Part shown: in pieces, positions 1 to 64,000 of the stretch | Layout of the letters: each line of letters begins with the position of its first letter | Position numbering within the stretch: the first letter of the stretch is position 1 | Assembly (NCBI GenBank): GCA_041392955.1 | Contig: JAWKLB010000001.1 | Location: forward strand, 37,344-101,343 | DNA length: 64,000 bases | Direction: 5' to 3' | Origin: Chitinophagales bacterium | Lineage (GTDB): Bacteria; Bacteroidota; Bacteroidia; Chitinophagales; BACL12 | The notes under the pieces: generated by a model | Database searches by the model: none | What the model was told of the DNA's origin: nothing | Seen by the model: the letters and a program-made list of their open reading frames with translations, nothing else | Translations under genes and position numbers: made by a program

Positions 1-869
1 ACAAAAATATTAATAACCCTATTGGTACTACATGGATAAATAAAAATCCGATAAGCTATTATGCATATACCCGCCCCGGTGGTTATTCACGTTCAGTAAC
101 TGATATTTTTGCAAAGCGCTTTGAAGATTCTCTGGTGACATCTCTTGTTATTGATTATGACAGTACGGGGATCGCGCATCTGGCAAATCAAACAACGGTG
201 ATGGAAGACACACTTGATCCGCCATATATAACAACGCAACTTCAGTTTCTGCATTATGGCCAGGATAGTTGGTGTTTTGGTTGCGGCGGACAATTTACCG
301 ATGACCGCGACGGACAAACCTATGCGCTCGTTTGCATCGGAGATCAAACCTGGATGGCAGAGAACTTAAAGTACAATGCCCCGGGGAGCGATTGCTATCA
401 GGAGGCTTTTGATAATTGCAATATATACGGTCGATTATACGACTGGTCAACCATTATGAATGGTGCATCTTCATCATCGGCGGAACCCAGCGGTGTGCAG
501 GGAGTTTGCCCGGATGGATTTCATGTACCAAGTATTGCAGAATGGAATACATTGATTAATGCGCTGGGTGGAATTTCACTTGCCGGAGGTGCCATGAAAA
601 GCACTGATCTGTGGGCAGATCCGAATACCGGTGCAACAAACAGCAGTGGATTTAACGCATTGCCTTCAGATATTTTTAATGGTATAAACTGGACCAGTAT
701 TGAATACAGTACGTATATGTGGTCGACCACAGAAACGGCGGGAAATCCGCAGAATATCGATGTTATACTCTTGTCGAATTACAACGGAGATGCTTCCACC
801 TATTCTATATATAAAGTAGCGCCCGGTGGCAGTGCCGTACTGGCGCCTTGCAGATGCGCGCGCAATTGA
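1..869 (+). CDS. Secreted protein with FISUMP (Fibrobacter succinogenes major paralogous, TIGR02145-like) domain; 5' end outside window
   Basis: Frame 3 is open from base 3, so the GTG at 135 used by the ORF track need not be the start. Motifs FTDDRDGQTYALVCIGDQTWMAENL, YGRLYDW, CPDGFHVPSIAEWNTL and NSSGFNALPS fit the FISUMP domain. Confidence 0.7.
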   Translation, partial: KNINNPIGTTWINKNPISYYAYTRPGGYSRSVTDIFAKRFEDSLVTSLVIDYDSTGIAHLANQTTVMEDTLDPPYITTQLQFLHYGQDSWCFGCGGQFTDDRDGQTYALVCIGDQTWMAENLKYNAPGSDCYQEAFDNCNIYGRLYDWSTIMNGASSSSAEPSGVQGVCPDGFHVPSIAEWNTLINALGGISLAGGAMKSTDLWADPNTGATNSSGFNALPSDIFNGINWTSIEYSTYMWSTTETAGNPQNIDVILLSNYNGDASTYSIYKVAPGGSAVLAPCRCARN

Positions 870-903
870 TTTGAATATATATTGCAACCCCGCTCCGCAC
901 GCT

Positions 904-1067
904 CTGCAAAGTCTCCAGACTTGCAATAATGCACTGCTCTGCAAAGTCTCCGACTTGCAGCACGCACTACTGCTCTGCTAAGTCTTCAGACTTGCAGCAC
1001 CCACTACAGCTCTGCAAAGTCTCCGACTTGCAGTAATGCACAGCTCTGCAAAGTCTCCGACTTGCCG
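904..1067 (+). repeat. Array of 5 GTCTCC-core palindromic units (REP/BIME-like)
   Basis: Units CTGCAAAGTCTCC(A)GACTTGCAG start at 904, 939, 975, 1012 and 1046 (period 34-37 bp). The array lies directly downstream of the stop at 869. Confidence 0.9.
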
Positions 1068-1186
1068 CACCAATTACACAACACAAACCTTATAAAGTCT
1101 GTAAATTCTTTCTCAGCTTTCAGTTGTACATAAAATACAAAACAAATTGATTGATCCCTTTTCAGCATCTTTGTACAAAATAGTGT

Positions 1187-1543
1187 ATGCTGACAGATAT
1201 CGTTCCCAAACTACCTATGCGCGATAAGATACAGACACGTGCATTTTATACAGAAAAGCTGGGTTTCCGCGATATTGGAAGTGCCGATTATCCCGCTTAT
1301 CTGATCCTGCAAAAAGAACAAGTGGAGTTGCAGTTCTTTATTTTTGAAGGACTCGTTCCGGCAGATAATTACGGACAAGTGTATATCCGGGTGCAGGATA
1401 TTGATGTATTGTATCAGGATTTTCTAGACAATCAGGTGCTCATACATCCCAGTGGCAACCTGCAAAATAAACCCTGGGGACAAAGAGAATTTTCCCTGCT
1501 GGATCCGGATAATAATTTGTTGACCTTCGGACAAGCTCTGTAA
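1187..1543 (+). CDS. VOC family protein (glyoxalase/bleomycin-resistance fold)
   Basis: 118 aa. The pattern FYTEKLGF...QFFIFEG...YIRVQDIDVLYQDF...PWGQREFSLLDPDNNLLTFGQ is typical of small bleomycin-resistance/glyoxalase-like proteins. Confidence 0.7.
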   Translation: MLTDIVPKLPMRDKIQTRAFYTEKLGFRDIGSADYPAYLILQKEQVELQFFIFEGLVPADNYGQVYIRVQDIDVLYQDFLDNQVLIHPSGNLQNKPWGQREFSLLDPDNNLLTFGQAL

Positions 1544-1634
1544 GTACTTGTATATATTGCAATGTAGTTCTCTTTAATTAATTAAATATCACACGAAGAA
1601 ATTTTGACTGAGCATTAACTATTAAGAATACAAG

Positions 1635-2324
1635 ATGCAGGGAAGAATACATATCATTTTTCTTCTTTTTATTTCTTGCAAAAGCTATCCGCTTTTTGCT
1701 CAGTCGTTGCATGGAACATATTGCACCAATAATGGTTTTGTTGGCGATTGCATCCATTTCAAAAAGGACAAAACATTTCAATATGATGCATGGGGTTGTT
1801 TTGGATCTTCTATAGGTACGGGCACTTACTTGCTGGGTAATGATTCCCTGGTCCTCCGATTTGATCCCATGGATTCAACTGAGTTGCACCTTTTTACTGT
1901 GGAAAGAGAAAGTTCAGCAGTATCCGATTCTGCCCTAATTACGATAATCGTTACGGATGATCAGGAAATGCCGCTTTCCTCCGCATATATCAGTATGACA
2001 TATTATTATCAGGGTGACACAACACATATTATTCAGACGGCAAAAACTGATCAGGATGGAGTAGCCGGCGTATATCTTCCATTAGGTGCAGAACAGATAC
2101 GTGTGCAGTCTACTTTTCTTGGGCAGAGTTCTGAACTTTTTACGTTGGATGCAAAAAAGGATTATTTACTTCACTGTCGTTTCTATATGGATGATCCGTT
2201 ACAGATAAAAAATGTGCTCAGTTTCTATAGGGTAATTTCTATTCAAAAAGGGACCATTATATTGCAGGATGCCGGCGGGCAAATATATACTTATCATAAA
2301 GGTAAGCGGAGAAAAAAAGATTAG
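1635..2324 (+). CDS. Hypothetical secreted protein
   Basis: N-terminal hydrophobic signal-like segment (IIFLLFISCKSYPLFAQS). No family recognised. Confidence 0.5.
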   Translation: MQGRIHIIFLLFISCKSYPLFAQSLHGTYCTNNGFVGDCIHFKKDKTFQYDAWGCFGSSIGTGTYLLGNDSLVLRFDPMDSTELHLFTVERESSAVSDSALITIIVTDDQEMPLSSAYISMTYYYQGDTTHIIQTAKTDQDGVAGVYLPLGAEQIRVQSTFLGQSSELFTLDAKKDYLLHCRFYMDDPLQIKNVLSFYRVISIQKGTIILQDAGGQIYTYHKGKRRKKD

Positions 2325-2624
2325 CCTTTACAGATATCAAACGATACCACGCGTCGAGGTATATATGATGTGTTCACCTTAAAAGAGTGTTCTTAAAAGA
2401 ATATAGAAAGGGATGTTCCGGAATTACCATGACTTTGGTTATAGCCAAAAGATTGTTTCCGGGCCGAAGGCAATTTGTTTACAGGCGAAATGCGATCTGT
2501 AGCAGTAAACCTATTAAAGTGCTGATCTTTAACCGAAGGCGCCGGATGGCCTGTCACTCGATGTATAAAGGAAGGGTATTATTTCAATGTCAAATTCCTT
2601 AGTTTTATCCACCCAATCTCATTT

Positions 2625-3728
2625 ATGCCACTCTATATGGACATCCACAGCGTTCCGGGCGTCAAGTCGCGGGATGTTGCTGAAGCACATCGCATGGACC
2701 TGTTGCATCAGGGGGAATATGGATGTAACTGCATGACCTACTGGATAGATGAGGATAGAGAAACCATTTTTTGTCTGATCGAGGCTACCGACAGAGATGC
2801 CGTTAAGAACATGCATAGCAAAGCGCATGGACTGGTGCCGCATAAGATCATTGAAGTGAGCAGCAATATTGTGCAATCTTTTTTGGGCAGAATATATGAC
2901 CCGGATGATGCCGTCATGGAAAATGGCCTCAAGGTATTTGCCAATCCGGGCTTTCGTGTACTCCTGATCGCAGAGACCATGGATCAAACTCTGATGCGGA
3001 GCCACCTTGGAACGGATGCAGCAAATACCTTGATCGCGACATTCAACGCTGAGGTCAGAAAGCAGTTATTGTTGCATAATGGAAGCGAAGTGGAACACCC
3101 GGGAGAAGGTTTTCTGGTTTCTTTTGCATCTGCCTCACAGGCCGTGAAATGCACCCTGGCCATTAAGGACCAATTGCCTGAAGAAGTTGCGCAATCTCTG
3201 GATCTGCATATGGCCATCAATGGTGGTGAGCCCATTGAGAAAAGCAACAATCTGTTTGGCGATGCTATACAGTTCGGACATTACTTGTGTTCTATTTTAA
3301 GCAAAGAAAGAGTGGCATTATCTGCCCAGATAAAAGAACTCGCTTCTAAAGAACTGGTGCAAAATCAGAAAGGTCGTTTGTACATATTATCGCAAGCCGA
3401 TGAAGATCTGCTGAAATTATTGTATGCTACACTCGAAGAGAAATATGCCGACCAGTATTTCGATCTCTCTGAATTTTCCCGCGCCATGGCCATGAGCCAA
3501 ACGCAGTTGTATCGCAAGCTGACCACACTCACCGGACACGCCTCCAATGCATTGTTAAAAGAATTCCGCCTGGAAAAGGCAAAGGAATTTATGCAGAAAG
3601 GAATCCATTCTATCTCTCAGGTAGCCTTTGACACAGGCTTTTCCAGTCCTTCCTATTTTACCAAATGCTTTAAGTCCAGATACGGACTCTTGCCCATGGA
3701 ATATATTGAGCTGCTGCAACGGCAGTGA
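2625..3728 (+). CDS. Transcriptional regulator: N-terminal DUF4242 domain, central degenerate class III cyclase-like domain, C-terminal AraC-type HTH
   Basis: The N-terminus MPLYMDIHSVPG...AEAHRMDLLHQGEYGCNCMTYWIDEDRETIFCLIEA...HSKAHGLVPHKIIEV is paralogous to the two downstream genes. The middle has GEGFLVSFASASQAVKCTLAIKD and GDAIQFG. The C-terminus QVAFDTGFSSPSYFTKCFKSRYGLLPMEY is an AraC HTH. Confidence 0.7.
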   Translation: MPLYMDIHSVPGVKSRDVAEAHRMDLLHQGEYGCNCMTYWIDEDRETIFCLIEATDRDAVKNMHSKAHGLVPHKIIEVSSNIVQSFLGRIYDPDDAVMENGLKVFANPGFRVLLIAETMDQTLMRSHLGTDAANTLIATFNAEVRKQLLLHNGSEVEHPGEGFLVSFASASQAVKCTLAIKDQLPEEVAQSLDLHMAINGGEPIEKSNNLFGDAIQFGHYLCSILSKERVALSAQIKELASKELVQNQKGRLYILSQADEDLLKLLYATLEEKYADQYFDLSEFSRAMAMSQTQLYRKLTTLTGHASNALLKEFRLEKAKEFMQKGIHSISQVAFDTGFSSPSYFTKCFKSRYGLLPMEYIELLQRQ

Positions 3729-3888
3729 TAGCAGAAGTATTGTACACCAAGTGTCTGCATGAATTTTACCATCCTTTGGACAGATTTTACCATGCCGGTG
3801 CCATGGAATGGTTGATTTGTTACAGCCGGGGAGCATTTCCCGCTCTTTCTTTGCTCTTACAAAAACAAACAAATCAAAATCAATAATT

Positions 3889-4173
3889 ATGAAAACGTAT
3901 TTGATCCAAAGGAATCTTCCCAATGCGGGAACCCTCACACTCGAACAAAAAATTTCCATTGCACAACGCTCCTGCGCCGTGATAGAAGAACTTGGCCATG
4001 ACCATTTGGTTTGGGACCACAGCTATATCACCGCTGATAACCTGTGGTGTGTATACCAGGCAGAAAATGAAGAAGTATTGCGTGAGCATGCGCGCCGCGG
4101 TCCTTTCCCGCTCGACAATATCTTCGAAGTGAAAGGAACTTTCAGTCCGGCAACTGCAGAATTAGTAGCATAA
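3889..4173 (+). CDS. DUF4242 domain protein (SCO4226-like), stand-alone, cytoplasmic
   Basis: I moved the start to the in-frame ATG at 3889 (MKTYLIQRNLP...), because the upstream extension is low-complexity. The sequence is about 94 aa with WDHSYITADNLWCVYQAENEEVLREHARRG and has no signal peptide. Confidence 0.65.
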   Translation: MKTYLIQRNLPNAGTLTLEQKISIAQRSCAVIEELGHDHLVWDHSYITADNLWCVYQAENEEVLREHARRGPFPLDNIFEVKGTFSPATAELVA

Positions 4174-4207
4174 AAAATTATTCAGGCAAAAAGTAAAACG
4201 TACTACA

Positions 4208-4828
4208 ATGAAAAAAAGAACAAGCATACTCGCGATCCTCTTTATACAATGCATCGCGCTTTCCGTTCATGCACAAACAAGTGCAGATAATTCCGGCACA
4301 CAGCATTTATATCTCGATGTCCATAAACTAGAACCCGGCTCCGTAACTTTCTCCGATGTGGAGGCTGCACATCAGAAAGATCTCGCAACAGAGGCAAAAT
4401 ATGGAGTTCAGTTCCTGAAATTCTGGGTAGATGAAAAAGAAGGTTTGGTATATTGTTTATCTTCTGCATCGGATAGTGCGGATATCAAACAAACACATGC
4501 CGAAGCACATGGTTTGATACCCGATCATATTTATGAGGTTACCGATGGCACCGCCGATCAGATGTTATCCGGCAAGAAATTGTTTTTGGATATCCATTAT
4601 CTGGGTGCAGGAAATGTAACAGCAACCGCGGTAGCCGGTGCACACGAAAAAGATCTTGCAACGCAATCAAAATACGGTGTGCACTTTATCAACTATTGGG
4701 TAGATGAAGCCGAAGGTGTTGTGATCTGTCTTTCACAGGCCGACGAAGCAGAAGATGTGATCAAAACACATACAGAAGCACATGGCCTCATCCCGACAGA
4801 AGTATTGGAAGTGCAGGAAGGTATGTAA
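4208..4828 (+). CDS. Secreted protein with two tandem DUF4242 domains
   Basis: Signal peptide MKKRTSILAILFIQCIALSVHAQ. Two internal repeats follow: LYLDVHKL...AAHQKDLATEAKYGVQFLKFWVDEKEGLVYCLS...HAEAHGLIPDHIYEV and LFLDIHYL...GAHEKDLATQSKYGVHFINYWVDEAEGVVICLS...HTEAHGLIPTEVLEV. Confidence 0.7.
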   Translation: MKKRTSILAILFIQCIALSVHAQTSADNSGTQHLYLDVHKLEPGSVTFSDVEAAHQKDLATEAKYGVQFLKFWVDEKEGLVYCLSSASDSADIKQTHAEAHGLIPDHIYEVTDGTADQMLSGKKLFLDIHYLGAGNVTATAVAGAHEKDLATQSKYGVHFINYWVDEAEGVVICLSQADEAEDVIKTHTEAHGLIPTEVLEVQEGM

Positions 4829-4896
4829 CCGGACAGCAATGCATTACTTTCTATCACCATCTGCCCATTAAAATATTTGGAGTAAAATATGATTAA

Positions 4897-4932
4897 ATGG
4901 CACCCGTTATGTCGGGTGCCATTCGTTTTTTT
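4897..4932 (+). terminator. Rho-independent terminator
   Basis: ATGGCACCCG-TTATGT-CGGGTGCCAT is a perfect 10-bp stem, followed by TCGTTTTTTT. Confidence 0.75.
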
Positions 4933-4948
4933 CATCCGCTCTTCCGCT

Positions 4949-5239
4949 CTGCAAAGTCTCCAGACTTGCAGTAATGCACAGTTCTGCAAAGTCTCCAGAC
5001 TTGCAGCACGCTCTGCTCTGCAAAGTCTCCAGACTTGCAGCACGTTCTGCTCTGCAAAGTCTCCAGACTTGCAGCACGCTCTTCCGCTCTGCAATGTCTC
5101 CGACATGCAGTAATGCACAGCTCTGCAAAGTCTCCAGACTTGCAGCACGTTCTGCTCTGCAAAGTCTCCGACTTGCAGCACCGCTCTTCCGCTCTGCAAT
5201 GTCTCCGACATGCAGAACCATTTCCTGGTCTCCGACCAG
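4949..5239 (+). repeat. Array of 8 GTCTCC-core palindromic units plus one short-stem relative
   Basis: Units start at 4949, 4984, 5018, 5052, 5089, 5123, 5157 and 5194. A short relative, CTGGTC-TCC-GACCAG, lies at 5225-5239. Linkers are drawn from three recurring sequence types. Confidence 0.9.
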
Positions 5240-5374
5240 CTTATAAAGCCTTCGGTATTATACATATTAAAGTACAAAAGCATCACACGCTTTTCATATT
5301 CTACTCCAATTGTAACATCTTTTAGTTACATTTGATATGCGCATGTAAATTCAAATTCATTAAAAAATAATATT

Positions 5375-7540
5375 ATGTTTTTTTACCGTTCAGCAAGTGT
5401 CCGGAATGCCTTATTCTTTTTTTGCATCTGCGTTTTATCTACTGTTGGCAATGCCCAGGCACCGGCAATACAATGGGAGCATTTATATTGTGATGGTCCC
5501 TATAATGATGCGACTTTTGTTCTGATGAATGATGGTGGAGCTGTTATTGGAACTTCTGCAAAAACAAATATATATTGTGAAAAATCCGAATATGGGGAAG
5601 GTGGTTATGATTACTGGATATATAGAATAGATTCAATTGGAAATATCATATGGCAAAATGTGATCGGAGGCTCGGGTGATGATAAACTTTCTTGTATAAA
5701 TAAAACCAGTGATGGCGGATTTATTTTAGCCGGAGCTTCAAATTCGCCGATATCAGGAGATAAAACTGAACCTCGTCAGGACTTGACCTATCCTTTTTCT
5801 GATGATATGTGGATTATTAAACTCGATTCAGTGGGAAACATACAATGGCAAAATACAATTGGTGGAAATTATGGAGAATGGGATGCATATATTGAACAGA
5901 CTACGAGCGGCGCTTATATATTGAGCTGCACTTCAAATTCTCATTTATCGGGAGATAAAATGGAAGATGTAATTGGGGGCACTACAAATGACGATTTTTG
6001 GATATTAAAGCTGAATCCGTCCGGAAATATCATGTGGCAAAATACAATTGGCGGTACGGAAAATGATTGGGTAAGTGCCGTGCATCAATTGCCCGATGGT
6101 GGTTATATATGTGCGGGTACATCCGCATCTCCGATATCCGGTGATAAAACAGAAGCCAATTTAACTCCAGGGTATACTGATTACTGGATCGTTAAATTGA
6201 ATAATGGCGGTGATGTTGTATGGGATAAAACCCTTGGTGGTTTATATAGTGATTGGTCAGCTGATATCATACGCGAAGATGATGGCACATTTACATTAGG
6301 AGGTTCGGGTGGTAACTATTTTGGTTTGAATTTTCAAGTGCTCCGTTTAAGTGCGGATGGTGAACTTATTTGGGAACATATATTGGATGCACCTAATTCG
6401 GATTTGAAAAGTATAAGCAAGACAATGGACGGTGGGTATATATTGGGAGGCTCTTCCAGTACGGATTATTGGACAGATAAAACGGATCCGAATAAACCTG
6501 CAAATGATTATGGATGGGAAGGTTGGGATATGTGGGTGGTTAAAACAGATTCTATGGGCAACCATGTTTGGGATAATGCCTTGGGTTCCGGTGATGATGA
6601 TGGCGTTGCATTTGTTCGGGAGACGGCAGATGGTGGATATCTGGTGAGTGGTTATGCCGGACATGATGATGAAGGAGATATATCTGATAAAGCTTCGTTA
6701 TACGACGGAACCTGGATCGTTAAATTGGCGAGTGCCGCCTGTGTGCCAACCATTGAATTATGCAATGGTATAGATGATAATTGCGATGGTATTGCCGACA
6801 ATGGTGTTGTAGAGAGCATTGTTGTATCGCCTGCCGGTCCGGTAACGTTTTGCAAAGGAGAGAGCGTTGACCTGAACGTTGTATCCTATACAGGCACCGG
6901 TGTGCAATGGAAAAAAAATGGTGAAGATATTCCAGGTGCTACGGACATAACTTACACGGCCACCAAAACAGGATTATATACATGTCAGACAAGCAGCGAT
7001 TGTGGCTTTGCTATTTCTTCCATCATCGATGTGACAGCAAACAAAATTCCAAATGCCAGTATTGATGCAGATGGACCTGTCACATTTTGCAGTGGTGATA
7101 GTGTAACATTGATCGAGACTCCATTTGGCGGATGCTCCTATCAATGGTATATAGGACATACACCAATACCCGGTGCAACAAGCACCTCCTTTGAAGCTTT
7201 TGCTGATGGCAATTACAGATGTGCCGTAACCAAAGTGGCCACGGGATGCACGGGAATTTCCAATAAGATCACTGTATCAGTTCCGTGCAGGGAAACAAAT
7301 GATCCATCCTTGCAAGATGTATTGCTATACCCAAATCCCACGTCAGATCTGTTATTTGTATCCACTTCTTTTACAGCTTTTGAATACCAGGTTACAGATA
7401 TGCCGGGTGCATTAATAGCAACCGGCATTTCGGATGAGAGCAACGCCATTTGTCCTGTTTCTGCATTGCAACCGGGTTGTTATTTTCTTACCTGTATATC
7501 AAATAACAAGATCTGCACAGTATCCTTTATTAAACAATAA
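5375..7540 (+). CDS. T9SS-secreted repeat (propeller-like) protein with MopE-like Cys motif, two Ig-like modules and type-A sorting domain
   Basis: It has a signal peptide. About 8 repeats of the pattern DGG(Y/F)IL.G.S.S..SGDKTE....DYWI.KL...GN..W...IGG follow. Then come CNGIDDNCDG and two modules of FC.G(E/D)SV.L...W..NG..IPGAT. The C-terminus LLYPNPTSDLLFV... is typical of a T9SS CTD. Confidence 0.8.
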   Translation: MFFYRSASVRNALFFFCICVLSTVGNAQAPAIQWEHLYCDGPYNDATFVLMNDGGAVIGTSAKTNIYCEKSEYGEGGYDYWIYRIDSIGNIIWQNVIGGSGDDKLSCINKTSDGGFILAGASNSPISGDKTEPRQDLTYPFSDDMWIIKLDSVGNIQWQNTIGGNYGEWDAYIEQTTSGAYILSCTSNSHLSGDKMEDVIGGTTNDDFWILKLNPSGNIMWQNTIGGTENDWVSAVHQLPDGGYICAGTSASPISGDKTEANLTPGYTDYWIVKLNNGGDVVWDKTLGGLYSDWSADIIREDDGTFTLGGSGGNYFGLNFQVLRLSADGELIWEHILDAPNSDLKSISKTMDGGYILGGSSSTDYWTDKTDPNKPANDYGWEGWDMWVVKTDSMGNHVWDNALGSGDDDGVAFVRETADGGYLVSGYAGHDDEGDISDKASLYDGTWIVKLASAACVPTIELCNGIDDNCDGIADNGVVESIVVSPAGPVTFCKGESVDLNVVSYTGTGVQWKKNGEDIPGATDITYTATKTGLYTCQTSSDCGFAISSIIDVTANKIPNASIDADGPVTFCSGDSVTLIETPFGGCSYQWYIGHTPIPGATSTSFEAFADGNYRCAVTKVATGCTGISNKITVSVPCRETNDPSLQDVLLYPNPTSDLLFVSTSFTAFEYQVTDMPGALIATGISDESNAICPVSALQPGCYFLTCISNNKICTVSFIKQ

Positions 7541-7555
7541 CCCGCTCTGCACGCT

Positions 7556-7775
7556 CTGCAAAGTCTCCGACTTGCAGCAAACCGCTCTGCAGGCTCTGCT
7601 AAGTCTCCAGATTTGCAGCACTATTCCCGGGTCTCCGACCCATTTTTAACACGCACTGCAAAGTCTCCAGACTTGCAGCACGCACTACTGCTCTGCAAAG
7701 TCTCCAGACTTGCAGCGCTAATCCCGGGTCTCCGACCCATTTTTAACACGCTCTGCTATGTCTCCAGACTTGCAG
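7556..7775 (+). repeat. Composite array: 5 long GTCTCC-core units interleaved with 2 short-stem units
   Basis: Long units start at 7556, 7596, 7656, 7693 and 7753. Short GGGTC-TCC-GACCC hairpins followed by ATTTTT lie at 7629-7641 and 7726-7738. The higher-order period is 97 bp. Confidence 0.9.
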
Positions 7776-7883
7776 CATCAACCCTGTCTCTCACCCACAT
7801 TAACCATCTCCCCAAAAAAATTATCTCCAAACATTTGCGTAGTCAAATAACTACATATATATTTGTAGTCAAATAGCTACATA

Positions 7884-8207
7884 ATGAACCTCCGACGCGA
7901 TGTTTTCCAGGCCATAGCCGACCCCACCCGCCGGGCCATTCTCTTGTTGCTGGCTTCGCAAAGTATGAGTGCCGGTGCCATAGCAGCTAATTTCGATACG
8001 GCAAGGCCAACCGTCTCCAAGCACCTGCAGATACTCACGGAATGTGAACTGTTGTCGCAGGAACACAACGGCAGGGAGGTGTATTATCATTTGAACGCTC
8101 AGGGTATGAAAGAAATAGCCGACTATATAGAACCCTTCCGCATGATGTGGGAGCATAGATTTCATAAGCTGGAATCAGTCATGAAAAAATATAAACGCAA
8201 AAAATAA
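7884..8207 (+). CDS. ArsR/SmtB family transcriptional regulator
   Basis: [20 protein letters not shown]...[10 protein letters not shown] is the canonical ArsR wHTH. Confidence 0.85.
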
Positions 8208-8212
8208 AGTAT

Positions 8213-8680
8213 ATGGAACGCAAAACGCAAGTGCATGCCGAAGCGGGCAGACAGGATCTGCTGATCACACGTGTATTCGAACTTCCTGTGGATCTGTTGT
8301 ACCGCGCTTTTACGGAAGCGGATATCGTACAACAGTGGATGAACACCCATGTGATCAAACTGGAAAGTAAGACACATGGCAGCTGGCAATTTGAAACGCT
8401 GGACCCATCGGGCAATGTTGCCTTTAAAGCGAACGGGACCATACATATACTTATACCGGAAGAAAAACTGGTGCGCACCTTCGAAATGGAAAATGCTGCC
8501 TTTGGTGTGCAGTTGGAAATTCTGGAATTCAAATCCATCGATGAAAATACAAGCAGTTTGCAGATGCATTCCATTTATGAATCAGTGGAACTTCGAGATG
8601 CCATGTTGAAATTACCTTTTGCGTATGGCATAAATATGGCCCACGATCGTTTGCAGGAAATTCTTCAATCATTAAAATAA
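8213..8680 (+). CDS. SRPBCC superfamily protein (Aha1/activator of Hsp90 ATPase-like domain)
   Basis: The size, the position immediately after ArsR, and the LITRVFELPVDLLYRAFTE...WM pattern fit the Aha1_N/SRPBCC family. Confidence 0.7.
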   Translation: MERKTQVHAEAGRQDLLITRVFELPVDLLYRAFTEADIVQQWMNTHVIKLESKTHGSWQFETLDPSGNVAFKANGTIHILIPEEKLVRTFEMENAAFGVQLEILEFKSIDENTSSLQMHSIYESVELRDAMLKLPFAYGINMAHDRLQEILQSLK

Positions 8681-8684
8681 CGTT

Positions 8685-9074
8685 ATGCAAAAAAGAAACA
8701 GGATCATATATTGGATAGCCACGGTGTGGCTTTGCCTGGGCATGGTCTCGACCGGAAGTGCGCAATTACGTCATGTGCAAAAAGGTCCTGGGGCAACAGA
8801 GATGATGACACATTTGGGTTATCCTGTATATATGCTCACCATGTTGGGTCTGTTGAAAGTGGCGGCAGCGGTCGCCTTGCTTATCCCGCGCTTTCCTTTA
8901 ATAAAAGAATGGGCATATGCCGGATGTTTTTTCCTGATGTTCGGAGCAATATGGTCGCATATCGCAGTTGGGGATACCGTTGCAGAATTAATTCCTGCCT
9001 TGCTGTTAATTGTACTTACCATTGTATCTTGGTATTTCCGACCGACCAACAGAAAATTGGTCTCACCCGTATAA
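8685..9074 (+). CDS. DoxX-like membrane protein
   Basis: 129 aa with four hydrophobic segments. The pattern KVAAAVALLIPRFPLIKEWAYAGCFFLMFGAIWSHI is typical of the DoxX-like family. Confidence 0.6.
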   Translation: MQKRNRIIYWIATVWLCLGMVSTGSAQLRHVQKGPGATEMMTHLGYPVYMLTMLGLLKVAAAVALLIPRFPLIKEWAYAGCFFLMFGAIWSHIAVGDTVAELIPALLLIVLTIVSWYFRPTNRKLVSPV

Positions 9075-9085
9075 AAAATACAGAA

Positions 9086-9643
9086 ATGAAAAAAGAATTA
9101 TCCGCAAAAGATCGCGACGCCCTGATAGAAATAGTACACAGGCGTTTTGCCAAACATATGCACAGGCATAAAGGCATAACATGGGATGATGTGCTGGTCA
9201 GACTGGAAAAAAATCCGAAAGCAATCCACGCTTTACAGGCTATGGAAGAAACTGGCGGAGAGCCGGATGTGATAGAAAGAGATAAAAAAACCGGTGCGAT
9301 CGTATTTTATGATTGCGCAGAGGAAAGTCCGAAGGGCAGACGTAGTTATTGTTATGATTATGAGGCCCTGATGTCGCGCAAAGAGCACAAACCCAAACAC
9401 AGTGCATTGGAGGCTGCTGCTGAAATGGGGATAGAATTATTGGATGAGGAGCAATACAAGTTTTTGCAGCAATTCGGTCCTTTCGACAATAAAACTTCCA
9501 GTTGGGTAAGAACACCGGATGCCGTTCGCGAGCTCGGCGGAGCCATTTTCGGTGATTGCCGTTTCGGTCGCATTTTCATCTACCACAACGGCGCCGAATC
9601 GTATTATGCAGCAAGAGGTTTCAGGGGGAGATTGGTGGTGTGA
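9086..9643 (+). CDS. DUF4256 domain protein
   Basis: I moved the start to the in-frame ATG at 9086 (MKKELSAKDRDALIE...). The long ORF-track extension (8711) overlaps the DoxX gene. Motifs GGEPDVI...YDCAEESPKGRRSYCYD and TSSWVRTP are present. Confidence 0.6.
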   Translation: MKKELSAKDRDALIEIVHRRFAKHMHRHKGITWDDVLVRLEKNPKAIHALQAMEETGGEPDVIERDKKTGAIVFYDCAEESPKGRRSYCYDYEALMSRKEHKPKHSALEAAAEMGIELLDEEQYKFLQQFGPFDNKTSSWVRTPDAVRELGGAIFGDCRFGRIFIYHNGAESYYAARGFRGRLVV

Positions 9644-9765
9644 AGAAATGAAAAATGAAAAATGAAAGATGAAAAATGAAAAATGAAAAATGTCCGCCGG
9701 TAGGCGGATCACCCGTAGGGTGGAAAGATGAAAAATGAAAGAGGAAAAATGAAATCGGTAATCAC
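9644..9765 (+). repeat. Period-7 array (AAAAATG)n interrupted by a conserved GC-rich double hairpin
   Basis: There are 7 heptamers at 9644-9692. TCCGCC-GGTA-GGCGGA lies at 9693-9708 and CACCC-GTA-GGGTG at 9710-9722. Six more heptamers lie at 9724-9765. The 37-nt core recurs at 59832-59868. Confidence 0.85.
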
Positions 9766-9804
9766 ATATCGTTGCAGGACGTAGCATTGCGTCACTTATA
9801 CAAA

Positions 9805-9960
9805 AATGAGGAATTAGGAATGATCCGTAACAATAACAAATAGTCCCTCTGCGCCCTCAGCGAAGAACTCTGCGATTTGCCTCCCGCAGGGACGGCACAC
9901 TGCGTGAAATTTAGGAATTAGGTCCGAAGGACCCCTTAGGGGAATAATGAATAAGGAATT
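9805..9960 (+). repeat. Mosaic intergenic segment: GGAATTA-type heptamers plus mini-hairpin pair GGTCC-GAA-GGACC / CCCC-TTA-GGGG
   Basis: Heptamers AATGAGG AATTAGG AATGATC start at about 9805. Hairpins lie at 9921-9933 and 9932-9942. The same stem pair occurs inverted at 23472-23492. Confidence 0.6.
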
Positions 9961-10023
9961 TCCTGGTGTACCTTTGTGCTGATTCTGTCATAGCGGCCTC
10001 GCCGGATACAAATGAAATGATGT

Positions 10024-10602
10024 ATGAACCCTAAAGCAAATTTCTTCTTCGATAAACCGACGCAGTGGCAAAAAGAATATGCCAAAATGCGCAGCATCGC
10101 ACTGGATTGTAATTTGGTGGAAGATGTAAAATGGGGTTGTCCCTGCTATACCCTCAACGGTAAAAACATAGTTCTTATTCATGGCTTCAAAGAATATTGC
10201 GCCTACTTGTTCTTTAAAGGTGCTTTACTCAAAGACACCGATAAGCTTCTGATCCAGCAGACTAAAAATGTGCAATCACCCAGGCAGATCCGCTTCACGA
10301 ACCTTAAACAGATCAAAGAGCTGGAAAAAGTACTGAAGACATATATTTTTCAGGCGATAGAAGTGGAAAAAGCCGGATTGAAAGTTGTATTAAAAGAACC
10401 CGAAGCTTTCGACATGGCGGAAGAATTTGAAATACAGCTGAGCAAAAGTGCAAAGCTCAAAAAAGCATTCTATGCATTGACTCCCGGCCGCCAGCGTGCC
10501 TATCTGCTGCATTTCTCCCAACCCAAGCAGGCAAAGACGCGGGAAGCCAGAGTGCAGAAGTGCATTCCGGCAATTATGCAAGGGCGGGGTTTGAATGATT
10601 GA
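10024..10602 (+). CDS. YdeI/OmpD-associated (DUF1801-related) family protein
   Basis: WQKEYAKMRSIALDCNLVEDVKWGCPCYTLNGKNIVLIHGFKEYCAYLFFKGALLKD, plus a C-terminal segment LTPGRQRAYLLHFSQPKQAKTREARVQKCIPAI, is typical of the family. Confidence 0.6.
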   Translation: MNPKANFFFDKPTQWQKEYAKMRSIALDCNLVEDVKWGCPCYTLNGKNIVLIHGFKEYCAYLFFKGALLKDTDKLLIQQTKNVQSPRQIRFTNLKQIKELEKVLKTYIFQAIEVEKAGLKVVLKEPEAFDMAEEFEIQLSKSAKLKKAFYALTPGRQRAYLLHFSQPKQAKTREARVQKCIPAIMQGRGLND

Positions 10603-10685
10603 TACTCCTTCAATAATTTTAACAGGTAAGATGGAAGGGTAAAGTACGCACGGCGTTTAGCCCATTTCCTTTTAATGGACAAATA

Positions 10686-10952
10686 ATGAAAACAGTAGTT
10701 ATCGGAGAATCATCCGGCGCAAGCATGGAAAAAATAATGGAAGTGTATCCGCGCCACAAAGCGGTTGCCGAAAAATTCATCGCCATGGGGGTAGTGATCG
10801 GCATCGGGCGCTTCAGTGGCTCCGGCAATATGGCCATTTTCAAAACACGGGAAGCGGCTGAGCAATTTGTGCGCGAAGATCCTTTTATTTTGGAAGGGCT
10901 TGTAGGTTCTTTCGTTATCCGCGATTGGATGGATGAGTTGATACCGGAATAA
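10686..10952 (+). CDS. YciI-like small protein
   Basis: 88 aa. The C-terminal FVREDPFILEGLVGSFVIRDW resembles the YciI-family signature (DPF...G). Confidence 0.5.
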   Translation: MKTVVIGESSGASMEKIMEVYPRHKAVAEKFIAMGVVIGIGRFSGSGNMAIFKTREAAEQFVREDPFILEGLVGSFVIRDWMDELIPE

Positions 10953-10968
10953 GTTTTTGCAACAATCA

Positions 10969-11715
10969 ATGAAATTCCAGGATAATTTTTCTGCTCAGTC
11001 TGCCCTCTACGCCAGATTGCGTCCGCAATATCCGGATGCATTGTTTTCTTTTTTGTCGGGGCTGACCTCCGGACATGAACTTTCCTGGGATGTCGGTTGT
11101 GGCAACGGGCAATCTGCTTTAAGTTTAACCGGACATTATAAACAGGTTATCGCAACAGATCCCAGTGCAGAGCAGATAGCGCATGCTACTCAACATGAGC
11201 AAATACGCTATACCGTGCAGCGCGCCGAAGATTGCGATCTGCCAAAAGCATCCGTAGATCTCATTACCGCAGCTAATGCATTGCATTGGTTCGATCTGCA
11301 GGCTTTTTATCCTGTAGCAGAAAAAGTGTTGAAACCGGGCGGCATATTCGCAGCATGGTGTTATGGTATTCCGGGGGTCAATGAATCAGTAGATGGCATT
11401 GTGCGCACATTGCATGATGAAGTGCTCGGTTCATTTTGGGTGGAAGCGAATCGTCTGGTAGAAAATGCATACCGGGATCTGTATTTCCCTTTTCCGGAAA
11501 TACAAGTTCCTGCGTTTACATCGATAAAAACATTCGATCTGCATACATTTTGTGATTACCTGCGCACCTGGTCTGCAGTGCAGAAATATATACAGGCATA
11601 TGGTTCTGATCCACTCAATAGTATTGAAAATGACCTGCGTGCGGTATGGGGAGATCCCGAAACACCAAAAAGCATAGTGTGGTCCCTTGCGTGTAAAGTG
11701 ACCGCTTGTAAATAA
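10969..11715 (+). CDS. Class I SAM-dependent methyltransferase
   Basis: SAM motif I is WDVGCGNGQSA. The later motif ITAANALHWFD also fits. I preferred the ATG at 10969 over the TTG at 10957. Confidence 0.8.
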   Translation: MKFQDNFSAQSALYARLRPQYPDALFSFLSGLTSGHELSWDVGCGNGQSALSLTGHYKQVIATDPSAEQIAHATQHEQIRYTVQRAEDCDLPKASVDLITAANALHWFDLQAFYPVAEKVLKPGGIFAAWCYGIPGVNESVDGIVRTLHDEVLGSFWVEANRLVENAYRDLYFPFPEIQVPAFTSIKTFDLHTFCDYLRTWSAVQKYIQAYGSDPLNSIENDLRAVWGDPETPKSIVWSLACKVTACK

Positions 11716-11778
11716 TTGCCTTAGAAAGTCAAGTAATTTTCGCTTCAAGCGGTCGTTATACTGAAAAGCGATGCTAAA

Positions 11779-12951
11779 ATGCGCTGTTTTCTCCTGCTCT
11801 ATCTTACACTCTGTTTGAGTCCTTTGTTGGGATTCGAAACGCCTACGTACACCCAACGAGAAAAAAACCTTGTATTTAGTTATTCTACAACGGGTGGTGA
11901 TTTCTATGACATGAACAAGGGAAATATCCTATATGCTTTAGTTAAAAAAACTATGCAGGAAGGCGGCTATCAGGATGAACCAGTGTTGCTTTGTGTCGGA
12001 TATTTTTTGTTCGATTCAACAGACATCGCAGTCGGCTATGGAAGCTTTGATTTTTTCGATTATATCAACGGTCGTATAGACTCCACACACTATACAGGCT
12101 TGAAATTGTATTTTAGTCATGAAGTGGATTTTCGTCAGATAATTACCGTGTTAGACAATGCCATTCAGCAAAGATCTGAGATCATCAAAAGACAAAAAGT
12201 ACTGGATACGGATTTTTATGGATTTAGTAATACCTATTACCCCCGCAAGGATACCATTCGATCTATTTCTCCATTGGAAATTTCACATATTATGAAAGCG
12301 CCAGGTACTCTAGTGGATAAAATTGACCAAGAGCGGACTTTTCCCGGAGTATTTAATTTGCCGATGTGCTCTGCCTACTTTTATTATTATCAAAACGGCA
12401 GATTTCATATTTATGCAGGCGATACAAGCGGCAAGATAATCGATACATTTCACTATAGATCAAACTACGATAAGTACACCAACTGCAATGGTGAAATGAC
12501 TTTATTTCCTCCCGAGTACAAGGGCGTGGATGTTTTGGAGGTGGTAAATATTTGGTGGGTTGATCAGTTAGATACCCTGGGCGCATGTATTTTTTCTGAC
12601 GCATATACATTTTATTTTGTAGATAAGCTTGCAGATACCATAACTGGCCCTTTTACCATGCATGGAGCAGATGCCGGCAGGTGGCCTTATATGGTTTATG
12701 AAAAAAAGGCTCAACCTGTACCACACGTTGTAATGAGAACCAATGGATATCGGGAAAGTCTGATGGCCTTGTTCATCCCGGAAAAGCAATTGCTGATCTC
12801 GCCATATGCACCCGGTGCTGAAAAATTTATTTTCGGTTTGTTGGCCGGCAATGCGCCGGGTGAAATGCTTGCCTTTCATACTTATTATGGTTTTCTTTTC
12901 TGCTTGGCATTTTGCGGTATGATATGTGTAGGGTTTTTGATAAAAGGATAG
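11779..12951 (+). CDS. Hypothetical protein with N-terminal signal and C-terminal TM segment
   Basis: 390-aa ORF with an N-terminal hydrophobic leader and a C-terminal YYGFLFCLAFCGMICVGFLI. No family recognised. Confidence 0.45.
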   Translation: MRCFLLLYLTLCLSPLLGFETPTYTQREKNLVFSYSTTGGDFYDMNKGNILYALVKKTMQEGGYQDEPVLLCVGYFLFDSTDIAVGYGSFDFFDYINGRIDSTHYTGLKLYFSHEVDFRQIITVLDNAIQQRSEIIKRQKVLDTDFYGFSNTYYPRKDTIRSISPLEISHIMKAPGTLVDKIDQERTFPGVFNLPMCSAYFYYYQNGRFHIYAGDTSGKIIDTFHYRSNYDKYTNCNGEMTLFPPEYKGVDVLEVVNIWWVDQLDTLGACIFSDAYTFYFVDKLADTITGPFTMHGADAGRWPYMVYEKKAQPVPHVVMRTNGYRESLMALFIPEKQLLISPYAPGAEKFIFGLLAGNAPGEMLAFHTYYGFLFCLAFCGMICVGFLIKG

Positions 12952-13029
12952 CAGATCGTTATGCCATTCATTTTTATTTGCCTGGTTTATTTTTTATTGT
13001 GAATGTATTTTATTATCTTAATTGAATAA

Positions 13030-13827
13030 ATGTCAACCGTAAATGATCCTTGGAACGAAGGCGAACTCTATACCCGCTACATGGGTCGATGGAGCAGTCT
13101 GGCAGCTGAACAATTTCTCCGATGGCTGCAAATGCCGGCGCATTTGGATTGGCTCGACCTGGGTTGCGGTGCCGGTGCTCTAAGTGTAGCTATTTCCAGG
13201 CGAAATGATCCCCGGAAATTATATTGCATAGATCCTTCAGCAGCTTTCCTGGAAAAAACGCAAAAGATGTTAGATATGCAAGCAACGTATGCAGTTGGTG
13301 ATGCGGAACATATTCCTTTCGCCGATGATAACTTTGATGTAGTGGTATCGGGATTGGCAATGAATTTTTTTCCATCCATGCAGGCTGCGTTGCAGGAGAT
13401 ATGCAGAGCAACGAAACCGGGAGGGACCATAGCTGCATACATATGGGATTATGCCGGTGTAATGGATATGTTGCGCATTTTTTGGAGTGCGGTCATAGAA
13501 CTGGATCCTGCAGCAAAAAAGCTGGATGAAGCGGTCCGTTTTGCGCAATATACGCCTGCGTTCCTGAGGCAACATTTTCTCCAGGCTAAATTGGAACATA
13601 TCGAGACCGGATTCATGGAGATCGAAACGGTATTTCAGGATATGGAGGATTATTGGTCGCCATTCCTGAGCGGACAAGGTCCTGCTCCCGGATATGTTGC
13701 CTCCCTAAATGAAAATAACAGGGAAAGATTGTTCCGGCATCTGCAAAACAAACTTCCGATACAGCGAGATGGCAGTTTACATCTAAAAGCGAGGGCTATC
13801 GCTATAGCCGGTAAATGCCCTTTATAA
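13030..13827 (+). CDS. Class I SAM-dependent methyltransferase
   Basis: SAM motif I is LDLGCGAGALS. The post-I segment DVVVSGLAMNFF and KPGGTIAAYIWD also fit. Confidence 0.8.
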   Translation: MSTVNDPWNEGELYTRYMGRWSSLAAEQFLRWLQMPAHLDWLDLGCGAGALSVAISRRNDPRKLYCIDPSAAFLEKTQKMLDMQATYAVGDAEHIPFADDNFDVVVSGLAMNFFPSMQAALQEICRATKPGGTIAAYIWDYAGVMDMLRIFWSAVIELDPAAKKLDEAVRFAQYTPAFLRQHFLQAKLEHIETGFMEIETVFQDMEDYWSPFLSGQGPAPGYVASLNENNRERLFRHLQNKLPIQRDGSLHLKARAIAIAGKCPL

Positions 13828-14204
13828 CCAAACGCATACCTCCGTTTTGTGTGTGGCCGATCAGGCTTTGCACATCGGCGATTCGGCATCCATGAGATAA
13901 AAATTTTCAATACTTTTTAATCCTTGCTTTTGTATCCGTTACATATAATTATATGCGTGCACATTTTTATCGCAAGATGTGATCGGCTTTCGCGCGTGCT
14001 ATAACGTTGCAATAAATAGATATTGATTGAATGAAAAAAGGATTTGTGCGTCTATATCCTCTATTATCCTTTTCTGTTTGGATTAGTATGTCTTGCTTAT
14101 GTGTTTTTCCAGTTATATAGACTGTAGTTGCACCTATATGTAGTAAATTCAGTGACGCTAAATAAAGTATTAAGAATTGCTTATTAAGATTCCCCCTAAA
14201 AGCC

Positions 14205-16883
14205 TTATTGTACCACAATTCGACTATTAAATTCTCCTTGATTAGGTATTAGAACATGAATTAGATATATCCCTGCCGGAAGGTTTGCACAAGAAAAAGC
14301 ATAGAAGCTACCCGAAAACTTTTGTTCTTGTATGGTTTTCCCATCTAAACCTGTCAATTGAAATATGGCGTTGTCAACATAGCAATTAAGCTGCATTTTT
14401 GCCAATCCACCGGTTGGATTCGGAGAAATTGAAATTTCCAATGGCGCATTGTCGTTGATATTAACTTGCGGTAGGTAAATAAGTGTCTTGGCGGTATCAG
14501 TAAGTATGGGAGCGTTATAATCGAAAATAATGGATGCGCTATTTTCGATAAAATCGCCTGGAGCCAGATCCGACCTTGTCCTAATTTCATATACGAGATA
14601 GCCATGGCTACCCGCTTCATCTATATCAGCATATGGTAGTTTAATATTAGAAAAATCGAAAATCAGATTGTTAGCTGCATCCAGTGCGAAATAAGTGATA
14701 GTGTCTGATACAGCTTTAATGGTAATGCTTTCAACTATAAGGCCTTCCGGTAATGTATTTTGCAAGCGCACAAAGAAAGCTGTATCTGTTCCTGTATTTT
14801 GAAAATTTATAGTATATTCTAAGAGCGGATTGGAAGGTAGATCATTAAAGGATAACAATTCTTTATCCACATAAATGTTATTTGGATCGAAAGAACTTGT
14901 AATTAGTACAGAGACTGTATCAAAATTGCATTCAGGACCTGCATCATCTATTATAGGGTCTATTTTAAAATGGGAAACGGCATAAGTGGAATCAAAAGGT
15001 GCATCTTCATTTACTGTTACGAACAAAATGTAAACCCCTCCTTCAAATGGGTCAAGGACGGGAGTTTCCCAGACAATGGAATCCTCGCTGAGCAGGTCTG
15101 GACTGACAGTGCAAGAATCATAAGTGATATATTCAGAAGGATAGAATGTTATGGTTCCTGGTAGGGTAGTGGTACCCATATTAAAATAATACATTCCATA
15201 GCATGCTGTAAATCCCGGTCGGAAAGGGGTCAGTGCGAACGCATCAATACATAGATCATTAAAATCTCCGTAGGGCTGATAAACAAAGGATTTTCCAGTA
15301 TCCACGTTTCCAAACGCTCCATATGTATTTGAATAAGAGGATGGAACAAGGTCATAATACATTAAGGCTGGTGCAGAAACTATATATGTGCCCGTTTCAG
15401 GGATGCCAAGTGTATAGCTGCCATCTGCTTTTGATAATGTGATCGAGCCGGATGTTTCATCCTGTATCAGCATATTGATCCAATAAAAGTCATCTCCATC
15501 AATAATTCCATTTGCATCAAAGTCTACTCCGATATCTCCTTGTACAAGATTGAGATCGTGCGATATCTTCACGATCCAAATATCATCTCCTCCATGAGAT
15601 GTTACCGTTTTATTCCCGTTCAATAATGAACCAGAAGTGCCGCATAGCACATAAGCATAATCATTTGTTTGTACAACGTCTGCTAATTGATCGTCATTTG
15701 TTCCGCCAAAGGTGATATCCTGTAAAATATTCCCAAGTGGGTCTAATTCAACAAACCAATAGTCGTAATCTCCGAAAGAGGCTTCAGTTTTATCGGCAAA
15801 TATTCCTGAGCTGGATTCGCCGGCCAATAAATAGTTGCCATCTATTGTTTGAATCGCATGATATAGACGTTCATTTTGATCAGCCCCTATGGTATTTTGC
15901 CACTGTATGTGTCCGTAAGGATCTAATTTGACTACCCAGTAATCAAAAAGTCCAATACTGGCTTCAGTTTTATTGCCATTAATTCCGGAAGCTGAATATC
16001 CAACTAATAAAAAGCCATTGTCAAAAGTTTGTATTATATCCGATAAATAGTCATTTACATTTCCGCCAAAATCTTTTTGCCAAATACTATTTCCTTCCGC
16101 ATTAATTTTAGTTATATAATAGTCTATTCCACCAATTTGATCTGCTTCTTTTAAACAGTTAATATCAGAATCTGAGCTTCCACCAATAAGATATCCACCA
16201 TCTGACGTAGATATAATACATCTGCCCCAATCGTTTGAAAATCCTCCCATCTCTTTTTGCCAGATAATATCGCCAGTTTCATCAATTTTAATATACCAAT
16301 AATCCGGGTACGGCAAAGGCGGAAAGCAGTTTTCTACCGTTTTGTTACCGGAAATCAGGGAACCGGATTCACCCATTAAAATATACCCACCACCATAAGC
16401 GGGTGCAATCTGATAAAGATAGTCTTCTTCGTCTCCGCCATAACTACGGTCCCAAAGCACCTCTCCATCATTATCCAGTTTAACTAACCAATAATCAAAA
16501 CTTCCGTACAAAACAGCGGTTTTATCATATGCGGGGGCTGAGGATGAATAACCACCAACCAAATAGCCACCATCTTCGGTTTGTATGATACATGTTGCAT
16601 AGTCGTAACCGGCAGCACCAATAGTATTCTCCCAAATCAAATTTCCGTCGGGATCTGTTTTAATTATCCAGTAATCGTAAAATCCTAAACTATTCTCCGA
16701 TTTCTCGAAACCTGCTGATGAAGCTGAGTATGCTGCGATAAGGATATTTCCATTTGTATCAACTATGGCTTTGCTTATTACATCATCATAATTACCTCCA
16801 ATCGCTTTTTGCCATAGCACAGTTTGAGCATGTGTATGTAAACATAGTATATAAATAAAAGTAAAAAGTAATGGTAGTTTCAT
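14205..16883 (-). CDS. T9SS-secreted repeat (propeller-like) protein, paralogue of 5375-7540
   Basis: It has a signal peptide and about 8 repeats of DGGY.L.G.S.S......KT....G..DYW.VKLD..G...W. A central SFDPNNIYVDKE segment resembles a DUF11-like conserved repeat region. The C-terminus ISISPNPTGGLAKMQL...IYLIHV is a type-A sorting domain. Confidence 0.8.
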   Translation of the reverse strand: MKLPLLFTFIYILCLHTHAQTVLWQKAIGGNYDDVISKAIVDTNGNILIAAYSASSAGFEKSENSLGFYDYWIIKTDPDGNLIWENTIGAAGYDYATCIIQTEDGGYLVGGYSSSAPAYDKTAVLYGSFDYWLVKLDNDGEVLWDRSYGGDEEDYLYQIAPAYGGGYILMGESGSLISGNKTVENCFPPLPYPDYWYIKIDETGDIIWQKEMGGFSNDWGRCIISTSDGGYLIGGSSDSDINCLKEADQIGGIDYYITKINAEGNSIWQKDFGGNVNDYLSDIIQTFDNGFLLVGYSASGINGNKTEASIGLFDYWVVKLDPYGHIQWQNTIGADQNERLYHAIQTIDGNYLLAGESSSGIFADKTEASFGDYDYWFVELDPLGNILQDITFGGTNDDQLADVVQTNDYAYVLCGTSGSLLNGNKTVTSHGGDDIWIVKISHDLNLVQGDIGVDFDANGIIDGDDFYWINMLIQDETSGSITLSKADGSYTLGIPETGTYIVSAPALMYYDLVPSSYSNTYGAFGNVDTGKSFVYQPYGDFNDLCIDAFALTPFRPGFTACYGMYYFNMGTTTLPGTITFYPSEYITYDSCTVSPDLLSEDSIVWETPVLDPFEGGVYILFVTVNEDAPFDSTYAVSHFKIDPIIDDAGPECNFDTVSVLITSSFDPNNIYVDKELLSFNDLPSNPLLEYTINFQNTGTDTAFFVRLQNTLPEGLIVESITIKAVSDTITYFALDAANNLIFDFSNIKLPYADIDEAGSHGYLVYEIRTRSDLAPGDFIENSASIIFDYNAPILTDTAKTLIYLPQVNINDNAPLEISISPNPTGGLAKMQLNCYVDNAIFQLTGLDGKTIQEQKFSGSFYAFSCANLPAGIYLIHVLIPNQGEFNSRIVVQ

Positions 16884-17131
16884 ATGCTAAAAATACAGTC
16901 TTTTTCTCATGTAGGATACATGTTCTTTTTTTACGTATCCATTTAACCGTATTGCCTGGGCCCCATCCGGTGGTTGTCAAACCCCTCCTATTGCTAATAT
17001 ATGCACCCTGAACTTATATCTATAGTATAATAAATACTTTTATTCTAATTGTTGAAAACAGCTTTGTACCAAATTACAGATGATCTTTTTTTATTTACGC
17101 AAGTATACTCTGCTAAAGTATCTTTGCTCCT

Positions 17132-17641
17132 ATGCCCGTTTCTTTTACTACATCTGTGCGCGCTATTTTCCATTGTTCCCTCGAACGTGCATTTAAAACA
17201 CCCATGCTCTGTGATGTTTCCAAGGTGCACACAGGATACGGCCTGATGCCTGCCATTACGCATTGCTCTGATGATGCCAACTGGGGAAAACCGGGCGGCA
17301 CTAAAAAAGTGTATGCCGCCAGGTCGCTGACTTTTAAAGGCGGCGAAGTGTCGATGGACAAGGTCATTGAGCGAGTGGAGAATAAATACTGGATCATTGA
17401 AGTAAGTGATTTCAAAAGCTGGATGCTGGGTTTCGATCGCTTCACGGGCACCTGGAAAACTACAGAGCTTGCAGAGAACACCGTCCAGATCGACTATACC
17501 TATACCTTACATGCACGCACTATTTTATTCTTTCCATTGAACTGGCTTTTTACCAAATGGTTCTGGCATGTGTATATGAAAAAGGTTATGGAGAATATAC
17601 GCAGACTAGCTGATAAGAAAGAACCTTATTTGTATCCCTGA
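17132..17641 (+). CDS. Hypothetical protein, possibly SRPBCC/START-like
   Basis: 169-aa ORF. The assignment rests only on weak resemblance to the polyketide-cyclase/START fold. The start is uncertain. Confidence 0.4.
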   Translation: MPVSFTTSVRAIFHCSLERAFKTPMLCDVSKVHTGYGLMPAITHCSDDANWGKPGGTKKVYAARSLTFKGGEVSMDKVIERVENKYWIIEVSDFKSWMLGFDRFTGTWKTTELAENTVQIDYTYTLHARTILFFPLNWLFTKWFWHVYMKKVMENIRRLADKKEPYLYP

Positions 17642-17689
17642 ATTGTCAAAACTTTGCTGTAGTTTTCTGATCCAAACCGGCACCATCCT

Positions 17690-18334
17690 ATGTCGCACGA
17701 AAAGGGTAATAGCAAAGACCTTGAAAGAGCAGTGATGTTCAACGATGCGGTGTTTGCTATTGTACTTACGCTCCTGGTATTGGAACTACGCCTTCCCGAT
17801 CACGCAGAAACAGAAACTCCTGTCGGCATGTTGCATGCTTTACAGGAGATGTTACCGCATTTCCTCGCTTTTTTACTCAGTGCAGTGTTGGTGGGCGGTA
17901 ATTGGATCTCTGTTTTCAATTTGCAAAGAACCCTGATACGCATCGATAATTTCTTTGTTGCCGATCTGGTATTGTACCTCATTATTATTTCGCTCATTCC
18001 GTTTTGTTGTTATCTGGTGGGGAATTATCCTGAGAACCCTATTTCCTTTGTAGCTTTTGGTGGGGTGTGTCAGGCTTTAGTGGTGAATTCCTTTTTCTTT
18101 ATCCGGCATTGCCGCAAAAAGAATCTTTTTCATCCGGATGCGGATCTGCCGGAAATAAAAAGGCTGGAAATGGCCTTGTGGATCATCTTCGTTTTGTTGG
18201 GTGGCATGATGTGGATCGCATTTTATAATACACATCTTTCGCTGATCTTATTTCTTTCCTATAACCTCATTCCGTTTTTTGTCACGCAACGTTTGAAGAT
18301 AAAAACACCAAAACAAGGCGACGGTTATTTCTGA
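17690..18334 (+). CDS. TMEM175/DUF1211 family potassium-channel homologue
   Basis: The signature RAVMFNDAVFAIVLTLLVLEL fits RxxxF(S/N)D at the start of TM1. About six hydrophobic segments are present. Confidence 0.7.
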   Translation: MSHEKGNSKDLERAVMFNDAVFAIVLTLLVLELRLPDHAETETPVGMLHALQEMLPHFLAFLLSAVLVGGNWISVFNLQRTLIRIDNFFVADLVLYLIIISLIPFCCYLVGNYPENPISFVAFGGVCQALVVNSFFFIRHCRKKNLFHPDADLPEIKRLEMALWIIFVLLGGMMWIAFYNTHLSLILFLSYNLIPFFVTQRLKIKTPKQGDGYF

Positions 18335-18470
18335 ACGTTGCACTAAGTGCTTCTGCGGGTGACCTAAATCTGTAAGCAGACGGTATAAAATCACCACATA
18401 TCGCTGGTAAAGCAGAGTATTTTTGGTCTGTATTCCGAAAATGGATTCCGGGAGATTGAAAAGATCCTAT

Positions 18471-19277
18471 ATGCGAGTGGAAGATAAAGTATAGGTTGTT
18501 ACCGGAGCAGGTAATGGTATGGGCAGGGAGTTGGCCTTATTATTATTGAAGAAAGGTGCAAAAGTAGCGGGCGTGGATATACGCACCGAATCCCTGAATG
18601 AGACCAAAAAGTTGGCGGGTGCATCGGCTGATCATATGTCTGTGCATGCTGTAAATATCACCGACGCTGAAGCGGTGCGATCGCTGCCGGAGCAAATCAT
18701 TGCAATACATGGTGCGATCCACGGACTGATAAATAACGCCGGGATCATACAGCCATTTGTGCGCATCAATGATTTGGATATGGAGCATATACAAAAAGTA
18801 ATGCAGGTGAATTTTTTTGGAGCCTTGTACATGACCAAAGCTTTCCTGCCACATTTGCTGCAACGCGAAGAGGCACATATTGTAAATACGTCGAGTATGG
18901 GCGGATTTTTACCTGTTCCGGGACAAGGGATCTATGGCGCATCTAAAGCGGCGATTAAACTAATGACTGAGGCGTTATATGCCGAATTGCGCGAGACGCA
19001 TGTGCATGTTTCTGTTGTATTTCCCGGTGCCGTGGGCACGCATATCACAGAAAATTCAGGAGTGGATATGCCAAATGTGGGAAAGGATATGCAGAAAGCA
19101 CAGGCCAAAACACTATCTCCCGAAAAAGCCGCCGCGATAATTGTGCATGGTATGGAGAAAAATACGGTGCGCATATTTGTCGGCAAGGATTCCAGATTCA
19201 TGGATAGATTATACCGACTAGCACCAGGTTTTGCCACACGTTTTATTGCGAAGCAGATGCGCGCTTTGTTGCATTAA
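18471..19277 (+). pseudogene. Short-chain dehydrogenase/reductase interrupted by an in-frame TAG at 18492-18494
   Basis: The reading is ATG(18471) MRVEDKV-TAG-VVTGAGNGMGRELA... The Rossmann TGxxxGxG motif starts 2 codons after the stop. The first ATG after the stop (18519) falls inside the motif. The remainder of the protein carries the NNAG motif and the YGASKAA catalytic motif. Confidence 0.7.
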
Positions 19278-19312
19278 GGTAAGTTGACCGGTAATACGTA
19301 TTTTTAATAGAT

Positions 19313-19942
19313 ATGCGCACATTGCTTGTCTTTGTTTTTGGGATTCTCAGCAGCACTCTCCTTAGATCTCAGGTCGGTTTAGGTGTTATTCAGGTGGATG
19401 TACAAACCACTTTTCAGATAGACCTTTTCGCAAAGTTGAGTGATACTATTCCGGCAAAACAATTGAATTTTGGTTTCGACGAGGAATCGTATACTATGGA
19501 TCTTGCAAATAGGGATTCGGTGGACACATGGTTTCATCCGGAAGCTTATTTTCCCGATTACGATATTTTTCTGCTGAGATGCATGGATACCCTGAGCGGC
19601 AGATATTTAATAGAGGTCGATAGTGGAACACATGCGCAATATTGGATCCCTGCCGCTGCTACCTATACATTCAGAAGTTGGAAAGATTTCCTTGAAAATG
19701 TGCTTACGATAGAGCGCTCAAATCCACAACCTATCTATACAGTACCTGATGAAAAGGCTTCTACATTGAAATATGATGGCCAGGATTGTTTTAGTGTAAA
19801 ACAAGTGCAGGGAGCCTGGATGGAGATCACCACCTTCGGACCATGTCTGGAGAATGAATGGACCGACAGTACACTTGCCTCCGGCTGGATCAAATGGCAT
19901 GATGGCCATACATTATTGATCAACTATTACCTGATCTATTAA
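19313..19942 (+). CDS. Hypothetical secreted protein
   Basis: Signal-like N-terminus MRTLLVFVFGILSSTLLRSQ. No family recognised. Confidence 0.5.
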   Translation: MRTLLVFVFGILSSTLLRSQVGLGVIQVDVQTTFQIDLFAKLSDTIPAKQLNFGFDEESYTMDLANRDSVDTWFHPEAYFPDYDIFLLRCMDTLSGRYLIEVDSGTHAQYWIPAAATYTFRSWKDFLENVLTIERSNPQPIYTVPDEKASTLKYDGQDCFSVKQVQGAWMEITTFGPCLENEWTDSTLASGWIKWHDGHTLLINYYLIY

Positions 19943-19949
19943 TCCCGCT

Positions 19950-20049
19950 CTGCAAAGTCTCCAGACTTGCAGAACTTTATTCAGGTCTCCGACCTGCATG
20001 CTCTGCAAAATCTCCAGACTTGCATAACCTTATTCAGTTCTCCGACCGT
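19950..20049 (+). repeat. Two long plus two short GTCTCC-core palindromic units
   Basis: Long units lie at 19950-19972 and 20003-20025. The short unit CAGGTC-TCC-GACCTG lies at 19982-19996. A degenerate unit CAGTTC-TCC-GACCG lies at 20035-20049. Confidence 0.85.
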
Positions 20050-20056
20050 TCCTTAA

Positions 20057-20563
20057 ATGCCATACATCAAAAAAACACTATTTTCGTCAACAAAATCTAC
20101 AAGTATGCCAAAAGGACTTTACATCGAAAAAAGTGTCGAAATAGCACGTTCAAAAAGCGAAGTATATAATTATTTAAAATATTGCAGAAATCAGGATCAA
20201 TTCTCTGTTTGGAATATGGCCGATCCGGAAAAGAAAACAAATTACACAGGAACGGATGGAGAAGTTGGATTTGTTTATTCCTGGGACAGCACCAACAAAA
20301 ACGTGGGCGCCGGAAGTCAGGAGATAAAGAAAATGAATCCGGATGAGCGCATAGAATATGAACTGCGTTTTGAACGTCCGATGAAGAACGTAGGTGTCTC
20401 TGTATTCACGCTTGCAGAGGCCGGAAGTGGGACAAAAGTTACCTGGAATTTCAGCGGTCCTACCAAGTTCCCGATGAGTTTATTCAAAGGCATGTTCCAA
20501 AAGATGTTGGGCAAAGACATTGCAAAAAGTTTAGATAATCTAAAGACTGTACTGGAGAAATAG
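20057..20563 (+). CDS. SRPBCC family protein (polyketide cyclase/dehydrase-like)
   Basis: IEKSVEIARSKSEVYNYL...FSVWN...VTWNFSG is typical of the family. The internal ATG at 20105 (MPKGLYIEKS...) is an equally plausible start. Confidence 0.6.
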   Translation: MPYIKKTLFSSTKSTSMPKGLYIEKSVEIARSKSEVYNYLKYCRNQDQFSVWNMADPEKKTNYTGTDGEVGFVYSWDSTNKNVGAGSQEIKKMNPDERIEYELRFERPMKNVGVSVFTLAEAGSGTKVTWNFSGPTKFPMSLFKGMFQKMLGKDIAKSLDNLKTVLEK

Positions 20564-20609
20564 TTCGATGTTGTTTATTTAATAAGTCGCTCCTAAAAAT
20601 CTTTCGAAA

Positions 20610-21203
20610 ATGGGTTTGGATGGTTTGGAATTATTGATGCGAATCGAGTCTTATTTTCAAATTGAAATATCAGATAGTGAAGCTGCGGAAATTTTTACGG
20701 TTTCAGATCTTATCCATTGTATAAAAGGTAAAATACAACCAGGGAAAAGTGATCATTGTCTTGGACAAGAACTGTTTTATCGAATAAGGCAATATTTTAT
20801 ACAGGAAAAGGGGTTTTTAAAGGAGCAATTAACACCGCAAACAAAATTGTTTGAGATATTGGGTAATGATAGAACCCATACCTGGAAGTCATTGGCAGAA
20901 TATATTGGCATGAGATTGCCCAAGCTGAATTACCTCGACACGCATCCGGAAGCCCCTGAACAAATAGCTGTCTTTGGGGTGCGGATGTGGTCAAGAAAAA
21001 AGCCGCTCACAGAAGGTGTAGTAAGTGATCTGGTGTATTGGATTATGGCGTTACAATATAAAGAATTGTTTAAACCGGGTTTACATTTTATGGATAAGGA
21101 TCTGGAAGCTATAACTATTGGGATCATTCATGATACATTGGGCGTTCCCGTGGATGAGATCGACCCGGCTAAAAGTATTGTCCGTGACTTGGGTATTGAA
21201 TAA
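20610..21203 (+). CDS. Hypothetical protein with carrier-protein-like half-motifs at both termini
   Basis: The N-terminus GLDGLELLMRIESYFQIEISDSEAAEIFTVSDL resembles ACP helix II-IV. The C-terminus IIHDTLGVPVDEIDPAKSIVRDLGIE resembles ACP helix I up to the DLG motif. Confidence 0.45.
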   Translation: MGLDGLELLMRIESYFQIEISDSEAAEIFTVSDLIHCIKGKIQPGKSDHCLGQELFYRIRQYFIQEKGFLKEQLTPQTKLFEILGNDRTHTWKSLAEYIGMRLPKLNYLDTHPEAPEQIAVFGVRMWSRKKPLTEGVVSDLVYWIMALQYKELFKPGLHFMDKDLEAITIGIIHDTLGVPVDEIDPAKSIVRDLGIE

Positions 21204-21272
21204 TGAGATAAAGAGTATAATGTAAATTATTTGCATTCAATTAAGACATTTATCATTTTATTAATAGAAGAT

Positions 21273-21665
21273 ATGCTCGATCCTGAAATTCTCCAATACA
21301 ACAAAAAACAATCCGCAGCAGAAAAATCCATATGCGATATGCTCGCTCGTGAAATAGACAAAGCGCTTCCCGATGCAGAGAACAAAATATGGCATGCGCA
21401 TCCTGTATGGTTCCTCGATGGTAATCCGGTAGCCGGTTACAGCAAACTCAAGGATAGTATACGGCTTTTGTTCTGGAGTGGTCAGTCCTTTGAAGAATCA
21501 AAATTGCAGGTGGAGGGAAAATTTAAAGCTGCGGAAATGCGCTATACGGCTGTCGATCAGATCGATACGGAGGATCTTGAGCGCTGGTTACAAAAAGCGC
21601 GTGCCATACAATGGGATTATAAAAATATTGTAAAGCGAAAAGGTGTGCTTCTGCGATTAAAATAG
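21273..21665 (+). CDS. DUF1801 (YdhG-like) domain protein
   Basis: The start is set at ATG 21273 (MLDPEILQY...). The pattern IWHAHPVWFLDGNPVAGYSKLKDSIRLLFWSG fits DUF1801. Confidence 0.6.
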   Translation: MLDPEILQYNKKQSAAEKSICDMLAREIDKALPDAENKIWHAHPVWFLDGNPVAGYSKLKDSIRLLFWSGQSFEESKLQVEGKFKAAEMRYTAVDQIDTEDLERWLQKARAIQWDYKNIVKRKGVLLRLK

Positions 21666-22020
21666 CGGCAACATTTACGTACAATTGAAGTGCATACTTT
21701 TCTGCAACTAAATGATAAAGTTTGAGGCAATTTGTAATTGGTTTCGGGGTATTGAATTTGGTTTGCCCTGTGTATATGGTATATGAAATCTGTGGAAGAA
21801 GAAGTCCATCCTCCAGTTTATGGGTTTTCCTACCTATGCCAACGGCCCATTCGCAGTCTTTGGCATACAGACCAACATGCCGTTCATGGCCGGATTTCTT
21901 ACCGTATGTGTCCTGCAATATATAGCAGCCTGCGGTATCTGTCAGGGTCTGAAGTGCTGTGCGATCCTCAGCATGTGTCTTATCCCGCTCGAACGTATGT
22001 ATTATTTTAGGTTTGCACAT
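21523..22020 (-). CDS. Hypothetical protein (doubtful model)
   Basis: This is the longest ORF in a 450-bp region otherwise lacking a call. Its 3' 140 nt run antisense through the DUF1801 gene, so the true end, or the gene itself, is uncertain. Confidence 0.25.
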   Translation of the reverse strand: MCKPKIIHTFERDKTHAEDRTALQTLTDTAGCYILQDTYGKKSGHERHVGLYAKDCEWAVGIGRKTHKLEDGLLLPQISYTIYTGQTKFNTPKPITNCLKLYHLVAEKYALQLYVNVAAILIAEAHLFALQYFYNPIVWHALFVTSAQDPPYRSDRQPYSAFPQL

Positions 22021-22120
22021 CCGTTCGGTCCTCCATTCGCTTTGGCACGCATTATTTTGCATGCACTTAGTTGGCGAACTTTAAAAGGTTGAGTTATCTT
22101 CCGGTATAGTTATCGCACGC

Positions 22121-23293
22121 ATGCAATTTTTACCTTTGTATGGATATATGCCAGGCTACACAGGACCCGAAGACATATTATATATTTCCGGAATAGTATT
22201 ATCTCTCTTCCTTTCTTTTATTTTATTTTCTAAAAATAAAAAGACGACGCCCGATATCATCCTCGGGATATGGCTGTTGGTTTCCGGTGCCGATCTGTTC
22301 ACCTTCTTTTTATTTTTTACCGGTGCATATACGCACATGCCCGCTGTTACGGCGCTTGGTTTCCCTATGCCACTCCTGCAGGGACCCTTCTTATTTTTAT
22401 ATACAAAGTATCAAACCGGAAACAATGCTTTTCGCAGGAAGGACCTTTTGCATTTTGCACCGGCTTTGTGTTCCCTTCTGATGTTTTTCCCTTTTTATTT
22501 GCTTTCATATGCCGATCAGGTAAGGGTGTTTCAGGAAGAAGGGAAAGGATATATGGTGCAGATGTCGGTCAATGTGATCGCCATTATGGTATCCGGCGTA
22601 ATATATATTGTTTTGTCGATGCGGCGCTTGCTTTCTTTTCGCAAAAAGATCGTCGATCGCTTTTCCAATACGGATAAGATCCGTTTCAACTGGTTATTAT
22701 ATCTTATTATTGGTATTGCATGTATTTGGGTCGTGATCCTGTTCGTAGGAGAGGACCACTTGATCTTTGCTTCTTCGGCATTATTTATTTTATGGCTTGG
22801 GTATTACGGTATTAAGCAATCACAGGTGTTTAATCAGCATGCCGAGGTGGACTGGACCTATTTTACAACGAGCCAAGACCATGTGCAGGAAAATGAGATG
22901 GATGGATCCGAGCACACTAAGGTAAAATACAGCCGTTCTGCGCTCCAGGCAGAAGAGGCAATCAGGATACACAATGCGCTGCAAAAACGGATGGCGGAGC
23001 AAAAACCGTTTACGGATCCGGAACTCACGCTCGATGCACTTGCAGCCATCTTACAGGTACAACCCGACCACCTGTCGCAGGTGATCAACAGCCTGGAAGG
23101 AAAAAATTTCTACGATTATATCAATACCCTGCGGGTAGAAGAGTTCCTGCGCAAAACGCAGAATGGGGATGACATCCGTTATACCTTGCTTGCACTCGCA
23201 TTCGACTGCGGGTTCAATTCAAAGGCATCCTTCAACAGGAACTTTAAGAAGATCATGGGCACCTCGCCGAGTATGTATTTGAATAAAGGTTAG
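22121..23293 (+). CDS. Membrane-anchored AraC family transcriptional regulator
   Basis: The N-terminal half has about 6 TM segments. The C-terminus LLALAFDCGFNSKASFNRNFKKIMGTSPSMY is an AraC HTH. Confidence 0.8.
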   Translation: MQFLPLYGYMPGYTGPEDILYISGIVLSLFLSFILFSKNKKTTPDIILGIWLLVSGADLFTFFLFFTGAYTHMPAVTALGFPMPLLQGPFLFLYTKYQTGNNAFRRKDLLHFAPALCSLLMFFPFYLLSYADQVRVFQEEGKGYMVQMSVNVIAIMVSGVIYIVLSMRRLLSFRKKIVDRFSNTDKIRFNWLLYLIIGIACIWVVILFVGEDHLIFASSALFILWLGYYGIKQSQVFNQHAEVDWTYFTTSQDHVQENEMDGSEHTKVKYSRSALQAEEAIRIHNALQKRMAEQKPFTDPELTLDALAAILQVQPDHLSQVINSLEGKNFYDYINTLRVEEFLRKTQNGDDIRYTLLALAFDCGFNSKASFNRNFKKIMGTSPSMYLNKG

Positions 23294-23510
23294 GGGTTAA
23301 GGGTTAGGGGTTAAGAGTTATGGGTTAGGTGTTAGGGCCGTTATTGTCCATAGTACTTACTTTATGTCAGACTGTGACTGCGACTGCGACTGAGACTGGA
23401 CCATTGGTCATGAGGGAAAGATAATTGTTTAAAGCACTGCCTTCACATGCAGGCAGACATTCACCACTCACCCCCAAAGGGGTCCAAAGGACATTCACCA
23501 TTCACCATTT
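23288..23510 (+). repeat. Mosaic intergenic element: telomere-like (GGTTAGG)7, AGTACT anchor, (GACTGY)5, mini-hairpin pair, (CATTCAC)n
   Basis: GGTTAGG GGTTAAG GGTTAGG GGTTAAG AGTTATG GGTTAGG TGTTAGG lies at 23288-23336 and contains the AraC stop codon. AGTACT lies at 23352-23357. GACTGTGACTGCGACTGCGACTGAGACTG lies at 23369-23397. CCCC-AAA-GGGG and GTCC-AAA-GGAC lie at 23472-23492. Confidence 0.85.
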
Positions 23511-23581
23511 TTAACAGGTATCATCCTTCCTGATGATACGCTCTGCGCTTGCGTTTGCGACATCTTCGCAAAAAAAAGACA

Positions 23582-24583
23582 ATGAAAAAGTTCTTAGGTT
23601 TTGTTGGTATCGCCTGGTTGCTGTTGCAGCTAAGTGCTTGCCTGCAGGTAGATGAACCCGGAAATCTGGTCCCGAAAACGGTGGATGAGGATGCATCACT
23701 TCCTGCTATTTATGTGAACGGCGTATTTCTGCATGCCGAGGCATTTGGCCCGCCGGATAGCACACTGGTCATCGTGTTGCATGGTGGTCCGGGTTCTGAT
23801 TACAGATATCTTTTGCATTGCAAAGACCTGGCAGATGCAGGCTATCGTGTGGTATTCTATGACCAGCGCGGTTCGGGTTTGTCGCAGCGCTTCGACGCGG
23901 ATTATTATCTGGACAAAAGGGAAGCAGCTTTGGATCTTATGTATGACGATCTGAGTGCGGTCATTGCCTATTATCGTACCTCTGCCGATCAAAAAGTATT
24001 TCTCATTGGACATTCCTGGGGTGCCATGATGGCAACGGCATACACCGGTAAACATCCGGATGATATTCAGGGTCTGGTGGCATGCGAGCCCGGCGGATTG
24101 CACTGGGATGATGTGCGCACCTATATCTCCAATGAATTTGAATTCGGATTCTGGGGAGAACAATTGAATGATGCAGCATATATGGATGCATTCATCAGCA
24201 CCTATGCCGATGCACATGAAGTGGCCGATTATAAATTAATGCTGATGGGATCGGAAAACAACATTACGGGTGAGCATAATGTTGCACCCGCAAGTTCCTG
24301 GAGAGCGGGCGCAATAATAAACGCAACCTTTCTGCAAATAGGTGAGACCTATCAACCGGATCTGGCAGAAGGGATAGAACAATTCCATACACCGGTCCTG
24401 TTTTTTTACAGTTCAGATAACATGGCTTATCCCGATAGTTGGGCAGAAAGAATAACCGATGTGTATGACACCGTTGAAGTTATAAAGGTGAACGGAACAG
24501 GGCACGATGGTATCATCACAGATGCAGAAAAATGGCAAACGGTTACCATGCCGCACATACTCAGTTATTTTCAATCCAGATAA
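23582..24583 (+). CDS. Alpha/beta hydrolase lipoprotein (proline iminopeptidase-like)
   Basis: The start is set at ATG 23582, giving a lipoprotein-type signal MKKFLGFVGIAWLLLQLSAC. It has HGGPGS and the nucleophile elbow GHSWGA. Confidence 0.75.
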   Translation: MKKFLGFVGIAWLLLQLSACLQVDEPGNLVPKTVDEDASLPAIYVNGVFLHAEAFGPPDSTLVIVLHGGPGSDYRYLLHCKDLADAGYRVVFYDQRGSGLSQRFDADYYLDKREAALDLMYDDLSAVIAYYRTSADQKVFLIGHSWGAMMATAYTGKHPDDIQGLVACEPGGLHWDDVRTYISNEFEFGFWGEQLNDAAYMDAFISTYADAHEVADYKLMLMGSENNITGEHNVAPASSWRAGAIINATFLQIGETYQPDLAEGIEQFHTPVLFFYSSDNMAYPDSWAERITDVYDTVEVIKVNGTGHDGIITDAEKWQTVTMPHILSYFQSR

Positions 24584-24593
24584 AAATAAATCT

Positions 24594-25265
24594 ATGCGAA
24601 TCAAATATGTAATGTTATTATGCATGCTGTGCGCAATGAGCGCATGTCTGCAAGCACAATATATCAATTGGAATACAACGGATAGTACTTTTGATCAATG
24701 GGTAAGCCTCAGCGGAAGCGTTGAGAACGGAGTAGTTTTTGACGCGGGTTATGCGCATAAACTACCTGTTCAGAAGTTGCCGTTGTTTCTGGATATACAT
24801 CTGATGACTTTATCCGGAGAAGATATCGGAGATGATATGGCGATCACTGCCGGTGTGCAAACACTACTTGTACAACATGGTTATTGGGGCCTGAGTGCGA
24901 ATGGTGGATTTTCACTGCGCAGAAATGAAAATGTATTTGCCCGTATGTGGGCGCCGGGTATGTATGCCGGTGTTGCCGGAGGTTATTATCGCACGCATTT
25001 CTTTTTACTTGCTGAAGTTGGGATAGATGCATCTATCGCTACACATATTCAGCATAGCGAAGCATATCTCGGTCAGTATCCCGATGCTGTCAGTGGGTGG
25101 TATGGTCCTTTTCCGGGGGGCGAATGGTCTTTTGGTATTACAGCCGGGAGCTCTATACATACATTGGATATATCTCTCTCTGCAGGAATATTGCGCAACA
25201 TGGATATCACATCTATACCGCTGATCCCATTTTATGGAAAGTTGGGATTGGCGTACCGGTTTTGA
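24594..25265 (+). CDS. Hypothetical outer-membrane beta-barrel-like protein
   Basis: The start is set at ATG 24594 (MRIKYVMLLCMLCAMSACLQAQ). The sequence shows alternating aromatic/Gly-rich strands and a C-terminal LGLAYRF. Confidence 0.5.
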   Translation: MRIKYVMLLCMLCAMSACLQAQYINWNTTDSTFDQWVSLSGSVENGVVFDAGYAHKLPVQKLPLFLDIHLMTLSGEDIGDDMAITAGVQTLLVQHGYWGLSANGGFSLRRNENVFARMWAPGMYAGVAGGYYRTHFFLLAEVGIDASIATHIQHSEAYLGQYPDAVSGWYGPFPGGEWSFGITAGSSIHTLDISLSAGILRNMDITSIPLIPFYGKLGLAYRF

Positions 25266-25431
25266 GCGGAAACTTATATAATGGCTGGCATGAAGCAGAA
25301 ATCGATGGTCCTGCTGCCAGCCATTGTTTTCTTTCAAAACCATGTTCATGATGAGCTTCGTAAAACCTTTGTAAAAGGAATAACACTACATACTAAAGAC
25401 AACATTAAAAGGTTTTACGCTAAACACACGT

Positions 25432-26250
25432 ATGAAAACCATCTTTGCCCGAAAGGCGTTCCTGCCTGTATTTATAATGCTTCTCATTACTTCCGCTTGC
25501 CGAAATGGCAATGTGCAAACGGCAGACGATGCTGCGGTTACCTTACAGGAGATGTCCAACACCGAATCACGCGCCTCCGTGTTGCCTGCGGATCGCATGC
25601 TGGAAATGACCGCAGAACTGGAGTTTGAAACGCATGATCCCAAAGCCGACAGGAAAAAAATATTTGCTGCACTGCATATTTGTGGTGGTTATGCCGAGAA
25701 CGACGAAACAAAGAACGCTCCTCCGCAAATGCGAACCAATCTTGTACTGCGCATACCGTCTGATTCTTTCGAGATCTTTTTAAAAGATATTACTGAAGGA
25801 ATTGAAAAATTTGACAGACGGGAGGTCCATGTGGAAGATGTTACGGATGTGTATGCCGATCTGGATTCCCGTTTACATGCAAAGAAGGAAATGGAAAACA
25901 GATATTTGCAATTACTGGAGCAGGCAAAAACGGTTCCCGATATGTTAGAGATCGAAAAGCAGATCGGGATATTGCGTGCAGATATTGAAGCGATGGAGGG
26001 TAGAATACAAAACATACAAAAAGATGTGCACTGGGCTACAGTGGACATTACCTATTATCAGGTCACGGAAAAGAGGAGTTTGTTCGGTGAAAGGTTCAAT
26101 AGAGGATTGCAAAGCGGCTGGAATAATCTGTTGCGTTTTTTGATCGGATTGAGTTATGGCTGGCCATTTATTGTGATCGGCGTTCTCTTCTTTTTCTTCA
26201 TGCGACGCCGGATAAGATTCAAACAGAATAAGCTCACAGGAATAAAATGA
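25432..26250 (+). CDS. DUF4349 domain protein
   Basis: Lipoprotein-like signal, a central coiled-coil (DLDSRLHAKKEMENRYLQLLEQAK...IGILRADIEAMEGRIQNIQ), and C-terminal TM segments match the DUF4349 layout. Confidence 0.6.
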   Translation: MKTIFARKAFLPVFIMLLITSACRNGNVQTADDAAVTLQEMSNTESRASVLPADRMLEMTAELEFETHDPKADRKKIFAALHICGGYAENDETKNAPPQMRTNLVLRIPSDSFEIFLKDITEGIEKFDRREVHVEDVTDVYADLDSRLHAKKEMENRYLQLLEQAKTVPDMLEIEKQIGILRADIEAMEGRIQNIQKDVHWATVDITYYQVTEKRSLFGERFNRGLQSGWNNLLRFLIGLSYGWPFIVIGVLFFFFMRRRIRFKQNKLTGIK

Positions 26251-26280
26251 AAGTGTTTCTTATCTTTAACATGCACCTGA

Positions 26281-26862
26281 ATGAAAGAGGAAAACCATAT
26301 TTCGAAGATTGAGCTGACGCTGATTATTGGTATCGTCGGGTGTATGTTTTTAGCTACCTGGGAATTGGGTCATTTGATGACCGACAAATGGTTCGAAGGA
26401 TGGGTGAAATACCATTATTTTATCAGGGAACGTATTATTCGGTACGGGGTTGCTTTTTTCTTTGCCGGGACTTCACTCGGTATAGCCGTGCTCACCATAC
26501 ATCAAGAATCCCGGTTCATGGCTGCCATCAATCGTGCCTTGTTGTGGTTTGGTGTTTCCTTACTGATGAGTACCATTATCTTTTTTCTTTTTGATTGTTT
26601 ACCCGAAGTTGCTGCAGGGTTTTTAGGTGCCATGCTTTTCGGAACTACAATATATTTTGTGCAAAAAAGATATTTCACACCCGAGAGAAGGATGCAAATA
26701 CACAAGAAAAGGGGCCAATGTCCGGTATGCAGTATGCCTGTAGATAGAAATGATCACTATTGTTCTGAATGCGGAACGAATTTGATCCGCCAATGCAGTT
26801 CGTGTAAAACAGAAAATATGTTGTATGACAAGTATTGCAAAAACTGCGGACATATTTTATGA
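26281..26862 (+). CDS. Membrane protein with C-terminal double zinc ribbon
   Basis: About four TM segments are followed by CPVCSMPVDRNDHYCSECG...CSSCKTENMLYDKYCKNCG. Confidence 0.6.
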   Translation: MKEENHISKIELTLIIGIVGCMFLATWELGHLMTDKWFEGWVKYHYFIRERIIRYGVAFFFAGTSLGIAVLTIHQESRFMAAINRALLWFGVSLLMSTIIFFLFDCLPEVAAGFLGAMLFGTTIYFVQKRYFTPERRMQIHKKRGQCPVCSMPVDRNDHYCSECGTNLIRQCSSCKTENMLYDKYCKNCGHIL

Positions 26863-27075
26863 TGTTTTGTATGCAGAATGTTCATAGAAGTATTGATTCA
26901 ATGTAGATTAATAGCATTATCTGTTATTCCAATAAAGTGCACTTGAAATCAATAAATGTACTTTCGCATCACTAAAAAAGAATTTTGATAGCATTTTTGT
27001 GCAACAAGCATATTTGGATTTTTCATTGGATTTTTGCCTTCCAGTTTCATCAGTTCCCTTTTTTAATTCCATTTA

Positions 27076-27876
27076 ATGCCAGGTCGTTTATTAACTTATT
27101 TCAGCAAAACAGGCACCGCCTTCCTGCACCCCGGGGAGAAGACTGCCACGGCTTTATTGTTGCGGAAATTGCAGCCGCAGGAAGCTGAACATATCCTGGA
27201 ACTCGGATTTGGCACCGGTGCAACGCTGGTGCAACTCCATGCAATGCAAAGTAAAGCGCTTATATACGGACTGGAAAAAAATGCATCCATGCTCGCCATG
27301 GCAAACAAACGATTGCGCTGCTGTGGTCTTGGTAAAAAGATCACATTATTTGCTGTAGATCATACCAATGTTATTCCCTTCGAGGCAGCTTCCATGGATA
27401 GTGTATATGCAGAATCTGTACTCGCATTATCGGAGGGAGATTCACTGCGCAGCATGTTGCAACAAATACATACCATACTGAAACCCGGTGGTAAACTCTG
27501 TATGAATGAATTATTGTGGATGCAACATGTTTCCAAGCAGCATATGGAAGAAATGAATGCACAAATACAAGAGATCTTTGGCATGCCGCAGGCAAATACC
27601 ACTTGTTCCGATATAACGGCATGGAAGGATCTGCTCCGGGATTGCGGATTTGAATTGCTCGAAACAATGAACCTGGACACAGTTACTGCAAACGCATATC
27701 ATTTACCGTTTTCATGGAAGGCGTTTATTTCTGATTGTTTTACTTTATTTTACAAGGCGCGCGGTGTATTGCATTCTACCTTACGCAAAGAGCGGAAGCA
27801 ATATCGCAAAGAGATGCGTGCGATACACAGGGAAAAAATATTGGAACCCTGGCTGATCTGTGCGATTAAAAAATAA
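27076..27876 (+). CDS. Class I SAM-dependent methyltransferase
   Basis: Motif I is ILELGFGTGATL. The motif LKPGGKLCMNE also fits. Confidence 0.75.
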   Translation: MPGRLLTYFSKTGTAFLHPGEKTATALLLRKLQPQEAEHILELGFGTGATLVQLHAMQSKALIYGLEKNASMLAMANKRLRCCGLGKKITLFAVDHTNVIPFEAASMDSVYAESVLALSEGDSLRSMLQQIHTILKPGGKLCMNELLWMQHVSKQHMEEMNAQIQEIFGMPQANTTCSDITAWKDLLRDCGFELLETMNLDTVTANAYHLPFSWKAFISDCFTLFYKARGVLHSTLRKERKQYRKEMRAIHREKILEPWLICAIKK

Positions 27877-27900
27877 CAGGGATATTTTTATTTTTGATAC

Positions 27901-28518
27901 ATGACGGTATTGCGAATTTTCAAACATGCATCCGGACTGCGAGCGATCTTTCTTGCAATGTGTTTATGCATTGCTGTGCGCAACGGAAATATATTGTACG
28001 CACAAAATACCTGCACGCATGGTCCGAGCGATTGTTGTGGCTTTTATTTTGGCGCCGGTATTGGTGGCGGATTGCTCGCCTTGAAAACGAATGGCGTTTC
28101 AGAAACTTCTTTCTCTCTGAGTTTACCAAATCTCCACGCCGGCTGGATGTTCAACAGCCGCTGGGGTGCTATGCTCATGCAGGCCGGTTCCATATATACA
28201 TATGCAGGTTCCGACCGGGCCCTCGAAGCTTTTATGCTTGGGGGTGAATATTGGTTCGACAGGACCTGGTGGGCAATGGCAGGAGTGGGCATGACCCTCG
28301 ATGCATCTGCCTTTTATACGGTAGATAAGCTCAGTGATGGCGAATTTTATACCGGGTTCCCGGCTCTAACTGCCGGAATCTCCTACGATATGTGGAAGGC
28401 TGAGAATAGCAATATCAGTCTGCAATACCGCATTTTTTATGCCGGTATCAACGAGGATAAGGTGCTGAAACGCAGCGGATTGGCCAACCAACTACTGCTT
28501 ATATTTGATTGGTACTGA
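27901..28518 (+). CDS. Hypothetical outer-membrane beta-barrel-like protein
   Basis: Signal-like N-terminus, Gly/aromatic-rich strands, and C-terminal LLLIFDWY. Confidence 0.45.
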   Translation: MTVLRIFKHASGLRAIFLAMCLCIAVRNGNILYAQNTCTHGPSDCCGFYFGAGIGGGLLALKTNGVSETSFSLSLPNLHAGWMFNSRWGAMLMQAGSIYTYAGSDRALEAFMLGGEYWFDRTWWAMAGVGMTLDASAFYTVDKLSDGEFYTGFPALTAGISYDMWKAENSNISLQYRIFYAGINEDKVLKRSGLANQLLLIFDWY

Positions 28519-28584
28519 GTATACAAGCTCCGGAAAATGGCCATTTGAGCAAAATTTCGTAACTTTATATGTATATACACGTAT

Positions 28585-29487
28585 ATGGAACGAAAAGCCT
28601 TCCTCCACTCGTTATTCGCCTTGACAACTATGGGATCTTTAAGCAGTTTTAAGAAATTCACCGACGAGCTGCCCGTGCAGGGCAAGAAAATGCCGGTATT
28701 GTTCACCTCACACGGTAACCCTATTGACATTCCGCTGAGTAAAGAGGAGAGACCCTTTTGGAATACGCTTTTCGAATTGGGTAAGGACCTGCAGAGCGGG
28801 TATGAGGTGAAGGCAGCGCTGATCGTTTCAGCACATTGGTGTACGCGCGGCACCTTTGTAAATATCTCACCTGAGCAGGAACAGATATTCGATTATTATG
28901 GCTTTCCCGATGAGTACTATAAAGTGTACTATGCGGCAAAAGGAGCCCCCGAAATTGCGCATGAAGTAAAAAAGATCATCCCTTCCATTACGGAAACACC
29001 CGAGTGGGGTTTGGATCACGGCGCCTGGCCCATGTTGATGCATCTATTCCCGGATGCCAATATTCCGGTGTTTCAGATGAGCATCGATTATTATGCAAAA
29101 CCGGAATATCATTACGAACTCGGCAAGCAGTTAAAAAGCCTGCGCGAAAAAGGAGTGCTCATTATCGGCAGCGGTTCACTTATTCATAACCTGAAACTGG
29201 CAGGACAGAAAATGATGGCGAATGATATGACACCATATGGCTGGGAAGATGAATACGATGCTTGGATCAAAAAACAGATCGACGAACGCAATATTCAGAA
29301 TATCATCAATTATACCGACAGCCATCCGCTGGGCAAACTGGCAGCACCCACGCCCGATCATTTCGTACCGGTTTTGTACAGTTTGGGCCTGATGGATACT
29401 GCAGATGAACTGAAATACTTCTACGAGGCACAGGGTACTCTCCCGGCTTTCAGCGAGCGGAGTTTTATACTCAGCAACACTAAATAG
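28585..29487 (+). CDS. ygiD: 4,5-DOPA dioxygenase extradiol-like (LigB family, YgiD-like)
   Basis: MPVLFTSHGNPIDIP...AALIVSAHW...DYYGFP...GLDHGAWPML...IPVFQMSID...LIIGSGSLIHNL matches the YgiD/LigB pattern. There is an extra N-terminal leader of about 35 aa. Confidence 0.75.
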   Translation: MERKAFLHSLFALTTMGSLSSFKKFTDELPVQGKKMPVLFTSHGNPIDIPLSKEERPFWNTLFELGKDLQSGYEVKAALIVSAHWCTRGTFVNISPEQEQIFDYYGFPDEYYKVYYAAKGAPEIAHEVKKIIPSITETPEWGLDHGAWPMLMHLFPDANIPVFQMSIDYYAKPEYHYELGKQLKSLREKGVLIIGSGSLIHNLKLAGQKMMANDMTPYGWEDEYDAWIKKQIDERNIQNIINYTDSHPLGKLAAPTPDHFVPVLYSLGLMDTADELKYFYEAQGTLPAFSERSFILSNTK

Positions 29488-29562
29488 GCAGGTTCGGGCA
29501 ATCTGCATCAGATCTGTTCCGTTTCTGTAGGAGTTGGTTTGCTTTTTTTATATTTTTGAGGT

Positions 29563-29967
29563 ATGCAGGGATTAGCAAAAAGGCTTACTGCTTTGTGTTT
29601 ACTCAGCTATTTTGCTTTTGGGAGCATGTTGCTGCCGCAAGGTGATTTTTCCGTCAGCGTTGATCTGCCGGCAATGTATCGCCAATGTAAAGCGACGGAA
29701 GACCCTGATATGACCCCATTCGATTTTATTAAAGATCATTTATTGAATATCGATGGAGCGTTTGACGCGCATGACCATGGTGACGAACAAAAACCGCATC
29801 AACCTGTAGCCTATCATCATCTGCTACCGCAGGTATTATACACGCATTGTATCTTTAATATAAATGGGCAGGAGCTGTACCATACAGAAACATGTCTGCA
29901 GCTGCCTATTGCAAAAAATGATCACAGCGGTTTTTTGCCTTCTGTTTTTCATCCTCCACTTGGTTGA
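29563..29967 (+). CDS. Hypothetical protein
   Basis: 134-aa ORF with an N-terminal hydrophobic segment and a His-rich stretch DAHDHGDEQKPHQP. No family recognised. Confidence 0.4.
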   Translation: MQGLAKRLTALCLLSYFAFGSMLLPQGDFSVSVDLPAMYRQCKATEDPDMTPFDFIKDHLLNIDGAFDAHDHGDEQKPHQPVAYHHLLPQVLYTHCIFNINGQELYHTETCLQLPIAKNDHSGFLPSVFHPPLG

Positions 29968-30015
29968 GGGGATTTTTTCATCGAAAAACATTTTCTTACC
30001 ATTAAATTTTAGATC

Positions 30016-30478
30016 ATGAAAAATATCATATTGGCATTTTTGTGCCCGTGCATCATCGTATTGCATGCCTGCGGTCAGAAAGCCGCAGAGGTGCCGGATG
30101 CTGTTAAGACAGCATTTGCGAACAAATTCCCGGAAGCCAAAAAAGTGTCCTGGGACATGGAAAAACCCGGTGAGTTCGAAGCTGAATTCAAAGGGTCTGA
30201 TGGAGAATATTCGGCAAACTTTACCTCTGATGGGACCTGGGTGGAAACAGAAAAAGAGATCGACATCTCGGATCTTCCGGATGCCGTTCAAAGTGTTTTG
30301 AATGAACAATATGGTGGATATAAATCCAATGAGGCAGGGCAAGTCATGCGCAGTGACGGTTCAACCTTTTTGAAGTTGAGCTGGAGAAAGAGCATACAAC
30401 GTATGAGTTATCCATTTCTGCCACCGGTGAATTGCTGGGTCCATTAAAGTTGAGACCGACGACGACGACGATGAATAG
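30016..30478 (+). pseudogene. PepSY-like (DUF2874-type) lipoprotein, frameshifted
   Basis: Frame 1 gives VPDAVKTAFANKFPEAKKVSWDMEKPGEFEAEFK...LPDAVQSVLNEQYGGYKSNEAGQV..DGSTF. The expected continuation FEVELEKEHTTYELSISATGELLG is in the -1 frame after the T5 run at 30367-30371. A third frame ends SIKVETDDDDDE-TAG at 30478, just before the terminator. Confidence 0.65.
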
Positions 30479-30481
30479 ATC

Positions 30482-30516
30482 ATATGGCCGGCGCAGTTAT
30501 GCGCCGGCCATATTTA
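30482..30516 (+). terminator. Rho-independent terminator
   Basis: ATATGGCCGGCGCA-GTTA-TGCGCCGGCCATAT is a perfect 14-bp stem, followed by TTAATT. Confidence 0.85.
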
Positions 30517-30540
30517 ATTGTACTATAAGAACATAAATAT

Positions 30541-31299
30541 ATGCACGATAAAGTATTGAGTAAAGTGGCCCGTATAACTTTGTTATTCTGGCTGATGAAG
30601 GTGGTAGCCACCACCTTAGGTGAAACACTGGGAGATTTTATTTCCATGACACTGAACCTTGGTTATAGTGTAGGGATCGCTATCACCTTTGTGTTTTTTA
30701 TTTTGGTTTTGGTGACGCAATTGCGTACCAAACATTACATACCCTATGTGTATTGGTTGGTCATTGTCGGAACCACAACCCTGGGGACAGAAATATCCGA
30801 CTGGATAGATCGGACCCTGCACCTGGGTTATATTGCCGGAAGTATCGTTTTGGTCGTTCTCCTTATTGCTGCTTTGTTCATCTGGTTCAAAAAATTCGGT
30901 GATCTGAAGGTATATCCCATCCTTACACCGGGAAAAGAACTGTACTATTGGATCGCCATACTGTTTTCGAATAGTTTGGGCACCGCCTTTGGTGATTATC
31001 TGACCGACAATCTGGAATTGAGTTATATGCACGGCGCACTGATCACCGGAGGTATCATACTGTGTGTGGCAGCCTTGCATTATCTGACCAGGATCAATGA
31101 TGTATTGCTCTTTTGGATAGCATTTGTATTCACAAGGCCTTTCGGAGCTACCTTCGGCGACTTTCTTACAAAACCTGTAAGCAAAGGAGGCTTAAATTTG
31201 GGAACACTTGCATCATCCCTGGTGGCTATTGCCATTCTGACACTTTTTATCATTTTGGAACATCAGCAGGAGGACAAACGAAGAAAAGCCACGACATAG
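30541..31299 (+). CDS. Integral membrane protein with four internal repeats (COG4705-like)
   Basis: The motif recurs four times between TM pairs: LGETLGDFIS, LGTEISDWID, LGTAFGDYLTD, FGATFGDFLTK. Confidence 0.6.
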   Translation: MHDKVLSKVARITLLFWLMKVVATTLGETLGDFISMTLNLGYSVGIAITFVFFILVLVTQLRTKHYIPYVYWLVIVGTTTLGTEISDWIDRTLHLGYIAGSIVLVVLLIAALFIWFKKFGDLKVYPILTPGKELYYWIAILFSNSLGTAFGDYLTDNLELSYMHGALITGGIILCVAALHYLTRINDVLLFWIAFVFTRPFGATFGDFLTKPVSKGGLNLGTLASSLVAIAILTLFIILEHQQEDKRRKATT

Positions 31300-31394
31300 T
31301 TTTAATTCATATATCTAATCGGATTAAGGCTGTTAAAAGAAATATCCTTCGGCTTATGTGGCTTTACCTGTTATTTTTACGGTGATCTGAATGT

Positions 31395-32231
31395 ATGCGC
31401 TGGCAAGATATAGTAAAGAAAGGTATGCTGTGGATGTCTCCTCCTGTTTTATATAGGTATATCCTTTTCCGGCATGTTCGCACATGGGATAAACGCCATA
31501 TACCCAATGAAGAGGCGGAGTTGCTCTTACTTCCCTATATATTGGACCCGGATTCTGTTTGTGTGGATATCGGAGCGCATATAGGCTTATATACGTATGC
31601 AGCAAGTAATGTGGTCGGGCAGAAAAATATATTCGCCATCGAACCGAATCCTTCTGCGGCAAAGCAGCTACAGCGGGCCTTTCCAAAAGTGCACCTGCAT
31701 GAACTGGCGCTTTCGGATGTACAAGGTGAAATTCCATTCAAAATTCCCAAACTCAATGGCATCTTGTACCCTACCAGAGGTAAGCTGAATATAACTTGGC
31801 TGGAACCAAATGAAACCTCTGCAATTATATATACGGTTCCCGTAAACACACTCGATACATTTGTACAAGAACAAAACATCCGGAAACTGGACTTCATCAA
31901 AATAGACGTAGAAGGTAATGAAGCTGCCGTTCTGCGAGGAGGTATGAACTGTATACGCGCATGCAGACCGGTAATCCTGGCGGAGATAGAACAAAGACAT
32001 CACCATTTTCCCGTATCTGAAATATTTGATCTCCTCCTGAAGGAAGGGTATGTGTCCTTTTATTTTGATACAGAAAAACTGGAATTGGTGGTGATTCCCG
32101 AAGATATTTCCCGGATACAAGATCCGGCAAATATGCGCACAGCGAAATATTATCATAATTTTTTCTTTCTGCCGGTGGAAAAAGTAGATATGGGTTTGCC
32201 GGAAAAAATAAACAGTGCGATGCATACATAA
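31395..32231 (+). CDS. FkbM family methyltransferase
   Basis: VDIGAHIGLYT...FAIEPNP...ALSDVQGEIPF...IKIDVEGNEAAVLRG is the FkbM (TIGR01444-like) pattern. The start may be one of the internal Met residues. Confidence 0.7.
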   Translation: MRWQDIVKKGMLWMSPPVLYRYILFRHVRTWDKRHIPNEEAELLLLPYILDPDSVCVDIGAHIGLYTYAASNVVGQKNIFAIEPNPSAAKQLQRAFPKVHLHELALSDVQGEIPFKIPKLNGILYPTRGKLNITWLEPNETSAIIYTVPVNTLDTFVQEQNIRKLDFIKIDVEGNEAAVLRGGMNCIRACRPVILAEIEQRHHHFPVSEIFDLLLKEGYVSFYFDTEKLELVVIPEDISRIQDPANMRTAKYYHNFFFLPVEKVDMGLPEKINSAMHT

Positions 32232-32298
32232 ACGGGAAAGGACGTTTACGGATTTTTCCGGCTATTTTGCTGATAATTGATTGTATTAAATTTCTCTT

Positions 32299-32976
32299 AT
32301 GAAAAAGGACTTAGCTGCTATAGCGTTTTTACTATTATCCCATGGGTGTCCGGCACAGTTTGCAGTAATTCAGGATCCCGACGGCAATACCAATGTCCGT
32401 CAGGAGCCGGATGGCACTTCTGCCGTGGTATATACCCTCCATAACGATGAGGTATTTATGAGTGCGATGCTTCCCGATCCCGACATCCAATGGTTACCCG
32501 TGACCATAGCAAAAAACCCCTGCACGATCATATGTGGAGATTTTGATTATATCACAGGTTATATCCACAGATCAAGGGTGCAGTTTATAGAAGATCTTCC
32601 AACCTATACGGGCGATCAGGTATCTATACAATTAGAAGTGAGACCGTTTTCAGAAGCCGGGAAGTATTTTGAATATGTAGATTCTGATCTGAAATATATT
32701 TCTAAAATAAACGGACTGCATTTTTGGGGAACAGATGGTGATCTGCCAAAGACAGAAGTTGGTGCATTTCATATTATGGTTTTTGGAAACGATCTGACGA
32801 TACCTGAAATATTCTATACAGATCTGTTCGATTGCAATAAGGAATATACGATTTATCGAAAAGGTGATATTTTTTTTGCAGAAAACCGGAATAGCGATGG
32901 GGCCGGCAGTTATTCTTTAGTGTGGGTGTTTGATAGCCATGCCATTTTGCAGCGATTTATCGTCGGGGCCCCATAA
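32299..32976 (+). CDS. Hypothetical secreted protein (SH3-like N-terminal segment)
   Basis: A signal peptide is followed by AVIQDPDGNTNVRQEPDGTSAVVYTL, which resembles bacterial SH3 domains. Confidence 0.5.
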   Translation: MKKDLAAIAFLLLSHGCPAQFAVIQDPDGNTNVRQEPDGTSAVVYTLHNDEVFMSAMLPDPDIQWLPVTIAKNPCTIICGDFDYITGYIHRSRVQFIEDLPTYTGDQVSIQLEVRPFSEAGKYFEYVDSDLKYISKINGLHFWGTDGDLPKTEVGAFHIMVFGNDLTIPEIFYTDLFDCNKEYTIYRKGDIFFAENRNSDGAGSYSLVWVFDSHAILQRFIVGAP

Positions 32977-33123
32977 AGAAACATGATAATAAAATATTTT
33001 TGTTCGAATAGCTGCAAAGGCGGAATCGCATAATTACCTCGGCATTTTTCCTTGCACCTTTTCTGATCATTATGTAGTATTACCGGTCCATATATTCTTT
33101 TTACATTTTAGGTCAGTGACCCT

Positions 33124-33441
33124 ATGTGCGAACATCTAATAAAACTGGAAAAAGCCATTCAGGCTGCGGGCATTAAAGAAACTTTTCGCGGACAAGCATG
33201 GTCAGACAATTGCCGTGAATGGGTATACTTCGATTGTCGCTTGCACATCGATAAGGTCACGCAGCTATTTGCCCTTCCTCCTTGCGTGGAGTTGTATAGC
33301 AATGAGGATGAGCGCTCCGGTTTGGAACAAGGATTTGTTTGTGTGCTCTGTCATGATGCTATAATGGGTGTACATCCACGTGCTTCAACAGACAGGCAGG
33401 TGCCGCTTTTTCCACCGGAACACGAACGGGAAACCAGGTAA
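33124..33441 (+). CDS. Hypothetical small Cys-rich protein
   Basis: 105-aa ORF containing a CVLCH motif. No family recognised. Confidence 0.35.
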   Translation: MCEHLIKLEKAIQAAGIKETFRGQAWSDNCREWVYFDCRLHIDKVTQLFALPPCVELYSNEDERSGLEQGFVCVLCHDAIMGVHPRASTDRQVPLFPPEHERETR

Positions 33442-33507
33442 GACATTGGTATTTAACCACCTGTTAAGGGCATTATTTCTTCCCTCGAATTATTGTATTT
33501 TCACCAT

Positions 33508-35529
33508 GTGAAACGCACACTGTATTGCCTCCTTCTTTTTGTTTCCATGCAGGGAGTATTGCAGGCGCAGTACGCAGCGAAAGCCGATTCACTTCTGAAG
33601 ATCATTCAAACGGCAAAGTCATTTGCACTGCGAAAAGATGCCTGCACGGAACTTTCCTATCTCGCTTATGATGATTCCTCTTTCCGGACACAATATATTC
33701 TACCTGCATTGGCAGCATCTCATAAAGCCGGTGATAAATGTTCAGAAGCGGTACTCTATTTGTGGACGGGTCGGTATAGCTGGAAATATGGCAGGTTTAG
33801 CCTTGCTGTTGCAGATCATCAAAAAGCACTGGAACTTTTATCCGGTTGCAATGATCTCAAATATATAGCCGTGGCAAACCGCTCCCTCGGGCAGGATTTT
33901 CTGGATTCAGGGAAATATGATATTGCAAATAAATATCTTACCACTTCACTGAGATCATTTACCGAGCTTGAGGATACATATAATGTCGGCTTAGTATACC
34001 AGTTGATATCTTACATGTATCAACAATTGGGCGATAATGTCGCATCTACGGATGCACTATTAAAAGGACTCAAAAGTTTCGAGGAGGCTGAGGACACATT
34101 GGGCGTTGCTGTTTCACTGGCAAATCTGGGAGATGCTTACGTAAGTGTGGAAAATTATACCGAAGGATTGAAGTATTATCAGGATGCAGTTAAAATACTT
34201 GTTCAGATCGATACGATAAATGCGGCCATATCTTATGGTTCTATGGGTGATATATTGGAAGAACTGGGTAAGTATGCGGATGCAATACCTTATTATCGAC
34301 AACAATTGGATCTGGGAACAAAGATCCATGATGCAGGTATACAGGCAGCTGCCTATCTGAGGATCGGAAAATGGTTTGTGCATGAGGGACAAGAGGATTC
34401 TGCGCGGGTTTATTTTCAGCAGGGTTCCAATGCATATCATGTCTCCGGTTTCAGCAGGCCGCAATTGGCAGAATTATATGTGGAGATGGTAAATCTGTAT
34501 GTGCGTCAAAAAAACTATGCGTCGGCGGAAATATTTCTCGACAGTGTGCATCAGATAAGTGAGGAGATACAAAGTAAATTGATCTACGCCGGGTATTACC
34601 ATGCATTGCAGAAACTGGATTCTGTGCACGGCAGATGGGAGGATGCCTTTGCACATTATAAATTATATATACTTTACCAGGACAGCATACAGAATCTGGA
34701 TGATGCCAAAAAGGTGGTGTCCATGCAGATGCAGTACAACTTCGATAAAAAAGAAGCAGCTACAAAAGCAGAGCAGGAGAAAAAAGATCTGCGGCAAAAA
34801 ACGATACGCAATGCCATTGCCCTCGGACTGCTCGGCGCGCTGATATTCCTGGTAGTTGTTGCACGGCAACGCAACAAGATAGGGAAAGAAAAGAAACGCA
34901 GCGACAACCTTTTGCTGAATATCCTGCCGGAAGAAGTGGCAGATGAATTAAAAGAGAAAGGCTCGGCAGATGCAAAACAATTCGATGATGTGACGGTTAT
35001 GTTCACCGATTTCAAAGGATTTACCACTATCTCCGAAAAATTAAGTGCCAGGGAATTGGTCTCGGAGATCGATACCTGTTTCAAAGCCTTCGATAATATC
35101 ATAGCCAAATATGGATTGGAGAAGATAAAGACCATAGGCGACAGCTATATGTGTGCAGGTGGTTTGCCTGTGCCCAACAAAACACATGCAATGGATGTGG
35201 TGCGCGCAGCCATGGAGATATTGCAATTCATGGAGGAACATTTGAAAAGCAATCACGCTGAAGGTAAAGAAGCCTTTGAGATACGTATCGGAATACATAC
35301 CGGTCCGGTTGTGGCAGGTATCGTTGGGGTCAAAAAATTTGCATACGATATTTGGGGCGATACGGTGAATATCGCTTCGCGTATGGAGTCTTCGGGTGAA
35401 GCGGGAAAAGTAAATATCAGCGGCTCTACCTACGCAGTGATAAAGAATTCCATTACCTGCACTTTCCGGGGTAAAATTCCGGCAAAAAATAAAGGTGATA
35501 TCGAAATGTATTTTGTGGATATGCCTTAA
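33508..35529 (+). CDS. TPR-repeat, single-TM class III adenylate/guanylate cyclase
   Basis: The GTG at 33508 gives the signal-like N-terminus KRTLYCLLLFVSMQGVLQAQ. There are about 10 TPR-like repeats and a TM segment IALGLLGALIFLVVV. The catalytic motifs VTVMFTDFKGFT, KTIGDSYMCAGGLP and RIGIHTGPVVAGIVG..KFAYDIWGDTVNIASRMES are present. Confidence 0.85.
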   Translation: MKRTLYCLLLFVSMQGVLQAQYAAKADSLLKIIQTAKSFALRKDACTELSYLAYDDSSFRTQYILPALAASHKAGDKCSEAVLYLWTGRYSWKYGRFSLAVADHQKALELLSGCNDLKYIAVANRSLGQDFLDSGKYDIANKYLTTSLRSFTELEDTYNVGLVYQLISYMYQQLGDNVASTDALLKGLKSFEEAEDTLGVAVSLANLGDAYVSVENYTEGLKYYQDAVKILVQIDTINAAISYGSMGDILEELGKYADAIPYYRQQLDLGTKIHDAGIQAAAYLRIGKWFVHEGQEDSARVYFQQGSNAYHVSGFSRPQLAELYVEMVNLYVRQKNYASAEIFLDSVHQISEEIQSKLIYAGYYHALQKLDSVHGRWEDAFAHYKLYILYQDSIQNLDDAKKVVSMQMQYNFDKKEAATKAEQEKKDLRQKTIRNAIALGLLGALIFLVVVARQRNKIGKEKKRSDNLLLNILPEEVADELKEKGSADAKQFDDVTVMFTDFKGFTTISEKLSARELVSEIDTCFKAFDNIIAKYGLEKIKTIGDSYMCAGGLPVPNKTHAMDVVRAAMEILQFMEEHLKSNHAEGKEAFEIRIGIHTGPVVAGIVGVKKFAYDIWGDTVNIASRMESSGEAGKVNISGSTYAVIKNSITCTFRGKIPAKNKGDIEMYFVDMP

Positions 35530-35531
35530 CA

Positions 35532-35948
35532 TTGTATATGCAAGGTTTTGTATTGACCACCAACACTTTTACCATCAGATTTATGTATTATGTTGCAGAA
35601 GCACCGCACACCTGTCGCGCTTTTCAGGACATGTTGCCCAACACGTACATTTTTGCACATGCCCGTGTTTCCGGTGCGGAATTTTGGTTGGGCGATCTCA
35701 CCTTTCCGGAAATTCCGCAGGAAAATGCTTCCGTGTTTGTACTGCCCGGTGAGGCAGTTTTGGGCCCTTCAAAACCTGAGCGCTTGAAAACCGCCGGCAC
35801 CCTGGGTTTCTACTATGGAGAGGGAAAAGGCCTGGATGCCTGTAATATTTTTGCCTGTGTAGTTGATGAAGATAGAGAAGAACTAAAGAAATTAGGCATG
35901 TATGTTTGGAACCACGGAGCAATGGAAATAACGCTAACTGCGATGTAA
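35532..35948 (+). CDS. Hypothetical protein, possibly cyclophilin-like fold (DUF3830-like)
   Basis: 138 aa. The assignment rests on a weak resemblance (AEAPHTCRAFQDMLP...ARVSGAEFW) and is low confidence. Confidence 0.4.
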   Translation: MYMQGFVLTTNTFTIRFMYYVAEAPHTCRAFQDMLPNTYIFAHARVSGAEFWLGDLTFPEIPQENASVFVLPGEAVLGPSKPERLKTAGTLGFYYGEGKGLDACNIFACVVDEDREELKKLGMYVWNHGAMEITLTAM

Positions 35949-35961
35949 ACAGATCAACGGT

Positions 35962-36558
35962 ATGGCAATAAAAGAAGTATATAAAGGCATCCTTGCTATT
36001 GCAGCATCCGACAGAAAAGTGTGGCGTAAATGGCTCGAAAAGAATCATGCAAAGGAAGAAAAGGTGTGGTTGATCCTCTTTCGGCAATCCGGTGAAACAC
36101 CGAGTGTTACTTATCCGGAAGCAGTGGAAGAAGCCTTGTGTTTTGGATGGATCGATAGTGTAAAGAATACCCGTGATGCGAAAAGTGCATATCAGTATTT
36201 TGCGAAGCGAAAACCTAAAAGTGTTTGGAGCAAATCGAACCGGGAAAGGGTAGAGAAACTGATCGCTGCAGGACAAATGACCGAAAGCGGCATGGCATTG
36301 ATAGAACTCGCAAAAAAAACAGGCACCTGGGAAGCGCTGGTGGAAGTTGAACAGAATATTATTCCGGAAGACCTGCAAATAGCATTGCAAAAAAATAAAA
36401 AGGCACAAAAATATTTTACAGCCTTCCCGCCTTCATCCAGGCGTATCATTCTCGAATGGATACGGCAGGCAAAAAAACAGGAGACCAGAAAAAAGCGCAT
36501 TGCCGAAACGGTGAGGCTCGCAGCAAAAAATATCCGCGCCAATCACTACAGACAATGA
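35962..36558 (+). CDS. YdeI/OmpD-associated family protein
   Basis: WRKWLEKNHAKEEKVWLILFRQSG...VTYPEAVEEALCFGWIDSVKN...FAKRKPKSVWSKSNRERVEKLIAAGQMTESG is the canonical YdeI pattern. Confidence 0.7.
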   Translation: MAIKEVYKGILAIAASDRKVWRKWLEKNHAKEEKVWLILFRQSGETPSVTYPEAVEEALCFGWIDSVKNTRDAKSAYQYFAKRKPKSVWSKSNRERVEKLIAAGQMTESGMALIELAKKTGTWEALVEVEQNIIPEDLQIALQKNKKAQKYFTAFPPSSRRIILEWIRQAKKQETRKKRIAETVRLAAKNIRANHYRQ

Positions 36559-36588
36559 TCTCTGTTCCGGGATAACAGGTGATTAAAA

Positions 36589-37998
36589 ATGCGTAAAGTG
36601 CAGTATATTCGGTACATGAGATATACTTTTTTATACGCTGTGCTTTTGTTCTGCAATGTGCTTAAAGCCCAAACAGAACTCGACCTTTATATTTTAGATG
36701 TGATGGAGACCCGCCATATCAGTGGAGTAAGCGCTTGTATCATAAAAGAAGGAAAACTGGCATGGACCGGGAACTATGGTTTGGCAAATCGTCCCGCTAT
36801 GCAGGAGGTGGATGAAAACACGATGTTCATGCTGGCATCGATATCCAAAACAATTACCGCTACTGCTCTTATGCAATTATATGATGCGGGTTATTTTAAC
36901 CTGGACGATGATATCAATGCATACCTCCCATTTCCCGTCCATAATCCGCTCTATCCGGATGCACCCATCACCTTTGAACAATTGCTGACGCATACCAGCA
37001 GCATACAGGATAACTGGGACGTGATGATACCATTATATGTTGACGGAGATTCGCCCGTGGGATTGGGATATTTTATGGAACAATATCTAACAGATACAGG
37101 GATCTATTTCGATGCCGATAATAATTACTATACGTTTACCCCCGGAACGCATTTGCATTATAGTAATATTGGCGCCTCCCTATGCGGATATCTGGTAGAG
37201 ATCATCAGCGGCTCTCCGTTCAATACATATTGTAATACGCATATCTTCGAACCAATGTGCATGGATAACACCGGCTGGTTTCTGAGCGAACTGGACGAAG
37301 AGCATGTCGCACATCCCTATTCCTATTATACAGGTAATTACCACGATAATGGATTATATGGTTACCCCGATTATCCCGACGGTCAACTGCGCACCACCTG
37401 TATATCTCTTGCCAAATTTTTATGGATGAATATGAACGGAGGTTTGTTCGACGGACAACAAATTTTGCAACCCGCAACTGTAGAGCTCATGCAATCGTCG
37501 ATCTTTCCCGCTATTGATCCCACACAAGGACTCATCTGGTATTATTATTCCAATGCAACCGGTACCTGGTGGGGACATAACGGTGGTGATGATGGCGTAA
37601 ATACGGATATGTTCTACAACCCGGATACGCAAACAGGGATCATCGTGCTTACCAATGGCGATGGCAGCCATACCAATATCTGGAATGCATTGATCGATCA
37701 TGCTGCTACGTTGGATGTGAGTGATCTTCCCGAAATAGCCTGTGTTACAGAAATACCTGCTGCGGTCAACAACACTGCTTTGGAGCACATTTCCATCTCC
37801 CCGAATCCTGTACACAATATCCTGCACATGCAAGGTATAGATGCCGGTACAGGGATGTTTATTTATGATGCAACAGGAACTATATGTATGTATGAAATAT
37901 TTTCCGGTCAGGCATTGGACGTTTCTGCACTGCCCGCCGGAACTTATTTTATGAAACCTGCATCTGCAGCATCGGGGCTTGCTTTCATTAAATGGTAA
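36589..37998 (+). CDS. Beta-lactamase-family serine hydrolase with T9SS type-A sorting domain
   Basis: The SxxK motif is LASISKTITATAL, with YSN downstream. The C-terminus ISISPNPVHNILHMQ...GTYFMK is a T9SS CTD. Confidence 0.8.
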   Translation: MRKVQYIRYMRYTFLYAVLLFCNVLKAQTELDLYILDVMETRHISGVSACIIKEGKLAWTGNYGLANRPAMQEVDENTMFMLASISKTITATALMQLYDAGYFNLDDDINAYLPFPVHNPLYPDAPITFEQLLTHTSSIQDNWDVMIPLYVDGDSPVGLGYFMEQYLTDTGIYFDADNNYYTFTPGTHLHYSNIGASLCGYLVEIISGSPFNTYCNTHIFEPMCMDNTGWFLSELDEEHVAHPYSYYTGNYHDNGLYGYPDYPDGQLRTTCISLAKFLWMNMNGGLFDGQQILQPATVELMQSSIFPAIDPTQGLIWYYYSNATGTWWGHNGGDDGVNTDMFYNPDTQTGIIVLTNGDGSHTNIWNALIDHAATLDVSDLPEIACVTEIPAAVNNTALEHISISPNPVHNILHMQGIDAGTGMFIYDATGTICMYEIFSGQALDVSALPAGTYFMKPASAASGLAFIKW

Positions 37999-37999
37999 T

Positions 38000-38536
38000 A
38001 TGAACAGAAAAGTAATGGTGTATATCGCCGTATCCGCAGATGGTTTTATTGCGGGCCCGGATGGCGACATGTCATTTTTAGATATACAAACACCCGAAGG
38101 AGAAGATTTTGGGTACCATGCTTTTATCGCAGAGGTTGACACGGTAATACTCGGACGTAAAACATATGATTGGGTCATGACACAGGTGGATACATTCCCG
38201 CACGCGCACTTGGAATCATATATCATCACTTCCGCACAGAAGGAGCCGGAAGGGAATATCCGATTTTATTCCGGCGATCCCTGCGCTCTGGTGCGCACAC
38301 TGAGATCCCGTTCCGGGAAAAATATTTTTGTGGACGGCGGTGCACAACTGATCCAGGCATTGCGGGAGGAGCAATTGATCGACACCTATATTATTACCAT
38401 TATTCCCGTTTTACTGGGTTCCGGCACTGCACTTTTCCGGAGCCCCGGTCCGGCGGAAGAACTTTCCCTGCATTATGCACGCTCCTGGCCAAATGGCATG
38501 ACACAATTGCGCTACGAACGGAATCGGTCGGTTTGA
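38000..38536 (+). CDS. Dihydrofolate reductase family protein (RibD C-terminal domain)
   Basis: The start is set at ATG 38000. MNRKVMVYIAVSADGFIAGPDGDMSFL...ILGRKTYDW...IFVDGGAQLIQ...IIPVLLGSG fits the family. Confidence 0.75.
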   Translation: MNRKVMVYIAVSADGFIAGPDGDMSFLDIQTPEGEDFGYHAFIAEVDTVILGRKTYDWVMTQVDTFPHAHLESYIITSAQKEPEGNIRFYSGDPCALVRTLRSRSGKNIFVDGGAQLIQALREEQLIDTYIITIIPVLLGSGTALFRSPGPAEELSLHYARSWPNGMTQLRYERNRSV

Positions 38537-38657
38537 CAGCGGAGATCGTTGTAAAGTCGGGATTTCCGGAGGTCGGGACGTCTTGATGTCTGCTTATAAA
38601 CGGATACAGGAATTTCAAGTTGCCTATTGTCCACCGCAATTGCCCACTCTCTATCAG

Positions 38658-38741
38658 CTATTCACCATTCACCAATCACTATTCACCATTTACTATTCAC
38701 CATTCACCATTCACCATTCATCTTTCCTCATTCCTCATTAC
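38658..38741 (+). repeat. Twelve-unit period-7 array (CYATTCA/CATTCAC type) ending 13 nt before a start codon
   Basis: The units are CTATTCA CCATTCA CCAATCA CTATTCA CCATTTA CTATTCA CCATTCA CCATTCA CCATTCA TCTTTCC TCATTCC TCATTAC. Confidence 0.9.
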
Positions 38742-38754
38742 CTTTATTCTGCAT

Positions 38755-40302
38755 ATGAAAGAAAAAATCGCTCTTCTCACGATACTTGCACCTTTTTCCT
38801 TTTCCCTTTTCGCACAAGAGGGCACATTGGATCCGTCTTTTGGTACCGGTGGAATTGTCATCACAGATTTTGAATATGCCAGTGATGTGGCTTACAGCAT
38901 GGCACTACAGGACGACGGCAAAATGGTGGTGGTAGGATTCAGCAATCTGGGTCCCGCTCTGCGCAAAGACATTACGATGGTGCGATATGATGCTGATGGT
39001 GTGCTGGATCCTTCCTTTGGCGACGGCGGTAAAGTGATCACGGATATTGGTGGCCTCGAAGAAAGTGACTTTGCATACGATGTGGCCATTCAAAACGACG
39101 GCAAGATCGTCGTGACCGGAACCACTATACCGGATGGCGGATATAAAATTCTCGTTGTACGATATAATTCCGATGGATCTCTGGATCCTACATTTGGCTC
39201 GGGAGGTTATATGGAAACCGATTTCGGCGGCATGGAAGAAATAGGGCAATCCGTGAAAATATTGGATGACGGAAAGATCATTGTAGGTGGATTTCGCAAC
39301 GATGGTTTGAAGCGCAACTTCGCACTGATCAAATTGAATACCGACGGCACACTGGATGATTCGTTCGGTACAGGCGGTAAAGTATATACTTCCTTTGCCG
39401 GCGACAGGCATGATTCTGGGTATGATGTGGAAATTGACAATGAGGGCAGGATAGTTCTTGCCGGATATAGTTATGTGGGAACATCTTCCGATTTTCAATT
39501 TGCGCTTGCCCGCTATATGCCGGATGGTTCGCTGGATGCAACTTTTGACGGCGATGGAAAATTGCTCACCGATGCGGGATTGTTGGTCGGACAGGCATAT
39601 GCGATGGTGTTGCAACCGGATAATAAAATTGTAGTTGGCGGATATGGTTACTACGGATTTATCGCAGATTTTGCAGTGGTGCGGTATAATCAGGACGGAA
39701 CACTCGATCCTACATTCGGAGTTGGTGGCATAACGCACACCGATTTTGGAAGTAATAAAGACGACTGGGGCTTCGCGCTTTGCCTGCAGCCCGATGGTAA
39801 AATATTACTTGCCGGTGCCGCGTTTGATGGATCACATAATAATGTGGCTATAGCAAGATATCGGGTGAACGGATTTCTCGATCCTGCCTTCGGTGGATCG
39901 GGAATGGTCGTCACACCCATAGGTCCGGCTTCAGAAGGTGCCTTTTCTATTCTTATGCAACCCGACGACCGGATACTTATTTCCGGATATACTTTTCAGT
40001 TGGGTGCCAATGACTTCCTCACGGCAAGATATAATCCGGTGGAGTTGGAGGAAAGTACCGCAGATACTTACGCGGAAACATATCTGCAATTGAGTCCGAA
40101 TCCCTGCAGCGATCACCTTTCCATACAAAGTAAATACGAGGGCCTGGCAACTATTTCAGATATCACTGGAGCCATCGTTTGGCGGCGTGAGATCGATCCG
40201 GGTGTCACCTACCTCTCTACGCAGTCCTTTGCTCCGGGCATCTATTTTCTCCATTTGCAGGGAAATGAAGGCGTGGCCGATTTGCGTTTTGTAAAACATT
40301 GA
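38755..40302 (+). CDS. Delta-60 repeat (DUF5122 beta-propeller) protein with T9SS sorting domain
   Basis: The start is set at ATG 38755 (MKEKIALLTILAPFSFSLFAQ). There are about 9 repeats of G.LDP(S/T)FG.GG......F......A.A...Q.DGKI.V.G. The C-terminus LQLSPNPCSDHLSI...GIYFLHL is a T9SS CTD. Confidence 0.75.
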   Translation: MKEKIALLTILAPFSFSLFAQEGTLDPSFGTGGIVITDFEYASDVAYSMALQDDGKMVVVGFSNLGPALRKDITMVRYDADGVLDPSFGDGGKVITDIGGLEESDFAYDVAIQNDGKIVVTGTTIPDGGYKILVVRYNSDGSLDPTFGSGGYMETDFGGMEEIGQSVKILDDGKIIVGGFRNDGLKRNFALIKLNTDGTLDDSFGTGGKVYTSFAGDRHDSGYDVEIDNEGRIVLAGYSYVGTSSDFQFALARYMPDGSLDATFDGDGKLLTDAGLLVGQAYAMVLQPDNKIVVGGYGYYGFIADFAVVRYNQDGTLDPTFGVGGITHTDFGSNKDDWGFALCLQPDGKILLAGAAFDGSHNNVAIARYRVNGFLDPAFGGSGMVVTPIGPASEGAFSILMQPDDRILISGYTFQLGANDFLTARYNPVELEESTADTYAETYLQLSPNPCSDHLSIQSKYEGLATISDITGAIVWRREIDPGVTYLSTQSFAPGIYFLHLQGNEGVADLRFVKH

Positions 40303-40406
40303 TTTCCAAAGCATTGCTTTATTTCGGACAAATTATTTGTTAAAATATTTGCGCAACCGAATAGTTGCATATATATTTGCAACCAATTGGTAGCAAATTA
40401 AAAGAT

Positions 40407-40718
40407 ATGCGCAGAGATGTATTTCAGGCAATAGCAGATCCAACCCGCAGAGAGATCATTCATTTGGTGGCAAAGGGCCCCATGACACCAAATGCCCTGG
40501 CCGAACATTTTGATTGCAGCAGGCAGGCCGTATCCAAACATTTAAAGATCCTTGCCGAGTGTGCACTCTTGCGGCAGGAACAGGCAGGAAGGGAGATCTT
40601 TTACAAGTTGCATATCCGGAAATTAAAAGAAGTGGATAATTGGCTTGCTCCCTATAAAAAAATGTGGGAAGGCAGATTTGATCAGCTGGATGAAGTTTTG
40701 AAAAAAATGAAAAAATAA
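40407..40718 (+). CDS. ArsR/SmtB family transcriptional regulator (paralogue of 7884-8207)
   Basis: [22 protein letters not shown]...QAVSKHLKIL. I estimate roughly half the positions are identical to the first ArsR, by eye. Confidence 0.85.
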   Translation: MRRDVFQAIADPTRREIIHLVAKGPMTPNALAEHFDCSRQAVSKHLKILAECALLRQEQAGREIFYKLHIRKLKEVDNWLAPYKKMWEGRFDQLDEVLKKMKK

Positions 40719-40729
40719 AACCATGTATT

Positions 40730-41224
40730 ATGATACTCAAAAAAGAAACCATCTACAAACAAGACCTCGACAATAAAAAACTTATCGTCTTGAGGCATTT
40801 TGATGCAGCACCTGAAAAGGTTTGGAAAGCGTGGACAGAACCTGCCCTTTTAGATCAGTGGTGGGCACCAAAACCCTGGAAAGCGGAAACAAAAAGTATG
40901 GACTTCCGCGAAGGCGGGACCTGGTTATACGCCATGGTTGGTCCGGAAGGCGAACAGCATTTTGCCCGCGTATTATATCATCAGATTGAACCGGTGCATA
41001 TGTTTTCCGGGCATGACGGATTTTGTGATGCCGACGGCAATCCCGATACCGCTTTGCCGGGAATGGAATGGACCGTGCAGTTCAAAGCAGTGGCCGATGG
41101 AACGGATGTGGAAGTAGAAGTGGCTTTTGCCAGCATCAAAGACCTGGAGACCATCGTAGAAATGGGGTTCAAAGAGGGCTTTGCCATGGCGCACGATAAC
41201 CTGGACGAGCTGTTACTTGGCTGA
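40730..41224 (+). CDS. SRPBCC superfamily protein (Aha1-like domain)
   Basis: LIVLRHFDAAPEKVWKAWTEPALLDQWWAPKPW is the typical N-terminus of ArsR-linked Aha1/SRPBCC proteins. Confidence 0.7.
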   Translation: MILKKETIYKQDLDNKKLIVLRHFDAAPEKVWKAWTEPALLDQWWAPKPWKAETKSMDFREGGTWLYAMVGPEGEQHFARVLYHQIEPVHMFSGHDGFCDADGNPDTALPGMEWTVQFKAVADGTDVEVEVAFASIKDLETIVEMGFKEGFAMAHDNLDELLLG

Positions 41225-41244
41225 GAACAACGAACGAATAGTAC

Positions 41245-41279
41245 ACACCGGAGTGCAACTTACTCCGGTGTTTTTTTTT
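41245..41279 (+). terminator. Rho-independent terminator
   Basis: ACACCGGAGT-GCAACTT-ACTCCGGTGT is followed by a T9 run. Confidence 0.85.
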
Positions 41280-41307
41280 GTATCAAGGGGCCCTAATTTT
41301 ACAGGAC

Positions 41308-41826
41308 ATGTTTTTGGAAACGGAAAGATTATTATTGAGGCCCTTCACGCAGGAAGATGCTGCTTTCGTATTGGAATTGGTAAATACGGAAGGTTGGTTG
41401 AAAAATATAGGTGATCGTGGGGTGCATACATTGGAAGATGCAGAAGCATATCTCCAAACCCGCATTATTTCGGCATATGAAAAATATGGGTATGGATTGA
41501 ATGCACTGATACAAAAAACAGATGATACTTTGATCGGCATGGTGGGTCTGGTCAACAGAGATTCGCTGCAACATCCCGATCTGGGTTTTGCCGTTTTACC
41601 TGCTTATATGGGCAAGGGGTATACTACCGAGATCGCACAGGTTGTTCTGGAATATGCCGACGAGGTGCTGGATATCGCTGAGTTATCAGCCATAACCATC
41701 CCGGAAAATATGCCTTCCAGAAGAGTGCTGGAAAAATGTGGCTTCCAACTTTCCGGAGAAATGACGGAAGCAAATGGCGACAGATTATTGGTATATTCAC
41801 GTGCGCAAAAAAAGAAAGATGGGTAA
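41308..41826 (+). CDS. GNAT family N-acetyltransferase (RimJ/RimL-like)
   Basis: The start is at ATG 41308. TERLLLRPFTQEDA...GLVNRDSLQHPDLGFAVLPAYMGKGYTTE...RRVLEKCGF fits the family. Confidence 0.8.
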   Translation: MFLETERLLLRPFTQEDAAFVLELVNTEGWLKNIGDRGVHTLEDAEAYLQTRIISAYEKYGYGLNALIQKTDDTLIGMVGLVNRDSLQHPDLGFAVLPAYMGKGYTTEIAQVVLEYADEVLDIAELSAITIPENMPSRRVLEKCGFQLSGEMTEANGDRLLVYSRAQKKKDG

Positions 41827-42226
41827 CAGGATTATGGCTGTCGTTTTCGGACTCCTTGCCGGCTGGGCCCTCGTTATGGCAGGTGATGCTATTGTGCATC
41901 ATCAATACGCCCCTCCGGCAGGGTTTGATTTTAATGATAAGGAAGCATTAAAGGCCTATGTCGGTACTTTGCCGGATAAAGCGTTTTATATTTTACTTAC
42001 TTTTTGGGTGCTATCTGTTTTTGCCGCTGCACTGATCGCTGCGCTTATCGCCCGGGCTGCAAAGATTCGTGTAGCATTGATCGTCGGGATCATTCTGATG
42101 ATAGGGAGCGCCATCAATGTATTTACCATACCGCATCCGGTCTGGCTCAGGATCATCACCATCGTACAATATATCCCTGTCGCGTATATAGGTGGAAGAT
42201 TGGGTATGCGCTTTTCGCATTCGTGA
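41819..42226 (+). CDS. Hypothetical membrane protein
   Basis: The ATG at 41819 overlaps the GNAT stop (ATGGGTAA). There are four hydrophobic segments. Confidence 0.5.
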   Translation: MGNRIMAVVFGLLAGWALVMAGDAIVHHQYAPPAGFDFNDKEALKAYVGTLPDKAFYILLTFWVLSVFAAALIAALIARAAKIRVALIVGIILMIGSAINVFTIPHPVWLRIITIVQYIPVAYIGGRLGMRFSHS

Positions 42227-42337
42227 ATCAGTGTCCAATTACTGTAAAATGTGCGAGTATACTTTTTGTTCAGAATGTAGTATGTATCGCAAATACTTTG
42301 GAAAATAGAATTGCTCATCGCATATATAAATAACCGT

Positions 42338-42700
42338 ATGAAATTATTGAACCTCCGTCCCATGTTCTGGACAGAACACATACAGGAAACCATTGATTTT
42401 TATACACAAGTGTTGGGTTTTACCTGTGGCGCGCGCAACGATGATTGGGGCTGGGCTGCCATGCATCGCGATGAAGTGGAGATCATGATCGCAAAACCCA
42501 ATGCGCATACACCATTTGACAAGCCTTATTTTTCGGGTTCCATATACATCAACGTCGATGATGTAGAAACGCTCTGGAACGATTTGAAAGACAAAGTGCA
42601 AATATGCTATCCCGTAGAGGAATTTGAATGGGGCATGCGCGAATTTGCCATCTATGATAACAATGGGTATTTATTGCAATTTGGTGAAGATATCAGCTGA
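42338..42700 (+). CDS. VOC family protein (glyoxalase/bleomycin-resistance fold)
   Basis: The start is at ATG 42338. The pattern FYTQVLGFT...EIMIAKPN...YINVDDVETLWNDLKDK...WGMREFAIYDNNGYLLQFGE parallels the gene at 1187. Confidence 0.7.
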   Translation: MKLLNLRPMFWTEHIQETIDFYTQVLGFTCGARNDDWGWAAMHRDEVEIMIAKPNAHTPFDKPYFSGSIYINVDDVETLWNDLKDKVQICYPVEEFEWGMREFAIYDNNGYLLQFGEDIS

Positions 42701-42789
42701 TAATAATCACCTGTTTCTGAAAGCTTTTTTCACCGATTTTTTGGATTTTTGTAATGGAAAATTTTATTTCTACATAAAATTGCCGCGAA

Positions 42790-44163
42790 ATGCATGTAAT
42801 GGATCATGGGATAGAAACCGGAGTTTGTTTTGAAGAAGAAAACTTTATTACATTGCGTAATAAGGAATATCCCTACTTAGACGAACAGAGTCAGGTGTAT
42901 CTGGATTTTACCGGAGGAAACCTCTGTCCGGTTTCCCTGTTAGACAAGCATCATGCCCTGTTGCGCAACAATATCTTAGGCAATCCGCATTCCACCAATC
43001 CTACGTCGCAACTTTCCACTAAATTAGTGGAAGAGGCCCGCCAAAAGGTGTTATCTTTTTTTCGCGCCGAAGATTATATCTGCATATTCACTAAAAATGC
43101 ATCCGGCGCACTGAAGATCGTCGGGGAGAGTTATCCCTTTCATGCCGACAGTTCTTTTGTGCTTACGGGCGATAACCACAATTCTGTGAACGGTATACGA
43201 TCATTTTGTCAGGCAAAAGGCGGAACAACAAAATATATAGGCATACAATACGAAGATCTGCAGATTGATGCGGAGAATGCCATCCAAATTTTACAGACCG
43301 GTGATCCGGAAGCGCATAACCTGTTTGCATTTCCTGCTCAGTCCAATGTTTCAGGTGTCAAACACGATCTGGGATGGATAGAAAAAGCAGAAGATTTAGG
43401 ATATGACGTTTTATTGGATGCTGCGGCATTTGTTCCTACGTCTGTACTTGATCTGAGCAAGGTTCATCCTGCCTTTGTCGTAATATCTTTTTATAAAATG
43501 TTTGGCTATCCTACCGGTATCGGCTGTTTGCTGGTGCACAAAAAAGCATATCATAAATTGCAAAAACCCTGGTTTGCCGGAGGAACGGTTAAAGTTGTTT
43601 CCGTTGCCGACCAGCATCAGATCCTGGCAGAAGGCCATGAGAAATTTGAAGACGGCACACTGAATTACGCCGGGATACCTGCCATTACTTTCGGCCTGGA
43701 GTACCTGGAGTCTATCGGGATGGATAGGATCAATCAGCGTGTATTATCTCTCATTCAATATGTCTATACCAAACTGACTGCCTTGCAACATGCAAATGGT
43801 GTACACGTGGTAAAGATCTTTGGCCCCGAGCACTTCAATAACCATGGCGGCAACATCATAATGAATTTTTGTAATGCAGAAGGGCGGATCATTCCTTATA
43901 TGGAATTTGAAGAATTGGCAAATGCACACAATATTTCTATTCGCTCAGGTTGCTTTTGCAATCCGGGTATCGATGAGATAAACAACTGTATTACGGGAGA
44001 GGAAATGGCCGGCTATTTTTCCAGCAGGGAAGATGGCGACTACAACGATATGGTGAAATATCTGGGCAAATTACGGGGAGCGATACGCCTGTCGGTAGGT
44101 ATTGCCACCACACAAAAAGATCTGGATACTTTTATTGCACTGGTGGATTCCCTGCGCAACTGA
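42790..44163 (+). CDS. Class V aminotransferase-fold PLP enzyme (MoCo-sulfurase/cysteine-desulfurase-like)
   Basis: YLDFTGGNL...LGNPHSTNPTS...FTKNASGALK...FPAQSNVSGVKH...DAAAFVPT...SFYKMFGYPTGIGCLLV is typical of the ABA3/NifS-like N-terminal domain. Confidence 0.7.
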   Translation: MHVMDHGIETGVCFEEENFITLRNKEYPYLDEQSQVYLDFTGGNLCPVSLLDKHHALLRNNILGNPHSTNPTSQLSTKLVEEARQKVLSFFRAEDYICIFTKNASGALKIVGESYPFHADSSFVLTGDNHNSVNGIRSFCQAKGGTTKYIGIQYEDLQIDAENAIQILQTGDPEAHNLFAFPAQSNVSGVKHDLGWIEKAEDLGYDVLLDAAAFVPTSVLDLSKVHPAFVVISFYKMFGYPTGIGCLLVHKKAYHKLQKPWFAGGTVKVVSVADQHQILAEGHEKFEDGTLNYAGIPAITFGLEYLESIGMDRINQRVLSLIQYVYTKLTALQHANGVHVVKIFGPEHFNNHGGNIIMNFCNAEGRIIPYMEFEELANAHNISIRSGCFCNPGIDEINNCITGEEMAGYFSSREDGDYNDMVKYLGKLRGAIRLSVGIATTQKDLDTFIALVDSLRN

Positions 44164-44202
44164 TATTTTTGGAAATAAGCGTTTACCTCACAGGAACCGA
44201 AC

Positions 44203-44745
44203 CTAGGATTCCCTTAACAAGTATAATTTATTATCCTCAACTTTATACAGCATCGGCGCGATCATGATCTTCGGATAGCGCAAACGCAGCCGCTTGGTTT
44301 CGCTGAGTACGAAATCAACTTCATTGCCTATTTCGAACATGGGTGCAAAATGCATGAAATGTTCTTCGGCCCACTGTTTTTCCCAGCCCGCCTCTTCTAC
44401 CAAACCTGTGATGAATTGTTCTTTGCGCGCAACCAGATTTACCATACCGCAGTGATTATGACCGATCAGCGCAATATGATGCACATTGCCAACTGCGATG
44501 GCATAGGAAACTTTGAATTCACTATACCGGAGATTGGCACCACCCGAACGGATGATATAAGAAAAGTTATCCGGCATATGCAGGTGCTTTCTGTTATCCA
44601 TACACATGCCGACAAGCAGTTGCGCCTGCGCATAGGTGTCGAACTCCCTGTTCAAATTGTGGTATTCCAGCAATAACCCGATAGGTGTATCCTGATATTG
44701 CGCGAAGATGTCTTCTTTCTTTTCTACAGCTACTAATCTGTTCAT
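44203..44745 (-). CDS. Beta-carbonic-anhydrase-like protein
   Basis: The zinc-ligand pattern C-x-D-x-R (GMCMDNR) and H-x-x-C (GHNHCGM) is present at beta-CA-like spacing. Confidence 0.6.
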   Translation of the reverse strand: MNRLVAVEKKEDIFAQYQDTPIGLLLEYHNLNREFDTYAQAQLLVGMCMDNRKHLHMPDNFSYIIRSGGANLRYSEFKVSYAIAVGNVHHIALIGHNHCGMVNLVARKEQFITGLVEEAGWEKQWAEEHFMHFAPMFEIGNEVDFVLSETKRLRLRYPKIMIAPMLYKVEDNKLYLLRES

Positions 44746-44811
44746 AATATATGCCTGTGATGTACTATGTGTAAAAATACGACAATGTTCATGATGCTGA
44801 ACAACGGAGAT

Positions 44812-45177
44812 TCAAATATGTTCAAGTTCGTTCCGGGTTTTTGTATCCTGCACATCACCGGTATTCACCGTCCCGGCAGGCTCAAAAAGCATTACCTCTA
44901 CCTCTTCCTGTGCGACAGGACGGTGTTCCACACCGCGAGGCACCACGATGCATTCTCCGGTATGCAGGGTGACCTTCTTATCGCGGAACTCCATATCAAA
45001 GGATCCACGCAGCACATAAAATAATTCGTCGGCATCGGCATGTGCATGCCATACGAAAGGACCTTGAAATTTTACCAGTTTGACCTCCTGTCCGTTCAGT
45101 GCTGCTATGATGCGCGGGTTCCAGTGATCAGTGAACAATTGTAGTTTTTCCTGAATATTTATTTTATCTGCACTCAT
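44812..45177 (-). CDS. Cupin domain protein
   Basis: The cupin motifs are WHAHADADELFYVLRG and HTGECIVVPRGVEHRP. Confidence 0.75.
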   Translation of the reverse strand: MSADKINIQEKLQLFTDHWNPRIIAALNGQEVKLVKFQGPFVWHAHADADELFYVLRGSFDMEFRDKKVTLHTGECIVVPRGVEHRPVAQEEVEVMLFEPAGTVNTGDVQDTKTRNELEHI

Positions 45178-46007
45178 TGTGCTAAAAATTTTTGTATAAC
45201 CGCAACATAGGCATCTTTATCTACCCGGAAATTATCTCCCTGATCAGGATTCTGCACGATATAAATATCCTTGTCTATCACATTCTTCTTCTTTGCAGCA
45301 AGCGATTGCATATCGGCAACAGTAAATAAAATATCATTACTTCCTATGATCAGCTTGATCTGTTTCGTGGTGTTGTTCCGGGTAGAAGGTTCGATATCCA
45401 GGCAATAAATGGGTTCATGTTTTTTGTCATAACCGGCAAAAGGTACTTCCATAGGCTCGTCCCAGGATGAAAATCGTTCATCCAGATCTTCCATGCTTAA
45501 AAAAGGCGTATCTGCAATGATATGTTTTATTTCGGGGCGGTTATATCCAATTCCGAAAGCCAATCCGGCACCTATACCCCAACCATATATATCGAATGTT
45601 TGTACGAATTGTTTTCTGCAGAAATCGATCATGGCTTTCACATCGTCCTGAAAATGCGGGTAGATGAACATGTTGTTATCTATTTCAAATGCACTGCTCT
45701 CACCATAACCCCGGTAATCGAAGAACATGACATTGTATCCCATTCCGGTAAAGCTATCAGCGCGCCGCAGGTAATCGCCCATATTGCCTTCGCCGTTATG
45801 GCAAACCAGCAAAAGGTTTGTAGTAGTGCCGGTTCGAGAAGGAAAATACCAGGCTTTCAATGTAGCGCCATCATCAGTAGGCACATCATAAGCCGTGAAC
45901 TGCATGTTGTATTTGTCGGGAGTTTGTTTGTAAGTCCTGGAAGGATTTAATCCAAAGCATCCGGAAATGGAATAAAAGAAAGTGAGCAAAAGTGTGATCT
46001 GTTTCAT
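45174..46007 (-). CDS. Alpha/beta-hydrolase-fold protein, apparently lacking the catalytic Ser and His
   Basis: The fold landmarks are LLLVCHNGEGN and FFDYRGYGES. The nucleophile elbow reads GWGIG instead of GxSxG, and the C-terminal His position reads QGDN. There is a 4-nt overlap (ATGA) with the cupin gene. Confidence 0.65.
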   Translation of the reverse strand: MKQITLLLTFFYSISGCFGLNPSRTYKQTPDKYNMQFTAYDVPTDDGATLKAWYFPSRTGTTTNLLLVCHNGEGNMGDYLRRADSFTGMGYNVMFFDYRGYGESSAFEIDNNMFIYPHFQDDVKAMIDFCRKQFVQTFDIYGWGIGAGLAFGIGYNRPEIKHIIADTPFLSMEDLDERFSSWDEPMEVPFAGYDKKHEPIYCLDIEPSTRNNTTKQIKLIIGSNDILFTVADMQSLAAKKKNVIDKDIYIVQNPDQGDNFRVDKDAYVAVIQKFLAQ

Positions 46008-46037
46008 TTTGTGTGTTTATCAAAACGAAACTAAAAA

Positions 46038-46853
46038 TTAATTACCGGAATCGGGCTTCTTTTTCGGGAAAAGTGTATGTCCCCATTTTTTAGGGAGAAG
46101 AGGCGCGATCAATTGTCCCGCATAATGTGTGGGGAATGATTCTTCTATTCCCAATCTTTCCGGTTCGTGCGGCGGACAGTGATATGTGCCGAAAAGTAAG
46201 TCCATGAGCGGTGATATATTGGCATAATTACCGGCGTGTTGATCCATGCTATGATGCCAGTGGTGTAGCTCAGGGGAGCCTATAAGCATGCGCAAAGGAC
46301 CTATGCGCAATCGCACATTTGAATGAATATAAATGGCCCAGATACCGCGAAATGCAATCACTCCTGCGAGTGTTTCCAATGGAAATCCCAGAATAAATGC
46401 TGGTAGATTGATCAGGCTGATCGTATAAATGCTGTCGAGCGGATGTTCTCTGTGTGCCGCCAGCCAATCGAGATGTGTTGCGCTGTGATGCACTTTGTGA
46501 AAGCGCCACAAAAAAGGAACATGATGTTGTAATCGATGTGCCCAGTATATGATCAGATCGCTGAATAATATGACTTCCACCGCTTGTAAGATCCATGGTT
46601 GAGATCGCAGTTTTGCACTAAATGGAATCGGTACCCAATGGTGCAGATGATCATTGAAATATTGCAATGCCAACAATACCAATCCACTCCAAAGAAAATA
46701 TTGACCGGCAAAGTAACAGAAGTCGAGGAACCACTGCGGACGGAAAAACTTCTGTCCTTTATTCGCAGGAAATGCTTTTTCCATGGGAATAAAGAGAACC
46801 ATGAGAAAAAGGAGGCTGCCGCCTGTTGCTGTTATGATCCCCGGGATGTGCAT
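46038..46853 (-). CDS. Fatty acid hydroxylase / sterol desaturase family membrane protein
   Basis: The histidine boxes are HRLQHH, HKVHH and HHWHH, and several TM segments are present. Confidence 0.75.
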   Translation of the reverse strand: MHIPGIITATGGSLLFLMVLFIPMEKAFPANKGQKFFRPQWFLDFCYFAGQYFLWSGLVLLALQYFNDHLHHWVPIPFSAKLRSQPWILQAVEVILFSDLIIYWAHRLQHHVPFLWRFHKVHHSATHLDWLAAHREHPLDSIYTISLINLPAFILGFPLETLAGVIAFRGIWAIYIHSNVRLRIGPLRMLIGSPELHHWHHSMDQHAGNYANISPLMDLLFGTYHCPPHEPERLGIEESFPTHYAGQLIAPLLPKKWGHTLFPKKKPDSGN

Positions 46854-46856
46854 ATA

Positions 46857-47309
46857 TCAATCTTCCGACCTCCCATCTTTCTTGCCTTTACCGAGAACCG
46901 GTCTATCAAATACCGGCCCTGATTTTGGGCTGTAGAAATGGAGGTAATGCTTTTCGGTGCTGTCTTTTTTTTCAGTGTTTTGGATCGCGTCCTGCGATTG
47001 TACACTATCCCTCATAAATTCCTGAATGGTTTGCATCTCTAAATGTAATGACGTATCGGGATAAAATGACCTTTTCCTCTCTGTAATCACAATGGATTTT
47101 GATGAAGACATTATGGTAAGATGTTCCTGATCAATGTCGGGCAGACTGTCAGTTTCGCTTGCTGTCGTATTTGTGAGAGAACCGCCGTTGTGGCTGGTTT
47201 GGATCCCATAGGCAGCATGTTTAAAAGCACCTGACCTGTAAAGCACGAAGCAACTGATCCCGGTAAAAAACAACAGTAAGGTAGCACCTTGTAAAAAAAC
47301 TCGTTTCAT
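46857..47309 (-). CDS. Hypothetical protein with N-terminal TM/signal segment
   Basis: This is the first gene of the minus-strand cluster, ending 3 nt before the next start. No family recognised. Confidence 0.45.
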   Translation of the reverse strand: MKRVFLQGATLLLFFTGISCFVLYRSGAFKHAAYGIQTSHNGGSLTNTTASETDSLPDIDQEHLTIMSSSKSIVITERKRSFYPDTSLHLEMQTIQEFMRDSVQSQDAIQNTEKKDSTEKHYLHFYSPKSGPVFDRPVLGKGKKDGRSED

Positions 47310-47605
47310 AATTCAATGTATCCGGATCAAAAACGATCAATACGGACTTATGTTGTACAAGGTATGCAATTAATGTAAAGAATAAAAAGTGCGGCGTCTC
47401 TTGAATGGAAAATGGCGCATGGTTGAAAAGTGAAGTCCCATTTTATAGCCGGTGAGCTGAACTCACTAATCCTGATTCCGCAAGAAGTCGCGGTTACATC
47501 TCCTTTAAATAATTAGTAATGATATTTAAATCGGCCCTGACCTTCCTAAGAGTCCTTTGGACTTTACCATTTCAAGTTATGTCTACCAATAACGACGAAC
47601 AAACG

Positions 47606-47825
47606 CACTATAGAAATTCCCCCTTGACCAGCCCACACACCCTGACCCCTGACCTTTTCTCAATACATAAAACAATAATAACCATCTAACTCACTACAGA
47701 AATTCATTCTTGAATAGGATGCACACCCTGACCCCTGACCTTCTCACAATACATAAAACAATAACAACCATCTAACTCACTATAGAAATTCCCCCTTGAA
47801 TAGGATGCACACCCTGACCCCTTTA
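47606..47825 (+). repeat. 86-bp tandem repeat, 2.5 copies, abutting the stop codon of the tail-fibre-like gene
   Basis: Units lie at 47606-47691, 47692-47777 and 47778-47825 (truncated). Each contains CACCCTGACCCCTGACC. Confidence 0.9.
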
Positions 47826-50800
47826 TTACTTACTTATCACCATCTGTTTCGTTGCAACCACTTTACCATCCACAACCAATGAATACGCATACGTACCACT
47901 TGCCATATTGCCGGATTCTATAACCAGATGTGTTTCATCACACGCGATCGGAATAACGGTGATCACTTTGCCTTCAGCACTGTTCACGATCATGATGCTT
48001 GCATCTCTGCAATCTTTGGGAATACGGAATGGTATCATAGTGGTATTATCAAATGGATTTGGAATATTCTGACCCAATAATGCATTTTCAGGATCAGCAG
48101 CCGAAACGCTTATGATGCCGTCATTGAGTTTTGCATCGGAGGCCTGCGCACTGAGTTCGGCTATTTGTGCCTTTAATGCCTCAATTTCTTTTTGCTGTTC
48201 TTCCAACTGTTCATTTTGCGCAGTGTTTACTGAATCTAATTCCTGTGCAGCTTTTACCAGTGGCACCACAAATTCCGCGTAACGCAATCCGTATAAATTA
48301 TTTTCATTTTGCGGTTTGTCCACTCCGGAAAAATCATAACCGATCTGCTGTGCTGCTTTCTCCACATCCTGCGCAATAAAGCCGGTATAAGTGATCTGTG
48401 CCTTTGCATCCAATGCTTTTTTATTGATCTGTTGAGTAACCTTGTCTTCGGAATAAATGCTGTCGCTTAGGATGCGATCCTCTTCCAGATGTCCGCTTAA
48501 AGCTTCCATTTTTAATGTATATGTTACCGGTTGAAGCAATTTGATGAACTCCAATCCCGGTACATCTTCCTGCACATTCTCTTTCATTCTTTCATCACTG
48601 ATATTTGTCCAGCCTGCATATCCGCCGATACTGGTCACTGAGCTATTCCCGATACGCACCTGATTGTCGGCATCGGTCCTTGCATTATAGCCAAGTGCTG
48701 TACTGTTGGTGAGTGAGAATGCGCCGTTATTTGCCGCATAACATCCCAGATACGTGCAGTTCGTATTGAAACTGTAAGAGCTGCCCGTTGACAATCCGAT
48801 ACCAATATTATATGAACCGGTGGTGTTGAATTCCAGAGCACCATTCCCCAGGGCAACCTTATTATGACCGGTGCTGTTATAATATAATGCCGACGCGCCA
48901 ACAGCGACATCAAACCCGCCGCTGGTATTAGAGTACAAGGCAGATGATCCCACACCTGTATTGGAACCTCCGTTGACGTTGCTGTACAAAGTGCGATATC
49001 CTATTGCTGTATTAATGGAACCGGTATTGGTGTATAAACTTTGATATCCTATCGCAGTATTATTCGAACCATTCGTATTGGAGTAAGATGCATTAAACCC
49101 GATGGCCGTATTGAACCATCCGTTATTATTCAGATAACTCGCACGGATACCCATAGCTGTATTGTATGAACCATTCACATTACTGTATAGTGTGGAGTAA
49201 CCAACGGCGGTATTTCCTGCGCCGGTAGTATTGCTGTATAAACTCTGACTTCCAATGGCAGTAAATTCATTTCCTGTTGTTGAACTGTATAAGGCATTTA
49301 CGCCCAATGCAGTAATTCCAATCCCGGTTGTATTATTATATGCTGCATAAGAGCCAACACCCGTGTTGCTGTCGCCGGTAGTATTGCTGCGCATGCTGTG
49401 GTCGCCGATCGCAGTATTACCATCACCATCTGTATTGTTATACATGGAAAATAAACCCATGGCCGTATTTGAATTTCCCGTTTGATTGGAATAGAGTGCA
49501 GATGAACCAAATGCTGCATTGAACGATCCGGTAGTGTTTAATTGCAGTGCCGAGTTTCCTGTGGCTGTATTGGAACTCCCGGTGGTATTTGTATACATGG
49601 CACGAAAACCTATTGCAGTATTCAGATCGGCCGTTGAATGATATAATGCCTCACTACCAACGGCAGTGGAATATGAATTTCCGGCTAAAGTGTAAGAAGC
49701 TTTATGGCCTATTGCCGTGTTATTGGTTCCGGTGGTGAGATTAAATAACGTAGAATCCCCCACGGCAACATTGTAGGTGGAAGTCCCGGCGTTGTATAAA
49801 CTATAACTTCCCACGGCTGTGTTATTCCAACCATATACACTGGTAGATAAAGCATATGCGCCGAGAGCTGTATTAAATTGTCCGCTCGCATTTTCTTTCA
49901 GGGAATAGGAACCAACGGCGGTATTGTATGAACCGATGCCATTGCTGTACATCGACAGGGCACCGATGGCCACATTTTCATTTCCGCCATGCGTATTATA
50001 CATGGAAAAAGTGCCGAAGGCGCTGTTGTTATTACCATCTTCATTTAAATACAGCACATCTTTACCCATACCGGTATTATTTGAACCTCCAACATTATTA
50101 TATAATGCCTCAGCACCCACGCCAACATTATTCAAGCCGGTGGTATTTGAATACATGGCATGACTTCCTATTGCTGTATTCTGACTACCCGTTGTGTTTA
50201 CCCACAAACTGGCATTTCCTACCGCGACATTTTCACTACCACTTGTATTATAGAGCATGGCCCATTCACCCAATGCAGTATTTTCATTTCCGTCTATATT
50301 GAATCCGAGTGCCGACAATCCAACAGCAGTATTCAGGGATCCCGTAGTATTGGTTTGCAAACTTCCGCTGCCTACTGCGGTATTGGAGTATCCTGTAGTA
50401 TTGGCATACATAGCATTTGATCCGATGGCCGTATTATAGTATGCAGTTTGATTAGCACGCAATGCCTGACTGCCTAAAGCGGTATTTTCTTCTCCTGTTG
50501 TATTATACCACATACTCTCATTTCCCACCGCGACATTATCATTGCCCGTTGTATTGTACGTCATGGCATTTTGCCCGATCGCAGTATTTCTATTGCCCAT
50601 TGTATTGAAAGCCAGTGTGGAAATACCAACGGCAGTATTCAGAGAACCGGCAGTATTATATTCCATGGAGCCACTCCCGACGGCAGTATTGGAATAACCA
50701 TCTACGTTATCGCGTAATGCGTCCGAACCTACTGCTGTGAGATAATAATGTGTTTCATTTGTTTTCAATGCATTATTTCCAATGGCTGTATTGCTGCCTC

Positions 50801-51788
50801 CGGTTGTGTTGTTGAGCATTGCAGAACTCCCCACTGCCACATTACTGCTTCCTGTTGTATTATTATAAAATGCAGAATCTCCTGCAGCAAGATTGTCTGT
50901 GCCGGAATTCCCCAAAGCGATACCTGCTCCGATAAATATATTTTGTGACCCCTGATTGGAAATAAATCGTTTATTATCCAGAAATACATATCCGTCGAGA
51001 TACAGATCCTTCCATGTATTTACCGTGCTTCCTAAACTATACGTAAAGGTGGTATTTGGAACAAGTGATTGATTGATCGCTGTTGCGCTCAGGTTAGATA
51101 AACTTGTATTCGCACCGCCACCACCACCTGCAACAGTGGTCCAGGATAAAATACCTGCGCCGTTCGTTGTCAGTACCTGTCCGCTTGTACCGTCCGCTGC
51201 CGGTAATACCCAAATGAAATTTGCAGCGATATTATCTGCTGCCTTGAAACCGGTATAATTATTTCCGTTCGCCGCTAATTCATTGAATCGCAATTCACCT
51301 GTTGCTCCGGCCAGCACATCGTAAGGTTTAATGCGGATGGCTCCGGGCACAGTGGGTGTGATATCTATCATGGCTCCCGGTGTTGCGGTGGAGCCGAGAG
51401 ATAATTTATTTTTGATATAGGCATTGCCGCCGGCTGTCGACCAGAAAACAGGTGCTCCCGTTCCGTCGCGGAACTCATACCGCGAATTCGTGTTGCTGAA
51501 AACCAAACCATAATTCGGATTTCCGGAATAGCGGAAAGCATAATGATCACCAGCAACCAAAAAATCGGCGTTGCCGCTGAAACTCAGATCGCCATCGAGT
51601 CCAAAAGCCGAATGATCGGCACCGGTTCCGAATTGGGAAATGCCACCTTCTACCTGCAAAAGAGTGGATGGCGTCACGGTTCCTACGCCCACATTTCCAC
51701 TGGCAGGAAATGTATTTGTTTGTGCACCAAGGAACAGCGGCGAGATAAAAAGGAAAACACTACATAAGCGGCGGAGCATTTTTTTCAT
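47826..51788 (-). CDS. Tail-fibre-domain adhesin-like protein: signal peptide, about 900 aa of NTA.G repeats, S74-type intramolecular chaperone domain, coiled coil, T9SS sorting domain
   Basis: The start is set at the Met giving MKKMLRRLCSVFLFISPLFLGAQT. There are dozens of roughly 14-aa repeats (NTAVG..AL..NTTG..). The motif GGYAGWTNISDERMKENV...YTGFIAQDVEKA...YGLRYAEFVVPLVKAAQEL matches the phage tailspike chaperone domain. The C-terminus QNIPNPFDNTTMIPF...GTYAYSLVVDG is a T9SS CTD. Confidence 0.8.
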   Translation of the reverse strand: MKKMLRRLCSVFLFISPLFLGAQTNTFPASGNVGVGTVTPSTLLQVEGGISQFGTGADHSAFGLDGDLSFSGNADFLVAGDHYAFRYSGNPNYGLVFSNTNSRYEFRDGTGAPVFWSTAGGNAYIKNKLSLGSTATPGAMIDITPTVPGAIRIKPYDVLAGATGELRFNELAANGNNYTGFKAADNIAANFIWVLPAADGTSGQVLTTNGAGILSWTTVAGGGGGANTSLSNLSATAINQSLVPNTTFTYSLGSTVNTWKDLYLDGYVFLDNKRFISNQGSQNIFIGAGIALGNSGTDNLAAGDSAFYNNTTGSSNVAVGSSAMLNNTTGGSNTAIGNNALKTNETHYYLTAVGSDALRDNVDGYSNTAVGSGSMEYNTAGSLNTAVGISTLAFNTMGNRNTAIGQNAMTYNTTGNDNVAVGNESMWYNTTGEENTALGSQALRANQTAYYNTAIGSNAMYANTTGYSNTAVGSGSLQTNTTGSLNTAVGLSALGFNIDGNENTALGEWAMLYNTSGSENVAVGNASLWVNTTGSQNTAIGSHAMYSNTTGLNNVGVGAEALYNNVGGSNNTGMGKDVLYLNEDGNNNSAFGTFSMYNTHGGNENVAIGALSMYSNGIGSYNTAVGSYSLKENASGQFNTALGAYALSTSVYGWNNTAVGSYSLYNAGTSTYNVAVGDSTLFNLTTGTNNTAIGHKASYTLAGNSYSTAVGSEALYHSTADLNTAIGFRAMYTNTTGSSNTATGNSALQLNTTGSFNAAFGSSALYSNQTGNSNTAMGLFSMYNNTDGDGNTAIGDHSMRSNTTGDSNTGVGSYAAYNNTTGIGITALGVNALYSSTTGNEFTAIGSQSLYSNTTGAGNTAVGYSTLYSNVNGSYNTAMGIRASYLNNNGWFNTAIGFNASYSNTNGSNNTAIGYQSLYTNTGSINTAIGYRTLYSNVNGGSNTGVGSSALYSNTSGGFDVAVGASALYYNSTGHNKVALGNGALEFNTTGSYNIGIGLSTGSSYSFNTNCTYLGCYAANNGAFSLTNSTALGYNARTDADNQVRIGNSSVTSIGGYAGWTNISDERMKENVQEDVPGLEFIKLLQPVTYTLKMEALSGHLEEDRILSDSIYSEDKVTQQINKKALDAKAQITYTGFIAQDVEKAAQQIGYDFSGVDKPQNENNLYGLRYAEFVVPLVKAAQELDSVNTAQNEQLEEQQKEIEALKAQIAELSAQASDAKLNDGIISVSAADPENALLGQNIPNPFDNTTMIPFRIPKDCRDASIMIVNSAEGKVITVIPIACDETHLVIESGNMASGTYAYSLVVDGKVVATKQMVISK

Positions 51789-51929
51789 AATCATGATTTT
51801 TGTGCATTGCATAATAGAATAAGGACAAACACAAAAATATCCGCCCGCTCAGAGCCATGAAATACCCGAATCCGAGTATGGGAAGGTTAGGGCTGGGGCA
51901 GGAGCAGGGGAAGTCACAGTCACAGTCGG

Positions 51930-52160
51930 ACTCAATTATGAGCTCTTATTGTTTAAAAAAGTACTGCCCTGACCAATGACTTCTGACCCCTAACCCTTGT
52001 CATATCGCAGCAGCAGCCCAACTCAATTATGTATACTTATCCTTTTAAAAAGTACTGCCCTGACCCCTGACCCTTGTCATATCGCAGCAGCAGCCCAACT
52101 CAATTATGTGCACTTATCCTTTTAAAAAGTACTGCCCTGACCCCTGACTCCTCTCACCTT
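51930..52160 (+). repeat. Tandem repeat (91, 77 and about 61 bp units) upstream of the tail-fibre-like gene
   Basis: Units start at 51930, 52021 and 52098 with ACTCAATTATG...AAAAAGTACTGCCCTGACC... Units 1 and 2 differ in length by 14 nt, i.e. two heptamers. Confidence 0.9.
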
Positions 52161-52203
52161 TTCAATCAGTATTTATTATTCTCTTGATTACTCATAATTA
52201 AAC

Positions 52204-52236
52204 CGGCCCTAACCCCTAACCCCAACCCCTAACATT
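52204..52236 (+). repeat. C-rich telomere-like heptamer array (CCCTAAC type)
   Basis: The sequence is CGGCCCTAACCCCTAACCCCAACCCCTAACA. The junction CGGCCCTAAC is shared with the inverted array at 23321-23340. Confidence 0.85.
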
Positions 52237-52241
52237 TTCCG

Positions 52242-52249
52242 TACATTTG
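52242..52249 (+). promoter_or_regulatory. Candidate Bacteroidota -7 box (TAnnTTTG) for lemA
   Basis: TACATTTG lies 16 nt upstream of ATG 52265. No clear -33 TTG is present, because that position lies inside the C-rich array. Confidence 0.35.
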
Positions 52250-52264
52250 TCTCAAACAACAGCC

Positions 52265-52825
52265 ATGCTTATACCCATAATCATAGTGGTCGTTCTGATC
52301 CTGATCATTGTCGGCCTTTATAACTCTCTGGTCAACCGCAAGAACCAGGTGGAAAACGCATTCGGGACCATCGATGCCATGCTCAAAAAACGGTATGATC
52401 TTATCCCCAACCTGGTGGAGACCGTAAAGCAATACATGACCTATGAGAAAGATACCCTCACCAAGATCGTGGAGTTGCGCAATACCATTCAGCAGAATCC
52501 GACCATGCCTGCACAGGAACGCATCGGAATGGAGAATCAGCTTACCGGACTGCTCGGCCAGCTGCGCGTTGCCGTGGAGAATTATCCCGACCTGAAGGCG
52601 AACAACAGCTTTATCCAATTGCAATCTACATGGACCGAAATAGAAGAGCAGCTTTCTGCTGCACGCCGCACCTATAATGCCGCCGTGACCTCCTATAATA
52701 ATTCGGTGGAGATGTTCCCCACCAACATCATGGCCAACATGATGGGTTATAAGCGGAAAGAGGTGTTGAAGATCGATGAGGCGGAACGCAAGAATATTTC
52801 TGCCCACGACCTGTTCAACAAGTAA
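52265..52825 (+). CDS. lemA: LemA family protein
   Basis: The start is at ATG 52265 (MLIPIIIVVVLILIIVGLYNSLV). The pattern NQVENAFGTIDAMLKRRYDLIPNLVETVK...RTYNAAV..YN is canonical LemA. Confidence 0.85.
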   Translation: MLIPIIIVVVLILIIVGLYNSLVNRKNQVENAFGTIDAMLKKRYDLIPNLVETVKQYMTYEKDTLTKIVELRNTIQQNPTMPAQERIGMENQLTGLLGQLRVAVENYPDLKANNSFIQLQSTWTEIEEQLSAARRTYNAAVTSYNNSVEMFPTNIMANMMGYKRKEVLKIDEAERKNISAHDLFNK

Positions 52826-52923
52826 AATATCGGGCGCGGATCGCCGTCAATATCTAAGTGGAATAGCGAAACTTTTTTATTGGGTATTCGTTATACATTT
52901 GACAAAAAATTAATCTAAGCAAC

Positions 52924-53601
52924 ATGATTGGAGCATATTTAATAGGTATTGTATTTGCCGTTGTTGGCATGATCATTTCAGGAGTTCTGAAGAGCAAGTT
53001 CAGGAAGTATTCAGAGATCGCACTGCGCGACGGCTCTACCGGCCGCGACGTGGCTGAGCGCATGCTGCGCGAAAATGGGATCAATGACGTACAGGTGATC
53101 TCTGTTGCCGGTCAGCTCACCGACCATTATAACCCGGCCAATAAAACAGTGAATCTCAGTGAAGGTGTATATAATTCGAACAGCATTGCCGCAGCAGCGG
53201 TAGCTGCGCATGAATGCGGTCACGCCGTACAACACGCCAAAGGCTATGCCTGGCTGAAAATGCGTTCTTCCATGGTTCCGATGGTGAGTATTGCCTCCCA
53301 ATGGGTCATGTGGGTATTGCTCGCGGGTATCCTGTTGATCAATACTTTCCCCAACCTGCTTTTGATCGGGATCATACTGTTCGCGGTGCTAACCCTCTTC
53401 AGTTTCATCACTTTGCCCGTTGAGATCGATGCCAGTCGCAGAGCTATTCACTGGTTGCAAGGTTCCACCCTTGCGGGAAGCATGGAAATGGGTAAAGCAA
53501 AAGATGCCCTTACCTGGGCTGCCCTCACCTATGTGGCCGCTGCCCTCGGTTCTCTGGCAACCTTGATCTATTATATCATGATATACATGGGCCGCCGATA
53601 A
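52924..53601 (+). CDS. Zinc metallopeptidase (YugP-like, Zn_peptidase_2 family) membrane protein
   Basis: The motifs are DHYNPANKTVNLSE and HExxH (AAHECGHAVQH), with flanking TM segments. Confidence 0.75.
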   Translation: MIGAYLIGIVFAVVGMIISGVLKSKFRKYSEIALRDGSTGRDVAERMLRENGINDVQVISVAGQLTDHYNPANKTVNLSEGVYNSNSIAAAAVAAHECGHAVQHAKGYAWLKMRSSMVPMVSIASQWVMWVLLAGILLINTFPNLLLIGIILFAVLTLFSFITLPVEIDASRRAIHWLQGSTLAGSMEMGKAKDALTWAALTYVAAALGSLATLIYYIMIYMGRR

Positions 53602-53632
53602 AAATTTTGGTGCCAAAATTTTACTGAAAATC

Positions 53633-53663
53633 AGCGTGTTATGAAGGTAGCACGCTTTTTTTT
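53633..53663 (+). terminator. Rho-independent terminator
   Basis: AGCGTG...CACGCT forms a stem (extendable through T-A/A-T pairs), followed by a T8 run. Confidence 0.7.
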
Positions 53664-53674
53664 GTCCCCAAATC

Positions 53675-53705
53675 TTGCTTTGTACAACGGCTGAATTTAT
53701 CTTTG
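53675..53705 (+). promoter_or_regulatory. Candidate Bacteroidota promoter for rplM operon (-33 TTG / -7 TATCTTTG)
   Basis: TTG lies at 53675-53677 and TATCTTTG at 53698-53705, a 20-nt spacer. This is about 45 nt upstream of the rplM start. Confidence 0.4.
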
Positions 53706-53748
53706 CAGCCCCGAAAATCCGGGTAAAAAAAACAGAAAAAAAGCTATT

Positions 53749-54192
53749 GTGAATACATTGAGTTACAAAACGATATCGGCGAATGATGCCACCGTCACCA
53801 GAGCATGGTGGGTGATCGACGCCGAAGATCAGACCCTCGGACGCCTGAGCACCCGGGTGGCAGCGATCCTGCGTGGCAAGAATAAGCCATATTATACTCC
53901 CCACACCGATTGTGGCGATTATGTGATCATCATCAATGCCGAAAAGGTGCGCCTTACAGGTAATAAAATGATGGACAAGGAGATCGACTGGTATACCGGT
54001 TATCCCGGCGGCCGCAAAGTGGCCAACCCGAAGACCGTTCTCTCCAAGCACCCTGAAAAATTGCTCGAACGCTCTATCAAAGGCATGTTGCCCCACACTA
54101 AATTGGGTCGTGCCATGTATAAAAAATTATTCGTGTATGCCGGTGCAGAACATCCGCATGCAGCACAAAAACCTCAAACATTAAAATTTTAA
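53749..54192 (+). CDS. rplM: 50S ribosomal protein L13
   Basis: WWVIDAEDQTLGRLSTRVAAILRGKNKPYYTPHTDCGDYVIIINAEKV is canonical L13. The start codon is GTG. Confidence 0.9.
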   Translation: MNTLSYKTISANDATVTRAWWVIDAEDQTLGRLSTRVAAILRGKNKPYYTPHTDCGDYVIIINAEKVRLTGNKMMDKEIDWYTGYPGGRKVANPKTVLSKHPEKLLERSIKGMLPHTKLGRAMYKKLFVYAGAEHPHAAQKPQTLKF

Positions 54193-54195
54193 TGC

Positions 54196-54582
54196 ATGGA
54201 TGTAATTAATGCAGTAGGACGCAGAAAAAATGCTGTTGCGCGTGTATTCCTCCGCAAAGGAAAAGGAAATATCACGGTGAACGGCAAAGACTACAAAGTA
54301 TACTTTGCAGCAGAACACCTCTTACATAATATCACTGACCCACTGGAAACTGTTTCCATGACCGGCGATTTTGACATCACGGTGAACGCAACAGGCGGTG
54401 GCATAAAAGGACAGGCCGAAGCAGTAAGATTGGGCATTTCCCGCGCGTTGGTAAAACTCAATGAAGAGTTGAAACCGGCATTGAAAGCAAAGGGATTCCT
54501 CACACGCGACAGCCGTATGGTTGAACGCAAGAAATTCGGTCTGCACAAAGCACGCCGCGCTACGCAATTCTCTAAACGTTAA
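54196..54582 (+). CDS. rpsI: 30S ribosomal protein S9
   Basis: [20 protein letters not shown]... with the C-terminus [26 protein letters not shown] is canonical S9. Confidence 0.9.
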
Positions 54583-54600
54583 AAGGAAAAGGGACAAGAC

Positions 54601-55467
54601 ATGGAAAAATTATCATATGATCAGCTTTTGGAGGCGGGTGTGCATTTTGGCCATTTACGCAAAAAGTGGAATCCGAAAATGTTGCCTTATATCTTCATGG
54701 AGAAGAAAGGTATTCATATCATCGACCTCTATAAGACCTTAGATAAATTGGAAGAAGCTGCAGCCGCATTAAAAAATATTGCACGCAGTGGTAAAAAGAT
54801 CATGTTCGTTGCAACGAAAAAGCAGGCGAAGGAGATCATGGAAGAGCAGGCGCGCCGCGCAGGTATGCCATTCGCTACAGAGCGTTGGCTCGGTGGTATG
54901 CTCACCAACTTTACAACGATCCGCAAGAGCATTAAAAAACTGCAAACCATTGAGAAAATGTTGTCTGATGGTTCTGCAGAGAATATGACCAAGAAAGAGC
55001 GTCTGGTGCTGAGCCGCGAACGCGATAAATTGGAAAGAGTGATCGGTGGTGTGGCTCAACTCAATCGCCTTCCCGCTGCATTACTTCTTGTAGATATCGG
55101 TCATGAACATATCGCAGTTGCTGAAGCGGAAAGATTGAACATCACTACCATCGGTATGGTGGACACGAATTGCGATCCGAACAAAGTTGACTTTGCTATC
55201 CCTGCAAATGACGATGCCGCAAAATCTATTGCCATTATAGTGAAATATCTTACGACCGCCATCATGGAAGGTCTCGAAGAGCGCGCTAAGAACAAAGAAG
55301 AGATCGAAGCAGAACGCCACGACAGGGAAGATATGGAAAATGAAGATGGTGAAATGGGCGTTGGTGAGGACGAAGAAAAGGATAAGGACGACAGCGGTAA
55401 AAAATTCCGCGGCAAAAATGACAAACGTCCCGCAGCAAAAAGACCACTTCGCGAAAAAAGAAGATAA
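54601..55467 (+). CDS. rpsB: 30S ribosomal protein S2 (with charged C-terminal extension)
   Basis: LLEAGVHFGHLRKKWNPKMLPYIF....GIHIIDL is canonical S2. The last roughly 55 aa are an acidic then basic tail. Confidence 0.9.
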   Translation: MEKLSYDQLLEAGVHFGHLRKKWNPKMLPYIFMEKKGIHIIDLYKTLDKLEEAAAALKNIARSGKKIMFVATKKQAKEIMEEQARRAGMPFATERWLGGMLTNFTTIRKSIKKLQTIEKMLSDGSAENMTKKERLVLSRERDKLERVIGGVAQLNRLPAALLLVDIGHEHIAVAEAERLNITTIGMVDTNCDPNKVDFAIPANDDAAKSIAIIVKYLTTAIMEGLEERAKNKEEIEAERHDREDMENEDGEMGVGEDEEKDKDDSGKKFRGKNDKRPAAKRPLREKRR

Positions 55468-55502
55468 TAGATCCTGACGACAGGGTATTGTAAACAATAT
55501 GG

Positions 55503-55532
55503 AAACCCTGCCTCAACAGGCAGGGTTTTTTT
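55503..55532 (+). terminator. Rho-independent terminator/attenuator between rpsB and tsf
   Basis: AAACCCTGCC-TCAACA-GGCAGGGTTT runs into a T-run. Confidence 0.85.
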
Positions 55533-55553
55533 AAAAAGTAAATACTAGATACA

Positions 55554-56381
55554 ATGATAACTGCAAGTGATGTAAACAAATTGCGCCAGATCACTGGCGC
55601 AGGTATGATGGATTGTAAAAAAGCACTTACGGAAACGAACGGTGATTTTGAAGCAGCCATTGATAATTTGAGAAAAAAAGGACAAAAAGTTAGTGAGAAA
55701 CGTGCCGACCGTGAAACCAAAGAAGGAGCTGTTATCGCACTGATAAGTGCAGATGCTTCTTATGGTATAATTATGGGTTTGGGTTGCGAGACCGATTTCG
55801 TAGCAAAAAATGATGATTACGTGCAATTTGCAAATGCTGTTGCTCAACGCGCACTGGAAGCAAAACCTGCCGACAGGGAAGCATTGCTCGCACTGCCTAT
55901 GGAAAGCAGCACCGTTGCTGAACAAATTGCTGAACAGATCGGTAAGATCGGCGAGAAAATAGAGATCACCGATTATGGTATGGTACAAGGTGAAACAGTT
56001 GTTGCATATAACCACAGCAACGGAAAAGTTGGCGTGCTGGTCGCATTGAACAAAAAAGGCGATGCAGTGGAAGCTGCCGGTAAAGATATTACCATGCAAA
56101 TCGCAGCAATGGCACCAATAGCCATTGATAAAGACGATGTGCCTGAAGAAGTGAAAGCACGCGAATTGGCTATCGGCCGTGAGCAGGCACTTGCTGAAGG
56201 CAAACCGGAAGCTATTTTGGACAAGATTGCAAATGGCAAGTTGGAGGCATATTACAAAGATGCCACCCTCTTAAATCAGAAATTCGTGAAGGATGCGACC
56301 AAATCCATCCGCGACGTACTCAGCGGCGTGGAGAAAGACCTGACGGTGATCGCCTTCGTACGCGTTGCCATTGGGGCCTGA
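55554..56381 (+). CDS. tsf: Translation elongation factor Ts
   Basis: ITASDVNKLRQITGAGMMDCKKALTETNGDFEAAIDNLRKKG is the canonical EF-Ts N-terminus. Confidence 0.9.
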   Translation: MITASDVNKLRQITGAGMMDCKKALTETNGDFEAAIDNLRKKGQKVSEKRADRETKEGAVIALISADASYGIIMGLGCETDFVAKNDDYVQFANAVAQRALEAKPADREALLALPMESSTVAEQIAEQIGKIGEKIEITDYGMVQGETVVAYNHSNGKVGVLVALNKKGDAVEAAGKDITMQIAAMAPIAIDKDDVPEEVKARELAIGREQALAEGKPEAILDKIANGKLEAYYKDATLLNQKFVKDATKSIRDVLSGVEKDLTVIAFVRVAIGA

Positions 56382-56408
56382 TAGGTATTTTGTAAATTTT
56401 ATGATAAT

Positions 56409-56435
56409 CGTGCCACAGATCGCCTCTGTGGCACG
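56409..56435 (+). terminator. Stem-loop after tsf (no T-run)
   Basis: CGTGCCACAG-ATCGCCT-CTGTGGCACG is a perfect 10-bp stem. It lacks a U-tract, so its terminator function is only inferred. Confidence 0.55.
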
Positions 56436-56531
56436 TCTATGTACCGGAAATGGTGATTTCATTACCCAGTTTCTTAACAGCACGGACTGAATTTTTTATC
56501 TTAGCATGTCGAATTGAAACCTTTTAGTGCC

Positions 56532-59500
56532 ATGAATCATACACAACGTTCCCTGTTGGTATTGCTTTGCCTATTGCCTTCCCTTATTTGGGCAAACCAA
56601 AATACCATATCGGAAAATTCCGTTTCGGGGAATTCTTCTGCAGTATTTATTGAAAATAATGGTCAGATAACACATCCCGATGGATCTGCTGCATCCGAAG
56701 TGCTTTATACCCTGCGCACAGCCGGATTGCAGGTGTTCGTATATAAAAATGGCCTGAGCTATCAGCTGAGTGCTAAGGGCGATCAGGTCGACCATTCGGC
56801 CATGTTGCCCGGTATCGATGCAGATCTTGCGGATATGGTGGTGCATGCATCCGAGCGCACAGTGCGCTTTAATGTGATCCTGGAAAATGCCAACATGCTC
56901 GCACGTGTGGAAGCGCTGGAAAATACGCCCTATGTGGAACAATATTTCACTGCGAAAGATCAAAATCAGATCCGCGCAGGCAGTTGCAAAAAACTGATCG
57001 TGCACGATATCTACCCCGGAATTGATTGGGTATTATATGTCAGGGATAATACGATCAAATACGATTTTATTGTTGCTCCCGGTTCTGATCCGGCACAAAT
57101 ACGATTTTTAGTGGAGGGTGCAGATGCTATCAGCACACCGCAAAAAGATATTTTACAATATAGTACTACTCTTGGAGATGTTCGCGATGCACATCTTTCT
57201 TGTTCATTACAGGAAGATAATATGCCTGTGGATGCATCCTTTATTGTAGAGCAACAGGTTGTGCGTTTTGATGTTGCAGATTACGACAGAAAAAAAACGC
57301 TGGTCATCGATCCCGAATTGGAATGGTCAACTTTTTATGGTGGAGAAGGTGAAGATGCGATCAACGGTATCACCATTTCACAAGATGGCTTCTTGTATTT
57401 TACCGGCTATACACACAGCTCTACGAATATGGCCTACCTGGGATATCAAATGACATATGGCGGGGGCAATTTCGACATGTATTTTGTCAAAATGGATACC
57501 CTGGGAAACAGGATATGGGGAACCTATTTTGGTGGTTCAGAAGGTGACTATGGCACTGGTGTGAACGTAGATATCGATGGCAATTTATTGGTAAGCGGAT
57601 TTTCATACAGCCCCGATTTTCCAACTACACCTGGCGCATTTCAAACGGCATTCGGAGGGAATATCGACGGCGTCCTCATAAAAGCAACAACAGATGGGGA
57701 GATCCTTTTTGCCACTTTATTTGGAGGCAGCGGTGTGGAATATATGCGTTCCGTTTCTTCAGATAGTGAAGGCAATATTTATATAGGTGGTTCTGCAAGC
57801 AGCGACTCACTGGGTTACGGTGCTTCGGCACATCAGATATACGTTGGCGGTTTAAGCGACGAATGTTTGGTGAAATTCGATAGTGACGGTAATAGAATCT
57901 GGGCGACCTATCTCGGTGGAACCGGCGACGATTATAGCCGCGCGGTTGGTGTTGACCTGGAAGATAATGTATATCTGGGTGGTATAGCCACCAGTGCAAA
58001 CGGCATCTGGTTCGGTGTTGGTTATGATTCTACCTGGTTCAATAATAATGATGGTACGGTTGCCAAATTTGATACTGCCGGCACCTTGCTTTGGTCAACC
58101 TATTATGGCGGGAATGGTGATGATAATGTGAATGGCCTTGCCTTCGACGAACATAATAATGTATATGTTGCCATGCAGGCCGGAAGTAAAAACGGTTTGG
58201 CATATAACGGATACCTGAATTTCGGTTTCGGGAAAGTGGACGCTGTATTAATAAAATTCAAACCGGATGGTATTCGCGAATGGGCAACCTATTATGGTGG
58301 TTCATTTGAGGATATGGGTAAAGCAGTTGCCGTGTATCAGGACAGAGTATATCTGGTTGGTCACTCCTATAGTTCATTTGGTGTGGCTGTAGGTGGTTAT
58401 CAAAATTATTTGGTCGGATTTGGCGATGCAATGATCGTTCGTTTCGATACAACGGGAGCGTTTTATTGGGGGTCTTATGCCGGCGGTTATGATGTGGATT
58501 ATGGGCGTGGTGTTGCTGTGAGTTCCGAGGGTACCATTTATATGGGTGGTAAAACCTTCAGTTATACATTTCCTACTACCGACGGCGCCTATCAGGAAGT
58601 ATTTGGAGGTGATCCGGCCGATGGCTTTATCCAAAAAATAAGTGAGTGCCCGGGCACCTGGTATTATTTTGATTATGATGGAGATGGATACGGGAATTCC
58701 TTTTTTCCTGTATTTGCATGTAGTCCGCCGCTCGGATATGTGTTGAACGATGGCGATTGTAATGATTTTTTGGCCTCCATACATCCCGGTGCAGCCGAAA
58801 TATGTAACGACCTGGATGATGATTGTGATTTTCTGGTAGACTCAGATGATCCGGATGCCGTTGGAGAACCCATTTGGTATTTTGATGGCGATGCCGATGG
58901 TTATGGTGATGTGAATAATACAACCGCGGCTTGCGAGGTACCCGCATTATATGTTGCCGATTCAACTGATTGTAATGACACCATGAATACCATCTATCCT
59001 GGTGCAACGGAAGTATGCAATGGGTTAGATGATGATTGCGATGCAATGGTAGATGAAGATGTGATCGTTGCTGCTATAACTGCGGGCGGACCTACCACTT
59101 TTTGTAAAGGCGATCATGTTACCCTGAATGCAAATACAGGTGTTGGTTATCTCTATCAGTGGAAGCGGAATGGAAATATTATTCCGGGTGCAATTACCGG
59201 TTCTTATGCTACGAACAAGGGTGGGAACTATACCGTGGATGTTACCCTGCCGGGTGGTTGCGCCGATCTGTCCGACATTACTACGGTTACGGTGTTGACG
59301 AAACCAAGCGCGAATATTGTCGCAATGAACGATACGGATATTTGTGTATTGGGTTATTGCAAATTGAAAACAAACAGCAGCCCCGGATTTACTTATCAAT
59401 GGTTTTGGTATGGTTCACCAATTCCGGGCGCTACCAATAATATCCTGAACGCCATTTTTACAGGTCCGCATTATGTGCGTGTAACCAATGCATCCGGTTG

Positions 59501-59816
59501 TTCAAAGAATTCGGCAACCATAAACCTTACATCCAGTTGTAAGTTATCAGATGAGAACACTCCGGAACTGTCCATATTCCCGAACCCGGCATCCAATGAT
59601 CTGTATGTGCAACTGCATGGTATACCATCTGCACAAGATGCATGGGTCTCCATGTATAACGCTATAGGAGAATTGGTATACTCCGGTCAAACAGAGGTGA
59701 ACAACGGAGAGCTGGATCTGTATCTCAACGTATCTGCATTTGTGCCCGCTTCAAATTATTTCATACGCATAGAAGCCGGCGGAAACGTATATACCGGACA
59801 GTGGACGAAGCAGTGA
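56532..59816 (+). CDS. T9SS-secreted SBBP-type beta-propeller repeat protein with MopE-like metal-binding motifs and two Ig-like modules
   Basis: The start is at ATG 56532 (MNHTQRSLLVLLCLLPSLIWA). It has repeats of YFGGSG.D.G..V.VD..GN.Y..G.T.S..FPTT, and DGDGYG...CNDLDDDCD three times. The module FCKGDHVTLNAN...YQWKRNGNIIPGA is shared with 5375-7540. The C-terminus LSIFPNPASNDLYVQL is a T9SS CTD. Confidence 0.8.
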   Translation: MNHTQRSLLVLLCLLPSLIWANQNTISENSVSGNSSAVFIENNGQITHPDGSAASEVLYTLRTAGLQVFVYKNGLSYQLSAKGDQVDHSAMLPGIDADLADMVVHASERTVRFNVILENANMLARVEALENTPYVEQYFTAKDQNQIRAGSCKKLIVHDIYPGIDWVLYVRDNTIKYDFIVAPGSDPAQIRFLVEGADAISTPQKDILQYSTTLGDVRDAHLSCSLQEDNMPVDASFIVEQQVVRFDVADYDRKKTLVIDPELEWSTFYGGEGEDAINGITISQDGFLYFTGYTHSSTNMAYLGYQMTYGGGNFDMYFVKMDTLGNRIWGTYFGGSEGDYGTGVNVDIDGNLLVSGFSYSPDFPTTPGAFQTAFGGNIDGVLIKATTDGEILFATLFGGSGVEYMRSVSSDSEGNIYIGGSASSDSLGYGASAHQIYVGGLSDECLVKFDSDGNRIWATYLGGTGDDYSRAVGVDLEDNVYLGGIATSANGIWFGVGYDSTWFNNNDGTVAKFDTAGTLLWSTYYGGNGDDNVNGLAFDEHNNVYVAMQAGSKNGLAYNGYLNFGFGKVDAVLIKFKPDGIREWATYYGGSFEDMGKAVAVYQDRVYLVGHSYSSFGVAVGGYQNYLVGFGDAMIVRFDTTGAFYWGSYAGGYDVDYGRGVAVSSEGTIYMGGKTFSYTFPTTDGAYQEVFGGDPADGFIQKISECPGTWYYFDYDGDGYGNSFFPVFACSPPLGYVLNDGDCNDFLASIHPGAAEICNDLDDDCDFLVDSDDPDAVGEPIWYFDGDADGYGDVNNTTAACEVPALYVADSTDCNDTMNTIYPGATEVCNGLDDDCDAMVDEDVIVAAITAGGPTTFCKGDHVTLNANTGVGYLYQWKRNGNIIPGAITGSYATNKGGNYTVDVTLPGGCADLSDITTVTVLTKPSANIVAMNDTDICVLGYCKLKTNSSPGFTYQWFWYGSPIPGATNNILNAIFTGPHYVRVTNASGCSKNSATINLTSSCKLSDENTPELSIFPNPASNDLYVQLHGIPSAQDAWVSMYNAIGELVYSGQTEVNNGELDLYLNVSAFVPASNYFIRIEAGGNVYTGQWTKQ

Positions 59817-59831
59817 TGGGAAAGGAATAAG

Positions 59832-59909
59832 AAATGTCCGCCGGTAGGCGGACCACCCGTAGGGTGGAGGAATCAGTAATCAGTAATCAGTAATAAGTAA
59901 TAGTTAATA
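59832..59909 (+). repeat. Second copy of the GC-rich double hairpin, followed by (AGTAATC)6
   Basis: AAATGTCCGCCGGTAGGCGGACCACCCGTAGGGTGGA lies at 59832-59868 and has one substitution versus 9688-9724. Heptamers AGGAATC AGTAATC AGTAATC AGTAATA AGTAATA GTTAATA lie at 59868-59909. Confidence 0.85.
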
Positions 59910-59942
59910 CTTCATTTGACAATAAGATTTATCATTCTTATA

Positions 59943-60012
59943 AGTACTCATTATTTCATCAGTCCTAACGCTTAACACCTAACCCCTAACCCATAACTCT
60001 TAGCCCATAACC
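59943..60012 (+). repeat. AGTACT anchor plus C-rich telomere-like heptamer array, inverted copy of 23288-23357
   Basis: AACACCTAACCC(CTAACCC)ATAACTCTTAGCCC matches the reverse complement of 23296-23327, except for one extra heptamer and one substitution. Confidence 0.8.
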
Positions 60013-60081
60013 CCCTTCCCTCCACCGAAGCAAAAAACATTTTCAGTAATCATACACACTCTTAGTAGCACCCCGACCAAT

Positions 60082-63000
60082 TTATTTTACCCATATCTCA
60101 TCACAAAATATCCATCTCGGATTGCCGGAACCCGGATGCCATTCCGGTATGTTGCCTCTGCCTTTTGCAATGAATTTGATGTATCTGCAGGTAACAGGTT
60201 TGGAGAGATCTATTTCCATATCATCAAGCTTTCCGGAAGTATTATCTTGTTCGGCCGTTGTATTTTCTTCTGTTCCTATTGTTTTATATTCCTGGCCATC
60301 CGTTGAAACCTGGATCTCCAGTGCCTCCGGCATCCAGATCCAGCTTCCGATATCTTGTAAAAATCCGGCGCCTGCCGACATGATCGGTGTTTCTGATCCA
60401 AGATCGAGGATAACGATCATATCGTTTCCCTGCCAGCCCTGCCACATACCTGTGCGAAAATCATTTCCGCCCCGCACGCCATCAACCAATGTAGTTGCGC
60501 CTCCACCGGTATATTGATGTGCATACTGTGTTTCATATTGCACAGAGTAATTATTGTTGAGTTTATGTAAAACGGTTTTGATGACAGCACTCGTGTTTTC
60601 CTTTTTATTGATCGTGATCGCACGAATAGTTGCGGAGCTATCCATAGTGAACGGTTTGGCATATAGTATACCGTTTTGTGCAGGATCAGAACCATCCGTC
60701 GTAAATAAAATGGCACAATCAGCACATAATGTGTGCATGCTGATCGTTGTGCTATCTGAAAATACGGTATGTGACGATTGGATGACCGGTGCAAAGGGGA
60801 TGTCACTGCTGAAATAATTTTCTGAGAATTTACCCCAATTCTTATTCGGTTCAGTGCCAAGTGTGAAAATGATCCTGGCGCCATCCAAAAGTTCCTGATG
60901 TGTAAGCAGCACATTTTTTCTGGCTTTGCCGTTCACTGTAATATCCTGAATATACTTATTGCGCTCATCCGGCTCATTAGCATAAATGGCTACCATTTTT
61001 CCATCAGCGGGGTGCAGATCTACACGGTCAAAAATCGGTGTGCCGAAAACGTAGGTCGGTTTACCGGGACATTCCGGATAAAAACCCATGGCGCTGAAAA
61101 CATACCAGGCACTCATCTGTCCGCAATCTTCATTGCCGATAAGGCCATCCGGTGCATTGGTATAAAATGTATACATGATCTGCGCGGTGCGCTCCTGTGT
61201 TTTATACGCAGCATTGCAGAAATCATACATGTATGCAATATGATGGCTGGGTTCATTGCCATGCGCATATTGTCCGATCAATCCTGTTATATCTGATTGA
61301 TCTCTGCCGGTTGTTTCCTGCGGCGCTGTAAACAATCCGTCCAATTTCTTTTCCATCGCTTCGGCCGAGCTGTATTCACCCATATATGCAGGCACATCAT
61401 GCGGAAAGAAAAAATGATATTGCCATGCGTTCGCTTCTGTATAGTTGAAATTCACTTCCCGCGGATCAAAAGGTGTGTACCAGCCTCCATTGTACCTCGG
61501 CCTGATAAAATCACCATCGAACAGATTGAGATAATTTTTACCGCGCAACCAGTAATTCCAATATTGACTGTCTTCACCTGCAATTACCTTGCGCAACTGT
61601 GCAATACACCAATCATCATAGGCATATTCCAGAGTTCTGCTCACCGACTCAGAAGCATCATTGCTTTCAATGAATCCTTTTGCTTTGTAATCTTTTAATC
61701 CGAAAATCTGCAGATTGGCAGAGTGTAGAACAGCATCCCAAGCGGTATCCAGATTGAAACCACCGATACCTTTAACTGCGGCATCTGCAATAACAGGCAC
61801 CGCATGGTAACCGATCATACATTCCGTTTCATTGGAGCTCAATTCCCATACGGGTAATTTTCCGCCCTGTTCATATTCTTTGAGAAAGGTTTGAATAAAA
61901 TCAGTGGTCCTTTTGGTGTCTAAAATGGTCAGCAATGGATGCAAGGCACGAAATGTATCCCACAAGGAGAAAACCGTATAATAGTCAAATCCCTCTGCGG
62001 TATGTATCTGCATATCTCTGCCTCGATATTTGTGATCCACATCCATATATAAATTCGGAGCGATCATACAGTGATATAAAGCAGTATAGAAAATAACCAT
62101 TTTGTTGGAAGGATCTGTTAACGGCAGTTTTACATCTGCACCATCTTGTACTATGATCCTTTCCAGTTCATTTTCCCAGACTGTGTTTGCTTGAGTACGG
62201 ATCGCATCAAAATCCCACCCGGGGTTTTCTGCATGCATATTGTTCCATGCACCCGCACAGGATACTGCTGAAAGAGCTACTTTGATATACAATGGCTTAC
62301 CATTGTTATCTGAGAAACCAAAGGAACCCTTCAATGCTGTGCCACTCAGAATATTGGAAAGAAAATAACCCGGACTTGTCTGCAGATCTATGCTGTCGCT
62401 CTGCAACTCCGAGCGGATGAACGGTTCAGAAAATTCTATGGCAAAATACAACCACTGGTCGCCGGCCCAGGATTTACTTCTGCGCAAACCCTGGATCTTG
62501 GTTGGGCTGATCAACTCGATATATGTTCCATCCAATAATTTATCGCGATGCGTGAGGTCGATGACGATATTTCGTTTCCCTTTTTTGCTGAAAGTATATT
62601 TATGCATGCCCGTTCTGAGTGTGGTGGTCATCTCAGCGAAAATGGAATCGTCTTCCAGCAATACACTATAATATCCCGGCGCGGCGGATTCGTTGGCATG
62701 ATGAAATAAAGAAGCGTATCCTTTTTTGGGGTCGTTATCCGCAATATTTTGTAAAAGCGGAGTTCCCGACATGGGCATCAACAAAATATCACAATAATCC
62801 GGTACGCCGGTTCCGCTCAGATGCGTGTGTGAGAAACCGTAGATGATGCTATCAGAATAATGATAGCCACCGCATGCATCCCAGTCGTAATATCCATCGG
62901 GCCTGGTATCCGGACTCAACTGTACCATCCCGAAAGGCATAGTTGCCCCGGGAAAGGTATGGCCATGTCCGCCGGTCCCGATGAACGGGTTGACATATTG

Positions 63001-63111
63001 TGTCACCTGTGCAACAGAAGTGCCGGTAATACAAACTAAGCAAATACAAAAAACAGCGAAGCGGTTGTGGTTTTTCCGAGTGTTGCTGTCAGGTTTTAGC
63101 ATCCAGTTCAT
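60082..63111 (-). CDS. GH92 family alpha-mannosidase with C-terminal CHB_HEX_C-like and F5/8 type C (discoidin) domains
   Basis: VNPFIGTGGHGHTFPGATMPFGMVQLSPDT is the GH92 N-terminal hallmark. Later motifs include GNEPSHHIAYMY and DCGQMSAWYVF. FTTDGSDP and a discoidin-like tail follow. Confidence 0.9.
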   Translation of the reverse strand: MNWMLKPDSNTRKNHNRFAVFCICLVCITGTSVAQVTQYVNPFIGTGGHGHTFPGATMPFGMVQLSPDTRPDGYYDWDACGGYHYSDSIIYGFSHTHLSGTGVPDYCDILLMPMSGTPLLQNIADNDPKKGYASLFHHANESAAPGYYSVLLEDDSIFAEMTTTLRTGMHKYTFSKKGKRNIVIDLTHRDKLLDGTYIELISPTKIQGLRRSKSWAGDQWLYFAIEFSEPFIRSELQSDSIDLQTSPGYFLSNILSGTALKGSFGFSDNNGKPLYIKVALSAVSCAGAWNNMHAENPGWDFDAIRTQANTVWENELERIIVQDGADVKLPLTDPSNKMVIFYTALYHCMIAPNLYMDVDHKYRGRDMQIHTAEGFDYYTVFSLWDTFRALHPLLTILDTKRTTDFIQTFLKEYEQGGKLPVWELSSNETECMIGYHAVPVIADAAVKGIGGFNLDTAWDAVLHSANLQIFGLKDYKAKGFIESNDASESVSRTLEYAYDDWCIAQLRKVIAGEDSQYWNYWLRGKNYLNLFDGDFIRPRYNGGWYTPFDPREVNFNYTEANAWQYHFFFPHDVPAYMGEYSSAEAMEKKLDGLFTAPQETTGRDQSDITGLIGQYAHGNEPSHHIAYMYDFCNAAYKTQERTAQIMYTFYTNAPDGLIGNEDCGQMSAWYVFSAMGFYPECPGKPTYVFGTPIFDRVDLHPADGKMVAIYANEPDERNKYIQDITVNGKARKNVLLTHQELLDGARIIFTLGTEPNKNWGKFSENYFSSDIPFAPVIQSSHTVFSDSTTISMHTLCADCAILFTTDGSDPAQNGILYAKPFTMDSSATIRAITINKKENTSAVIKTVLHKLNNNYSVQYETQYAHQYTGGGATTLVDGVRGGNDFRTGMWQGWQGNDMIVILDLGSETPIMSAGAGFLQDIGSWIWMPEALEIQVSTDGQEYKTIGTEENTTAEQDNTSGKLDDMEIDLSKPVTCRYIKFIAKGRGNIPEWHPGSGNPRWIFCDEIWVK

Positions 63112-64000
63112 TCCAGATCAACGATGCACTGCCGAGTATGGCTGCCTCACTTTCTTTCAATCCACTGGGCAGGATCGGTATTTTATTTTTATAAATAGGC
63201 AGCAAATTCTTTTCAAAGTTTTCGATGGTGGGTTTAAATAACAGATCTCCTGCTTGCGCAAGTCCGCCAAATAAAAAGATCTTTTCAGGACGCGTATAGC
63301 ACACCGAGTTGGCAAGTGCAAAGCCAAGGGTCTCGCCTGTTTTTTGAAATGCTTCAAGTGCGATAGCGTCACCGTCTTCCGCTTTTTTACATATTTCCGC
63401 ACTATCCATCATATTGCCGATGCTGGTGCGAAAGGTATCGACATTCTCAGCACGCAATAATTCATAATATGTTTTTACAATTCCGGTAGCGCTGGCATAT
63501 TGTTCCAGGCAGCCGCGTCGCCCGCATCCGCACAAACGGCCATTCGGAAATACAATGATATGTCCCAATTCGCCGGCCAGACTATCATATCCGTAAGCGA
63601 TACGTCCATTCACTACAATTCCGCTTCCCAATCCCGTTCCCAGAGTGATGAACAGAAAATCTTTCATGCCTTTGGCGTTGCCGAAATACATCTCGCCCAA
63701 TGCAGCAGCTTTTGCATCATTGGTCAAGGCGGCGGGGACACCCATAGCATCTGAAAATAATTTTTTCAGCGGGATGATATCCTTCCAGGGAAGATTCGGG
63801 GCAAATTCAACATTACCTGTATAGTAATTTCCATTCGGCGAACCAATGCCCACACCTTTTAATGTAAATGATTGCGTTGCAGCAGTTTTGGTATACCAGG
63901 CAAAAAGATCGATAGGTAATTGGGCCGGATCGGGGTAGCCCTTGGTTTTTACTTTGTCGGTTGCAAGTATCTTCCCGGCTCTGTCAACAATACCGAATTT
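63089..64000 (-). CDS. ROK family sugar kinase (glucokinase-like); 5' end outside window
   Basis: GELGHIIV...RLCGCGRRGCLEQYASATG is the ROK zinc motif. The frame stays open to base 64000 (KFGIVDRAGKILATDKV...), so the ORF-track start at 63853 is internal. There is a 23-nt overlap with the GH92 start. Confidence 0.85.
   Translation of the reverse strand, partial: KFGIVDRAGKILATDKVKTKGYPDPAQLPIDLFAWYTKTAATQSFTLKGVGIGSPNGNYYTGNVEFAPNLPWKDIIPLKKLFSDAMGVPAALTNDAKAAALGEMYFGNAKGMKDFLFITLGTGLGSGIVVNGRIAYGYDSLAGELGHIIVFPNGRLCGCGRRGCLEQYASATGIVKTYYELLRAENVDTFRTSIGNMMDSAEICKKAEDGDAIALEAFQKTGETLGFALANSVCYTRPEKIFLFGGLAQAGDLLFKPTIENFEKNLLPIYKNKIPILPSGLKESEAAILGSASLIWNELDAKT

Follow-up and report, generated by a model that had tools for sequence, protein, structure and literature searches.

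Tandem arrays of a bulged palindrome in the 3' flanks of genes of a Chitinophagales bacterium: a narrowly distributed REP-like repeat

Introduction

REP-type elements are well studied in Proteobacteria and barely described in Bacteroidota, and the RAYT subclasses of the latter phylum that come with 'atypical' hairpins are known from manual inspection alone. In an uncultured Chitinophagales bacterium, a short imperfect palindrome is repeated in tandem directly behind the terminator of a gene, which raises the question of what kind of element this is, how it came to be reiterated there, and whether it matters as DNA or as part of a transcript. An earlier note on this DNA had described the repeat as REP/BIME-like. 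Here, the window stands for the whole 64-kb stretch of DNA that was analysed; the arrays in it are numbered by their coordinates, the array in question being array 2. As will be argued, the repeat is REP-like in kind and lies outside every described REP family.

Organization of the arrays

The window contains 25 units with the GTCTCC(A)GAC core, all of them on the + strand and at four intergenic loci (Table 1). The words GTCTCCNGAC and GTCTCCGAC occur 10 and 11 times in it, respectively, again always on the + strand, where shuffled sequences lead one to expect ~0.1 of each. A covariance model made from 26 aligned units and run over the whole window with its filters off recovers exactly 25 units, 20 of them long (32-43 bits) and five short (16-21 bits), and detects no copy in the 64 kb outside the four loci, the next match having an E of ~0.9; on the - strand, the score at a unit site is 11 bits. 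The three further loci to which the same unit had been traced before (904-1067, 7556-7775 and 19950-20049) are thereby matched as well, on the + strand alone. The core, described previously as invariant, is indeed so within array 2, and it is exact in 21 of the 25 units across all loci.

In array 2, the long units start at 4949, 4984, 5018, 5052, 5089, 5123, 5157 and 5193/5194, and a ninth unit, of the short kind (CTGGTCTCCGACCAG), occupies 5225-5239. The reading of the sequence and TRF together reproduced what had been reported for the eight-unit array, namely its unit starts, its period of 34-37 nt (34 nt with 7.8 copies in TRF), its three types of linker and its higher-order period of ~105 nt (105 nt in TRF, with 2.7 copies and 87% matches). 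The linkers are TAATGCACAGYT (twice), CACGYTCTGCT (three times) and CAC(C)GCTCTTCCGCT (twice), and they follow one another in the order c-a-b-b-c-a-b-c, hence the period of 105 nt. The RNA folding z-score of this array is -7.2. Across the arrays, the linkers, of 8-23 nt, fall into a small set of types that come back repeatedly, and all arrays open with a CC(C)GCTCT leader, the one of array 2 abutting the T-run of the preceding terminator. A further effect of the arrays in the window is that spurious ORFs of 90-104 aa arise from them.

Table 1. Coordinates and composition of the repeat units, the arrays and the neighbouring signals in the window
Feature	Position or length	Strand	Description
Long unit	22-23 nt	+	CTGCA-A-AGTC / GACTTGCAG; 9-bp stem, one bulged base, TCC or TCCA loop (3-4 nt)
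Short unit		+	GTC-TCC-GAC top kept on a different 5-6-bp stem
Array 1	890..1067	+	Leader CCGCTCCGCACGCT and five long units; higher-order period 71 nt (two-unit block)
Long units of array 1	905-925, 939-960, 975-997, 1012-1033, 1048-1065	+	The five hairpin units of array 1
Intrinsic terminator of gene 4208-4828	4896..4932	+	11-bp GC-rich stem (4896-4923), 6-nt loop, T7 run
Array 2	4933..5239	+	Leader CATCCGCTCTTCCGCT, eight long units and one short unit; higher-order period 105 nt (three-unit block)
Candidate -7 promoter motif	5327..5334	+	TACATTTG; match to the consensus TAnnTTTG, upstream of gene 5375-7540
Array 3	7541..7778	+	Leader CCGCTCTGCACGCT, five long units (two degenerate) and two short units; higher-order period 97 nt (long-long-short block)
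Terminator-like short unit	7629..7651	+	GGGTCTCCGACCC then ATTTTTAACA; stem of -5.8 kcal/mol; identical copy at 7726-7748
Candidate -7 promoter motif	7858..7865	+	TATATTTG; TTTG 24 nt upstream; for the ArsR-family gene at 7884; downstream of array 3
Array 4	19944..20049	+	Leader CCCGCT, then long-short-long-short, the last two units degenerate; higher-order period 53 nt (long-short block)

Anatomy of the unit and evidence for pairing

The long units of array 2 have the consensus CTGCAA(A/T)GTCTCC(A)GAC(T/A)TGCAG. Long-unit hairpins fold at ~-8 to -9 kcal/mol as RNA and at -5 as DNA; their stems are AT-rich and bulged, and no U-run comes after them. The stems of the short units are of three kinds, CTGGTC/GACCAG, CAGGTC/GACCTG and GGGTC/GACCC, with the GTCTCCGAC top kept on each, and a short unit invariably comes after a long one, with their cores exactly 18 nt apart and a sequence close to AACyTTATTC in between. 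Over the alignment of the units, the mean column identity is 84%. The flanks are GCT on the 5' side and CAC, TAA or AAC on the 3' side; read on the - strand, the foot of the unit is mostly (C)GTG, or else ATTA or GTT. The stem opens with C-G and T-A. The module that disperses measures ~34 nt and is made of a leader or linker of 11-15 nt ending in GCT, followed by the hairpin of 22-23 nt.

That each unit pairs with itself, leaving one bulged A, had been proposed from its letters, and both folding and compensatory changes agree with a 9-bp stem plus bulge. In the alignment, 88% of the cells are paired, a share that falls to 19-32% once the partners are shifted against each other by 1-3 columns. 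At pairs 9-22 and 10-21, A-U is replaced by G-C or U-A, the former pair doing so in 3 and the latter in 7 distinct sequences; the flipped variant (CTGCAATGTC/GACATGCAG) retains the bulge, and the array 2 units at 5089-5110 and 5193-5216 carry the compensatory flip from A-T to T-A. The observed covariation of the aligned units was reached by none of 500 shuffles. One wobble pair is found on each strand (G-T in DNA, G-U in RNA). Because of these compensatory changes at stem positions, we conclude that the pairing of the unit is under constraint, be it in single-stranded DNA or in RNA.

Genomic placement and neighbouring signals

All four arrays lie between co-directional genes of the + strand and in sense orientation, close behind the upstream stop codon, as had been noticed before. 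They start 35 (array 1), 121 (array 2), 16 (array 3, upstream stop at 7540) and 7 nt (array 4, upstream stop at 19942) past that stop, thus within 7-121 nt of it, and they end 120, 136, 109 and 56 nt ahead of the next gene, respectively, the start of the gene downstream of array 4 being called at 20105 in the Logan contigs. The flanking genes have no common theme, comprising Fib_succ_major, glyoxalase, SCO4226-like, a T9SS-sorted protein, ArsR and SRPBCC. Fib_succ_major (201-869) is the upstream gene of array 1, and a hairpin scan of the intergenic stretch from its stop at 869 to the next gene at 1187 found none other than the array. At three of the four loci, in fact, the array is the sole structured element after the upstream gene.

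Canonical terminators are found in the window at 4896, 30482, 55503 and 56409. The one at 4896-4932, whose sequence is confirmed in a Logan contig (L102), has an RNA folding energy of -19.8 kcal/mol; it is outside the repeat family and forms the left boundary of array 2. Since this terminator, with its 11-bp stem and T7, is complete and precedes the array, array 2 is not simply the terminator of the upstream gene, which upholds the view taken in the earlier note. A scan with the terminator consensus is passed by the short units of array 3 at 7629-7641 and 7726-7738, in which a GC-rich stem of 5 bp leads into ATTTTT, and by no long unit. The promoters of Bacteroidetes have TAnnTTTG as their -7 consensus, and matches to this consensus occur downstream of arrays 2 and 3, which would place both arrays outside the next gene's 5' UTR.

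The window has a GC content of 44%, with no sign of an island along its length, and 62 gene junctions, 47 of them between two + strand genes (++). Arrays are carried by 4 of these 47, and they are clustered: 4 of the 18 ++ junctions in the first 20 kb bear one, and none of the other 29 does (hypergeometric p ~0.02). On account of this clustering, the family does not look like a REP family dispersed genome-wide. When a further copy from another genome is included (see below), the orientation is sense in 5 of 5 cases (~p = 0.03, one-sided); this is weak evidence, since most junctions of the window (47 of 62) are ++ anyway and the four loci may share descent.

Authenticity of the arrays

It could be suspected that the arrays are an artefact of sequencing or assembly, for example concatenated adapters, given that the linker CACGCTCTTCCGCT has the 11-mer ACGCTCTTCCG in common with the Illumina TruSeq adapter, and the core has TGTCTCCGAC in common with the Ion/454 A adapter. 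However, beyond those short words the units are unlike every adapter, and a related unit is found in an unrelated MAG. The arrays are also placed exactly between intact genes, past stop codons and ahead of promoters, and the shared words are therefore taken as coincidence. Array 4 is spanned, with identical sequence, by Logan contigs from SRR28338156, SRR32022410 and SRR32022564. Arrays 2 and 3 are likewise confirmed in part, Logan contigs matching 4933-5012, 5186-5239 and 7541-7733 with zero mismatches inside the arrays (the stretch of array 3 in contig L002); for the interior of array 2 (5013-5185), the MAG assembly is the sole source. The Logan short-read contigs end inside arrays, as arrays of this kind break short-read assemblies. 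Because assemblies from three independent sequencing runs reproduce the arrays, adapter contamination was rejected, and an artefactual origin is hardly credible.

Distribution of the repeat

The absence of a recognised repeat family, noted earlier, was confirmed by Rfam, which gave no match over the whole window at gathering thresholds and only chance-level ones (E > 2) for 4800-5400. Plasmids and phages yielded no match in blastn, and JGI metagenome contigs yielded 0 matches when scanned for the exact unit. The same exact scan of 185,579 GTDB species representatives returned one solitary copy, in the Chitinophagaceae MAG LC078 (JAKFER01). This copy (L001) consists of linker b plus the hairpin, with 97% identity over 34 nt and unrelated flanks; it sits in sense orientation between co-directional genes, which are unrelated to those neighbouring the arrays in the window.

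Several looser searches produced candidates that were rejected. The seven matches of a degenerate-arm scan of the JGI contigs are all solitary chance matches in coding-looking DNA. Among the 77 matches of an arm-independent scan of IMG/VR for tandem cores, 17 were inspected and are nearly all coding GTC-TCC-GAC (Val-Ser-Asp) repeats, and the one intergenic 36-nt array (L078) was judged unrelated, being high in GC and antisense to the neighbouring genes. The 104-aa array ORF, compared by phmmer with 1.84 billion representatives, had two weak matches, both to repeat proteins, and the contig of one of them (P0242) bears a eukaryotic-looking gene. When the six-frame translations of the arrays were used as protein queries, for ORFs over similar arrays, there were no matches.

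Closer to the source genome, the nearest relatives (~80% EF-Ts identity) have synteny with the window at 52-64 kb, and in 20-kb loci of relatives at this distance neither the core nor a match to the covariance model was found; the same is true of the loci of paralogues of the 721-aa T9SS protein. The lineage tolerates many other intergenic tandem repeats. Given its near absence from Rfam, plasmids, phages, JGI metagenomes, GTDB representatives and the loci of relatives, the repeat family is very narrow and lineage-restricted in the public collections searched.

An enzyme that could mobilise the unit was sought too. Pfam and NCBIfam searches of ~60 ORFs of the window found no RAYT/Y1 transposase (no PF01797-type match), integrase or other mobilising enzyme, and no HUH...Y motif occurs in the six frames of the 64-kb window. 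In the literature, nothing specific was found on this core or on REPs in Chitinophagaceae.

Origin, spread and possible role

Every array has a higher-order period of its own (Table 1), from which it follows that each one expanded in place, as blocks of one, two or three units were duplicated in tandem. Certain parts are nonetheless common to different arrays: linker type a, TAATGCAC(A/T)GCT, to arrays 1 and 2, and the linker CACGCACTACTGCT to arrays 1 and 3. As the copy in LC078 has unrelated flanks, the module has moved between contexts and has not merely slipped in place.

The explanation we favour, with a probability of about 0.5, is that of a young, lineage-restricted REP-like element, which was seeded as a module of 34 nt, amplified locally and tolerated in sense orientation 3' of genes, where its hairpins may act as exonuclease barriers or weak terminators. 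New loci would be seeded by a hairpin-dependent DNA process, either single-strand transposition of the Y1/RAYT type, by an enzyme encoded elsewhere, or recombination between copies, and the copies would persist solely in the 3' flank of genes and in sense orientation. A cognate RAYT-type enzyme elsewhere in the source genome is possible by analogy, since RAYT subclasses 2.4 and 2.6 occur in Bacteroidetes (PMC6006769).

We also infer a role of the arrays at the RNA level. In read-through transcripts, the units would form separate hairpins one after another, of ~-8 kcal/mol each, which could slow 3'-to-5' exonucleases, or could partly stop transcription and so insulate co-directional genes from one another, in the manner of REP/BIME elements in enterobacteria. 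The part most likely to terminate would be the GC-richer short unit with its T-run. Against such a role, the hairpins are of modest strength (-8 to -9 kcal/mol), and U-runs are missing from the long units. Since a strong terminator (-19.8 kcal/mol and T7) lies ahead of it, array 2 would be dispensable for termination at its locus and may be little transcribed. On the whole, the element is probably, in the main, young and self-amplifying DNA, its effects on transcripts being secondary.

Other explanations have to be weighed against this one. The main rival, which we would put forward only tentatively, is that the arrays are neutral or selfish tandem DNA with a single origin or arrival, carried to a small number of neighbouring intergenic regions by recombination or gene conversion and expanded by replication slippage at the palindromes, with no RNA role and no dedicated enzyme. 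In its favour are the higher-order periods proper to each array, the near-identity of the units (84% mean column identity), the grouping of the arrays in the window's first 20 kb, their scarcity in every public collection, the many other intergenic tandem repeats that the lineage tolerates, and the position of array 2 behind a terminator. However, the compensatory stem changes and the kept bulge indicate selection on pairing, the short unit keeps its GTCTCCGAC top on stems as different as CTGGTC, CAGGTC and GGGTC, and the 34-nt module of LC078, with its unrelated flanks, is hard to obtain by local slippage alone. A bolder proposal, which we regard as doubtful, takes the arrays for the footprint of an undescribed hairpin-mobilising system of Bacteroidota (for instance a Y1 enzyme of the subclass-2.6 type acting on an untagged, bulged GTC-TCC(A)-GAC hairpin, with head-to-tail insertion of 34 nt, unlike REPIN doublets), or else for functional multi-hairpin RNAs, whether protein sponges or processed units, in place of passive 3' structures.

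The remaining explanations assign the arrays a more specific function. BIMEs are bound by gyrase, IHF and Pol I and, by analogy with gyrase and IHF on them, the units could be a series of sites at which a nucleoid-associated protein, a topoisomerase or a regulator binds double-stranded or cruciform DNA, organising supercoiling domains between genes. The high conservation of the GTCTCC(A)GAC core on a varying flanking stem, the regular spacing of 34-37 nt (~3.3-3.5 helical turns) and the modular linkers, as in BIMEs, would suit this function, which is nevertheless improbable: a covarying stem favours pairing over base-specific recognition of half-sites, loop and bulge render the unit asymmetric, no candidate protein was found, and the unit occurs at just four loci in 64 kb. 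It is more improbable still that the arrays are antisense small RNA genes, acting as CsrB/RsmZ-like sponges. The GGA loop is the motif bound by CsrA/RsmA-type proteins, and GGA/UGGA loops (GUC-GGA-GAC) do follow directly from the - strand sequence of the units; moreover, a terminator is scored on the - strand too for the hairpin at 4896-4923, just past array 2 in that direction. Yet there is no TAnnTTTG motif on the - strand near any array and no gene for an RNA-binding protein in the window, CsrA is, to our knowledge, generally missing from Bacteroidota, and all copies, including the one in LC078, are in sense with both neighbours, which free-standing sRNA genes would not need to be. Recombination sites at cassette boundaries, comparable to the attC of integrons, have even less to recommend them, in spite of the long run of small co-directional accessory genes in the window (SRPBCC, glyoxalase, ArsR, methyltransferases), the bulged stem base and the uniform orientation. 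An integron has one attC site of 57-141 bp with R and L boxes per cassette, plus the IntI integrase, whereas here the repeat is found at just 4 of the 47 ++ junctions, each site has multiple units of 22 nt instead of a single 57-141-nt attC with its boxes, and Pfam detects no integrase in the window.

As a young, lineage-restricted REP-like element, the family would be a clean example caught in the middle of amplification: young, untagged and strictly head-to-tail, with a grammar of leader, long and short units and a history of duplication proper to each locus. Should there be a cognate enzyme, the family would define its substrate; should there be none, it would show how tandem arrays of palindromes can form and spread unaided.

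Comparison with known systems

By the general definition, a REP is an imperfect palindrome of 20-40 bp that can form a stem-loop, lies in extragenic DNA, mostly downstream of genes and between ORFs that are unidirectional or convergent, and is dispersed over the genome in many copies. The units described here measure 22-23 nt, with a 9-bp stem, a bulge and a loop of 3-4 nt, and are found between co-directional ORFs at the four loci and in the LC078 copy; within the 64 kb covered, all 25 lie in the first 20 kb. The description of the repeat as REP/BIME-like stands as far as extragenic imperfect palindromes, recurring linkers and 3' placement are concerned, and needs correcting in that the units are head-to-tail, have no GTAG or CGTC tag and are accompanied by no RAYT in the window. 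The accompanying statement that REPs are mainly proteobacterial needs qualifying, as CGTC repeats have been reported in Bacteroidetes (PMC3733652), and so have RAYT subclasses 2.4 and 2.6 (PMC6006769).

An unpaired tetranucleotide tag at one end, GTAG or CGTC, defines the two described REP superfamilies; in the CGTC families, which have TGTC and CCTC variants, the pairs at stem positions 1-2 are A-T, and there is a CCA tail (PMC3733652). Neither tag is present in the alignment of the units. In REP-rich genomes, uni-directional REPs lie near the 3' end of the upstream ORF, tandem reiteration of REPs can take in the DNA that flanks them, and some families cluster at few loci (PMC3733652). The tandem REPs among them, i.e. 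the head-tail dimers and clusters of Pseudomonas, GTAG-23 of Thermomicrobium roseum and dRS3 of Neisseria (PMC3733652), share with the present arrays an extragenic palindrome of 20-40 bp with stems of 8-9 bp, loops of 3-5 nt and short unpaired tails, the unidirectional placement near the upstream 3' end, the reiteration with flanking DNA and, in some families, the clustering at few loci. Contrary to them, the units described here have no GTAG/CGTC tag (their 5' flank is GCT on the + strand and, for the most part, (C)GTG on the - strand), have a consistently bulged stem base, are exclusively head-to-tail, and belong to an uncultured Chitinophagales bacterium with an extremely narrow taxonomic range.

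The REPtron/RAYT systems of Bacteroidetes (TnpA-REP subclasses 2.4 and 2.6) occur in the same phylum, and a bulged hairpin is a substrate of the kind that Y1 enzymes recognise; the RAYT of subclass 2.6 is flanked by 'atypical secondary structures' with other copies in the genome (PMC6006769). The arrays differ from these systems in having no RAYT gene within the 64 kb and no GT[AG]G foot, and inverted REP doublets of the REPIN type are missing from the window.

With intrinsic terminators, the arrays share a hairpin directly 3' of a gene and, in the short units at 7629 and 7726, a GC-rich stem followed by ATTTTT; they differ from them in their AT-rich, bulged long units with no U-run, in being present in up to nine copies, and in that array 2 follows a genuine terminator. 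CRISPR arrays consist of repeats separated by unique spacers of at least ~20 nt, with cas genes nearby, and are ruled out here by linkers of 8-23 nt that belong to recurring types and by the lack of cas domains in the window (Pfam).

Finally, the BIMEs of E. coli and Salmonella are, like the present arrays, mosaics of palindromic units and a few recurring linkers placed intergenically on the 3' side of genes, and the likely effect on RNA would, by analogy, be the same, i.e. protection of the upstream mRNA and partial termination. Their sequences are unrelated, and BIME units alternate between the Y and Z types, whereas all 25 of the 25 units described here are direct. Set beside these systems, the feature is a variant of the REP-type element and calls for no new category.

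Gene content and synteny of the window

The first 44,200 nt of the window are occupied by a very long co-directional run of small accessory genes, with almost no genes on the minus strand. The families found in this run include SRPBCC/AHSA1, glyoxalase, ArsR, DoxX, DUF1801/OmdA and GNAT proteins, as well as several kinds of methyltransferase; three paralogous SCO4226-like genes also belong to it (2625-4828). Synteny with relatives is restricted to 52-64 kb of the window, comprising LemA, a Zn-peptidase, rplM-rpsI-rpsB-tsf, DUF7948 and GH92.

A T9SS-sorted Ig-like protein is encoded by a single gene in the window (5375-7540), with arrays 2 and 3 on either side. In relatives (L003 1-22112, L004, and L097), up to twelve paralogous proteins of this type, of approximately 700 aa each, are encoded in tandem, with spacers of 3-30 nt between them.

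Directly upstream of the ArsR-family gene at 7884-8207, two near-identical boxes, TAGTCAAATAACTACA and TAGTCAAATAGCTACA, lie on either side of a TATATTTG -7 motif (7835-7880), and are likely to be this gene's own operator.

Probably coincidental resemblances of the arrays, and spurious ORFs

Two adapter-like words are present in the arrays: the 11-mer ACGCTCTTCCG, which the linker CACGCTCTTCCGCT (5075-5088 and 5179-5192) shares with the Illumina TruSeq adapter, and TGTCTCCGAC, common to the unit cores and the Ion/454 A adapter. Since the arrays are reproduced in independent assemblies (Logan contigs from separate sequencing runs), we judge this likeness to be coincidental. Probably coincidental, too, is the similarity between the short unit and an intergenic array on a high-GC IMG/VR contig (3300032884_000229; L078 12377-12527), which has at least six copies with a period of around 28-30 nt. 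Its hairpin, CGGTCTCCGACCG, has a top, GTCTCCGAC, identical to that of the short unit, and this array is antisense to its flanking genes.

Five of the six reading frames are open over array 2, and the resulting spurious ORFs (90-104 aa) could be listed as hypothetical proteins by an annotation pipeline.

Spurious ORFs over array 2 and other tandem repeats
Feature	Position	Remarks
Spurious ORF	4907-5221	minus strand
Spurious ORF	4974-5246	plus strand
Spurious ORF	5035-5325	plus strand
86-nt tandem repeat	47587-47822	2.7 copies; contains CCCTGAC heptamers
77-nt tandem repeat	51983-52148	2.2 copies; contains CCCTGAC heptamers
6-8-nt tandem repeats, window	9641-9692, 23284-23337, 23370-23398, 38660-38720, 52207-52233, 59871-59901, 59964-60014	e.g. 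TGAAAAA, GGTTAGG, GACTGC, ATTCACC, CCCTAAC, AATCAGT, CCTAACC
6-8-nt tandem repeats, relatives	L089 3497-3962; L093 3352-3398	e.g. AGGAGAG, GGTGAGT, TACCTGA, ACTCACCC

Other tandem repeats

The 86-nt and 77-nt repeats are located at the two ends of a minus-strand gene, whose 1328-aa product carries a Peptidase_S74 (endosialidase chaperone) domain. Shorter tandem repeats, of 6-8 nt, are abundant in the intergenic DNA of both this organism and its relatives (approximately 80% EF-Ts identity); among them, the telomere-like GGTTAGG array runs across the stop codon of an AraC-family gene (22121-23293). These short intergenic repeats are similar to the STRR heptamer repeats of cyanobacteria.

Follow-up and report, generated by a model that had tools for sequence, protein, structure and literature searches.

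Introduction

The closest known system to the repeats described here is that of the REP, BIME and REPIN elements with their RAYT (TnpA-REP) Y1 transposases (PMC6006769, PMC2817692, PMC3733652). REP clusters reiterated in tandem and head-tail dimers have been documented (PMC3733652), and in Bacteroidetes the RAYT subclass 2.6 has atypical hairpin repeats that lack the GT[AG]G motif, as do the class 3 repeats (PMC6006769). A further background to changes in paired arms is that template switching in palindromes yields multibase compensatory changes in one step (PMC8794818).

REP-like hairpin repeats as such are already known; the REP-like hairpin repeat family that we report here from Chitinophagales is previously undescribed. 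We analyzed a stretch of 64 kb from a Chitinophagales MAG (hereafter, the window) and found that one intergenic array, in which two units share a paired substitution, probably arose by tandem, head-to-tail amplification of a two-hairpin, REP-like element that is intergenic and lineage-specific within Chitinophagales; taken jointly with the origin and spread proposed below, this is in our judgment the best explanation of the locus. A second point of reference is the BOX elements of Streptococcus pneumoniae, which are modular (boxA-boxB(n)-boxC) with modules of ~45–60 nt. Like BOX, the present element is modular and intergenic, and between its fixed ends a hairpin-forming module is repeated in tandem a variable number of times, but the element comes from another phylum, the BOX modules are longer and no sequence relation between the two is expected.

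Results

Four intergenic arrays of hairpin units

The window contains four intergenic arrays with a total of 20 long units and five short hairpins, and no unit was found in its remaining 44 kb. The unit cores GTCTCCNGAC and GTCTCCGAC gave 10 and 11 matches, all on the + strand, where 0.12 and 0.10 were expected, so chance does not come close to explaining the repeat. Array 2 (4936..5215, + strand), which carries the paired substitution, sits between the terminator of gene 4208-4828 and the next gene (5375-7540). This terminator (4896..4933, +) is a canonical, bidirectional intrinsic terminator with an 11–12-bp stem followed by a T run. The array opens with the left boundary CCGCTCTTCCGCT, continues with eight long hairpin units at a period of ~34–36 nt that form a 3-unit higher-order repeat, and is closed by a terminal short hairpin, here termed hairpin 2 (5225..5239, +; CTGGTC-TCC-GACCAG). 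Each long unit, or hairpin 1, is a 22–23-nt imperfect palindrome, CTGCAAAGTC-TCC(A)-GACTTGCAG, and the linkers measure 11–15 nt.

Array 1 (888..1067, +) consists of five units, at 904, 939, 975, 1012 and 1046, with pair-breaking changes in the first and the last. Array 3 (7542..7775, +) begins immediately past the stop codon of 5375-7540 and combines five long units (7556, 7596, 7656, 7693 and 7753) with two short hairpins (7629 and 7726), both of which read GGGTCTCCGACCC followed by ATTTTT. Array 4 (19944..20049, +) likewise begins immediately past a stop codon, that of 19313-19942, and its long units at 19950 and 20003 alternate with an intact short hairpin at 19982 (CAGGTC/GACCTG) and a decayed one at 20035. 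Distant arrays have linker types in common (arrays 1 and 2 both contain TAATGCACNGYT, and arrays 1 and 3 both contain CACGCACTACTGCT), which indicates that multi-unit pieces have been dispersed or homogenized.

The protein encoded at 4208-4828 is identical to NCBI MEZ5012688.1, with a nearest homologue outside the source of no more than 68% identity, and the window encodes T9SS-tailed proteins and other Bacteroidota features. Three adjacent genes with SCO4226-like/DUF4242 domains (2625-4828) lie directly upstream of array 2, namely an AraC-type fusion (2625-3728), a single-domain gene (3808-4173) and a tandem-domain gene (4208-4828).

Other repeats are also present in the window. Short tandem heptamer/hexamer runs (TGAAAAA, GGTTAGG, GACTGC, ATTCACC, CCCTGAC, CCCTAAC, AATCAGT and CCTAACC) lie between genes at 9641-9692, 23284-23337, 23370-23398, 23492-23509, 38653-38739, 47640-47654, 47726-47740, 52058-52073, 52207-52233, 59871-59901 and 59964-60014; they recall the STRR-type heptamer repeats of cyanobacteria and fill intergenic spaces where hairpin arrays are absent. 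A second dispersed element, at 9693-9723 and 59837-59867, is formed by two adjacent G+C-rich hairpins (TCCGCC-GGTA-GGCGGA and CACCC-GTA-GGGTG), whose loops contain GTAG; its two copies differ by one base and each is flanked by heptamer runs. Two longer tandem repeats, 47587-47822 (86 bp, 2.7 copies) and 51983-52148 (77 bp, 2.2 copies), each with CCCTGAC runs, flank the two ends of a 1328-aa gene (47826-51812, − strand) with a Peptidase_S74 chaperone domain.

Comparison of the units with REP elements

REP sequences are imperfect palindromes of 20–40 nt, and the units fall within this range, at 22–24 nt with a 9–10-bp stem, with or without a 1-nt bulge. Their folding energies run from −8 to −15.5 kcal as RNA and from −5.2 to −10 kcal as DNA, with z-scores of −2.5 to −6. 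They are extragenic, dispersed and multi-copy, at four loci in the window and as four solitary units on the related contig L036. The resemblance to REP extends further, as the sequence is lineage-specific and strictly extragenic, many copies occur per locus and several loci per 20 kb, copies are present or absent between relatives, subfamilies are set apart by compensated stem changes, and tandem clusters are reiterated together with flanking DNA.

There are also differences. The canonical 5′ GT[AG]G foot of REP sequences is absent from the units in the window, where the + strand reads GCT-CTGC...GCAG-CAC and the − strand GTG-CTGC...; a subfamily on L036 has the outer stem CTAC...GTAG, which is not the canonical 5′ GTAG arrangement. 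While BIMEs and REPINs alternate in orientation or form inverted pairs, the arrays here are head-to-tail without exception, and each of the 21 core matches lies on the + strand. A second, different hairpin is part of the element. No cognate transposase of the kind that makes up a REPtron, a Y1 (HUH) gene with repeats on either side, was found within the 64 kb: neither Y1_Tnp nor any other transposase was detected in the ~60 ORFs of the window, and none lies beside the L036 units. Rfam gave no match in the 64 kb at gathering thresholds, and within the array only a chance-level one (E = 0.89); searches for the unit sequence in the literature and in the supplement of PMC6006769 returned no relevant match. 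In the exact form seen in the window, the family is almost absent among 185,579 species-representative genomes, judging by the matches listed.

Two units of array 2 carry a paired change

The initial annotation of this DNA had read the units at 5089..5110 and 5194..5215 (both + strand) as CTGCAATGTCTCCGACATGCAG, and direct inspection of the sequence confirmed this. The two units are identical, and the second is the final long unit of the array. Their arms also remain complementary as described, in that the right arm, when reverse-complemented (CTGCATGTC), agrees with the left arm (CTGCAATGTC) but for a single extra A. The 22-nt form that had served as reference (CCGAC) does exist, but it is a minority form in array 2, found only at 5157-5178. 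Since five of the eight units are 23 nt long (CCAGAC), the variants differ from the majority by three changes: A7T, loss of the loop A14 (the 22-nt loop form) and T18A. The variant folds at −8.3 kcal as RNA and −5.3 as DNA, against −8.1 and −5.2 for the 22-nt wild type. Both variants were also said to share a linker context, and both are indeed preceded by ...GCTCTTCCGCT, but a third unit with that linker (4949-4971, after CCGCTCTTCCGCT) is wild type.

Independent support for these sequences came from unitigs of run SRR32022410 (Logan assemblies of public sequencing runs). Unitig L011 confirmed the first two units of array 2, and unitig L033, identical over 5186-7733, confirmed the last variant unit together with the terminal hairpin. 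The internal variant copy at 5089 lies outside this confirmation because the SRR32022410 contigs break inside the array. Over 2579 nt, L011 differs from the window at two positions (2961, C>T; 4202, A>C), so a closely related but non-identical strain is present in SRR32022410.

When the whole array was folded as RNA (4930-5250), the terminal hairpin and the two variant hairpins were the only ones retained in the centroid. Wild-type arms, being identical, are free to pair with those of any neighboring unit, and T7:A18 makes the two variant hairpins the only self-specific ones.

The two variant units derive from one event

The variant had been put forward as possible evidence of selection unless its two copies proved to be one recent duplication of a single mutated unit, and this is essentially what we found, with no independent occurrence in the sequences compared (see below). 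Array 2 has a higher-order repeat of period 105 with 2.7 copies and 87% matches (Tandem Repeats Finder, TRF), with three units per period. Ordered by linker type (L), with U for wild-type and V for variant units, it reads [L4-U][L1-U][L3-U], an extra [L3-U], [L4-V][L1-U][L3-U], [L4-V] and then hairpin 2, and the unit in the first L4 context (4949) is the wild-type one. A 70-nt block at 5041..5110 (+), made up of linker CACGTTCTGCT and a unit followed by linker CACGCTCTTCCGCT and a variant unit, recurs one 105-bp period downstream at 5146..5215 (+); the upstream block may be the source or the copy. In a pairwise alignment the two blocks differ solely by two 1-nt indels, and this near-identity indicates that the mutated unit and its neighbor were copied once in the 105-bp register. 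The simplest history shown by this comparison is one mutated unit and one block duplication. Block-wise growth is also seen in arrays 1, 3 and 4, with periods of 71, 97 and 53 bp (TRF).

The variant CTGCAATGTCTCCGACATGCAG is absent from the rest of the 64-kb window and from related contigs. It was also absent among the matches listed in exact-pattern scans of the 185,579 species-representative genomes and of JGI metagenomes, in which both covarying positions were left free.

A neutral path leads to the paired change

In the left arm AAA stands opposite TT of the right arm, so with three A's against two T's the position of the lone 1-nt bulge is not fixed. When only A7T is introduced, the bulge moves and the folding energy stays the same (−8.1 vs −8.1 kcal as RNA; −5.2 vs −5.2 as DNA). 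T17A (22-nt numbering) by itself destabilizes the fold by 2.2 kcal as RNA and by 0.8 kcal as DNA, and the double change restores the energy. Since A7T is free, a neutral two-step path exists (A7T, then T>A), and the pair is not strictly compensatory. Unit 7753 has T7 without A18, which indicates that the first step can arise alone, and A5T, found in three units, is likewise energetically free.

We then enumerated all double substitutions of the unit. Between 1.4 and 1.6% of them pair mutually with an energy within 1 kcal of wild type, and 8–9% leave a minimum free energy (MFE) at least as good as that of the wild type. For the five independent double-mutant units in the window, the probability of at least one compensating pair is 0.07–0.08, and that of at least two of five being energy-neutral is 0.07, so that a compensating pair is only marginally beyond chance.

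Uncompensated arm changes, which had been expected to be rare, are not. Against the single compensated event, the window holds five pair-breaking changes, at 904 (G23A), 1046 (A22C), 7753 (net loss of one A-T pair) and 20003 (G8A and G23T), and one G-T wobble at 7596 (C17T). The expected depletion of stem changes relative to linkers was not observed either, with ~0.030 changes per nt in the arms and ~0.033–0.040 in within-type linkers by a hand count on a tiny sample. The initial annotation had interpreted the paired change as a sign of a stem under selection that would not be expected from neutral decay. Since a neutral mutational path is available and the two copies of the double change form one duplicated lineage, this interpretation is only partly supported: what stands is retention of the stem at the level of the family (see below). 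As a single lineage, the paired change is compatible with hairpin constraint yet is not evidence for that constraint, and the array-2 variants add one data point, as weak evidence, to the case for a maintained stem.

The pairing could also have arisen as a by-product, with no selection, if both substitutions were written in one replication template-switch (quasipalindrome) event in which arm was copied from arm. An imperfect palindrome inside a tandem array is a classic substrate for this, and the two substituted bases complement each other exactly at mirrored positions, like the mirrored complementary hairpin substitutions described for quasipalindrome correction (PMC8794818). Arm copying should often also remove the adjacent bulge, however, and here the bulged A is retained. 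The neutral path with A7T first explains the data equally well, and its intermediate, T7 without A18, exists (7753). Unlike the element families considered above, a template switch is a mutation mechanism and is not demonstrable from one sequence; we regard this origin of the pair as possible but unlikely.

The stem is retained across the family

Exact-pattern scans of genome and metagenome contigs, with both covarying positions free, listed 30 loci. Among these, 21 lie in one conserved Betaproteobacteria/Alcaligenaceae coding sequence (flanks ...TC-CTGCAAGGTCTCCGACGTGCAG-GACCT...) and eight are isolated single matches in unrelated sequence; the sole true relative among the loci listed is L003 (Chitinophagaceae MAG LC078), which has a single unit. 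The 22-mer CTGCAAGGTCTCCGACGTGCAG is conserved within a protein-coding gene of many Betaproteobacteria/Alcaligenaceae MAGs (contigs L001, L002, L005, L007, L008, L010, L014-L016, L019-L021, L023-L025, L027-L029 and L031); it is unrelated to the repeat and dominates the scans. Three family-pattern scans of viral contigs returned no match, and the six-frame pseudo-proteins of the array had none in a protein database.

Related metagenome contigs were fetched via the Crp-like gene that adjoins the L003 unit, and the sequences CTGCAAAGTCTCC and CTACGAAGTCTCC name the family units in Chitinophagaceae. Solitary copies with the same CCCGCT boundary are present on L003, L035, L036 and L037, at up to four per 8.4 kb (L036). 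In the L035-L037 set the element reads CCCGCT/CCTAGCT-CTGCAAAGTCTCCGGACTTTGCAG-TAATATGCT-TATAGTTTTCAACTATAA, with a perfect 10-bp stem and a second hairpin, and a subfamily CCCGCT-CTACGAAGTCTCCGACTTCGTAG-CTATTATGCT-CCTGGTTTCAAAACCGGG has three copies in 8.4 kb. The relatives' subfamily replaces CTGCAAAGTC...GACTTTGCAG with CTACGAAGTC...GACTTCGTAG, which amounts to two fully compensated pairs.

To compare the stems we used an alignment (A2) of 16 distinct hairpin-1 sequences that was registered by hand and padded with N, as a MAFFT alignment (A1) had misplaced the loop gap. In A2, 95.3% of cells were paired, vs 20–38% with the partners slid. Three pairs had changed on both sides, G3:C to A:T, A5:T to G:C and A7:T to T:A, of which the first two define the CTACGAAG subfamily and the third is the variant under study. 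Hairpin 2 reads CTGGTC/GACCAG, GGGTC/GACCC and CAGGTC/GACCTG at three independent loci in the window. Variants seen at more than one place were all pairing-neutral, whereas each of the seven pair-breaking variants was seen once, mostly in units at array edges (Fisher one-sided p = 0.019). The variants at 7596 (C17T) and L036:8213 (C1T) are G-U compatible. Together, the family-level comparison of these sequences supports the view that the stem is maintained.

A segment of ~140 nt that includes the unit is present in L003 and L049 and absent from L050, with a CCGCT junction; the comparison is anchored by TTTAAAAT..CCGCT and CTCCTTTTTCC, and the alignment is poor outside a few anchors. A target-site duplication was rejected as a general feature, as CGCT lies on both sides of the L036:220 element but was unseen at the L035 and L037 copies. 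Orientation is uniform per contig (four of four arrays in the window; five of five units in L036/L037), for which the chance is ~1/128 if orientation were random. GC skew is positive on the + strand of the window and negative on that of L036/L037, with gene orientation dominating in such short contigs, and gave no consistent replication-strand rule across the window and L036/L037. For a comparison of orthologous arrays, the sole contigs with identical proteins were the Logan unitigs, which are of the same strain and broken inside the arrays.

A further repeat was noted in the Chitinophagaceae contigs, formed by a hairpin ATACGAAGCG...CGCTTCGTAT, a T run and then ATTATATGGCCTTTGGCCATAG (L035 ~1470-1545; L036 ~4590-4625 and 8270-8330). 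It sometimes directly adjoins CTACGAAG units.

RNA hairpins, protein sites and spacer arrays

A retained stem would also be expected if the units were RNA hairpins in 3′ untranslated regions, acting as terminators, as 3′-end protection or as a multi-hairpin decoy for an RNA-binding factor, with the double substitution selected. Arrays 1, 3 and 4 start 0–20 nt past a stop codon, in sense to both flanking genes, and a stem-loop in this position, with a T run after two short-hairpin copies (GGGTCTCCGACCC then ATTTTT), is reminiscent of Rho-independent terminators. The two G-U compatible variants, the covariation at the family level and the z-score of the folded array RNA (−6.1) are all in line with an RNA. 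Yet no long unit was flagged as an intrinsic terminator, only the short hairpins at 7629 and 7726; hairpin 1 has no U tract (T tract in DNA), and array 2 lies downstream of a genuine, strong canonical terminator. On L036, two of the four units are antisense, between well-annotated minus-strand genes, which together with the position of array 2 speaks against a sense-RNA role shared by all copies. The window retains five pair-breaking variants, Rfam gave no match, and the local hairpins are not the ensemble centroid because wild-type arms are interchangeable between units. We therefore consider an RNA function distinctly unlikely as the explanation for the arrays.

The same symmetry might instead mark dyad-symmetric double-stranded DNA sites for a protein, either a regulator or a nucleoid protein, with the paired change keeping the dyad. 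Both hairpins and both subfamilies share the sequence of the core GTC-TCC(N)-GAC, and not just its pairing, and several HTH regulators are encoded nearby. But the site is asymmetric, with a bulged arm, a non-palindromic center (TCTCC) and a strict strand orientation, and the same unit recurs in several genomes and in four or more unrelated intergenic settings. A protein that reads specific bases would not tolerate the free covariation of the outer arms, and we consider such a site highly improbable. A CRISPR-like or other spacer-acquiring array, suggested by the regular ~34-nt period and the palindromic 22–23-nt repeat, can be dismissed, as the linkers are 11–15 nt long (vs unique spacers of at least ~26 nt) and recur within and between arrays, and no cas genes or domains were found in the window.

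Discussion

Amplification of a REP-like two-hairpin element thus remains the explanation that we favor, and the solitary copies in relatives suggest how it may have proceeded. These copies consist of a 5′ CCCGCT boundary, hairpin 1 (CTGCAAAGTC-TCCN-GACTT(T)GCAG), a short linker and a second hairpin. The window arrays keep the CCCGCT boundary and have the terminal short hairpin in the position of hairpin 2, from which it follows that the ancestral element would have been a two-hairpin one of ~60–70 nt. Hairpin 1 and its linker of 11–15 nt would then have been multiplied by slippage or unequal recombination, the arrays growing in multi-unit blocks. In array 2, one unit may have gained A7T, which is free, and then T18A, which re-paired with the new T; alternatively, both changes may have been written in one intrastrand template-switch event. 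Either way, the mutated unit was subsequently copied once, with its neighbor, by the duplication in the 105-bp register.

The most likely reason for retention of the hairpin across the family may be that a single-stranded DNA hairpin is what the propagation machinery recognizes. Uniform orientation and presence/absence at CCGCT are reminiscent of REP-like elements that HUH Y1 enzymes process as single-stranded DNA hairpins, and the leading candidate enzyme would be a Bacteroidetes-type, REP-associated Y1 transposase; no transposase is encoded in the 64 kb, and mobilization by a RAYT is putative. The one candidate empty site has CCGCT at its junction, NGCT precedes every array and every solitary copy, and the carried linker ends in GCT, so that it would regenerate the target. 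A more specific version is that a strand-specific, two-hairpin Chitinophagales element is mobilized as single-stranded DNA and inserts 3′ of CCGCT, with arrays growing by repeated insertion plus slippage and with an atypical, subclass 2.6-like RAYT that reads the conserved GTC-TCC-GAC tip as the enzyme; we regard this combination as very unlikely.

Two points bear on how such arrays are read. Identical "compensatory" variants within one tandem array have to be reduced to events before covariation is claimed for them, and a substitution beside a sliding bulge is not the same as true compensation. The family itself is unusual for its strictly head-to-tail amplification and its two-hairpin architecture. 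Should a cognate Y1 transposase be identified, the family would provide a tractable example of the poorly characterized, atypical REP systems of Bacteroidetes, and would account for the intergenic breaks in short-read assemblies of these genomes.

Follow-up and report, generated by a model that had tools for sequence, protein, structure and literature searches.

Hairpin arrays in four intergenic regions of the window

The window, by which we mean the whole 64-kb stretch of DNA analyzed here, is ordinary Bacteroidota chromosome, with genes for T9SS-tailed proteins, regulators of the AraC and ArsR types, methyltransferases and the like. No transposase was seen among the window ORFs that were scanned. 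Further, the next-best NCBI homologue of a flanking protein, beyond the Chitinophagales bacterium MAG, was just 62% identical.

Four intergenic regions within 20 kb contain tandem arrays of approximately 24 units, long and short, and the genes contain none. The string GTCTCCGAC occurs 11 times in the window, in every case on the + strand, where 0.10 copies are expected from shuffled sequence; all copies are confined to the four arrays and there are none elsewhere in the window. The building block of the arrays is a 34-nt long unit, CTGCAAAGTC-TCC(A)-GACTTGCAG, and the spacers between units are 9-15 nt long and mutually related. The arrays, which we treat as candidate clusters of repetitive extragenic palindromes (REPs), and their components are as follows.

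891..1067, + strand: REP array 1, five long units and no intact short unit; covariance-model matches at 934-998 and 1007-1068
904-926, 939-960, 975-997, 1012-1033 and 1046-1067, + strand: long-unit stems of array 1
4935..5239, + strand: REP array 2, eight long units, then one closing short unit; 34-nt period and 105-nt higher-order period
5189..5243, + strand: composite REP, GCT foot, long hairpin CTGCAATGTC-TCC-GACATGCAG, linker AACCATTTC and short hairpin CTGGTC-TCC-GACCAG
5225..5239, + strand: short unit CTGGTC-TCC-GACCAG, 6-bp stem, loop TCC
7541..7795, + strand: REP array 3, the series long, long, short plus ATTTTTAACAC twice (97-nt period), closed by one long unit and one decayed short unit
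7629..7641, + strand: short unit GGGTC-TCC-GACCC, ATTTTT directly 3'; composite match 7591-7646, 27.9 bits
7726..7738, + strand: short unit GGGTC-TCC-GACCC, duplicate of 7629-7641; composite match 7688-7743, 31.5 bits
19943..20049, + strand: REP array 4, the pair long, short twice, 53-nt period, second copy decayed
19982..19996, + strand: short unit CAGGTC-TCC-GACCTG; composite match 19945-20000, 33.1 bits
20035..20049, + strand: decayed short unit CAGTTC-TCC-GACCGT, folding lost

The short units quoted in a preliminary description of the window, at 5225, 7629, 7726, 19982 and (decayed) 20035, are all present. That description stressed that the copies differ in stem. Three complementary stems do exist, but GGTC..GACC is common to all of them, and what varies is one pair (G:C, T:A or A:T), with an additional outer C:G in two. 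Because the copies at 7629 and 7726 lie within one 97-nt higher-order duplication, they represent one event, and three independent intact short units remain. The order long then short was also correctly described, although the distance, given as about 10-13 nt, is a stem-to-stem gap of 9-10 nt occupied by an A/T-rich linker. A third short unit, decayed, probably closes array 3 at approximately 7781-7795; the covariance-model match there (7748-7790) scored just 13 bits. The evidence for short hairpins inside the window is real, yet it comprises few independent events.

Intact short units had predicted folding energies of -6.7 to -7.3 kcal/mol as RNA and about -3.8 kcal/mol as DNA, and the decayed copy at 20035 was unfolded. 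The corresponding values for long units were -8.5 to -9.6 kcal/mol (RNA) and -5.2 kcal/mol (DNA). The composite at 5189-5243 was predicted to fold as two hairpins (DNA, -11.4 kcal/mol; z -5.2).

Array 2 starts 8 nt past a canonical terminator. Array 3 starts 1 nt past the stop codon of a 721-aa T9SS-tailed gene, and array 4 likewise 1 nt past the stop codon of gene 19313-19942. The first long stem thus begins 15 nt (array 3; 7538-7556) or 7 nt (array 4; 19940-19950) past the stop codon. REPs of E. coli that lie comparably near a stop codon are reported to influence translation termination.

At the array flanks, we sought GTAG/CGTC tags, target-site duplications and a common insertion target, and found no convincing pattern; the flanks are loosely AT-rich. 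A nonamer, CTTATAAAG, lies immediately 3' of arrays 1 and 2 (1088-1096, 5240-5248), and may be part of the 3' end of the element or its target. In related loci (L042, L066 and L093), the short hairpins have a TTTATAA/TTTAA flank on their 3' side.

Independent short-read assemblies of the same organism (L002, L004) contain identical units, and their contigs break within the arrays; the arrays are therefore not an assembly artefact. Logan contigs L002, L003 and L004 terminate inside REP arrays, so that assemblies of this organism are fragmented by the repeats. GTCTCCGAC also lies within the Ion Torrent A adapter (…GTGTCTCCGACTCAG), which accounts for the 747 papers that match the string, and string searches of papers and raw reads return the adapter. 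An adapter artefact was ruled out, as the units occur both in independent assemblies and in the finished genomes of isolates.

The window contains other repeats. Degenerate heptamer/hexamer tandem repeats (GGTTAGG, GACTGC, ATTCACC, CCCTAAC, AATCAGT, CCTAACC) are found in intergenic positions at 23284-23398, 38653-38739, 52207-52233, 59871-59901 and 59964-60014; they are similar to cyanobacterial short tandem heptamers and unrelated to the REP units. Tandem repeats at 47587-47822 (86 nt x2.7) and 51983-52148 (77 nt x2.2) both contain CCCTGACCCCTGAC, and bracket a 1328-aa minus-strand gene (47826-51812) with a Peptidase_S74 chaperone domain.

Relatives of the hairpins in other genomes

The exact 22/23-mer of the long unit was searched in 185,579 species genomes and in JGI metagenomes. 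The species genomes yielded one copy, which lies in L001, a Chitinophagaceae MAG, and the JGI metagenomes contained no match, so the exact sequence is lineage-specific. An Rfam search of the window gave no match at the gathering score and chance-level matches at E up to 10.

A relaxed metagenome search, in which the inner hairpin alone was specified (AGTCTCC(N)GACTT, then AGTCTCC 19-25 nt on), retrieved 74 loci. Approximately 35 were true hairpin loci, which share the apex while their stems, though complementary, are quite different. About half of the 74 loci and all seven viral matches were set aside as chance hits or coding sequence; among them, L047 and L062 represent a 36-nt coding repeat. 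L059 and L068, whose long units are nearest those of the window among the metagenome matches, consist of a long-unit array closed by one short unit, the same form as array 2. The occurrence of stem-swapped copies elsewhere had been set beforehand as the test on which the preliminary description could fail, and such copies were found in other organisms.

A second hairpin type, which shares the apex GTCTCC(N)GAC but has GGAGT as its foot and an outer stem of 5 nt, was found in GC-richer contigs (L007, L008, L009, L015, L020, L025, L035, L046 and L071). In L015, L020 and L046 it lies approximately 130 nt from a tRNA-Met gene.

Composite hairpins flank RAYT genes

RAYTs are REP-associated tyrosine transposases, which are HUH/Y1 enzymes. 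A RAYT homologue adjoins the hairpins in eight of the approximately 35 loci (L006, L018, L025, L041, L042, L050, L061 and L066). The L006 ORF has four + strand hairpins on its left and four inverted hairpins on its right; it matches Pfam Y1_Tnp, and its sole PDB relative is E. coli TnpA_REP (4ER8). Homologues adjoining hairpins were detected in the seven further loci using tblastn. All four ORFs scanned (L006, L018, L025 and L042) passed the NCBIfam model NF047646, 'REP-associated tyrosine transposase', with 86-112 bits (cut-off 80). The GGAGT-foot hairpins of L025 flank a distant RAYT, which is 29% identical to that of L006 and scored 112 bits against NF047646. The RAYT gene was absent from the search pattern, and the association between hairpin and RAYT is therefore unbiased. 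The motifs SNHIHL, FWQ and YIHLNPV of the L006 ORF, with approximately 82 aa from HUH to Y, fit RAYT subclass 2.6 as characterized in PMC6006769.

A second set of loci was retrieved with the RAYT protein alone. It comprises Flavobacterium aquiphilum (L086), Arenibacter palladensis (L087), Algibacter agarivorans (L088), four Chitinophagaceae MAGs (L089-L092) and Foetidibacter luteolus (L093). The same hairpins, inverted, lie on either side of the gene in these loci, in the layout long hairpin, linker, short hairpin, RAYT gene, inverted unit. In the first three species, the hairpins inverted around the RAYT gene have the form GCT-NNGCAAA-GTC-TCC(N)-GAC-TTTG. In the REPtrons (a RAYT gene with its flanking REPs) of these protein-fetched loci, the element nearest the gene is always the short hairpin. 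The left composite ends 12-24 nt upstream of the start codon, and the right, inverted composite overlaps the stop codon. Altogether, a RAYT gene flanked by inverted copies is a feature of 16 related loci.

The L042-type RAYT clade belongs to Chitinophagaceae (Terrimonas, Foetidibacter luteolus and MAGs), a family in the same order as the source MAG of the window. The 64-kb window itself contains no RAYT gene detectable by tblastn (E up to 1), and we therefore infer the cognate enzyme of its arrays.

Five Chitinophagaceae loci have a single RAYT gene within the trp operon, with flanking hairpins. It lies in the trpF/trpB interval in L089-L092 (gene at 10001-10567 or 3709-4275) and 3' of trpA in Foetidibacter luteolus (L093). 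Such a syntenic position fits a domesticated, vertically inherited enzyme. In Algibacter agarivorans (L088, 3690-4560), a REP and approximately the first 100 nt of the RAYT gene are repeated three more times downstream together with a common segment of approximately 250 nt, which looks like REP-associated segmental duplication.

Both hairpins retain pairing while stem sequences change

Across 43 distinct long units, we found the rule GCT + 7 nt + GTC + TC[C/T](N) + GAC + 7 nt. The long units of the window obey this rule with one bulged A, and their GCT lies exactly 7 nt ahead of GTC, as in 30 units of other loci and in Table S1 of PMC6006769. A long unit of L091, GCT|CTGCGAA|GTC|TCC|GAC|TTCGCAG, differs from that of the window at 2 of 26 positions. 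The GCT foot is present in the long units of the window and absent from its short units.

In the Chitinophagaceae-type loci, 3-4 nt separate each long hairpin from a conserved linker, TATG(T/C)T(C/T)T, and a hairpin of 5-8 bp completes the composite, which measures approximately 61 nt. The stems of the short hairpin include CATAGTC/GACTATG, TATAGTC/GACTATA, TTGTAGTC/GACTACAA, CAAGTC/GACTTG, CAAAGTT/AACTTTG and CTGCTCGTC/GACGAGCAG, and further CCCGTC/GACGGG, TGAGTC/GACTCA and CATGTC/GACATG.

In 30 long hairpins from outside the window, 96.3% of the cells of the ten-pair stem were paired, compared with at most 39% in slid controls. The five outer pairs showed 55 compensatory double changes, where 13 were expected, and none of 500 shuffles reached this number. 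The proposal that the stem of the short unit only needs to pair was borne out in a set of 24 short hairpins, drawn from the window and approximately 14 further organisms. In these, 82.8% of cells were paired (slid controls, at most 39%), and there were 37 compensatory double changes against 13 expected, again with 0 of 500 shuffles as high. The apex pair of the short hairpin alternates between C:G and T:A. There is selection for pairing in both hairpins. G.T and A.C mismatches, compared as a guide to the functional strand, numbered 5 and 3, respectively, and showed no strand preference.

The companion proposal, that of specific recognition of the core, is plausible in the case of the long hairpin: all eight RAYT-seeded loci keep its apex, GTC-TCY(N)-GAC. 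Because the metagenome search specified the apex, conservation of the apex in that set is by design, and the eight RAYT-seeded loci alone are unbiased in this respect. The proposal does not extend to the short hairpin, whose loop varies across the family (TCC, TCT, TTC, TAT, GCA, ACA and TAA; one copy reads CCGCC-TGC-GGCGG).

A covariance model from other organisms detects the window arrays

The preliminary description had recommended a covariance-model search with long and short units in relatives. We used 16 composites, all taken from other organisms, to build a model (R1) and scanned the window with filters off; R1 matched both the window arrays and the RAYT flanks. In the window, matches were found in the four arrays and on the + strand only, and nothing outside the arrays had E<1. 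The four composites of a long and a short unit scored 28-34 bits (E 3e-4 to 3e-3 under a shortened calibration), with both hairpins aligned; the match at 5189-5243 scored 33.8 bits (E 2.9e-4, shortened calibration). On the RAYT flanks, E values were 5e-10 to 1e-6 (shortened calibration), and the matches abutted start and stop codons. The R1 alignments also revealed that the short units of the window have no G[C/T]T foot and that their degenerate linker appears to be 4-5 nt shorter than in relatives. These short units may no longer be substrates.

Termination of transcription and other explanations

The hairpins could function chiefly in the transcript, either as intrinsic terminators or by stabilizing the 3' ends of the upstream genes, the short unit with ATTTTT being a small terminator as was suggested earlier for the 7.6-kb copies. 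We consider this unlikely. All four window arrays do lie just 3' of + strand genes in sense orientation, with arrays 3 and 4 starting 1 nt past the stop codon, but across the family orientation is mixed: the upstream gene is on the same strand in 20 cases and on the opposite strand in 12 (naive ORF calls). We therefore rejected gene orientation as a sign of an RNA role. A consensus terminator scan lists 7629 and 7726 under a lax consensus (5 bp, 4 GC, A+T5); because it found 27 sites where 17.4 were expected, this listing carries little weight. The suggested terminator is not general, since A+T5 follows only the two duplicated 7.6-kb copies, which amount to one independent short copy, and the short units at 5225 and 19982 have no T-run. 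A TTTA-type flank does occur 3' of several short hairpins in relatives. The recurrence of TTTA(A)/TTTATAA suggests that ATTTTT is possibly the 3' flank of the element rather than a U-tract. The stems of the short units are weak (about -7 kcal/mol as RNA). Array 2 already lies 3' of a strong canonical terminator at 4893-4927, so that transcription is probably over before it. Further, the same composites are inverted around RAYT genes and lie directly 5' of RAYT start codons, and a terminator role leaves the association with RAYT unexplained.

The terminator at 4893-4927, between gene 4208-4828 and array 2, is bidirectional-looking and reads GGCACCCG-TTAT-GTCGGGTGCC, then TTCGTTTTTTT.

It is still less probable that the short units have no role of their own and derive from long units by erosion, with a complementarity that is a remnant, or was re-established by intrastrand template switching (quasipalindrome correction), and not selected. 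CTG-GTCTCCGAC-CAG does equal a long unit without its middle stem segment, decayed copies exist at 20035 and approximately 7781, and the window offers only three independent copies with essentially one differing pair; long-long pairs, too, fit the composite model. However, a short hairpin at a fixed distance past the linker recurs in at least 14 other organisms, with a wide variety of stems that covary strongly, and in REPtrons fetched by protein alone it is invariably proximal to the RAYT gene.

It is highly improbable that the hairpins, tandem and constant in loop as they are, serve another factor with no link to a transposase (an RNA-binding protein on UCC loops, a DNA-binding regulator, or CsrA, sponged by antisense GGA/UGGA loops of the - strand that we take to resemble those of CsrB/RsmZ-type RNAs), as no Rfam family matched, neither a promoter nor a terminator was in evidence for an antisense RNA, which leaves the CsrA sponge unsupported, and the RAYT association explains the distribution, inverted symmetry and covariation. 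Two other candidates were rejected: integron attC sites, for mismatched architecture, and a CRISPR array, for spacers that are 9-15 nt and interrelated instead of 26-72 nt and unique, and for the absence of cas-like domains among the scanned ORFs.

Identity of the arrays and a proposed mechanism

We conclude, with a probability of roughly 80%, that the four arrays consist of clustered REPs cognate to the subclass 2.6 RAYTs of Bacteroidota, in which the short unit supplies the second hairpin of a composite. The short units do not stand alone as relatives of the long unit. Each is the smaller and second of two hairpins in a composite REP found at the flanks of RAYT genes, placed either nearest the RAYT gene or at the end of an array. 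The arrays are a fresh example of a known REP class and not a new kind of element, and the modestly novel part is the two-hairpin module.

The basic unit consists of a long hairpin with a 5' GCT foot, a short pyrimidine-rich linker and a short hairpin of 5-7 bp. In related genomes, the RAYT gene is bracketed by inverted copies of this composite, with the short hairpin facing the gene; away from the gene, the composite is scattered singly or occurs as arrays in which an amplified long unit is closed by a short unit, as in array 2. By analogy with E. coli TnpA_REP and the TnpA of IS200/IS605, the hairpins would extrude on single-stranded DNA, and a RAYT would bind them by shape and a few fixed bases (foot and apex), then cut and rejoin nearby. 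Binding, strand choice and cleavage are thus putative for subclass 2.6 hairpins. If a RAYT reads shape and a few fixed bases, pairing would be constrained while stem sequence would be free, and compensatory changes would follow. The arrays grow by higher-order duplication; slippage or unequal exchange, suggested by the 53-, 97- and 105-nt higher-order periods, would be the route. Effects on mRNA 3' ends would be secondary.

Our leading guess for the linker and short hairpin is a cleavage-site or guide function. More tentatively, and at odds that we put below even, the directed two-hairpin module (GCT-foot long hairpin, conserved TATG(Y)T(Y)T linker, short hairpin) could be the true substrate and propagating unit of subclass 2.6 RAYTs in place of one palindrome or an inverted REPIN, with the linker and short hairpin as the cleavage/joining site and the long hairpin as the amplifiable part.

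Knowledge of REPs and RAYTs comes almost wholly from Proteobacteria, and the accessible parts of the Bacteroidota literature examined merely mention 'atypical secondary structures' beside the RAYT gene. The present analysis provides a concrete sequence and structure rule for Bacteroidota REPs (foot, apex, linker and second hairpin), with covariation and a working covariance model behind it. The rule can be used in annotating Bacteroidota genomes, in explaining why short-read assemblies break in such intergenic regions, and in designing binding and cleavage experiments with subclass 2.6 RAYTs.

Comparison with known REP systems

The REP sequences and REPtrons of RAYT subclass 2.6 (Bertels group 5) of Bacteroidetes were described by Quentin et al. 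(2018, BMC Genomics 19:475; PMC6006769). These REPs, like the window family, have no GT[AG]G, a GCT-type foot, TCC/TCT loops, inverted copies flanking the gene and more copies in the genome. The published REPs (Table S1) have a GCT[A/G]G foot, TCC/TCT/TCCT loops and other apices. The accessible part of PMC6006769 contains no description of the composite of long hairpin, linker and short hairpin, of the GTC-TCY-GAC apex or of long tandem arrays, and the exact window sequence is absent from its table. Likewise, we found no description of the two-hairpin module in the accessible portions of the literature examined on REP/RAYT systems.

With the canonical GTAG REPs and BIMEs and E. coli TnpA_REP (PDB 4ER8; Di Nocera et al. 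2013, PMC3733652), the window units share the character of short extragenic palindromes arranged in intergenic clusters, head-to-tail and in tandem. Further shared features are several types per genome that differ in stem and recognition of the hairpin by an HUH Y1 enzyme, the latter putative for the window. In contrast to the canonical REPs, the window units are direct and not alternating, their foot is GCT, and their conserved part includes the apex. No GT[AG]G or CGTC tag was found at the stem foot in the window; CTAC in some spacers and GTAG in L001 have the wrong position and orientation.

IS200/IS605 elements (IS608, ISDra2) resemble the window family in their subterminal imperfect hairpins and, if the analogy holds for the enzyme, in the action of a Y1 HUH transposase on single-stranded DNA with cleavage a few nt away. 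Unlike those elements, the repeats here have no transposase gene of their own, and the RAYT is single-copy and syntenic (trp operon, five loci). NCBIfam places these RAYT proteins in REP_Tyr_transpos and not with IS200.

All window units are direct and on the + strand, and the window contains no inverted REP pair that forms a single long hairpin, as in a REPIN. REPINs, the inverted REP doublets of Bertels and Rainey, nevertheless resemble the window composite in being two-hairpin units that are thought to be mobilized and are tied to a single-copy, vertically inherited RAYT. The halves of a REPIN are inverted and form one long hairpin, whereas the window composite consists of direct, unequal hairpins joined by a conserved linker. 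If the module is the true substrate of subclass 2.6 RAYTs, it would represent a REP architecture and a recognition logic apart from those of the GTAG systems studied so far.

Follow-up and report, generated by a model that had tools for sequence, protein, structure and literature searches.

Elhai and colleagues reportedly described in 2008 a set of small dispersed repeats, SDR1 to SDR8, in Nostoc punctiforme and other cyanobacteria. SDRs were found in genomes that are full of tandem heptamers, and we know of no explanation, since that cyanobacterial description of 2008, of how very small repeats nested in heptamer arrays spread. REP, BIME and REPIN elements, the GTAG- and CGTC-tagged families among them, are mobilised by RAYT (TnpA_REP) transposases (PMC3733652, PMC3116915), and the single-strand transposition of IS200/IS605 and of its miniature derivatives, the PATEs, is established from work by Ton-Hoang, Barabas, Chandler and colleagues. 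PMC4390886, citing Elhai 2008, calls SDR5 a 'repeat module' and speaks of its 'precise insertion' into a short target. SDRs, which are dealt with in PMC3116915 too, are very small dispersed modules of 20-30 nt, reported at 21-27 nt, and several of them can form hairpins. Intergenic heptamer arrays are themselves known in Cyanobacteria, Beggiatoaceae and some Bacteroidetes (STRR/LSSR; TAACTGA repeats) (PMC4679880), and Mrazek et al. 2007 dealt with such repeats, to go by the summary in PMC4679880.

We analysed 64,000 nucleotides of a contig of a Chitinophagales bacterium (this whole stretch is called the window) and found in it a GC-rich double hairpin that is a real dispersed repeat and not a microsatellite accident. 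It is most likely a new family of an already known kind of repeat, here in Bacteroidota, and with two copies in the window the result is a modest and descriptive one. The module and its parts are as follows, R1 being the covariance model that was made from the module.

9693-9723, + strand: module copy 1, 31 nt, recognised by its sequence, pattern match, folds, R1 score and in-phase excision
9693-9708, + strand: hairpin A of copy 1, TCCGCC-GGTA-GGCGGA
9709-9723, + strand: hairpin B of copy 1, TCACCC-GTA-GGGTGG, with an outer T.G pair; the inner CACCC-GTA-GGGTG is at 9710-9722
59837-59867, + strand: module copy 2, 31 nt, recognised by the same five features
59837-59852, + strand: hairpin A of copy 2
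59853-59867, + strand: hairpin B of copy 2, CCACCC-GTA-GGGTGG, with an outer C-G pair

The first-pass annotation had reported a 37-nt double hairpin at the first of these loci and a second copy at 59832-59868, just 3' of the stop codon ending at 59816 and with a single T-to-C difference, and a direct reading of the sequence confirmed both the hairpins with their coordinates and the second copy. The copies lie about 50 kb apart and differ by this one change only. The 37-mer does recur, but as a unit it is too long, because its AAATG and A ends are heptamer bases and the conserved repeat proper is exactly 31 nt, made of hairpin A (16 nt) and hairpin B (15 nt), with the consensus TCCGCC-GGTA-GGCGGA + [T/C]CACCC-GTA-GGGTGG. 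The T-to-C change in copy 2 had been taken to add a C-G pair to the second stem, which is possible, the alternative being an added G-C pair in stem A. When the 64-kb window was searched with the 32-mer allowing up to 3 mismatches, exactly two matches were obtained, both on the + strand, compared to 0.00 expected from 100 shuffles, and this upholds the earlier view of a dispersed element rather than an accidental microsatellite. A repeat search returned a 43-nt pair of 93% identity that spans both copies, the likeness between the two loci stops about 6 nt beyond the module, and in an alignment of 100 nt on either side of each locus the only thing in common outside the module was A-rich periodicity. 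Therefore, the two copies are not part of a larger duplication; a larger duplicated segment, the opposing case raised by the first-pass annotation, was not seen, and the limit of the repeat pair to 43 nt together with the flank alignment ruled it out.

The predicted fold of both copies is two adjacent hairpins between unstructured arrays, with RNA fold energies of -19.9 kcal/mol for copy 1 and -21.5 kcal/mol for copy 2 (z -4.5 and -3.8, respectively) and a DNA fold z of about -5 for both copies on either strand. Hairpins A and B are alike in that each contains GTAGG. R1 scored 55.7 bits for copy 1 and 56.4 bits for copy 2, and with filters off it revealed no other significant copy in the 64-kb window; a scan of the loci L005-L009 from related genomes (L010-L013 were left out) likewise found no significant copy. 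A known Rfam family, the other opposing case that had been raised, was matched neither at gathering nor at permissive thresholds: Rfam 15 at gathering thresholds gave 0 matches in the whole window, and the permissive search of both intergenic regions gave at best 10-16 bits against cut-offs of 40-50 (E 1.8-7.8). The 22-mer core GGTAGGCGGANCACCCGTAGGG had a single match in a set of genome and metagenome contigs that does not include the source genome, and this match, in Myxococcales, was discarded as chance since it lies in GC-rich coding-like sequence without a hairpin context. The 29-nt pattern had 0 matches in viral contigs, and the module had only chance matches in plasmids (E about 3) and none in phages. 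The sole ORF across copy 1 is antisense, overlaps the 3' end of the DUF4256 gene and consists of translated heptamers, and it was rejected as spurious; the minus-strand translation of the element (LSTLRVIRLPADI in an FHFSFF context) was unmatched among 5.8 billion predicted proteins.

The arrays in which the two copies are embedded are listed below.

9641-9692, + strand: left (TGAAAAA)n array of locus 1 (TRF period 7, 7.3 copies, 93% matches), the first unit of which gives the DUF4256 stop codon TGA
9644-9692, + strand: the seven heptamers on the left of copy 1, AGAAATG, AAAAATG x2, AAAGATG, AAAAATG x3
9724-9765, + strand: right array of locus 1, AAAGATG AAAAATG AAAGAGG AAAAATG AAATCGG TAATCAC, in phase with the left array once 31 nt are removed
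59817-59836, + strand: left degenerate heptamers of locus 2, TGGGAAA GGAATAA GAAATG, directly past the stop codon 59814-59816
59868-59909, + strand: right array of locus 2, AGGAATC AGTAATC AGTAATC AGTAATA AGTAATA GTTAATA, in phase with the left heptamers after excision

The last two of the six right-hand heptamers at locus 1 are degenerate. At locus 2 the right-hand array had been given as (AGTAATC)6, and this does not hold: two units are perfect (59875-59888) and four are degenerate, and TRF gives 4.4 copies of period 7 at 59871-59901. When the 31 nt were excised in silico, locus 1 read AGAAATG AAAAATG AAAAATG AAAGATG AAAAATG AAAAATG AAAAATG / AAAGATG AAAAATG AAAGAGG AAAAATG and locus 2 read TGGGAAA GGAATAA GAAATG/A GGAATCA GTAATCA GTAATCA GTAATAA, the slash marking the excision point. 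We counted lag-7 and lag-14 identities across this point, out of 21, and the 31-nt excision gave 19/21 at locus 1 and 16/21 at locus 2, compared to means of 4-9/21 for the other phase classes. The junction is common to both copies, AAATG^TCC...GGTGG^A; its boundary is ambiguous by 1 nt (G) at most, and no target duplication exceeds that length. Since an in-phase array is restored by the 31-nt excision at locus 1 and at locus 2 alike, the arrays are the pre-existing site and not exchangeable parts of the element. The proposal of a modular element with a structured core and exchangeable 7-nt arrays thus finds no support in that form, the excised loci being single continuous arrays and hairpin-free arrays being frequent, and the 'different' heptamers said to flank copy 2 turned out to be one degenerate array family (GGAATAA GAAATGA GGAATCA GTAATCA...) after excision.

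Altogether, the 64-kb window has 16 period-7 arrays with at least 10 different units, among them TGAAAAA, GGTTAGG, ATTCACC, CCCTGAC, CCCTAAC, and AATCAGT, and most of them are without a hairpin. All but one of the 16 lie outside likely coding sequence, the exception being AAAAGTA at 16857-16871 inside the annotated ORF 14205-16883. Some of the arrays are interrupted by a second, shorter double hairpin.

9923-9942 (pattern match from 9922), + strand: member 1 of the 20-nt family, TCC-GAA-GGA / CCCC-TTA-GGGG
23472-23491 (pattern match to 23492), - strand: member 2 of the 20-nt family, TCC-TTT-GGA / CCCC-TTT-GGGG, in a (CATTCAC)n array

Member 1 shares its intergenic region with copy 1 and is nested there in (AGGAATT/GGAATAA) heptamers, in phase. 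The family pattern is TCC-nnn-GGA/CCCC-nnn-GGGG; the stems are identical in both members, the loops differ (GAA/TTA and TTT/TTT), and the orientations are opposite. Searching with GTCCnnnGGACCCCnnnGGGG gave one match per strand of the window, where about 5e-4 is expected by chance in 128 kb, and adjacent GC-rich double hairpins as such were observed six times in the window compared to 0.4 in shuffles. These members also interrupt their arrays in phase, with junction counts of 14-15/21 for 9923-9942 and, at the best boundaries, 19/21 for 23472-23491. Thus, the 31-nt and the 20-nt families are both double hairpins nested in phase in heptamer arrays. Aligned to R1, the member at 9923-9942 has the outer TCC...GGA-C...GG frame in common with the module, and because its score of 10.2 bits (E about 2) is non-significant a common origin of the two families is no more than suggested.

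The 20-nt family bears on the simplest alternative, namely homology-driven copying between similar arrays. According to this, ectopic gene conversion or template switching would have happened once between two similar A-rich arrays and copied a palindrome that arose locally, and there would be exactly two copies of something that is not mobile. The left flanks agree at 9 of 11 positions (AATGAAAAATG and AATAAGAAATG), both arrays are GNAATNA-like and would offer microhomology, two copies are all that is documented in the 64-kb window, and no transposase was found nearby. The likeness of the right flanks, however, ends after 1 nt, and the 20-nt family is nested likewise in opposite orientations in the unrelated heptamers CATTCAC and AGGAATT, for which array homology alone is insufficient. 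We consider such a single copying event rather improbable.

Both copies of the module are in the sense orientation downstream of + strand genes, and the module starts 50 nt past the stop codon at copy 1 and 20 nt past it at copy 2. The DUF4256 gene at locus 1 ends with TGA at 9641-9643, and its 185-aa product is identical to MEZ5012693.1 from a Chitinophagales bacterium MAG. At locus 2 the 37-mer 59832-59868 begins 16 nt past the TGA (59814-59816) of the gene for a 1100-aa T9SS-tailed protein, which lies 3' of rplM-rpsI-rpsB-tsf, and the spacer that holds copy 2 is 265 nt. The flanking genes, DUF4256 and DUF1801 at copy 1 and those of the T9SS protein and GH92 at copy 2, are functionally unrelated. 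Exact protein look-ups led to two short Logan contigs only (SRR28338156), which correspond letter for letter to 7859-9677 and 9708-10913 of the window and so end and start around the element; the look-up of the GH92 protein gave no match.

In E. coli mRNAs, REP/BIME hairpins protect 3' ends or terminate transcription, and the position of both copies, 20-50 nt past + strand stop codons and in sense, would suit a selected RNA element of that sort, a 3'-UTR hairpin that stops 3'-to-5' exonucleases or terminates transcription and whose copies are identical because of their function. The strong isolated fold between unstructured arrays would suit it too. On the minus strand hairpin A is followed by CATTTTTCATT or CATTTCTTATT, which makes a terminator-like signal at both loci, and the minus-strand GH92 gene runs towards copy 2. 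The terminator scan, however, flagged the minus strand only, at copy 1 as at copy 2, the reason being the A-rich left flank, and an intrinsic terminator on the sense strand was rejected because the U-tract is absent, there being no + strand site at either copy, even though canonical hairpin-plus-U terminators occur in this lineage (4900-4932 in the window and 14470-14510 in L005). At copy 1, moreover, the 4.5 kb upstream of this minus-strand 'terminator' hold no gene on that strand, the 20-nt family has one member in each orientation and does not lie next to stop codons, and no Rfam family was matched.

The related genomes bear on this reading as well. The nearest genomes compared have about 80% EF-Ts identity, and in them the order LemA, Zn-peptidase, rplM, rpsI, rpsB, tsf, T9SS protein, GH92, and ROK is kept. 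In L009 the spacer between the T9SS-protein gene and GH92 is 99 nt of plain sequence, and in L005 an extra Lactamase_B gene splits the interval into two spacers, with an ordinary hairpin-plus-U terminator downstream of the T9SS gene; neither heptamer arrays nor the module were found in these spacers of L009 and L005. Since the syntenic spacer of the relatives is without arrays and module, both are lineage-specific additions, and the 265-nt spacer is a lineage-specific expansion. The spacers of the relatives thus work without the module, and a function at the 3' end would leave the in-phase interruption of the arrays unexplained; altogether, we regard selection as an RNA 3'-end element as unlikely. 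Heptamer arrays are patchy across the clade. Four loci of about 20 kb (L010-L013) had no arrays except a 2.1-copy CCAATTT within an annotated TerC-family gene in each, and in one relative, for which there are two MAG loci (L005 and L006), the intergenic region at 3497-3960 of L005 has five different heptamer arrays beside a 9-bp GC-rich hairpin, one of these arrays having 6.7 units in one MAG and 7.7 in the other.

That the module is a double-stranded binding site for a regulator or a nucleoid protein, or else an independent small RNA gene, is very improbable. Two adjacent short palindromes with a common GTAGG could each bind a dimeric protein, and there are PrrB/RsmZ-like matches below threshold at both loci, but at 10-12 bits these matches stay below the gathering score of 44, and they stem from the periodic, A/GGA-rich flanks. 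No promoter-like site was found in either region, the neighbouring genes have no function in common, and an operator would not be expected 3' of genes.

The reading that we favour, and to which we give somewhat better than an even chance, is that the module is a miniature non-autonomous dispersed palindromic repeat, SDR- or REP-like, that was inserted beside AAATG in pre-existing heptamer arrays. Each copy interrupts a pre-existing A/T-rich heptamer microsatellite cleanly, with the phase kept. The module may have spread as DNA, in the form of a folded single strand, and its two similar GTAGG hairpins may be recognised by a dimeric hairpin-binding enzyme, for instance an HUH/Y1 transposase of the RAYT or IS200/IS605 type, which inserts 3' of a short target and does not duplicate it. 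Homology-driven template switching between arrays is an alternative way in which the module may have been copied. A probable reason why heptamer arrays would be its habitat is that they are non-coding, are prone to slippage and thereby single-stranded at times, and contain the target motif over and over. Effects on RNA would be secondary, whether they protect the 3' end of the upstream mRNA or block antisense transcription.

Transposition of single-stranded DNA prefers the orientation of the lagging-strand template. Cumulative GC skew goes up across most of the window, from which the + strand, on which both copies lie, is probably the lagging-strand template, a weak indication with n = 2. The two GTAGG hairpins, the fixed pentanucleotide target without duplication, and the probable lagging-strand template would all fit single-strand hairpin-guided insertion. 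None of the 60 ORFs of the window that were scanned against Pfam is a transposase or RAYT (Y1_Tnp). A broader conjecture, and quite a doubtful one, is that the 31-nt and 20-nt hairpins are minimal substrates of an insertion machinery that depends on single-stranded DNA hairpins and targets heptamer microsatellites, and that the same machinery is at work in Cyanobacteria, where it would move SDRs, in Beggiatoaceae and in some Bacteroidota. The hairpins might themselves promote the slippage that builds the arrays.

The Chitinophagales case suggests that the in-phase interruption of heptamer arrays by GC-rich hairpins, of which there are at least two families here, is not confined to cyanobacteria, and it provides an independent lineage in which to seek the responsible enzyme and empty and filled alleles. 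If a common machinery exists, comparison across phyla could reveal how 'very small mobile elements' move. There is a practical side as well, because modules with their arrays break short-read assemblies, as where the Logan contigs end at the element, and can be mistaken for sRNAs or terminators.

Among the known systems, Rho-independent terminators have in common with the module a GC-rich hairpin with a T-rich run behind it, in the module on the minus strand only; the sense strand is without a U-tract, and copy 1 is without a gene placed to use the minus-strand signal. STRR/LSSR match the habitat and not the hairpin module: the flanking arrays are likewise period-7, intergenic, and of many unit sequences, array copy number differs between strains (L005 and L006), and a single mismatch separates the unit TCAGTAA of the window from TAACTGA in reverse complement, but embedded GC-rich hairpins are not reported in PMC4679880. 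IS200/IS605-derived PATEs have subterminal hairpins at both ends and insert 3' of a fixed 4-5-nt target without duplication. The module, with a hairpin at each end, AAATG on the left of both copies and a boundary ambiguous by no more than 1 nt, may be consistent with this (n = 2), and the strand that carries its two copies is probably the lagging-strand template. The resemblance is mechanistic only. Known functional ends are larger by an order of magnitude, hairpin A borders directly on the target, which leaves 0 nt for a guide tetranucleotide of the IS200/IS605 type that would pair with the cleavage site, and tnpA was not found in the window.

With REPs, by the criteria in PMC3733652, the module has in common that it is a short extragenic GC-rich stem-loop, its stems being 6 and 5-6 bp and its loops 4 and 3 nt compared to the REP criterion of a 6-13 bp stem with a short loop. 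REPs, too, stand alone or in close pairs, frequently directly 3' of genes, and can fold in ssDNA or mRNA (PMC3733652, PMC3116915), and they tolerate G-T pairing as the T/C variant of the module does. Unlike REPs, the module lacks the terminal GTAG/CGTC tag, and GTAG occurs in it only within the loop and 3' arm; hairpin A is flanked by AATG and [T/C]CAC and hairpin B by GCGGA and AAAG/AGGA, and the reverse complements are also without GTAG or CGTC. It differs further in that its units are two different hairpins head-to-tail, which is rare for REPs, in that it is nested in heptamer arrays, and in that no RAYT was seen in the window. REPs have a high genomic copy number and a RAYT (Y1 transposase) gene that goes with them, and of the module two copies were seen in 64 kb. 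Compared to SDRs, the module belongs to another phylum, Bacteroidota (Chitinophagales), has two tandem hairpins and 31 nt instead of 21-27 nt, and is present in two copies in the window. Like SDRs, it is tiny, lies in intergenic DNA of a heptamer-rich genome, is without an obvious transposase, and is inserted precisely in a short context while nested in another repeat (AAATG^, in phase); its near-identity at two unrelated loci may be a further likeness. In its behaviour the module appears to resemble the cyanobacterial SDRs more closely than it does REPs.

At two genes the stop codon was found to be part of the heptamer array (period-7 tandem repeat) that follows the gene, being contained in its first unit:

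9641-9643, TGA stop of the DUF4256 gene (+ strand)
23291-23293, TAG stop of the AraC-type gene at 22121-23293

Thus, these arrays adjoin coding sequence with no spacer. A stop codon is present in most heptamer units of the window and therefore all three frames of an array hold stops. In the array at 9644-9692, each AAAAATG unit supplies an AUG in an A-rich context followed by an in-frame UGA (AUG AAA AAU GAA AAA UGA, that is, MKNEK and a stop), and this array, if transcribed, would be a chain of mini-ORFs that overlap one another, in a leader-like setting such as Bacteroidota use in place of Shine-Dalgarno sequences.

Run SRR28338156, as assembled independently by Logan, contains the same strain, and its contigs L003 and L004 correspond to window positions 7859-9677 and 9708-10913, respectively. 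The first stops within the left heptamer array and the second resumes at the final base of hairpin A of the module, the double hairpin that interrupts the array. Array plus module break short-read assembly. The longest exact stretch common to both module copies is 21 nt, which is shorter than k=31, and therefore the break hints at more sequences of similar kind or at a drop in coverage at the hairpin. Direct evidence that heptamer arrays of this kind differ in length between strains comes from a related Chitinophagales species represented by two MAGs: the (AGGAGAG)n array has 6.7 copies in one (L005, 3497-3543) and 7.7 in the other (L006, 3491-3544). In the intergenic region concerned, the hairpin TTCGCTCGC-AAA-GCGAGCGAA occurs together with five different heptamer arrays.

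Some heptamer arrays in the window, with GGGTTAG/GGGTTAA units (complement CCCTAAC), resemble telomere repeats:

23288-23337, + strand
52207-52233, C-rich on the + strand
59964-60014, C-rich on the + strand

Because these arrays have four or more G-runs, their G-rich strand could, judging from the sequence, form a G-quadruplex. Longer tandem repeats stand one on either side of a 1328-aa gene (47826-51812) with a Peptidase_S74/endosialidase-chaperone domain, and every unit of both ends in the heptamer doublet CCCTGAC-CCCTGAC:

47566-47822, 86-nt tandem repeat, 3 copies
51914-52159, 77-nt tandem repeat, 2-3 copies

Also abundant in the window is GCTCTGCAAAGTCTCC(A)GACTTGCAGCAC, a repeat about 34 nt long that forms tandem arrays:

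889-1065, + strand
4935-5240, + strand
7541-7790, + strand
19945-20050, + strand

These start 1-20 nt past the stop codons of + strand genes, except that at 4935-5240, which starts about 105 nt past the stop at 4828 and beyond a terminator-like hairpin (4900-4932). In the window there are 21 occurrences of the core hairpin GTC-TCC(A)-GAC, all of them on the + strand and none on the minus strand, and its stem extensions show compensatory variation (AAGTC/GACTT versus ATGTC/GACAT, GGGTC/GACCC and CAGGTC/GACCTG). This repeat looks like a separate REP/BIME-like family, and searches of viral contigs and of the loci of relatives gave no match to it.

Both module loci gave matches to the model of PrrB/RsmZ, a CsrA-sequestering sRNA, that were below threshold (10.2 and 11.7 bits versus a gathering score of 44):

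9663-9799, + strand, sub-threshold PrrB/RsmZ match
59798-59917, + strand, sub-threshold PrrB/RsmZ match

These matches are almost certainly a compositional effect of the GGA/A-rich repeats. CsrA-like proteins have been proposed as binders of heptamer repeats (MacGregor 2015). The heptamer TAACTGA has been reported to be abundant between genes in Beggiatoaceae, Cyanobacteria and five Bacteroidetes (PMC4679880), and the AGTAATC unit at 59875-59888 is like it in that one of its cyclic permutations, TCAGTAA, is one mismatch away from the reverse complement of TAACTGA.
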